Part shown: positions 1 to 10,912 of the stretch, piece by piece
Layout of the letters: every line of letters starts with the position of its first letter
How positions within the stretch are numbered: the first letter of the stretch is position 1
IMG/VR virus record: IMGVR_UViG_2667527592_000012
Direction: 5' to 3' (one strand)
Length of the DNA: 10,912 nt
DNA from: a virus
Lineage: Duplodnaviria; Heunggongvirae; Uroviricota; Caudoviricetes
Translations under genes and position numbers: made by a program
The notes under the pieces: generated by a model
Databases searched by the model: none
What the model was told of the DNA's origin: nothing
What the model saw: the letters and a program-made list of their open reading frames with translations, nothing else

Positions 1-234
1 CATGAGGAACAAATTGCCGCAGCCGAACTGGAAAAGCAGCAATTGATTAATCAGGTCAACGAATACATAAACAGTAAGCAATGGCCTGGTAAAGCGGCGA
101 TTGGTCGCCTGAAAGGTGAGGAACTGGCGCAATATAATTTGTGGCTGGATTATCTGGACGCACTGGAACTGGTCGATACTTCCGGTGCGCCAGATACTGA
201 ATGGCCTACGCCTCCGGCAGTTCAGGCCAGATGA
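1..234 (+). CDS. Tail fibre assembly protein (Tfa/gpG-like), C-terminal part; 5' end truncated by the window edge
   Basis: Frame 1 is open from position 1 to TGA at 232-234. The C-terminus ...LDYLDALELVDTSGAPDTEWPTPP resembles the C-terminus of the inverted tfa at 206..808 (...LDYIDAVTATDTSTAPDVIWPELP). The Met at 43 is internal. Confidence 0.75.
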   Translation, partial: HEEQIAAAELEKQQLINQVNEYINSKQWPGKAAIGRLKGEELAQYNLWLDYLDALELVDTSGAPDTEWPTPPAVQAR

Positions 235-808
235 CGTCCGGCGCGGTGCTGGTATCTGTTGCCGTCACCGCGTCAATGTAATCCAGCACAGCGTTAAGTC
301 GGGTGTTTTCTGTCTGCATCAGCTTCCGCCCGGCCTGCAATTTCAGTTGAATCAGACTAATGGAAGCCATTGCAGTATCAATCAGTGACTGACGCTGTGC
401 TTCTGCCGCGCCTACTGCGGCGCTATGCTGTGCCTCAGTATCTGTCACCCATTTCTCACCATCCCATTCATCGTATGGCGTTAACGGGGCGATAGTGGTT
501 GTATTTTCAGGATAATCACCCGGAGCTGTGATTTCTTTCGATTCTCCTGTTTCGGTGCTATAGATGATTTCACCGCGATGGTCTGGCACATATTCCCATG
601 AGTTAAAATCTGCAGAACGGCAGATTGCATAACCAGCTTTATGTGTAACTGGTGCATCTAAACAGGAACATGCCGGGATACCGACGCCAACCGCAAGATA
701 TTCAGTTGATGTGGAAATATATTCCCGCGTTTCACCATCATAATTATAAATGGTAATGTCTCCCGCTTTTATGGCAATGAGTTCGTTATTTAATACGGCT
801 TTATTCAT
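206..808 (-). CDS. Tail fibre assembly protein (Tfa), alternative copy inside the invertible segment
   Basis: 200-aa ORF. Start ATG (806-808, - strand) overlaps the stop of the upstream fibre cassette as ATGA. 3' end converges on and overlaps the + strand tfa by 29 bp, the U/U'-type arrangement of Mu G-segment-like switches. Confidence 0.8.
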   Translation of the reverse strand: MNKAVLNNELIAIKAGDITIYNYDGETREYISTSTEYLAVGVGIPACSCLDAPVTHKAGYAICRSADFNSWEYVPDHRGEIIYSTETGESKEITAPGDYPENTTTIAPLTPYDEWDGEKWVTDTEAQHSAAVGAAEAQRQSLIDTAMASISLIQLKLQAGRKLMQTENTRLNAVLDYIDAVTATDTSTAPDVIWPELPEA

Positions 809-1359
809 CAGGCAGCCCTCACGATATAATTAAAGGCAATGTTACGAGGACGGTTTTCGTTTGCAGTTGGAACAATTCTTGAAGCATCAAGGCCAATCAC
901 TTTTGGGTAAACAGCGCCGTCTGCTCTTTCTGTCACCATACTTCTGGTTAAGGAGAAATAACTATTGTTTGTAGAGGGACTCAAAGGCACCACTGCTCCC
1001 TTAAACGAGCTTGCTGCTTCCCATATTGAATAATTTTCGGTGTTTACAGTCTTGAACTCACCATAGATATTACGTATGGCATCGCCCTGAGCTGATAATA
1101 TTGCCCTCCCCGTATCCATACCACGTCCGTCATCCCAGCCACGAATAAACTCACCACGTAAATCAGGCAATTTATTTGTCGGGTAAGCCTTTGCCAGTTC
1201 CGGGTATTCTTCAGCAGAAAAAGCTGCTCCGTTGCATTTTAGCCAGCCTGTTGGCGGAGTGGCTGAGGGCCACGGAACAGGTACGCCAGCAGGCAATGCT
1301 GAGCCTTCTCCTAAACCAACGTTTATGAAAATGCAGAGATTACGGCTAACTGGCATCAT
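808..1359 (-). CDS. Alternative tail fibre C-terminal (receptor-binding) cassette, silent in this orientation; probably has no start codon of its own and is fused to the constant fibre N-terminus after inversion
   Basis: Translation contains ...PVPWPSATPPTGWLKCNGAAFSAEEYPELAKAYPTNKLPDLRGEFIRGWDDGRG..., which I recognise as the conserved start of enterobacterial phage tail fibre variable regions. The crossover site lies within its 5' end. The Met at 1359 in the ORF track is probably incidental. Confidence 0.7.
   Translation of the reverse strand: MMPVSRNLCIFINVGLGEGSALPAGVPVPWPSATPPTGWLKCNGAAFSAEEYPELAKAYPTNKLPDLRGEFIRGWDDGRGMDTGRAILSAQGDAIRNIYGEFKTVNTENYSIWEAASSFKGAVVPLSPSTNNSYFSLTRSMVTERADGAVYPKVIGLDASRIVPTANENRPRNIAFNYIVRAA
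1306..1331. other. Hin/Gin/Cin-family inversion crossover site (12-2-12 imperfect dyad, central AA)
   Basis: TTCTCCTAAACC-AA-CGTTTATGAAAA: the left half TTCTCCTAAACC and the reverse complement of the right half TTTTCATAAACG agree at 9 of 12 positions. It resembles hix/gix sites as I recall them. It sits just upstream of the invertase gene and at the constant/variable junction of the fibre cassette. Confidence 0.65.
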
Positions 1360-1380
1360 CTCCGGTTTTTATTCAGAGGG

Positions 1381-1953
1381 ATGATCATGCTTATTGGCTA
1401 TGTACGCGTGTCAACAAATGACCAGAACACCGATTTGCAACGTAATGCACTGAACTGCGCGGGATGTGAGCGGATTTTTGAGGATAAAATCAGTGGCACC
1501 AAGTCCGACAGACCAGGGCTGAAAAAGCTGCTCAGGACACTATCGGCAGGTGACACACTGGTTGTCTGGAAGCTGGACAGGTTGGGGCGCAGTATGCGGC
1601 ATCTTGTTACTCTGATAGAAGAGTTGCGCCAGCGCGGCGTGAATTTCAGAAGTCTGACTGACAGTATTGATACCAGTACCCCAATGGGCCGTTTCTTTTT
1701 TCATGTCATGGGTGCCCTGGCTGAAATGGAACGCGAACTGATAGTTGAACGTACCAGGGCAGGGCTGGCTGCAGCTCGTGCTAAAGGCAGAGTAGGTGGA
1801 CGCCGTCCTAAGTTGACTACCGAACAGTGGGCACAGATTGGACGTTTACTCGAGGCCGGAGAATCAAGACAGCGTATTGCACTGATTTTTGATGTGGGCG
1901 TTTCTACCATTTATAGAAAATTTCCGGCGAATGAGAACAATGAATCGCCCTGA
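1381..1953 (+). CDS. Serine recombinase, DNA invertase (Gin/Hin/Pin/Cin family)
   Basis: 190-aa ORF; N-terminus MLIGYVRVSTNDQNTDLQRNAL... with the catalytic Ser in YVRVSTNDQ, and C-terminal HTH. Closely resembles Gin/Pin as recalled. The true start may be ATG 1387, which has GAGGG 8 nt upstream. Confidence 0.93.
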   Translation: MIMLIGYVRVSTNDQNTDLQRNALNCAGCERIFEDKISGTKSDRPGLKKLLRTLSAGDTLVVWKLDRLGRSMRHLVTLIEELRQRGVNFRSLTDSIDTSTPMGRFFFHVMGALAEMERELIVERTRAGLAAARAKGRVGGRRPKLTTEQWAQIGRLLEAGESRQRIALIFDVGVSTIYRKFPANENNESP

Positions 1954-2001
1954 GTCAGCATTATTTTGATTTTTCCTGTAAGCGGACAAATACCGTTATT
2001 T

Positions 2002-2019
2002 TGTGTGAATAACGACACA
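2002..2019 (+). promoter_or_regulatory. TGT-N12-ACA element, candidate Ogr/Delta activator site of the late promoter for the FI operon
   Basis: TGTGTGAATAACGACACA lies about 80 bp upstream of the FI start. P2-type late promoters carry TGT-N12-ACA centred near -55 (recalled). Transcription start and -10 not resolved. Confidence 0.55.
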
Positions 2020-2095
2020 ACTGCGCTTAGCTGTTTGTCAGGCACAATCACTTCAACATAGGGCGAAGCCTAATCCAATCAGGAGGTTCGCCACT

Positions 2096-3268
2096 ATGGC
2101 TCAGGATTACCACCACGGAGTGCGCGTTGTTGAAGTCAACGAAGGCACCCGATCCATTACCACGGTGAGCACCGCCATCGTGGGTATGGTCTGCACGGGC
2201 GATGATGCCGATGCAAAAATGTTTCCTCTTAATAAACCCGTGCTGATCACTGATGTGCTGACTGCCAGCGGTAAAGCGGGTGAGTCCGGCACGCTGGCCC
2301 GTTCGCTGGATGCCATCGCTGACCAGGCAAAACCCGTGACCGTTGTTGTGCGTGTGCCGCAGGGGGAAACGGAAGAAGAAACCACGACCAATATCATCGG
2401 CGCAGTGACTGCTGAAGGTAAAAAAACAGGCATGAAAGCTCTGTTATCTGCCCAGTCACAGCTCGGCGTTAAACCGCGCATTCTCGGCGTGCCAGGCCAC
2501 GATAACAAAGCCGTTGCGACTGAGTTGCTGAGAGTGGCGCAAAGCCTGCGTGGGTTTGCTTACCTGTCAGCGTATGGCTGCAAGACAGTGCAGGAGGCGA
2601 TCACTTACCGCGAAAACTTCAGCCAGCGCGAAGGGATGCTGATCTGGCCTGACTTTACTGGCTGGGACACGGTGCTGAATGCCGAAGCAACGGCATATGC
2701 CACCGCTCGTGCGCTCGGTCTGCGCGCCAAAATTGATGAGCAGACCGGGTGGCACAAAAGCCTGTCCAACGTGGGCGTGAACGGTGTCACCGGAATTTCT
2801 GCTGATGTGTTCTGGGATCTGCAGGACCCGGCAACCGATGCGGGACTGCTTAACCAGAACGACGTCACCACGCTTGTGCGCAAGGATGGTTTCCGCTTCT
2901 GGGGTTCCCGCTGTCTGAGCGATGATCCGCTTTTTGCCTTCGAAAACTACACCCGCACGGCGCAGGTGCTGACGGACACAATGGCAGAAGCGCACATGTG
3001 GGCGGTGGACAAACCGCTGAACCCGTCGCTGGCGCGCGACATTATCGAGGGCATCCGCGCCAAAATGCGCAGCCTGGTCAGTCAGGGCTATCTCATTGGT
3101 GGTGATTGCTGGCTGGACGAGTCAGTGAACGACAAAGACACGCTGAAAGCCGGAAAACTCACCATCGACTATGACTACACGCCAGTGCCACCACTTGAAA
3201 ATCTGATGCTGCGCCAGCGCATCACCGATCAGTACCTGGTGAATTTCGCCAGCCAGGTCAGCGCGTAA
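2096..3268 (+). CDS. FI: Tail sheath protein (P2 gpFI family)
   Basis: 390 aa; AGGAGG 9 nt upstream of ATG. Sequence [19 protein letters not shown]...[21 protein letters not shown] matches P2 FI as recalled. Confidence 0.95.
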
Positions 3269-3277
3269 GGGGATAAC

Positions 3278-3793
3278 ATGGCTTTACCACGCAAATTAAA
3301 ACATCTGAACCTGTTTAACGACGGGAACAACTGGCAGGGGATCGTAGAGTCGCTGACGCTGCCGAAATTCACCCGCAAATATGAGAAGTATCGCGGCGGT
3401 GGAATGCCTGGTGCAGTTGATGTGGATCTGGGGCTTGATGACAGTGCGCTGGACACAGAATTTTCCATTGGTGGTACTGAACTGCTGCTGTTTAAGCAGA
3501 TGGGCAAAGCCACGGTGGATGGCATCCAGTTGCGCTTTACCGGCTCTATCCAGCGTGACGATACCGGAGAAGTGCAGGCCGTGGAGCTTGTGGTGCGTGG
3601 ACGTCACAAAGAAGTGGATTCCGGCGAGTGGAAGACGGGCGAAAGCAACACCACCAAAGTGACCAGTACCAACAGCTACGCGAAGCTGACCATCAATGGT
3701 GAGGTGCTCTATGAAGTGGACCTTATCAACATGGTGGAAATTGTGGACGGTATGGACCTGATGGAAGCGCACCGCAACGCCCTCGGCCTCTGA
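3278..3793 (+). CDS. FII: Tail tube protein (P2 gpFII family)
   Basis: 171 aa; MALPRKLKHLNLFNDG...; starts 10 nt after the FI stop; size and N-terminus match P2 FII as recalled. Confidence 0.93.
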   Translation: MALPRKLKHLNLFNDGNNWQGIVESLTLPKFTRKYEKYRGGGMPGAVDVDLGLDDSALDTEFSIGGTELLLFKQMGKATVDGIQLRFTGSIQRDDTGEVQAVELVVRGRHKEVDSGEWKTGESNTTKVTSTNSYAKLTINGEVLYEVDLINMVEIVDGMDLMEAHRNALGL

Positions 3794-3804
3794 TATATCT
3801 GAAC

Positions 3805-3822
3805 GGCGCGGGATACCGCGCC
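3805..3822 (+). other. GC-rich hairpin (7-bp stem GGCGCGG/CCGCGCC, loop GATA) between FII and E; no following T-tract
   Basis: Perfect 7-bp inverted repeat read directly from the sequence. Possible attenuator or RNA-stability element. Confidence 0.35.
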
Positions 3823-3847
3823 AGAACCCAATTTACAGGACAGCAAA

Positions 3848-4150
3848 ATGAGTGATAAGCAGACTGAAAAGACCATTCAACTGGATACCCCCATCAAGCG
3901 CGGTAAAACAGAAATCACCGAAATTGTGCTGCGTAAACCGCAGTCCGGTGCGCTGCGCGGTACACGCCTGCAGGCCATTATGGATATGGATGTGAACGCG
4001 ATGATGACCGTGATCCCCCGCATCTCCAGTCCGGCACTGACTGCACAGGAAATTGCAGAGATGGACCCGGCAGATCTCACTGCCATGTCGGTTGAGGTTG
4101 TCACTTTTTTGTTGAAGAAGTCGGTGCTTGCCGGTTTACCGACAGCCTGA
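3848..4150 (+). CDS. E: Tail assembly chaperone gpE (zero-frame product)
   Basis: 100-aa ORF directly upstream of the tape measure gene; contains the slippery heptamer near its 3' end. Confidence 0.9.
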   Translation: MSDKQTEKTIQLDTPIKRGKTEITEIVLRKPQSGALRGTRLQAIMDMDVNAMMTVIPRISSPALTAQEIAEMDPADLTAMSVEVVTFLLKKSVLAGLPTA

Positions 4151-4284
4151 CGGTTGACGATCTGGTGGCAGATATCGCCACCATTTTTCACTGGCCGCCA
4201 TCCGTTACTGACGTTATGCCGCTGACCGAAGTGCTGGAATGGCGGTATAAAGCGATTCAGAGAAGCGGGGCCAACGATGAGTGA
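3848..4284 (+). CDS. Tail assembly chaperone E+E' (-1 frameshift fusion product)
   Basis: Shifting -1 at 4105-4111 gives ...FFVEEVGACRFTDSLTVDDLVADIATIFHWPPSVTDVMPLTEVLEWRYKAIQRSGANDE*, resembling the P2 E' extension as recalled. It overlaps the T start (4277) by 8 nt. Confidence 0.8.
4105..4111 (+). other. Programmed -1 ribosomal frameshift site (slippery heptamer TTTTTTG)
   Basis: T6G within the last codons of E (..ACT TTT TTG..). The -1 frame is open from here to TGA at 4282-4284. Confidence 0.8.
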
Positions 4285-7200
4285 TAATAACCTGCGGCTG
4301 CAGGTCATTCTTAATGCGGTTGACAAACTCACCCGCCCATTCCGTGCTGCACAGGCCAGTTCGAAAGAGCTGGCTGGCGCAATCAGAAACTCCCGTGACG
4401 CATTAAAGCAACTCAATCAGGCGGGTAACAGCCTGGAAAAATTTCGCAAGCTGCAGGCCGATAACAAGAAGTTAGGCGACAGGCTGAACTATGCCAGACA
4501 GAAGGCTAATTTGCTTAGCTCTGAGCTGGAGTCGATGGAACAACCATCACAACGGCACCTTGTGGCTTTAGGTCGGCAAACGCTGGCAGTCCAACGTCTG
4601 GAAGAACAACAAAAATATTTGCAGAAGCAAACGGCGCTTGTGCGTGCAGAACTGTACCGGGCGGGAATTTCTGCGAAAGATGATGCGGGAGCAACTGCCC
4701 GTTTAGCCCGTGAAACATCACGTTATAACCAGGAACTGTTGAAACAGGAGGCGCGGCTGAAGCGACTGGGGGAAGCTCAGCGCAGGATGAATGCAGCGCG
4801 TGCCAGTTATGCCCGTTCGCTGGAGGTGCGCGATCGCATCGCTGGAGCCGGAGCCACCACCACGGCTGCAGGGCTGGCAGTGGGGACGCCAGTGATGGCG
4901 GCAGTAAAAAGCTATACCAGCATGGAAGATGCCATGAAAGGTGTGGCAAAGCAGGTCAATGGTCTGCGTGACGATAATGGCAACCGCACTGCACGTTTTT
5001 ATGAAATGCAGGATGCCATCAAGGCTGCCAGCGAACAGTTGCCGATGGAAAACGGTGCGGTGGACTTCGCTGCACTGGTTGAAGGTGGTGCGCGCATGAA
5101 CGTCGCAAACCCTGACGACAGCTGGGAAGACCAGAAACGTGACCTGCTGGCCTTCGCCAGTACGGCAGCAAAGGCGGCAACAGCCTTTGAGCTGCCAGCG
5201 GATGAACTGTCAGAAAGTCTGGGGAAAATCGCCCAGCTCTACAAAATACCTACCCGCAATATTGAACAGCTCGGCGATGCGCTGAACTATCTGGATGATA
5301 ACGCCATGTCGAAAGGGGCGGACATCATTGATGTCATGCAACGTCTGGGCGGTGTGGCTGACCGTCTGGATTATCGTAAAGCGGCGGCACTGGGTTCCAC
5401 CTTTCTGACACTGGGCGCTGCGCCGGAGGTTGCAGCCAGTGCAGCAAACGCGATGGTGCGTGAATTGTCCATTGCCACCATGCAAAGCAAGAGTTTCTTT
5501 GAAGGGATGAATCTGCTGAAACTCAATCCTGAAGTGATTGAAAAGCAGATGACGAAGGATGCGATGGGAACTATCCAGCGTGTGCTGGAGAAGGTGAATG
5601 CTCTGCCGCAGGACAAGCGTCTGTCTGCCATGACCATGTTGTTTGGTAAAGAGTTTGGTGATGACGCGGCGAAACTGGCAAACAACCTTCCGGAACTGCA
5701 GCGCCAGCTAAAACTGACAGCGGGCAATGATGCGCTCGGTTCCATGCAGAAAGAATCCGACATCAACAAAGACTCACTTTCTGCTCAGTGGTTGCTGGTC
5801 AAAACCGGAGCGCAGAACACCTTCAGCAGCCTGGGCGAAACGCTGCGCCAGCCGCTGATGGATATTCTGTACACGGTGAAAAGCATCACGGGGGCGTTGC
5901 GCCGCTGGGTGGAAGCTAACCCGGAACTGACAGGCACACTGATGAAAGTAGCGGCTGTTGTGGCTGCGGTTACCGTAGGCCTCGGCACCTTAGCGGTGGC
6001 GCTGGCTGCAGTGCTGGGGCCGCTGGCAGTCATCCGTCTGGGATTCTCTGTGCTGGGTATCAAAACGTTACCTTCTGTTACGGCAGCAGTAACACGAACC
6101 AGCAGCGCGTTGTCCTGGTTAGCTGGCGCTCCACTGGCACTGCTGCGACGCGGGCTTGCTTCATCGGGCAACGCAGCGGGTTTACTTACTGCTCCGTTGT
6201 CGTCTTTGCGTCGCACGGCATCACTGACGGGGAATGTCCTGAAAACTGTAGCAGGTGCGCCGGTTGCACTGTTCCGGTCTGGATTATCCGGTTTACGTGC
6301 TGTTGCTGTGATGTTTATGAATCCTTTGGCGGTACTGCGCGGTGGACTGGCCGCCGCAGGCACGGTGCTGCGAGTACTGGCATCTGGTCCACTGGCGATG
6401 CTGCGCGTTGCCCTGTATGCCGTATCTGGTCTGTTAGGTGCTCTGCTCAGTCCGATAGGTCTTGTGGTTACTGCGCTGGCGGACGTGGCGCTGGTTGTCT
6501 GGAAATACTGGCAACCCATCACCGCATTTCTCGGTGGCGTGGTGGAAGGATTCAAAGCGGCGGCAGGACCCATCAGTGCCGCATTCGAACCGCTTAAGCC
6601 TGTGTTCCAGTGGATTGGCGACAAAGTGCAGGCGCTGTGGGGCTGGTTTACTGATTTGCTGACGCCCGTTAAGTCGACTTCTGCCGAACTGCAGAGCGCA
6701 GCGGCAATGGGGCGACGATTCGGGGAGGCACTGGCGGAAGGGCTGAATATGGTCATGCATCCGCTGGACTCCCTGAAATCCGGCGTATCCTGGTTGCTGG
6801 AAAAACTCGGCATTGTCAGTAAAGAGGCCGCAAAGGCGAAACTGCCGGAAAGCGTGACGCGTCAGCAACCTGCGACGGTGAATGCAGACGGTAAAGTGAT
6901 GATGCCATCGGGTGGTTTTCCGTCATGGGGATATGGCTTTGCGGGGATGTATGACAGCGGCGGCTATATCCCGCGCGGGCAGTTTGGCATCGTCGGTGAA
7001 AACGGGCCGGAAATTGTTAACGGCCCGGCAAATGTGACCAGCCGGAGAAATACAGCTTCACTGGCTGCCGTTGTTGCTGGAATGATGGGCGTTGCTGCCG
7101 CGCCTGCAGAGCTTCCACCGTTGCATCCTTTGGCACTTCCCTCGAAAGGCGGCGAAGCGATGGTGAGTCGTGCAGCCACTGTGCCGCCCGTTCAACGGAT

Positions 7201-7354
7201 TGAGGCACCGACGCAGATCATCATTCAGACGCAGCCAGGACAAAGTGCGCAGGATATTGCGCGGGAGGTGGCCCGCCAGCTTGATGAACGTGAACGCAGG
7301 CTGAAGGCAAAAGCCAGGAGTAACTACAGCGATCAGGGGGGATACGACGCATGA
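4277..7354 (+). CDS. T: Tail tape measure protein (P2 gpT family)
   Basis: 1025 aa; coiled-coil-rich N-terminal third, central hydrophobic repeat region, Gly-rich C-terminus; located between E/E' and U. Confidence 0.93.
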   Translation: MSDNNLRLQVILNAVDKLTRPFRAAQASSKELAGAIRNSRDALKQLNQAGNSLEKFRKLQADNKKLGDRLNYARQKANLLSSELESMEQPSQRHLVALGRQTLAVQRLEEQQKYLQKQTALVRAELYRAGISAKDDAGATARLARETSRYNQELLKQEARLKRLGEAQRRMNAARASYARSLEVRDRIAGAGATTTAAGLAVGTPVMAAVKSYTSMEDAMKGVAKQVNGLRDDNGNRTARFYEMQDAIKAASEQLPMENGAVDFAALVEGGARMNVANPDDSWEDQKRDLLAFASTAAKAATAFELPADELSESLGKIAQLYKIPTRNIEQLGDALNYLDDNAMSKGADIIDVMQRLGGVADRLDYRKAAALGSTFLTLGAAPEVAASAANAMVRELSIATMQSKSFFEGMNLLKLNPEVIEKQMTKDAMGTIQRVLEKVNALPQDKRLSAMTMLFGKEFGDDAAKLANNLPELQRQLKLTAGNDALGSMQKESDINKDSLSAQWLLVKTGAQNTFSSLGETLRQPLMDILYTVKSITGALRRWVEANPELTGTLMKVAAVVAAVTVGLGTLAVALAAVLGPLAVIRLGFSVLGIKTLPSVTAAVTRTSSALSWLAGAPLALLRRGLASSGNAAGLLTAPLSSLRRTASLTGNVLKTVAGAPVALFRSGLSGLRAVAVMFMNPLAVLRGGLAAAGTVLRVLASGPLAMLRVALYAVSGLLGALLSPIGLVVTALADVALVVWKYWQPITAFLGGVVEGFKAAAGPISAAFEPLKPVFQWIGDKVQALWGWFTDLLTPVKSTSAELQSAAAMGRRFGEALAEGLNMVMHPLDSLKSGVSWLLEKLGIVSKEAAKAKLPESVTRQQPATVNADGKVMMPSGGFPSWGYGFAGMYDSGGYIPRGQFGIVGENGPEIVNGPANVTSRRNTASLAAVVAGMMGVAAAPAELPPLHPLALPSKGGEAMVSRAATVPPVQRIEAPTQIIIQTQPGQSAQDIAREVARQLDERERRLKAKARSNYSDQGGYDA

Positions 7355-7836
7355 TGATGGTGCTGGGATTGTACGTGTTTATGCTGCGCACTGTGCCGTA
7401 TCAGGAACTGCAGTATCAACGCAGCTGGCGACATGCGGCAAACAGCCGGGTCAACCGACGTCCGTCCATGCAGTTTCTGGGACCGGACAACGACATGCTG
7501 ACGCTTTCTGGTGTTCTTATGCCGGAGATAACGGGCGGCAGGCTGTCGTTGCTGGCTCTGGAGCAGATGGCAGAACAGGGAAAAGCATGGCCCCTGATTG
7601 AAGGCAGCGGCACGATTTACGGCATGTATGTGATTGAGGGACTGAATCAGACTAAAACGGAGTTTTTCCGCGATGGTATGCCGCGCCGGATTGAGTTCAC
7701 CCTGTCGCTCAAACGGGTGGATGAATCCCTGTCCGATATGTTCGGTGATCTCAGTGCGCAGCTGAATAATTTGCAGGATACGGCAACGTCTGCCTTAAGC
7801 GATATCAGTAAAACGGTGGGAGGGCTGCTGTCGTGA
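7351..7836 (+). CDS. U: Tail protein gpU (tail completion/terminator family)
   Basis: 161 aa; start overlaps the T stop (ATGATGATG; true start may be 7354 or 7357); position and size as in P2. Confidence 0.88.
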   Translation: MMMVLGLYVFMLRTVPYQELQYQRSWRHAANSRVNRRPSMQFLGPDNDMLTLSGVLMPEITGGRLSLLALEQMAEQGKAWPLIEGSGTIYGMYVIEGLNQTKTEFFRDGMPRRIEFTLSLKRVDESLSDMFGDLSAQLNNLQDTATSALSDISKTVGGLLS

Positions 7837-8933
7837 ATTTCAGCTCTGAACTGCTTAACAAAGGCAACAAAACTCCCGCATTCAGCATCAGTATTGAGGG
7901 AAAGGATATCACCACTGTGCTGGATAACCGCCTGATGAGTCTGACGCTGACGGACAATCGGGGCTTTGAAGCAGACCAGCTTGATCTGGAACTGGACGAC
8001 GCCGACGGAAAAATCGTGCTGCCGCGCCGTGGTGCGGTCATCACGCTGGCGCTGGGCTGGAAGGGGCAGCCGCTTTTCCCTAAAGGGGCATTCACAGTGG
8101 ACGAGATTGAACACACTGGCGCACCGGACCGCCTGACTATCCGGGCGCGAAGTGCTGATTTTCGGGAAACGCTGAATACCCGCCGTGAAAAATCGTGGCA
8201 TAAGACCACCGTCGGGGAAGTGGTGAAGGAAATAGCCGCGCGGCACAAGCTGAAGATGGCACTGGGTAAAGACCTGTCGGATAAGCCCGTGGAGCATATA
8301 GACCAGACTAATGAGAGTGACGGCAGTTTTCTGATGCGGCTGGCGCGACAGTACGGTGCCATCGCGTCGGTGAAAAATGGCAATCTGTTATTCATCCGGC
8401 AGGGGCAGGGCAAAAGCGCCACTGGTAAACCTCTGTCAGTGATAACTATCACACGCAAGGACGGCGACAGTCACCGATTTACCCTGGCAGATCGCGGAGC
8501 CTACGCGGGCGTAATTGCCAGCTGGTTGCATACCCGCGAACCTGCGAAGAAAGAAAGCACCACGGTGAAGCGTAAGCGCAGAACTAAGAAGCAGAAGAAA
8601 GAGCCAGAAGCGAAGCAGGGCGATTACCTGGTGGGTACGGATGAAAACGTGCTGGTACTTAATCGCACTTATGCCAACCGGAGCAACGCCGAACGAGCGG
8701 CGAAAATGCAGTGGGAACGCCTGCAACGCGGCGTTGCGTCATTTTCTCTACAACTGGCAGAAGGGCGGGCAGATCTCTACACGGAAATGCCTGTGAAGGT
8801 CAGTGGTTTTAAACAGCCGATAGATGATGCGGAATGGATCATTACGACTCTGACACATACCGTCAGCCCGGATAACGGTTTTACAACCAGTATTGAACTT
8901 GAAGTGAAAATTAATGATCTTGAAATGGAATAA
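7833..8933 (+). CDS. D: Tail protein gpD (phage late control D family)
   Basis: 366 aa; GTG start overlapping the U stop (GTGA); last gene of the late tail operon, immediately before ogr, as in P2. Confidence 0.88.
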   Translation: MNFSSELLNKGNKTPAFSISIEGKDITTVLDNRLMSLTLTDNRGFEADQLDLELDDADGKIVLPRRGAVITLALGWKGQPLFPKGAFTVDEIEHTGAPDRLTIRARSADFRETLNTRREKSWHKTTVGEVVKEIAARHKLKMALGKDLSDKPVEHIDQTNESDGSFLMRLARQYGAIASVKNGNLLFIRQGQGKSATGKPLSVITITRKDGDSHRFTLADRGAYAGVIASWLHTREPAKKESTTVKRKRRTKKQKKEPEAKQGDYLVGTDENVLVLNRTYANRSNAERAAKMQWERLQRGVASFSLQLAEGRADLYTEMPVKVSGFKQPIDDAEWIITTLTHTVSPDNGFTTSIELEVKINDLEME

Positions 8934-9001
8934 ATGGTTCTCAATATTGATATTTTGTGTATCATTGCATTGATTCTGATAGCAAAGGTAGGGATCTGTA
9001 T

Positions 9002-9220
9002 ATGATGAATTGTCCAAAGTGTGGTCATGCGGCGCACACAAGGAGCAGTTTTCAAGTAACGGAAAGCACCAAAGAGCGTTACTGCCAGTGCCAAAATATT
9101 AACTGCGGGAGCACTTTTGTTACCCATGAAACAGTGGTCCGGTTTATTGTGACACCCGCACTGATTGCTACTGCTCCTCCACATCCATTGCCAGGTGGTC
9201 AGGGGCATATGAATTTTTGA
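9002..9220 (+). CDS. ogr: Late transcription activator Ogr (Ogr/Delta zinc-finger family)
   Basis: 72 aa from ATG 9002: MMNCPKCGHAAHTRSSFQVTESTKERYCQCQNINCGSTFVTHETVVRFIVTP... with the C-x2-C...C-x4-C zinc finger; same length as P2 Ogr (recalled). AGGG 8 nt upstream. Confidence 0.9.
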   Translation: MMNCPKCGHAAHTRSSFQVTESTKERYCQCQNINCGSTFVTHETVVRFIVTPALIATAPPHPLPGGQGHMNF

Positions 9221-9227
9221 GAAAGAG

Positions 9228-9251
9228 AACCTGCTACGGCAGGTTTTTATT
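9228..9251. terminator. Intrinsic terminator after ogr, shared with the convergent cargo ORF
   Basis: 7-bp stem AACCTGC/GCAGGTT with 4-nt loop TACG followed by TTTATT on the + strand; overlaps the stop codon of the - strand ORF. Confidence 0.6.
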
Positions 9252-9729
9252 CATCTGGGATCTCACCCGTTTCAAGAAAATGTATAAAGCCAGGCTCATC
9301 TATGATGATTGTGCCTTTCATCCTGGCTGCCGATACTTTTGATGGGCCTGCATTGTAACCGCAACAGAGCATCTGAAGGCTTTGGGTTACAGAGGTTCTT
9401 ACCGTTAATCCTTGTTCATTCGCCTTATCAACCAATCTTTCTTTATCTGCTTTCTTAAATCCGGTGAAACACACATCGAATGTATTTTTTTTCGGACCAG
9501 ACTGCTTAGTGAGATGTGAGTAGTTTTCGGGGAGGAATGACGCGCATTCCTGAATGGCTTGTTCTGGTGAATCGTACTGTTTAAGAATGCGGTCTTTTCG
9601 GAAGGTTTTTATTCGATCGGTGTTCTTACAAATGCCCTGTATATGATTTTCGCTATAACTGATGCTCTGTATAGAGTGAACACCGATACGACCATTTGCA
9701 TTGATGTAAACAAAGTGAAGTTCTTCCAT
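9247..9729 (-). CDS. Hypothetical cargo protein, 160 aa; N-terminal WYL-like motif and C-terminal BRCT-like region (both inferred by eye)
   Basis: Intact ORF with AGAGG 6 nt upstream of ATG; visibly AT-rich relative to the flanking late genes. C-terminus FDVCFTGFKKADKERLVDKANEQGLTVRTSVTQSLQMLCCGYNAGPSKVSAARMKGTIIIDEPGFIHFL aligns by eye with the LigA BRCT domain; N-terminus ends in RIKTFRKDRI, reminiscent of the WYL-domain R-x-FR-x-DRI signature. Confidence 0.75.
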   Translation of the reverse strand: MEELHFVYINANGRIGVHSIQSISYSENHIQGICKNTDRIKTFRKDRILKQYDSPEQAIQECASFLPENYSHLTKQSGPKKNTFDVCFTGFKKADKERLVDKANEQGLTVRTSVTQSLQMLCCGYNAGPSKVSAARMKGTIIIDEPGFIHFLETGEIPDE

Positions 9730-9755
9730 GTGAAACCTCTTTGCATGATTTCAAG

Positions 9756-9794
9756 ATGGCGACAGGCAAGATGGACGCAAAAGTCTGTCGCCAT
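9756..9794. repeat. Perfect 10-bp inverted repeat (ATGGCGACAG ... CTGTCGCCAT, 19-bp spacer) in the cargo-gene upstream region
   Basis: Read directly from the sequence; an 8-bp direct repeat CAAGATGG occurs at 9752-9759 and 9767-9774. Confidence 0.5.
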
Positions 9795-9810
9795 TTTGCC
9801 GCCACTACCA

Positions 9811-9844
9811 AAGAAAAAGGGGCTACGCTTTCACGTAACCCCTT
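9811..9844 (-). terminator. Intrinsic terminator of ssrA, encoded on the prophage side of the junction
   Basis: On the - strand, 8 nt after the tmRNA 3' end: stem AAGGGG...CCCCTT with an inner 4-bp extension and 6-nt loop, followed by TTTTTCTT. Confidence 0.65.
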
Positions 9845-9852
9845 GATTTATT

Positions 9853-10215
9853 TGATGGAGCTGGCGGGAGTTGAACCCGCGTCCGAAATTCCTACATCCT
9901 CGGTACTACATGCTTAGTCAGTCTTTACATTCGCTTGCCAGCTGCGGACGGACACGCCACTAACAAACTAGCCTGATTAAGTTTTAACGCTTCAACCCCA
10001 GGCAGGGCTTCCACGCGATCTCTTTTGGGTTTGACCTCTCTTGATCCCCGTCCTAAGAGCGGAGGCTAGGGAGAGAGGGCTCTAAGCAGGTTATTAAGCT
10101 GCTAAAGCGTAGTTTTCGTCGTTTGCGACTATTTTTTGCGGCTTTTTACGAGGCCAACCGCCCCTCGGCATGCACCTTGGGTTTCGCAAATCCCGTCGAA
10201 TCCAGAATCAGCCCC
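9853..10215 (-). ncRNA. ssrA: tmRNA (SsrA), 363 nt
   Basis: The reverse complement begins GGGGCTGATTCTGGATTCGACGGG and matches the E. coli tmRNA sequence as I recall it through ...CCCGCCAGCTCCA; the terminal triplet reads TCA rather than CCA. Confidence 0.95.
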
Positions 10216-10229
10216 AATGTGTAACGGTA

Positions 10230-10262
10230 AGTATACCAGATTTATGAGCAGCATGACTAGCC
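10230..10262 (-). promoter_or_regulatory. Candidate ssrA promoter (-10 TATACT, weak -35)
   Basis: On the - strand TATACT ends 14 nt upstream of the mature tmRNA 5' end, consistent with a short processed leader; the -35 is poorly matched. Confidence 0.35.
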
Positions 10263-10429
10263 CAAAAGGCGTTATCATCCTGGAATTAGCGCCTGCATAG
10301 TATGATTTTTTTTCGATTAAGCAATGGGATGGCTACATCTGTGTCAGATTTGACAGTCGATAAGATGTTCATTCGCGCCACCGGATAGGGAGGCGCGGTG
10401 AGGATTTGATTAGTATCGCTTATATAGGT

Positions 10430-10912
10430 TTAACGGTGGGCATTTTTCATGATACGCGCTTTATCCACCTGCCATTCGCGTTCTTTGATATCTGAACGTT
10501 TATCGTGCTGTTTCTTACCTTTGGCGACGCCGATTTTCACTTTGCACCAGGCATTTTTCCAGTACAGGGAGAGCGCCACTACGGTATAGCCTTCTCGATT
10601 GACGCGACCGTACAATGAGTCCAGTTCGCGCTGGTTGAGAAGTAACTTGCGGGTACGGGTAGGATCGCACACCACATGCGTGGAGGCCACAGCCATTGGC
10701 GTGATGTTAGCGCCAAACAGAAATGCCTCTCCGTCGCGCAGAAGGACATAGCTGTCGCTGATATTGGCTTTTCCTGCGCGCAGGGATTTAACCTCCCAGC
10801 CTTGCAGGGCAAGTCCCGCTTCGAACTCTTCTTCGATAAAGTATTCGTGACGGGCGCGCTTGTTAAGCGCGATGGTCGCTGAACCAGGTTTATGTGCTTT
10901 TTTCTTCGTCAT
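10430..10912 (-). CDS. smpB: SsrA-binding protein SmpB (complete)
   Basis: 160 aa, [51 protein letters not shown]...; recognised as E. coli SmpB, directly upstream of ssrA on the same strand. The start codon is the last three bases of the window. Confidence 0.97.

Follow-up and report, generated by a model that had tools for sequence, protein, structure and literature searches.

The window, a stretch of 10,912 nucleotides comprising bases 1-10912 of contig JXWE01000036.1 (assembly GCA_000948835.1), very probably carries the invertase-proximal part of an invertible tail-fibre switch of a P2-like (Peduovirus-type) prophage, which is integrated into Escherichia coli at ssrA. Inversion at the core of a 26-bp crossover site was observed by comparison with a near-identical prophage from a second assembly, designated L010, in which the segment has the opposite orientation. 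The contig of the window itself opens within the invertible segment, and the partner crossover site is absent from the window because the draft contig begins there.

Downstream of the fibre genes, the open reading frames of the late block follow the P2 order (FI sheath, FII tube, E/E', T tape measure, U, D, Ogr), and Pfam matches to sheath, Phage_tube, Phage_P2_GpE, Phage_TAC_7, PhageMin_Tail, Phage_P2_GpU, Phage_GPD and Ogr_Delta were found in this block. Relatives of the prophage carry P2-family annotation, and one relative, Salmonella phage MET_P1_103_31, is classified as Peduovirus. Phage P2 and the window prophage have in common the backbone V W J I H G, a variable slot, and then FI FII E T U D ogr. 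In P2 itself the H-G pair is fixed and accompanied by the Z/fun gene, and P2 is not known to carry an invertase or an alternative cassette. The variable slot is the known Z/fun hotspot, at which invertases are frequent (10.1101/2024.10.15.618418). An earlier reading of the sequence alone had put the module where P2 has Z/fun, with the fibre genes on one side and FI on the other, and this placement agrees with that work.

Anatomy of the invertible segment

All of the features described in the sequence-only reading were located where it had placed them (Table 1). In the window orientation, the gp53-like tip and tfa form the expressed pair while the Collar tip and tfa' are silent. The tfa gene is truncated by the contig end; 77 of 78 residues of its product match the C-terminal end of the 146-aa Tfa from E. 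coli Z142-6, and the complete 146-aa gene is present in L010. The product of tfa', a homologue of which is named 'tfaE' by RefSeq in several relatives, is identical at 195 of 201 positions to the expressed copy of MET_P1_103_31. These two genes had been described as divergent with overlapping 3' ends. The overlap is real, with 29 nt shared by the two 3' ends, but the genes are convergent.

Table 1. Features of the tail-fibre switch in the window (coordinates are window positions)
Feature	Position	Strand	Evidence or remark
Invertible segment, right-hand 1,317 bp of 1,883 bp	1..1317	.	Remaining ~566 bp beyond the left end of the contig
tfa, 3' 77 codons, chaperone of the gp53-like fibre tip	1..234	+	Pfam Caudo_TAP, E 1e-20
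tfa', 200-aa tail-fibre assembly chaperone, pairs with the Collar tip	206..808	-	Caudo_TAP, E 2.5e-30; phrog_105, E 7.4e-97
Fibre cassette ORF	808..1359	-	Collar, E 1.2e-15; phrog_523 'tail collar fiber protein', E 2.6e-79
Silent alternative fibre C-terminus (Sv'), 169 codons, GLGEG to stop	808..1317	-	Collar domain
Invertase-proximal crossover site	1306..1331	+	Inner half TTCTCCTAAACC (1306-1317), core AA (1318-1319), outer half CGTTTATGAAAA (1320-1331)
DNA invertase, 188 aa, small serine recombinase, Gin/Cin/Hin/Pin group	1387..1953	+	Resolvase, E 2.3e-53; HTH_7, E 1.5e-15
Candidate Fis-dependent recombinational enhancer, in 5' end of invertase gene	1405..1476	+	Assigned from position

The silent fibre C-terminal cassette proposed for the minus strand was likewise found intact, with a Collar domain. 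In an ungapped alignment, 162 of its 169 residues are identical to the C-terminus of the H protein that MET_P1_103_31 expresses, and in L010 the cassette forms the expressed C-terminus of the 519-aa H protein. Sv' has no start codon of its own, and its reading frame is open through the crossover site, which encodes ...GLGEG.... The ATG at 1359, taken as the start of the listed 183-aa ORF, is located past the crossover site and is no real start; the cassette proper starts at the site.

Crossover sites

To score candidate crossover sites, Mu gix, P1 cix and three related prophage sites were combined into a half-site matrix that did not include the site of the window. The 26-bp dyad of 12-2-12 structure and central AA that had been noted at 1306-1331 scored 30.7 bits with this matrix, far more than expected by chance. 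By comparison, the next best 26-mer in the window scored 6.9 bits and the best of 100 shuffles 17.3 bits. The two half-sites of the dyad agree with each other at 9 of 12 positions. That the window contains only this one site, as had been claimed, was borne out by both approaches: neither a search allowing up to three mismatches nor the half-site matrix returned a second copy. A partner site inside the window is thus ruled out, and the partner lies off the contig.

The sequence-only reading had placed the partner site and the expressed fibre gene to the left of the window and had called for a search for an inverted copy there. In L010, the inverted copy (TTCTCGCATACC-TT-GGTTTAGGAGAA) was found within the fibre gene H (L010 5145-5170), at a position that projects to ~567 nt upstream of window base 1. 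The same inverted partner site is present in two collinear relatives, L002 and L006. Its core dinucleotide TT is complementary to the AA of the window site, as inversion requires. Exactly two high-scoring sites were detected in the 23 kb of L010 (33.0 and 30.7 bits; third-ranking site, 6.9 bits), and L002 and L006 also have exactly two each.

The opposite orientation in a near-identical prophage

The isogenic pair formed by the window and L010 was identified by an exact-protein look-up with the tape measure protein. L010 is the same prophage, found on a 746-kb contig of GCA_052188135.1 at the same ssrA/smpB locus, with the segment inverted. Positions 1305-10912 of the window align to the plus strand of L010 at 99.979% identity, while positions 1-1322 align to the minus strand (L010 6475-5154) at 99.924%; homology between the two isomers changes strand at the crossover site. 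Flipping L010 5159-7041 in silico at both core dinucleotides reproduced all 10,912 nt of the window except for 2 mismatches, located at 7424 and 9855, with none in 1-1953. The two near-identical prophages therefore differ by a precise inversion at the core. Because the isomers are separated by only 2 substitutions in 10.9 kb, the flip is very recent. Judging from these two near-identical assemblies, the window prophage would be expected to switch within a single culture as well.

The proposal that inversion exchanges the fibre C-terminus along with its chaperone was borne out by the reading frames of the two isomers. H is uninterrupted in both, and both C-termini fuse in frame to the constant part of the protein. 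As deposited, L010 encodes an H protein of 519 aa with Phage_tail_fib and Collar domains, whereas in the window orientation, obtained by in-silico flipping, H is 468 aa long and ends in the gp53-like tip. One tip is assigned to Collar and the other to Gp53-like_C, two unrelated Pfam families, and the receptor specificity they confer is therefore likely to be different.

Both orientations among other genomes

Both orientations are also found outside this pair and are common in complete E. coli genomes. The segment of E. coli Z142-6 has the orientation opposite to that of Salmonella phage MET_P1_103_31 and E. coli BS74R-D, and an alignment of all four junctions showed that they recombine exactly at the AA core. 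Of 5,426 complete E. coli genomes, 122 have the silent cassette joined through the site to the invertase, and 53 have the same cassette joined through the site to the constant part of the fibre gene (Sc). The invertase was still present in both of the flipped examples that were inspected. An in-silico flipped Z142-6 construct was collinear in 47 complete E. coli genomes, with a best match of 100% coverage and 97.0% identity, such that no isogenic flipped copy was found with this query among complete E. coli genomes. For the window itself, ~160 complete E. coli genomes hold at least 80% of its length as one collinear match, the best being ~96% identical.

The invertase and its possible regulation

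The gene adjacent to the site encodes an intact invertase of the Gin/Hin type, as the sequence-only reading had it, with both the Resolvase and HTH_7 domains. The protein matches phrog_125 'DNA invertase' (E 9.8e-101), and its residues 1-183 align to the Gin crystal-structure chains 3uj3 and 4m6f (E 1.8e-92). It keeps the VRVSTNDQ motif and Ser9, is identical to P1 Cin at 144 of 182 positions (79%) and to Mu Gin at 138 of 181 (76%), and is full-length, with 187 of 189 positions identical to copies from other genomes. The crossover site lies 55 bp upstream of the gene, which points away from the segment as does Mu gin.

A candidate for the Fis-dependent recombinational enhancer lies in the 5' end of the invertase gene. 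This stretch matches the annotated P1 cin enhancer (NC_005856 31678-31749) at 56 of 72 positions (78%) without gaps, and it is also protein-coding. At the DNA level, the first 90 nt of the invertase gene constitute one of the two best-conserved 90-nt blocks in the gene, and they encode the catalytic N-terminus. Since the candidate enhancer falls within the coding region for this conserved part of the protein, its conservation is not specific evidence for enhancer function.

A simple scan of 1332-1386 gave no convincing sigma-70 promoter for the invertase. Across 1-2200, a promoter and terminator scan returned 5 promoter hits versus 3.1 +/- 1.7 in shuffled sequences and 4 terminator hits versus 2.1 +/- 1.6, neither of which is above expectation. 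The invertase gene is co-directional with the late fibre operon and lies downstream of it. Given this position and the lack of a recognisable promoter of its own, read-through across the invertible segment might be the main source of invertase expression. The rate of switching would in that case vary with prophage induction and with the orientation of the moment, and this could account for biased equilibria, of which the 93:7 ratio in enteropathogenic E. coli (EPEC) is an example. The enzyme might also work in trans on segments of other prophages that share its cell. We regard both ideas as unlikely.

A probable two-state switch and its alternatives

The arrangement is best described as a two-state invertible tail-fibre switch of the Din family (Gin/Cin/Pin/Hin-type). 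The fibre gene H has a constant 5' part, Sc, outside the segment, and a 26-bp site inside the H frame encodes ...YLGLGE.... A second 26-bp site, in inverted orientation, lies just upstream of the invertase gene with a 1,883-bp segment between the sites, and the segment comprises two convergent cassettes, in each of which a fibre C-terminus is paired with a Tfa chaperone of its own. In the proposed mechanism, the 188-aa serine invertase would bind both sites, cut at the 2-bp core TT/AA and exchange strands, probably aided by Fis at an enhancer within the 5' end of the invertase gene, in the manner of Gin, Cin and Hin. The orientation would then decide which pair, the gp53-like tip with tfa or the Collar tip with tfa', is joined in frame to Sc and transcribed as part of the late operon. 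A lysogen population would thereby release phage with either of two receptor-binding tips, which amounts to bet-hedging on host range. The dependence on Fis and the enhancer, the catalytic mechanism and the difference in receptor specificity are what we infer by analogy with the family. What was observed is the layout of the switch with all of its parts intact, the partner site, the in-frame fusion in both states and the precise inversion at the core between the two near-identical prophages.

It is very unlikely that the window instead contains a frozen relic, that is, a once-active switch that no longer inverts in the window strain because the invertase is silent or the left site damaged, such that the difference from L010 records a single past event. 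The absence of a clear invertase promoter in the simple scan would fit this view, and the left site of the source strain is out of view since the contig starts at window base 1. Decay also does occur in the family, as the invertase of the relative CP019275.1 is annotated as frameshifted. However, the invertase of the window is full-length with Ser9 in place and nearly identical to copies in other genomes, the silent cassette and its chaperone are intact, the 2 substitutions between the isomers make the flip very recent, and a truncated homologous prophage in EPEC still flips measurably. A decayed remnant was rejected: cassette, chaperone and invertase are all full-length and 96-99% identical to expressed or widely conserved copies. 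The points on which the sequence-only reading had made its proposal depend came out in its favour, with a partner site that exists, both orientations seen in assemblies, and an intact invertase and silent cassette.

An assembly artefact, in which the opposite orientation would result from contigs wrongly joined across a short inverted repeat, is highly improbable. The region is evidently hard to assemble, and draft contigs with this prophage often end at or near the site: two of them, L012 and L013, start at window positions 1321 and 1290, and the contig of the window starts inside the segment. These ends could be read as a sign of mixed orientations in the reads, but they are only suggestive because the first part of the Collar cassette repeats in other prophage fibres, which by itself could break assemblies. 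On the other hand, the common inverted repeat is only ~18 nt long (window 1305-1322), below the usual assembly k-mers, a wrong join would still require reads for both junctions, and both orientations are found in many finished complete genomes and phage genomes. Lastly, the left part of the segment is outside the window, and shufflons with three repeats exist in P2 prophages (PMC4272514), so more than one partner site and three or more fibre tips could be imagined, as in the second EPEC P2 prophage or p15B Min. The segment holds just two cassettes, however, and the count of exactly two high-scoring sites in each of L010, L002 and L006 led us to reject a shufflon with more than two, leaving this last alternative with next to no probability.

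Comparison with known switches

Invertible tail-fibre segments of the Gin/Cin/Pin type have been textbook examples since Mu and P1. The description of the module as a switch in the style of the Mu G segment or the P1 C segment holds: a constant fibre N-terminus lies outside the segment and two convergent pairs of cassette and chaperone lie inside. The likeness to Mu and Gin extends to the order of the elements (Sc, [Sv U U' S'v], then an invertase pointing outward), to the convergence of the chaperone genes in the middle of the segment, to the location of the crossover site within the fibre reading frame, to the 12-2-12 structure of the sites, with a close match of the window site to Mu gix, and to the full-length match of the invertase to the Gin structures. 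Unlike the window prophage, Mu has ~3 kb between its annotated G-segment boundaries, compared with 1.9 kb here, and a GA/TC rather than an AA/TT core. The cassettes of the window also differ from those of Mu in being unrelated lambda/HK97-stf-like and gp53-like tips in a P2-like myovirus.

Cin of P1 is the closest classical invertase, and its cin enhancer is the one matched by the candidate stretch described above. P1 also has the same AA/TT core, and the inner half of its cixR site (TTCTCTTAAACC) agrees with the inner half of the window site at 11 of 12 positions. In contrast to the window prophage, in which the invertase follows the segment and reads outward, cin precedes the segment and reads toward it, cixL overlaps the 3' end of cin, and the segment is 4.2 kb long. 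The P segment of e14 and its invertase Pin in E. coli K-12 are similar in that a Din-family invertase flips cassettes of the stf/tfa type, and the e14 repeat AAACCTTGGTTTGGGAGAAGG matches the type of Sc-side site found here; unlike the window prophage, e14 is a defective lambdoid element and not P2-like.

Another counterpart is a segment in the P2-like prophage remnant of EPEC E2348/69 (NC_011601 2977580-2979467), for which Goldberg et al. (2014) reported that both orientations coexist in clonal cultures, with 93 +/- 4% in the forward orientation (PMC4272514). The same module lies between the segment and FI, with the same two cassette types, and the EPEC segment is 1,888 bp long. Its DNA is 93-94% identical to window positions 1-856 and 1112-1319, and its invertase-proximal site (TTCTCCCAAACCAACGTTTAAGAAAA) differs from the window site at 2 of 26 positions. 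It differs in that its invertase is only 80% identical to that of the window, its locus is near yfiB and not ssrA, and the prophage is truncated, with an integrase fragment abutting the segment and no constant part of H.

Consequences for annotation and host range

The switch of the window is an already known and common arrangement, and such segments in P2-like E. coli prophages have been measured before (PMC4272514). As a discovery it carries little weight, since this kind of system has long been known and has been noted in surveys of the Z/fun hotspot (10.1101/2024.10.15.618418). Its consequences are mainly practical. The 183-aa ORF at 808-1359, called as a 'phage tail protein', is no gene; it is a silent cassette and is read only once the segment has inverted. 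Draft contigs are prone to break in or at such segments, and differences in orientation between otherwise identical prophages should not be scored as structural divergence. Likewise, predictions of host range for P2-like phages or tailocins should consider both tips.

An inversion isomer with both crossover sites

Searching for exact copies of the window's 1,025-aa tape measure protein retrieved the source contig and a 746-kb contig of GCA_052188135.1 (L010), where this prophage occupies the same ssrA/smpB locus. Window 1305-10912 aligns to the plus strand of L010 (99.979%) and window 1-1322 to the minus strand (99.924%). One L010 site lies within the fibre gene H (TTCTCGCATACC-TT-GGTTTAGGAGAA, 5145-5170) and the second precedes the start codon of the invertase by 55 bp (TTCTCCTAAACC-AA-CGTTTATGAAAA, 7030-7055). 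Once L010 5159-7041 (1,883 bp) is reverse-complemented, the entire window is recovered but for 2 mismatches (7424 and 9855), both outside 1-1953; the window is therefore an exact inversion isomer of L010. Mismatch 9855 falls at the ssrA 3' end.

A sequence-only reading of this DNA had placed a partner crossover site left of the window. The inverted site in H of L010 bears this out and projects the missing copy ~567 nt left of window base 1. The same reading proposed that inversion exchanges the fibre C-terminus and its chaperone, in agreement with the two in-frame forms of H: L010 encodes 519 aa ending in a Collar tip, and the window's orientation 468 aa ending in a gp53-like tip.

The 26-mer at 1306-1331 of the window, also TTCTCCTAAACC-AA-CGTTTATGAAAA, has half-sites that agree at 9 of 12 positions. 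A half-site weight matrix built from Mu gixL/gixR, P1 cixL/cixR and three related prophage sites, with the window's own site left out, scored it at 30.7 bits (runner-up in the window, 6.9; best of 100 shuffles, 17.3), making it the only crossover site in the window, as had been claimed. Its inner half-site is identical to the P1 cixR inner half at 11 of 12 positions, and the AA core is common to both.

The Collar-domain frame passes through this site, which codes ...FINVGLGEG.... Its ATG at 1359 falls outside the invertible segment, and the real element is a 169-codon cassette without a start of its own. Both this silent cassette (162/169) and its paired chaperone tfa' (195/201) are nearly identical to expressed copies in Salmonella phage MET_P1_103_31. 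The coordinates of the sequence-only reading were all correct, but the two tfa genes it called divergent are convergent, their 3' ends overlapping over 206-234. A weak terminator-like hairpin and T run (AACTGGCATCATCTCCGGTT TTTATTCAGA, 1348-1367, +) occupies part of the interval from the crossover site to the start of the invertase gene, in a scan whose overall match counts were not above shuffle expectation.

The Collar cassette and tfa' (window 154-1327) are also 92.5% identical to stf-tfa of siphovirus HK97 (19706-20864), the only genes annotated under the match in that record. The matching stretch takes in the core and most of the crossover site, and site-like DNA common to both could help unrelated phages exchange cassettes.

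The invertase

The 188-aa invertase has Resolvase and HTH_7 domains, and residues 1-183 align to Mu Gin crystal-structure chains (3uj3, 4m6f; E 1.8e-92). Identity is 79% with P1 Cin, 76% with Mu Gin and 80% with the enzyme of an EPEC P2 remnant; copies in other E. coli prophages match it at 187/189. Nothing suggests the inactivating mutations that had been raised as a possibility: the Gin alignment is full-length, and VRVSTNDQ with the catalytic Ser9 is kept. Window 1405-1476, which also codes the catalytic N-terminus, matches the annotated P1 cin enhancer at 78% identity and is a candidate recombinational enhancer. A scan revealed no clear sigma-70 promoter for the gene.

Both orientations in other genomes

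E. coli Z142-6 has the window's orientation, while in MET_P1_103_31 and E. coli BS74R-D and 5735 the Collar cassette is joined to the constant 5' part of H (Sc) and the other cassette lies beside the invertase. When the four junctions are aligned, the change of partner falls exactly on the AA core. The silent cassette-site-invertase junction occurs in 122 of 5,426 complete E. coli genomes and the same cassette joined to Sc in 53; an in-silico flipped Z142-6 construct is collinear in 47 genomes. At least 80% of the window is present in ~160 complete E. coli genomes (best ~96% identical), and RefSeq already annotates its switch genes.

The gene order resembles that of Mu, with the invertase downstream of the segment and reading away from it, and P1 supplies the closest enzyme and site (Cin and cix). 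The EPEC E2348/69 locus has the same module adjoining the invertase and FI; its segment shares 93-94% identity with window 1-856 and 1112-1319, and two positions distinguish its invertase-proximal site, TTCTCCCAAACCAACGTTTAAGAAAA, from that of the window. Paired-end sequencing and PCR showed invertible segments of two P2-like prophages in both orientations within clonal E2348/69 cultures, one segment (1,888 bp, NC_011601 2977580-2979467) being 93 +/- 4% forward (Goldberg et al. 2014, PMC4272514). That prophage is a truncated one in which a partial integrase gene adjoins the segment directly (locus positions 11244-13508; NC_011601 2977243-2979507); it is without the fibre constant part, yet inverts measurably, and the score of its left site is lower (22.0 bits vs ~31). 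A DNA invertase is 'often' present at the P2 Z/fun hotspot, with inversion of adjacent genes (2024 preprint, 10.1101/2024.10.15.618418).

Draft assemblies seem to break systematically at the invertible segment. Contig JXWE01000036.1 (GCA_000948835.1), whose first 10,912 nt are the window, starts within tfa and hence inside the segment, and two other draft contigs with this prophage start at window 1321 and 1290, at or at most 16 nt from the crossover site. Possible causes are a mixture of orientations among the reads or repetition of fibre sequences in other prophages. CP019275.1, deposited as the 37,446-bp circular 'plasmid p13P477T-2', matches the window out to base 10912 and hence includes ssrA and smpB host DNA; its annotation gives the invertase as frameshifted. 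The record may represent a prophage region that was misassembled or mislabelled.

The prophage right arm

The window comprises a P2-like prophage right arm and the host junction. Since ssrA and smpB lie directly past the prophage end, the prophage is integrated at the ssrA 3' end.

Features of the window
Feature	Coordinates	Strand	Remarks
tfa chaperone gene, 3' end	1-234	+	
tfa', second chaperone gene	206-808	-	
Open frame with fibre Collar domain	808-1359	-	
Resolvase/invertase gene	1387-1953	+	
FI tail sheath	2096-3268	+	
FII tail tube	3278-3793	+	
E and E'	3848-4150, 4165-4284	+	
T tape measure	4277-7354	+	
U	7351-7836	+	
D	7833-8933	+	
ogr	9002-9220	+	
160-aa ORF, function not assigned	9247-9729	-	
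ssrA (tmRNA)	9853-10215	-	Rfam 294 bits; tag ANDENYALAA
smpB	10430-10912	-	

A TGT-N12-ACA dyad (TGTGTGAATAACGACACA, 2002-2019, +) precedes the FI start codon by ~75 nt. This is the form of the Ogr-dependent P2 late-promoter element; it would place the beginning of the FI operon shortly after the invertase gene. For ogr, a mechanical ORF list starts at GTG 8957 (87 aa) and relatives' gene calls at ATG 9002 (72 aa). A 143-aa ORF antisense to D and ogr (8777-9208, -), annotated as a gene in some assemblies, is without a family match and probably spurious.

The 160-aa ORF between ogr and the ssrA junction is kept in relatives as hypothetical protein WP_000391794.1. It is without a Pfam match and matches phrog_2561 (labelled 'DNA ligase') over its full length (E 2.2e-77), with weaker matches to the C-terminal ends of NAD-dependent ligase families and a weak PADLOC match to the PDC-S48 C-terminus (E 1.8e-07). 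It looks like a small stand-alone ligase-C-terminal-domain-like protein carried as prophage cargo.

A two-state tail-fibre switch

The element has two inverted 26-bp sites with an intact Din-family invertase, and two intact convergent tip-chaperone pairs that are fused in frame in both states; between near-identical prophages the exchange is exact at the core. By analogy with Gin, Cin and Hin, the serine recombinase would make 2-bp staggered cuts at the core, and its subunits would rotate within a Fis/enhancer-dependent invertasome.

That the module is a frozen relic is unlikely given that its parts are intact and the isomers are only 2 substitutions apart. Nor is the difference in orientation likely to be an assembly artefact, as the common repeat measures ~18 nt and finished genomes show both states. 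In the near-identical L010, a search of 23 kb turned up no third crossover site, which excludes a multi-site shufflon there. The observation made from the sequence is confirmed and its interpretation as a Mu G/P1 C style switch supported; the system is of a known kind, in an element that is common in public genomes.

Follow-up and report, generated by a model that had tools for sequence, protein, structure and literature searches.

A WYL-BRCT gene in the lysogeny region of P2-like temperate phages, probably encoding a DNA-binding accessory factor

The window analyzed here, a stretch of 10,912 nt, covers the right end of a P2/186-like (Peduoviridae) prophage that uses ssrA as its integration site. 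Between the late-gene activator gene ogr and the junction with the host lies a further gene, and the question is what it encodes and which role its product may have for the phage. The sequence-only reading had described it as an ORF of 160 codons on the strand opposite to the late operon, between the ogr terminator and the ssrA junction, with AGAGG as ribosome-binding site 6 nt before the ATG; its coordinates were confirmed, and the ribosome-binding site was found where it had been placed. The features of the window are as follows.

1381–1953, plus strand: gene of a DNA invertase (Hin/Cin type)
2096–8933: tail genes FI, FII, E, T, U and D
9002–9220, plus strand: ogr, late-gene activator, convergent neighbor of the WYL-BRCT gene (RefSeq annotation of near-identical prophages)
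9228–9245: palindromic hairpin between the convergent ogr and WYL-BRCT genes, followed on the plus strand by a T-run (terminator scan)
9247–9729, minus strand: CDS of the 160-aa WYL-BRCT protein, 483 bp, ATG start and TAA stop (stop codon 9247–9249)
9250–9480, minus strand: BRCT domain, residues 84–160, with conserved T89-G90, K96 and K131
9481–9567, minus strand: linker, residues 55–83, two short helices, variable in sequence and lowest in model confidence
9568–9729, minus strand: WYL domain, residues 1–54, a five-stranded Sm-like barrel ending in T42-F43-R44-K45-D46-R47
9736–9740, minus strand: Shine-Dalgarno sequence AGAGG, 6 nt 5' of the ATG, read directly in the sequence
9752–9804: cluster of three TGGCG[AG]CA copies (9757–9764 plus; 9786–9793 and 9797–9804 minus)
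9817–9844, minus strand: phage-borne intrinsic terminator of ssrA, between ssrA and the WYL-BRCT gene (12-bp stem and T-run)
9853–9897: attR core, 45 nt, 3' end of ssrA, phage/host junction (attL/attR comparison)
9856–10215, minus strand: tmRNA gene ssrA
10430–10912, minus strand: smpB

As judged from its sequence, the hairpin at 9228–9245 is likely a bidirectional terminator. For ogr, a mechanical ORF call starts at GTG 8957 (87 aa); the RefSeq start in identical prophages is ATG 9002 (72 aa). At the far end of the window, the minus-strand ORFs 206–808 and 808–1359 adjoin the invertase gene; their translations, compared by eye, resemble a tail-fiber assembly protein and a tail-fiber C-terminal segment, and 206–1953 is laid out like an invertible segment for host range, situated where P2 has Z/fun. 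The WYL-BRCT gene had also been called AT-rich relative to the late genes, and separate acquisition had been suggested. The GC content over 9151–9750 is indeed 0.40–0.46 versus 0.52–0.60 in the late genes; the ogr region is just as low.

The position of the gene relative to the host DNA follows from the att sites. An identical 45-mer is present at attL and attR of a prophage of E. coli CFSAN061761 which is 99.7% identical to that of the window; the counterpart in the window is 9853–9897, and this core agrees with the annotated attP of Fels-2. Hence all DNA left of 9853 belongs to the phage, and so does the terminator 9817–9844, which lies outside the core though it now ends ssrA. In the integrated state, the WYL-BRCT gene is located 124 nt downstream of ssrA. 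Position 9855 of the window is A, and G in all relatives examined (phage records, five other genera, and attL and attR of CFSAN061761); the 3' end of the encoded tmRNA consequently reads ...GCUCC-A-UCA versus the canonical A-CCA, due either to a sequencing error or to a real change that would need 3'-end repair. Just outside attL of CFSAN061761 (locus L052, 1–2246), genes of an AAA ATPase and a DUF4435 protein, a pair with the domain composition of PARIS, occur together with an integrase gene, which points to tandem integration of a satellite or island at ssrA.

The motif TGGCG[AG]CA is found six times in the whole window, compared with 1.5 expected copies, and the three clustered copies lie within 48 nt, just before the ribosome-binding site and 23–75 nt upstream of the start codon, where they form a 14-nt inverted repeat. 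Other genera have the motif in the corresponding place, among them Pantoea, in a prophage with an attB other than ssrA. The cluster probably represents arm-type sites of the integrase in the P' arm of attP; alternatively, the repeats could be a regulatory site or a 5'-UTR hairpin of the WYL-BRCT gene. A search of the window for a sigma-70-like promoter between the ATG and the terminator of ssrA found none, so that lysogen expression of the gene is predicted only; in other genera, a promoter candidate, TTCATT-17-TGTAAT, was seen upstream by eye only.

A word-indexed protein search retrieved 122 homologues at E ≤ 1e-3, down to 30% identity, and an exhaustive profile search 2,619 cluster representatives, 209 of which had E ≤ 1e-30. 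E values of 7e-102 to 4e-13 were reported for homologues of the CDS, and phrog_2561 is matched over its full length (E 2e-77). Comparison with orthologues in Erwinia, Klebsiella, Plesiomonas, Tatumella, Citrobacter and Pantoea gave dN values of 0.17–0.31 at saturated dS. By these measures the 160-aa ORF is a genuine gene, not a chance reading frame, and is under strong purifying selection. The motifs that had been picked out by eye proved to be the most conserved columns of the family alignment, namely TFRKDRI, CFTGFKK, SVT..L..LCCGYNAGPSK and IIDE..F..FLETGE. The family is already known as a PHROG and as RefSeq "BRCT domain-containing protein"; searching the literature, we found no paper tying WYL-BRCT to a phage function, and no experimental or comparative study of the family.

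Many relatives contain extra N- or C-terminal regions. No Pfam match was obtained for these regions in the long relatives tested, and the attempt to deduce a function from fused domains was discarded. In two Pasteurellaceae P2-like prophages (L038, 7536–8492; L042, 7719–8519), an N-terminal extension of about 95–150 residues contains hydrophobic membrane helices; these fusions look real because about 10 nt separate the repressor stop codon from the ORF starts. A domain of about 150–185 aa without Pfam match is fused to the WYL-BRCT N-terminus in an Oceanospirillum MAG (L012, 7443–8489); the same domain is encoded by a separate ORF (6587–7036) in a Colwellia MAG (L049), before the gene of a 388-aa protein (7056–8222) with a BRCT domain at its C-terminus.

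The C-terminal half of the protein had been assigned to the BRCT domains of the kind found in NAD-dependent DNA ligase, and this assignment is borne out. It has the order β-α-β-β-α-β-α of the BRCT fold, which comprises about 80–95 residues. The window protein scores 19.5 bits against PF00533 (gathering cutoff, 21.3 bits), and 60 out of 68 aligned homologues match this family, with a best E value of 2.1e-6; a search of the PDB with the family profile leads, at E values of about 5e-5, to RFC1 of yeast and man and to Thermus LigA, in each case to the BRCT domain. Beyond the family itself, sequence similarity is highest to the BRCT regions of NAD-dependent ligases, among them phage ligases. The phosphate pocket of the RFC1/LigA type is recognizable from a Thr-Gly pair after β1, a basic residue in α1, and a Lys opening α2; conservation within the family is 100% for T89, G90 and K131 and 96% for K96, and the four residues align with T166, G167, K209 and R174, respectively, of yeast Rfc1. 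The human RFC1 residues T415, R423 and K458 were reportedly found by Kobayashi and coworkers (2006 and 2010) to bind the 5' phosphate, and we take the T-G, K/R and K pocket positions of the family to correspond to them. In cryo-EM structures of RFC-DNA complexes, the recessed 5' end sits in a cavity lined by Lys-208 of yeast Rfc1, next to K209 (PMC9293004). However, the BRCT domain is acidic (pI 5.3; family median 5.8) and the whole protein near-neutral, which is unusual for a general DNA binder and calls for caution. Throughout the family, the C-terminal tail ETGE[IV]P[DE] (9250–9273 in the window) is conserved. In a few members the last residues are ...IPDF, with a faint resemblance to the C-terminal tail of SSB; mimicry of the SSB tail was rejected because most members are without the Pro-Phe end.

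The N-terminal half had been thought to resemble WYL domains. Its 54 residues form a five-stranded Sm-like barrel which among known structures is most like WYL domains, the best PDB matches being PafBC, CapW, BrxR and DriD. The window protein gave no match to PF13280 at E ≤ 10; 17 of the 68 homologues did so (best E value, 1.5e-5), and two multidomain relatives reached 27.6–28.5 bits, above the cutoff of 21.8. When the N-terminal profile was compared with the PDB, only the WYL motifs of PafBC and PafC were touched, by matches which were not significant, and neither CapW nor DriD was retrieved by a sequence search starting from a relative whose WYL signal is stronger. In CapW/BrxR, ssDNA is contacted by a Ser, by the two Arg of RWHVR and by a distal Arg. 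In the weak, motif-level alignment to PafBC/PafC, (E/N)-H-I-Q takes the place of RWHVR of CapW; R44 and R47 of TFRKDR are conserved in the family. The arginine pair by which CapW contacts ssDNA is thus, as far as this weak alignment goes, apparently replaced by E/N...Q, and ssDNA may not be the ligand. Characterized WYL domains bind ssDNA and thereby report DNA damage or phage activity (PMC11662680); ssDNA binders include the WYL domains of CapW, DriD and PafBC (PMC11662680; PDB titles). The linker contains helices at residues 55–62 and 67–73 (DSSP), its residues 71–80 have a pLDDT of 69, and profiles of the LigA family also align over part of it. The pTM of the full model, 0.52, indicates that the arrangement of WYL and BRCT domains is flexible.

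Two enzymatic identities were tried and rejected. The match to NAD-dependent DNA ligase is confined to residues 42–146, which align with the last ~100 positions of TIGR00575 at 19.6 bits (cutoff, 444), and the protein, with its 160 aa, has no adenylation (KxDG), OB, Zn-finger or HhH domain. As to DEDDh exonucleases, only positions 229–307 of the 331 positions of NF004719, i.e., the C-terminal BRCT domain, are matched, at 26 bits (cutoff, 389). Judged from these alignments, the name "DNA ligase" in phrog_2561 and in phage records of RefSeq is wrong, as is "putative exonuclease protein" in phage Cartapus, both being based on the BRCT domain only, and these names in phage databases need correcting for the family. 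PADLOC-DB 2.0 contained no full-length match, so that a catalogued defense component was likewise rejected. Searches against ligase, exonuclease, HTH and PADLOC families matched no catalytic or HTH domain in the WYL-BRCT protein. The gene codes for a small, non-enzymatic two-domain protein, and it is an accessory gene in the lysogeny region of P2-like temperate phages.

The latter statement is based on the genomic setting, for which 49 loci, one per species, were annotated by similarity to the genes of the window and by Pfam. The gene is situated between the att junction and ogr, as in the window, in six of the 49 species loci, and after a co-oriented immunity repressor gene in 17, three of them with one gene in between; int frequently comes next. 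The distance from the repressor stop codon to the start of the WYL-BRCT gene is mostly 2–56 nt. The repressors encoded upstream belong to three unrelated types, i.e., 186 CI (PF07022 and PF16452), lambda-type proteins (HTH_3 and Peptidase_S24), and short P2 C-like HTH proteins. Look-ups of precomputed Pfam annotations agree, for Yersinia ruckeri, Xenorhabdus bovienii, Serratia ficaria and several metagenomic contigs. The order in X. bovienii is CI gene, 35 nt, WYL-BRCT gene, 3 nt, int; in Mannheimia PHL101, operators and promoter are followed by cI and, 4 nt later, by the WYL-BRCT gene; Vibrio PV94 has the repressor gene, the WYL-BRCT gene, a hypothetical gene and int; and in a group of Burkholderia phages, an XRE repressor gene and a hypothetical gene precede the WYL-BRCT gene, which is convergent with D.

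For Escherichia phage Cartapus and for Yersinia phage MLG42, circular maps show the order cI, int, attP, WYL-BRCT gene, all in a single direction, so that the WYL-BRCT gene is the last member of the leftward cI-int region. As read from these maps, integration would split the gene from cI-int and leave it behind ssrA. Its location, downstream of the repressor gene or within the repressor-int-att region and co-oriented with these genes, is that of an accessory gene of a lysogeny operon. The linkage to phage immunity repressors is distinctive and was not reported before, and the protein is a stand-alone arrangement of known binding domains. The 401-aa gene located between int and attP of phage Cartapus (L002, 4818–6023) is annotated "putative RES protein, NAD+ binding domain" and gave no Pfam match at E ≤ 0.01; a two-gene system with it was rejected, the 401-aa gene being present in 11 E. 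coli genomes versus 171 with the WYL-BRCT gene, and missing from phage MLG42.

The sequence-only reading had proposed to ask whether homologues sit at prophage ends or in defense islands. In P2-like phages, homologues occupy the repressor, int and att regions; distant homologues are heterogeneous in location: some are found in integrase-bearing islands with restriction or abortive-infection genes, some in ordinary chromosomal surroundings, without a recurring neighbor. A conserved partner gene was not detected among 119 neighbor ORFs of 27 distant loci, which included only five integrase genes and single occurrences of defense genes. The distribution of the gene is patchy. It is carried by 171 of 5,426 complete E. 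coli genomes (991 match any part of the query) and, in a tblastn search, encoded by 28 of 50,697 phage records, all of 31–47 kb and assigned to Peduoviridae wherever taxonomy was checked; no match to a clearly virulent phage occurred among these 50,697 records. Only 5 of 72,556 plasmids carry it, and a plasmid leading-region gene was rejected on this count. Fels-2, SopEPhi, RE2010 and Klebsiella relatives have only the att segment in common with the region of the window. Genes of membrane proteins, of a reverse transcriptase and of a KAP NTPase are among the cargo that occupies one slot together with the WYL-BRCT gene. At three loci of other P2-like prophages (L064, 6537–8108; L025, 9644–11164; L027, 8468–9922), there is a slot directly after the WYL-BRCT gene, inside the repressor-int region, which accommodates defense-type cargo, namely an RVT_1 reverse transcriptase of 523 aa or a P-loop NTPase of the KAP family. 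In prophages of the P2 type, the int-att and int-primase regions have been described as minor defense hotspots (PMC13586616).

Because related P2-like phages place the gene right after the immunity repressor, its product is probably a lysogeny-linked, DNA-binding accessory factor. Superinfection exclusion or defense, exerted as a binder or sensor of ssDNA/5'-phosphate DNA, appears to be its most probable role, with a probability of about 0.4, in view of the presumed co-transcription with any type of repressor, the patchy distribution, the defense-type neighbors in the slot and the reported hotspots. The protein would be made in the lysogen or during establishment, and its target would be ssDNA or an oligonucleotide, bound by the WYL domain, in combination with a 5'-phosphate end or junction, bound by the BRCT domain; gaps, nicks, cohesive ends, and replication or recombination intermediates are candidate structures. 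In superinfection exclusion or anti-phage defense, it might cap or sequester such structures on incoming foreign DNA, or else sense them and signal to a host factor or to a neighboring, often membrane-bound, protein; the membrane-helix fusions could then represent a membrane-tethered binder or a self-contained sensor-effector. Against this role stand the lack of a recognizable effector domain and of a conserved partner gene.

A rather doubtful alternative is a sensor of DNA damage or ssDNA, co-produced with the repressor, by which the prophage would tune its own switch. Such a protein might stabilize lysogeny, for instance if it kept RecA off gaps or cooperated with the repressor, or it might promote induction or excision by a route other than Tum/LexA. 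The tight, probably translational, coupling to the repressor gene in many phages would fit, as would the fact that the characterized WYL proteins among the structural matches are all ssDNA-responsive regulators of damage or defense responses and that the BRCT class recognizes 5' junctions of gaps. However, three structurally unrelated repressor families upstream argue against a specific protein-protein partnership with the repressor, the protein is without a domain that reads DNA sequence, and the E. coli prophage already has a DinI-like/Tum-type module; moreover, the gene is accessory, being missing in most close P2-like relatives, and has homologues outside prophages.

We regard it as unlikely that the protein is a counter-defense or host-takeover factor of infection or establishment, i.e., a decoy whose BRCT and WYL domains cover DNA ends or gaps, or act as competitors of LigA or of other host proteins that depend on BRCT, so that the phage genome is shielded from end-sensing nucleases or defense systems. 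The kinship of the BRCT half with ligase BRCT regions, those of phage ligases included, is compatible with such a decoy, and so are the small WYL-only and BRCT-only proteins which a structural search revealed in other phages and the location in the circular genome downstream of cI-int, from which integration would separate the gene. However, placement after the repressor gene points to lysogenic rather than lytic expression, the tblastn matches are confined to temperate P2-like phages, with no clearly virulent phage among them, and no known anti-defense family was matched.

It is quite improbable that the protein assists site-specific recombination or the establishment of the genome through binding to intermediates with nicks or gaps at att or cos: the gene, said to be always adjacent to int or to the attP arm, and preceded in the window by the conserved TGGCG[AG]CA repeats just 5' of its start, is far from int in PHL101 and the Burkholderia phages, where it lies between the repressor gene and D, most P2-like phages integrate without it, and homologues exist in non-phage contexts.

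Returning to exclusion or defense as the preferred role, a single 483-bp gene would, if this is true, provide a minimal mechanism based on binding only. If the switch is where it acts, a classic regulatory circuit would gain a new input. Two further readings are speculative and not to be expected: the protein might be a repressor-coupled, RecA-independent sensor of ssDNA/5'-phosphate gaps that feeds into the lysis-lysogeny switch, or integration at ssrA might move the gene from cI-int into the wake of a very strong host promoter. Either would amount to a new, effector-less kind of prophage decision-making or exclusion by means of two binding domains. WYL domains are emerging as ssDNA sensors by which bacteria switch on damage and immune responses. 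To date their action is understood only within transcription factors or enzymes, and here such a domain is joined to a BRCT domain of the 5'-phosphate type alone.

Among the known accessory genes of P2-like phages, old, tin and fun(Z) of P2 and glo of Vibrio phage K139 are expressed in the lysogen as moron or exclusion genes, and glo is located in the repressor-int region. The WYL-BRCT gene is likewise patchy in distribution, resides in a P2-like genome and is placed for expression with the lysogeny genes; it has no relation in sequence or domains to old, tin, fun(Z) or glo, and its role in exclusion is predicted only. Of the entries in PADLOC, the candidate PDC-S48 and SspE have a C-terminal BRCT-like stretch in common with it (1.8e-7 and 1.3e-3, respectively), but the match covers residues 83–153 only, and the rest of those proteins has no counterpart in the WYL-BRCT protein. 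In phrog_2561, the family of the window protein has a full-length representation whose functional label, "DNA ligase", is unsupported. The WYL-BRCT combination itself was catalogued computationally before (Makarova et al. 2014 / Anantharaman et al. 2012; PMC4012209); in the survey of Makarova et al. (PMC4012209) it appears only in the list of fusions, and the lysogeny-operon context and the extent of the family are absent. With the wHTH-WYL-WCX regulators CapW/BrxR, DriD and PafBC the protein shares the WYL barrel. It differs from them in having (E/N)-(H/Y)-(I/L) in place of W-Y-L, in that the ssDNA-contacting arginines are not evident, and in the fusion to BRCT; the 160-aa protein starts at the WYL barrel and runs into the BRCT domain, with neither wHTH nor WCX and no match to an HTH family, and therefore cannot be a transcription factor of the CapW/BrxR/DriD/PafBC type. 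The BRCT domains of RFC1 and LigA provide the same fold, the best sequence matches, and the same T-G, K/R and K pocket positions, but in the phage protein the domain stands alone with WYL, outside any ligase or clamp loader, is acidic overall, and ends in the ETGE[IV]P[DE] tail specific to this family.

Follow-up and report, generated by a model that had tools for sequence, protein, structure and literature searches.

The perfect inverted repeat upstream of the cargo gene of this ssrA prophage most probably consists of two opposed copies of a predicted 186-type integrase arm box, and would thus mark the ogr-side arm of the phage attachment site (attP/attR). It belongs to a known kind of recombination site, the 186-type Int arm sites, here in a phage lineage not characterised before. 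On the sequence comparisons presented below, the repeat does not appear to be one functional unit or a dedicated gene switch, and its perfect 10-nt symmetry is a by-product of two boxes that face each other.

The window, by which we mean the whole stretch of 10,912 nt that was analysed (IMG/VR record IMGVR_UViG_2667527592_000012), is the right end of a P2/186-like (Peduoviridae) prophage in ssrA. The tail genes T, U and D are followed by ogr, the cargo ORF and a 123-nt intergenic stretch with the repeat, after which come a terminator, the tmRNA gene and smpB (Table 1). The Cartapus and 500465-1 phages have DNA at this locus that is 98-99.7 % identical to that of the window, as do about 170 of the 5426 complete E. 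coli genomes; the ogr-side arm is carried by about 230 of these genomes and the cargo gene by about 170. [quoted passage not shown]

Reading of the sequence together with a repeat search confirmed both repeats of the original prediction, namely the perfect 10-nt inverted repeat (ATGGCGACAG at 9756-9765 and CTGTCGCCAT at 9785-9794, with a 19-nt spacer) and the 8-nt direct repeat CAAGATGG, whose units lie 15 bp apart from start to start. Their position between the cargo ATG and the terminator hairpin beyond ssrA is also as claimed. The inverted repeat stretches to 14 nt at 13 of 14 matches (9752-9765 and 9785-9798), and it is the only perfect one of at least 10 nt with a spacer of 3-30 nt in the window. 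At the scale of the whole window this is unremarkable, as 27 % of dinucleotide shuffles hold at least one such repeat; in the 123-nt intergenic stretch, however, one appears in 0.3 % of shuffles. The direct repeat alone is marginally beyond chance, with a rough estimate of ~0.05 for such a region.

The tandem doublet and the attachment site

The right arm of the inverted repeat is the first of two tandem TGYCGCCA boxes, which form a doublet with the layout TGTCGCCA-TTT-TGCCGCCA. Box 1 is unvaried in alignments A1 and A3. The block CTGTCGCCATTTTGCCGCCAC is likewise unvaried in the window, Cartapus, Yersinia phage MLG42, Fels-2 and SopEPhi (alignment A1), with all sequence to the left of it differing; in the same alignment, the left arm and the direct repeat are absent from MLG42, Fels-2 and SopEPhi. 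When phage genomes were searched by BLAST, the match to the cargo-less ssrA phages Fels-2, SopEPhi and RE2010 (96 %) began precisely where the right arm begins, at 9785. Klebsiella phages match at 88-90 %, and across these and the ssrA phages the homology starts at 9785 or 9779. The original prediction had proposed a comparison with the arms of related ssrA-integrating P2-like phages, and this comparison upholds the right arm, whose doublet is kept with or without the cargo gene in Fels-2, SopEPhi and the Klebsiella and Yersinia phages, whereas the left arm proves to be specific to one lineage.

More than 120 loci in IMG/VR were found to carry the doublet, and clustering reduced them to about 40 unrelated upstream contexts. 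In these contexts, the doublet TGYCGCCATTTTGCCGCCAC is followed by an integrase gene or by the 3' end of either ssrA or one of various tRNA genes; its invariance there is in part a matter of ascertainment, as the loci had been picked by the doublet pattern itself. In relatives with other cores that were selected by BLAST (613R3, RCIP0057 and 186), the pattern CGCCA-N6-CGCCA is kept. Three more exact TGYCGCCA 8-mers lie in the tail genes T and U, at 4896-4903, 6616-6623 and 7426-7433 (minus strand), and the window holds 6 such 8-mers against 1.25 expected; the isolated copies in T and U are probably coincidences of coding sequence.

In P2-like phages, at least two direct arm-binding repeats are found on each side of the core, and the arm consensus reads tgTGGaCa for phages of the P2 group but tgccGCCActt for those of the 186 group (Nilsson et al. 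2011, PMC3448106). The GenBank record of phage 186 gives 'predicted Int arm-type recognition sequences' with the consensus YAYCGCCAYTY. Boxes 1 and 2 as well as the inverted copy fit this 186-type consensus (tgccGCCActt / YAYCGCCAYTY). Each side of the core has two or more direct repeats spaced by about one helical turn. Those on the ogr side lie in the window with a spacing of 11 bp, and those on the int side, which fall outside the window, were taken from the near-identical Cartapus and CFSAN061761 and from MLG42, where a second doublet, TGCCGCCA-AAR-TGYCGCCA, stands about 95-100 bp to the int side of the core (attP of Cartapus and MLG42, attL of CFSAN061761). This arrangement is conserved with the type of integrase, whatever the flanking cargo or the specificity of the core. 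The int gene itself also lies beyond the window, and we infer its type from phages and genomes that are 98-99.7 % identical at the locus. The integrases of Cartapus and MLG42 have the N-terminal residues W11, E14 and Y16, as in 186, in contrast to Y/D/R in P2; these residues have been proposed as discriminators of the arm type in a study that treats SopEPhi and Fels-2 as ssrA integrators and lists them with the 186-type integrases (PMC3448106).

Table 1. Features of the ogr-side attachment arm and its surroundings in the window (Int, integrase).
Feature	Position	Strand	Remarks
ogr (Ogr_Delta)	~9002-9220		
Bidirectional terminator-like hairpin	9228-9245		T runs on both sides; shared by ogr (plus) and cargo (minus); left edge of cargo module
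Cargo gene	9247-9729	minus	160 aa, BRCT-like C-terminal half; module ~9246-9784 includes left arm
Two CAAGATGG direct-repeat units	9752-9774 (9752-9759, 9767-9774)	+	Seen only in window-type lineage
Inverted arm-type box TGTCGCCA (11-mer TGTCGCCATCT, 9764-9754)	9757-9764	minus	Exact consensus match; core of left arm of inverted repeat
Degenerate inverted box TGCGTCCA	9772-9779	minus	6/8 matches; inside second CAAGATGG unit; read from sequence
Int arm-type box 1 TGTCGCCA (11-mer TGTCGCCATTT, 9786-9796), predicted	9786-9793	+	Core of right arm of inverted repeat
Int arm-type box 2 TGCCGCCA (11-mer TGCCGCCACTA, 9797-9807), predicted	9797-9804	+	11 bp after box 1
Phage-borne intrinsic terminator	9817-9844	minus	12-pair stem and T run; kept in attP of Fels-2 and Cartapus
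Candidate IHF site AATCAAGGGGTTA (consensus WATCAANNNNTTR)	9836-9848	minus	Exact consensus; between arm boxes and core
Segment common to attP and attB (ssrA 3' end)	9853-9897	none	45 bp; crossover inside
tmRNA (ssrA)	9853/9856-10215	minus	

The terminator between the doublet and the core ends the transcription of ssrA in the lysogen and, by analogy with 186, may end that of the cI-int operon in the free phage. Matches to the IHF consensus number 2 in the window against 0.32 expected; the candidate site near the core overlaps the 3' stem of the terminator hairpin. The 45-bp ssrA segment is present at both prophage ends in CFSAN061761 and in the attP of Cartapus. The region can therefore be read as holding all the predicted parts of an ogr-side arm in a 186-type attP.

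In the mechanism that we propose, boxes 1 and 2 would be the conserved doublet in the attP arm next to ogr (named 'P arm' in P2), which is part of attR here. The N-terminal arm-binding domains of Int would sit on this doublet, one helical turn apart, IHF would bend the DNA at its candidate site, and the catalytic domains of the doublet-bound Int would be brought to the core, which lies at the ssrA 3' end. In this way, an intasome would be assembled that serves integration and, with the participation of the int-side arm and Apl, excision as well. The left arm would be a supernumerary inverted box that comes from the cargo module and may take a further Int protomer, but would not be required.

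Several features of the neighbourhood of the core deserve mention in their own right. The window has TTTGATGGAGC at the 3' end of ssrA (9853-9856), with a change at 9855, and the encoded tmRNA ends in ...GCUCCA-UCA in place of the usual -CCA. The equivalent position is a G in all 84 related IMG/VR loci, and no perfect match to 9780-9960 occurs among the 5426 complete E. coli genomes, the best being 99.4 %. The change reflects a sequencing error or else a private mutation, in which case the 3' end would have to be repaired by the CCA-adding enzyme. In the related elements of Cartapus (L004, 3288-4493) and CFSAN061761 (L127, 1-8813), there is a second cargo gene between attP and int, which encodes a RES-domain protein in the former and a hypothetical protein in the latter. 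In CFSAN061761, a P4-like satellite with integrase, psu and ogr/delta-like genes adjoins the attL of the prophage, and both elements lie in tandem at ssrA.

The inverted third copy

The left arm of the repeat belongs to the exchangeable cargo module. Both the inverted box and the direct repeat CAAGATGG are found only in a cargo group of 93-100 % identity, the window/Cartapus-type E. coli lineage, and the left arm was not found upstream of cargo homologues that are 59-74 % identical (MLG42-type, L193 and L200). The repeat as a unit is thus not conserved with the same cargo gene, and on this point, which had been named beforehand as a ground for refutation, the original prediction does not stand. 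Where relatives have a third box, it is usually direct and lies at -11 or at -19 to -21 (9/40 contexts). Inverted boxes are limited, among the 40 contexts, to the window type (-29) and L115 (-62), that is, 2 of 40 against 0.19 expected; they occur in the 186 lineage besides, and in none of the 17 members of the 613R3-like set. This is suggestive at most of a general enrichment of inverted boxes near doublets. As inverted copies are confined to the window type, L115 and the 186 lineage, and stand at different distances in these, the inverted copy is not a conserved element of the architecture.

Variation within the window-type lineage points in the same direction. SNPs affect 5 of the 33 positions of the left-arm/direct-repeat stretch versus 29 of the 483 positions of the cargo coding sequence, two or three left-arm variants break the CGCCA core, and none of the left-arm SNPs is compensated in the right arm. 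In one natural variant, TGTCGCCA is changed to the 186-type TATCGCCA, which still fits the 186 consensus. Such polymorphism indicates that selection on the left arm is weak or absent. The inverted copy is therefore a real copy of the recognition sequence that is nevertheless dispensable, given that most relatives are without it, and that is weakly constrained, if at all. Owing to its exact match to the consensus and to the similar prediction for the inverted box of 186, the left arm can probably bind Int. In sum, the integrase arm site that the original prediction had listed among its candidate roles is strongly supported for the right arm, by the conserved doublet and the 186 consensus, and is the best reading of the left.

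It is possible, although unlikely, that the right arm is an Int box and that the left arm arose by chance in the cargo leader, through drift or a local duplication, and is unused by Int, which would leave the palindrome without a role. The 59-74 % identical homologues speak for this explanation, as all of them have kept the length of the leader without the left arm, and so do the higher SNP density relative to the coding sequence and the variants with a broken core. Moreover, most 186-type arms have the doublet alone, and the cargo leader holds an imperfect 15-bp tandem unit. However, the probability of finding an arm-type 8-mer without mismatch on either strand of the 55 nt that precede the right arm is only ~0.002, and here the match to the consensus extends to an 11-mer with its flanks. 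In addition, phage 186 has a comparable inverted box that was apparently counted by its annotators, and the TATCGCCA variant still agrees with the 186 consensus.

Two weaker candidates for inverted boxes lie closer to the doublet. The degenerate inverted box at 9772-9779 is part of an inverted repeat of 82 % identity (9772-9782 / 9794-9804); it is weak and may have originated by chance. A degenerate proximal inverted box that could be the homologue of the one in 186 (TGGACGCA here and GGTGGGCA in MLG42) has 5-6 of 8 matches, and we did not rely on it.

The cargo gene and possible roles of the repeat in its expression

The cargo protein has a weak likeness to BRCT and LigA C-terminal domains and PADLOC gives PDC-S48 as a candidate. 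All of the homologues found (59-100 % identity; L178-L204) occupy the same place in the same orientation, with a start 47-59 nt from the arm doublet, and one of them (L200) belongs to a tRNA-integrating phage. The cargo gene and its homologues share the orientation of int and of the host ssrA or tRNA gene, follow closely after the terminator, and show no detectable sigma-70 promoter. The spacing, the co-orientation and the lack of a detectable promoter suggest that the cargo is expressed by read-through of the terminator or from a promoter hidden in the arm. It is conceivable, but improbable, that the att arm doubles as a control element for the cargo, in that Int on the facing boxes, or an RNA stem, would tune the read-through from ssrA or int as a roadblock or a stabiliser. 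If this were true, a promoterless cargo gene would be read from the very highly expressed ssrA in lysogens, or from the int operon after infection.

The original prediction had placed the repeat where the promoter of the cargo gene should be and had offered an operator and a leader hairpin as further roles, and neither a promoter there nor these roles found support. As a palindromic operator at the cargo promoter, the repeat would be bound by a dimeric regulator such as CI, Ogr, the cargo protein itself or a host factor. Its location 27-65 nt upstream of the cargo ATG would suit this role, and in KplE1, where protein-binding sites in the att arm lie over the overlapping attL/intS promoter, such sites can double as operators (PMC2951348). 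In KplE1, however, the regulated gene is int and the regulation has been proven experimentally, whereas here the neighbour is a cargo gene for which a sigma-70 scan of 9100-10500 found no upstream promoter, with poor hexamers at best when inspected by eye. The half-sites are not conserved together, since the right arm occurs without the cargo and cargo homologues occur without the left arm; joint conservation upstream of homologous genes, overlapping a promoter, is what an operator would be expected to show. Nor is there a motif similar to ATGGCGACAG in the cI-apl switch region of a near-identical prophage, an Ogr-type late-promoter site (TGT-N12-ACA) in the sequence inspected by eye, or a recognisable DNA-binding regulator domain in the cargo protein. 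The direct repeat does share one TCAAGAT half-site (9751-9757) with ATCTTGAaTCAAGAT, a perfect palindrome in the spacer of the pR-like promoter of the same near-identical prophage (L127 9463-9491; TTGACA, 17 nt, TAATGT), where it is likely to be the CI operator. This half-site is not enriched, with 7 copies in 34.7 kb against ~4.2 expected, and a CI operator at the repeat was accordingly rejected as weak. An operator role of any of these kinds is therefore highly improbable.

The repeat might instead form a hairpin in RNA, either in the 5' leader of the cargo or in read-through transcripts from ssrA or int, where it could stabilise the RNA, be a site of processing or act as an attenuator; this too is highly improbable. 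A read-through RNA would indeed hold the repeat, as the cargo gene shows no clear promoter and follows ssrA in the same orientation, as it does int in the free phage; the stem is also thermodynamically feasible. However, the fold of the sense (minus) strand is weak and ambiguous, with a z score of only -1.8 to -2.5 and a minimum-energy structure that pairs with box 2 rather than as had been proposed, and the best hairpin (z -4.3) belongs to the plus strand, which looks untranscribed; this strand is antisense to the cargo, and the hairpin lies beyond the ogr terminator. No U-tract follows the stem on the sense strand and the left-arm SNPs are uncompensated, so that neither the stable stem with a U-tract nor the covariation expected of an intrinsic terminator or a structured leader was found. 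Homologous leaders do not keep the stem, that of the MLG42 homologue folding differently, and the search of Rfam gave no match to the repeat, tmRNA being the only family found. We also considered whether the direct repeat might bind a recombination directionality factor (Apl in 186, Cox in P2), and rejected this. Apl sites comprise at least three direct repeats 10-11 bp apart on the int side of the core (PMC7498355; 186 and P2 records), whereas CAAGATGG occurs only twice, 15 bp apart, on the ogr side.

Related attachment sites and significance

The opposed integrase arm boxes that we favour have their closest counterpart in phage 186. The two sites share the CGCCA box core with Y-rich flanks, an 11-bp tandem doublet on the late-gene side, an int-side doublet, a minus-strand terminator and an IHF site, here a candidate one, between doublet and core, and a core at the 3' end of a tRNA-like gene; in the 186 record, a minus-strand 'predicted terminator of lysogenic operon' is listed, and this feature and an IHF footprint both fall between the core and the sites on the B side. 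The ogr(B)-side arm of 186 also has an inverted box, AAGTGGCGGTA, just outside the direct doublet, which is kept in 186-like contigs and is the exact reverse complement of one of the int-side boxes of 186. The annotated range in the 186 record starts at the last base of this inverted box, and the record counts '3 sites to left', where only two direct matches are present; on these grounds, the annotators probably included the inverted box among the three. The differences lie in the distance from the inverted box to the doublet (7 nt in 186 and 21 nt here), the core (ileY tRNA in 186 and ssrA here), the boxes (YAYCGCCA in 186 and TGYCGCCA here) and the cargo gene, as 186 has none between B and attP.

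From 9785 onward, across the terminator and into the ssrA core, the attP of Fels-2 and SopEPhi is 96 % identical and has the same doublet. In these phages, however, there is no cargo gene, the ogr terminator abuts the arm, and the third box is direct (TGCCGCCA at -19), so that no palindrome is formed. In P2, the annotated Int P arm (ogr side) and P' arm are similarly doublets of two 8-mers separated by 3 nt, and an IHF site separates the P arm from the core, but the box is of the TGTGGACA type, the N-terminal Int residues are Y/D/R rather than W/E/Y, and the core is not in an RNA gene. A search of the literature for the motif strings returned nothing relevant.

For a common family of E. coli ssrA prophages, this analysis fixes the ogr-side Int arm, which is of value for annotation, and it places the end of the cargo module flush with the arm doublet at 9785. 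In the engineering of 186-type integrase/attP tools, the arm boxes must be retained, which gives their position some practical use. The repeat also calls for caution in more general terms, as a perfect palindrome beside an att core can be two facing recombinase boxes. A new biological question would arise only if the inverted box modulates recombination or the expression of the cargo.
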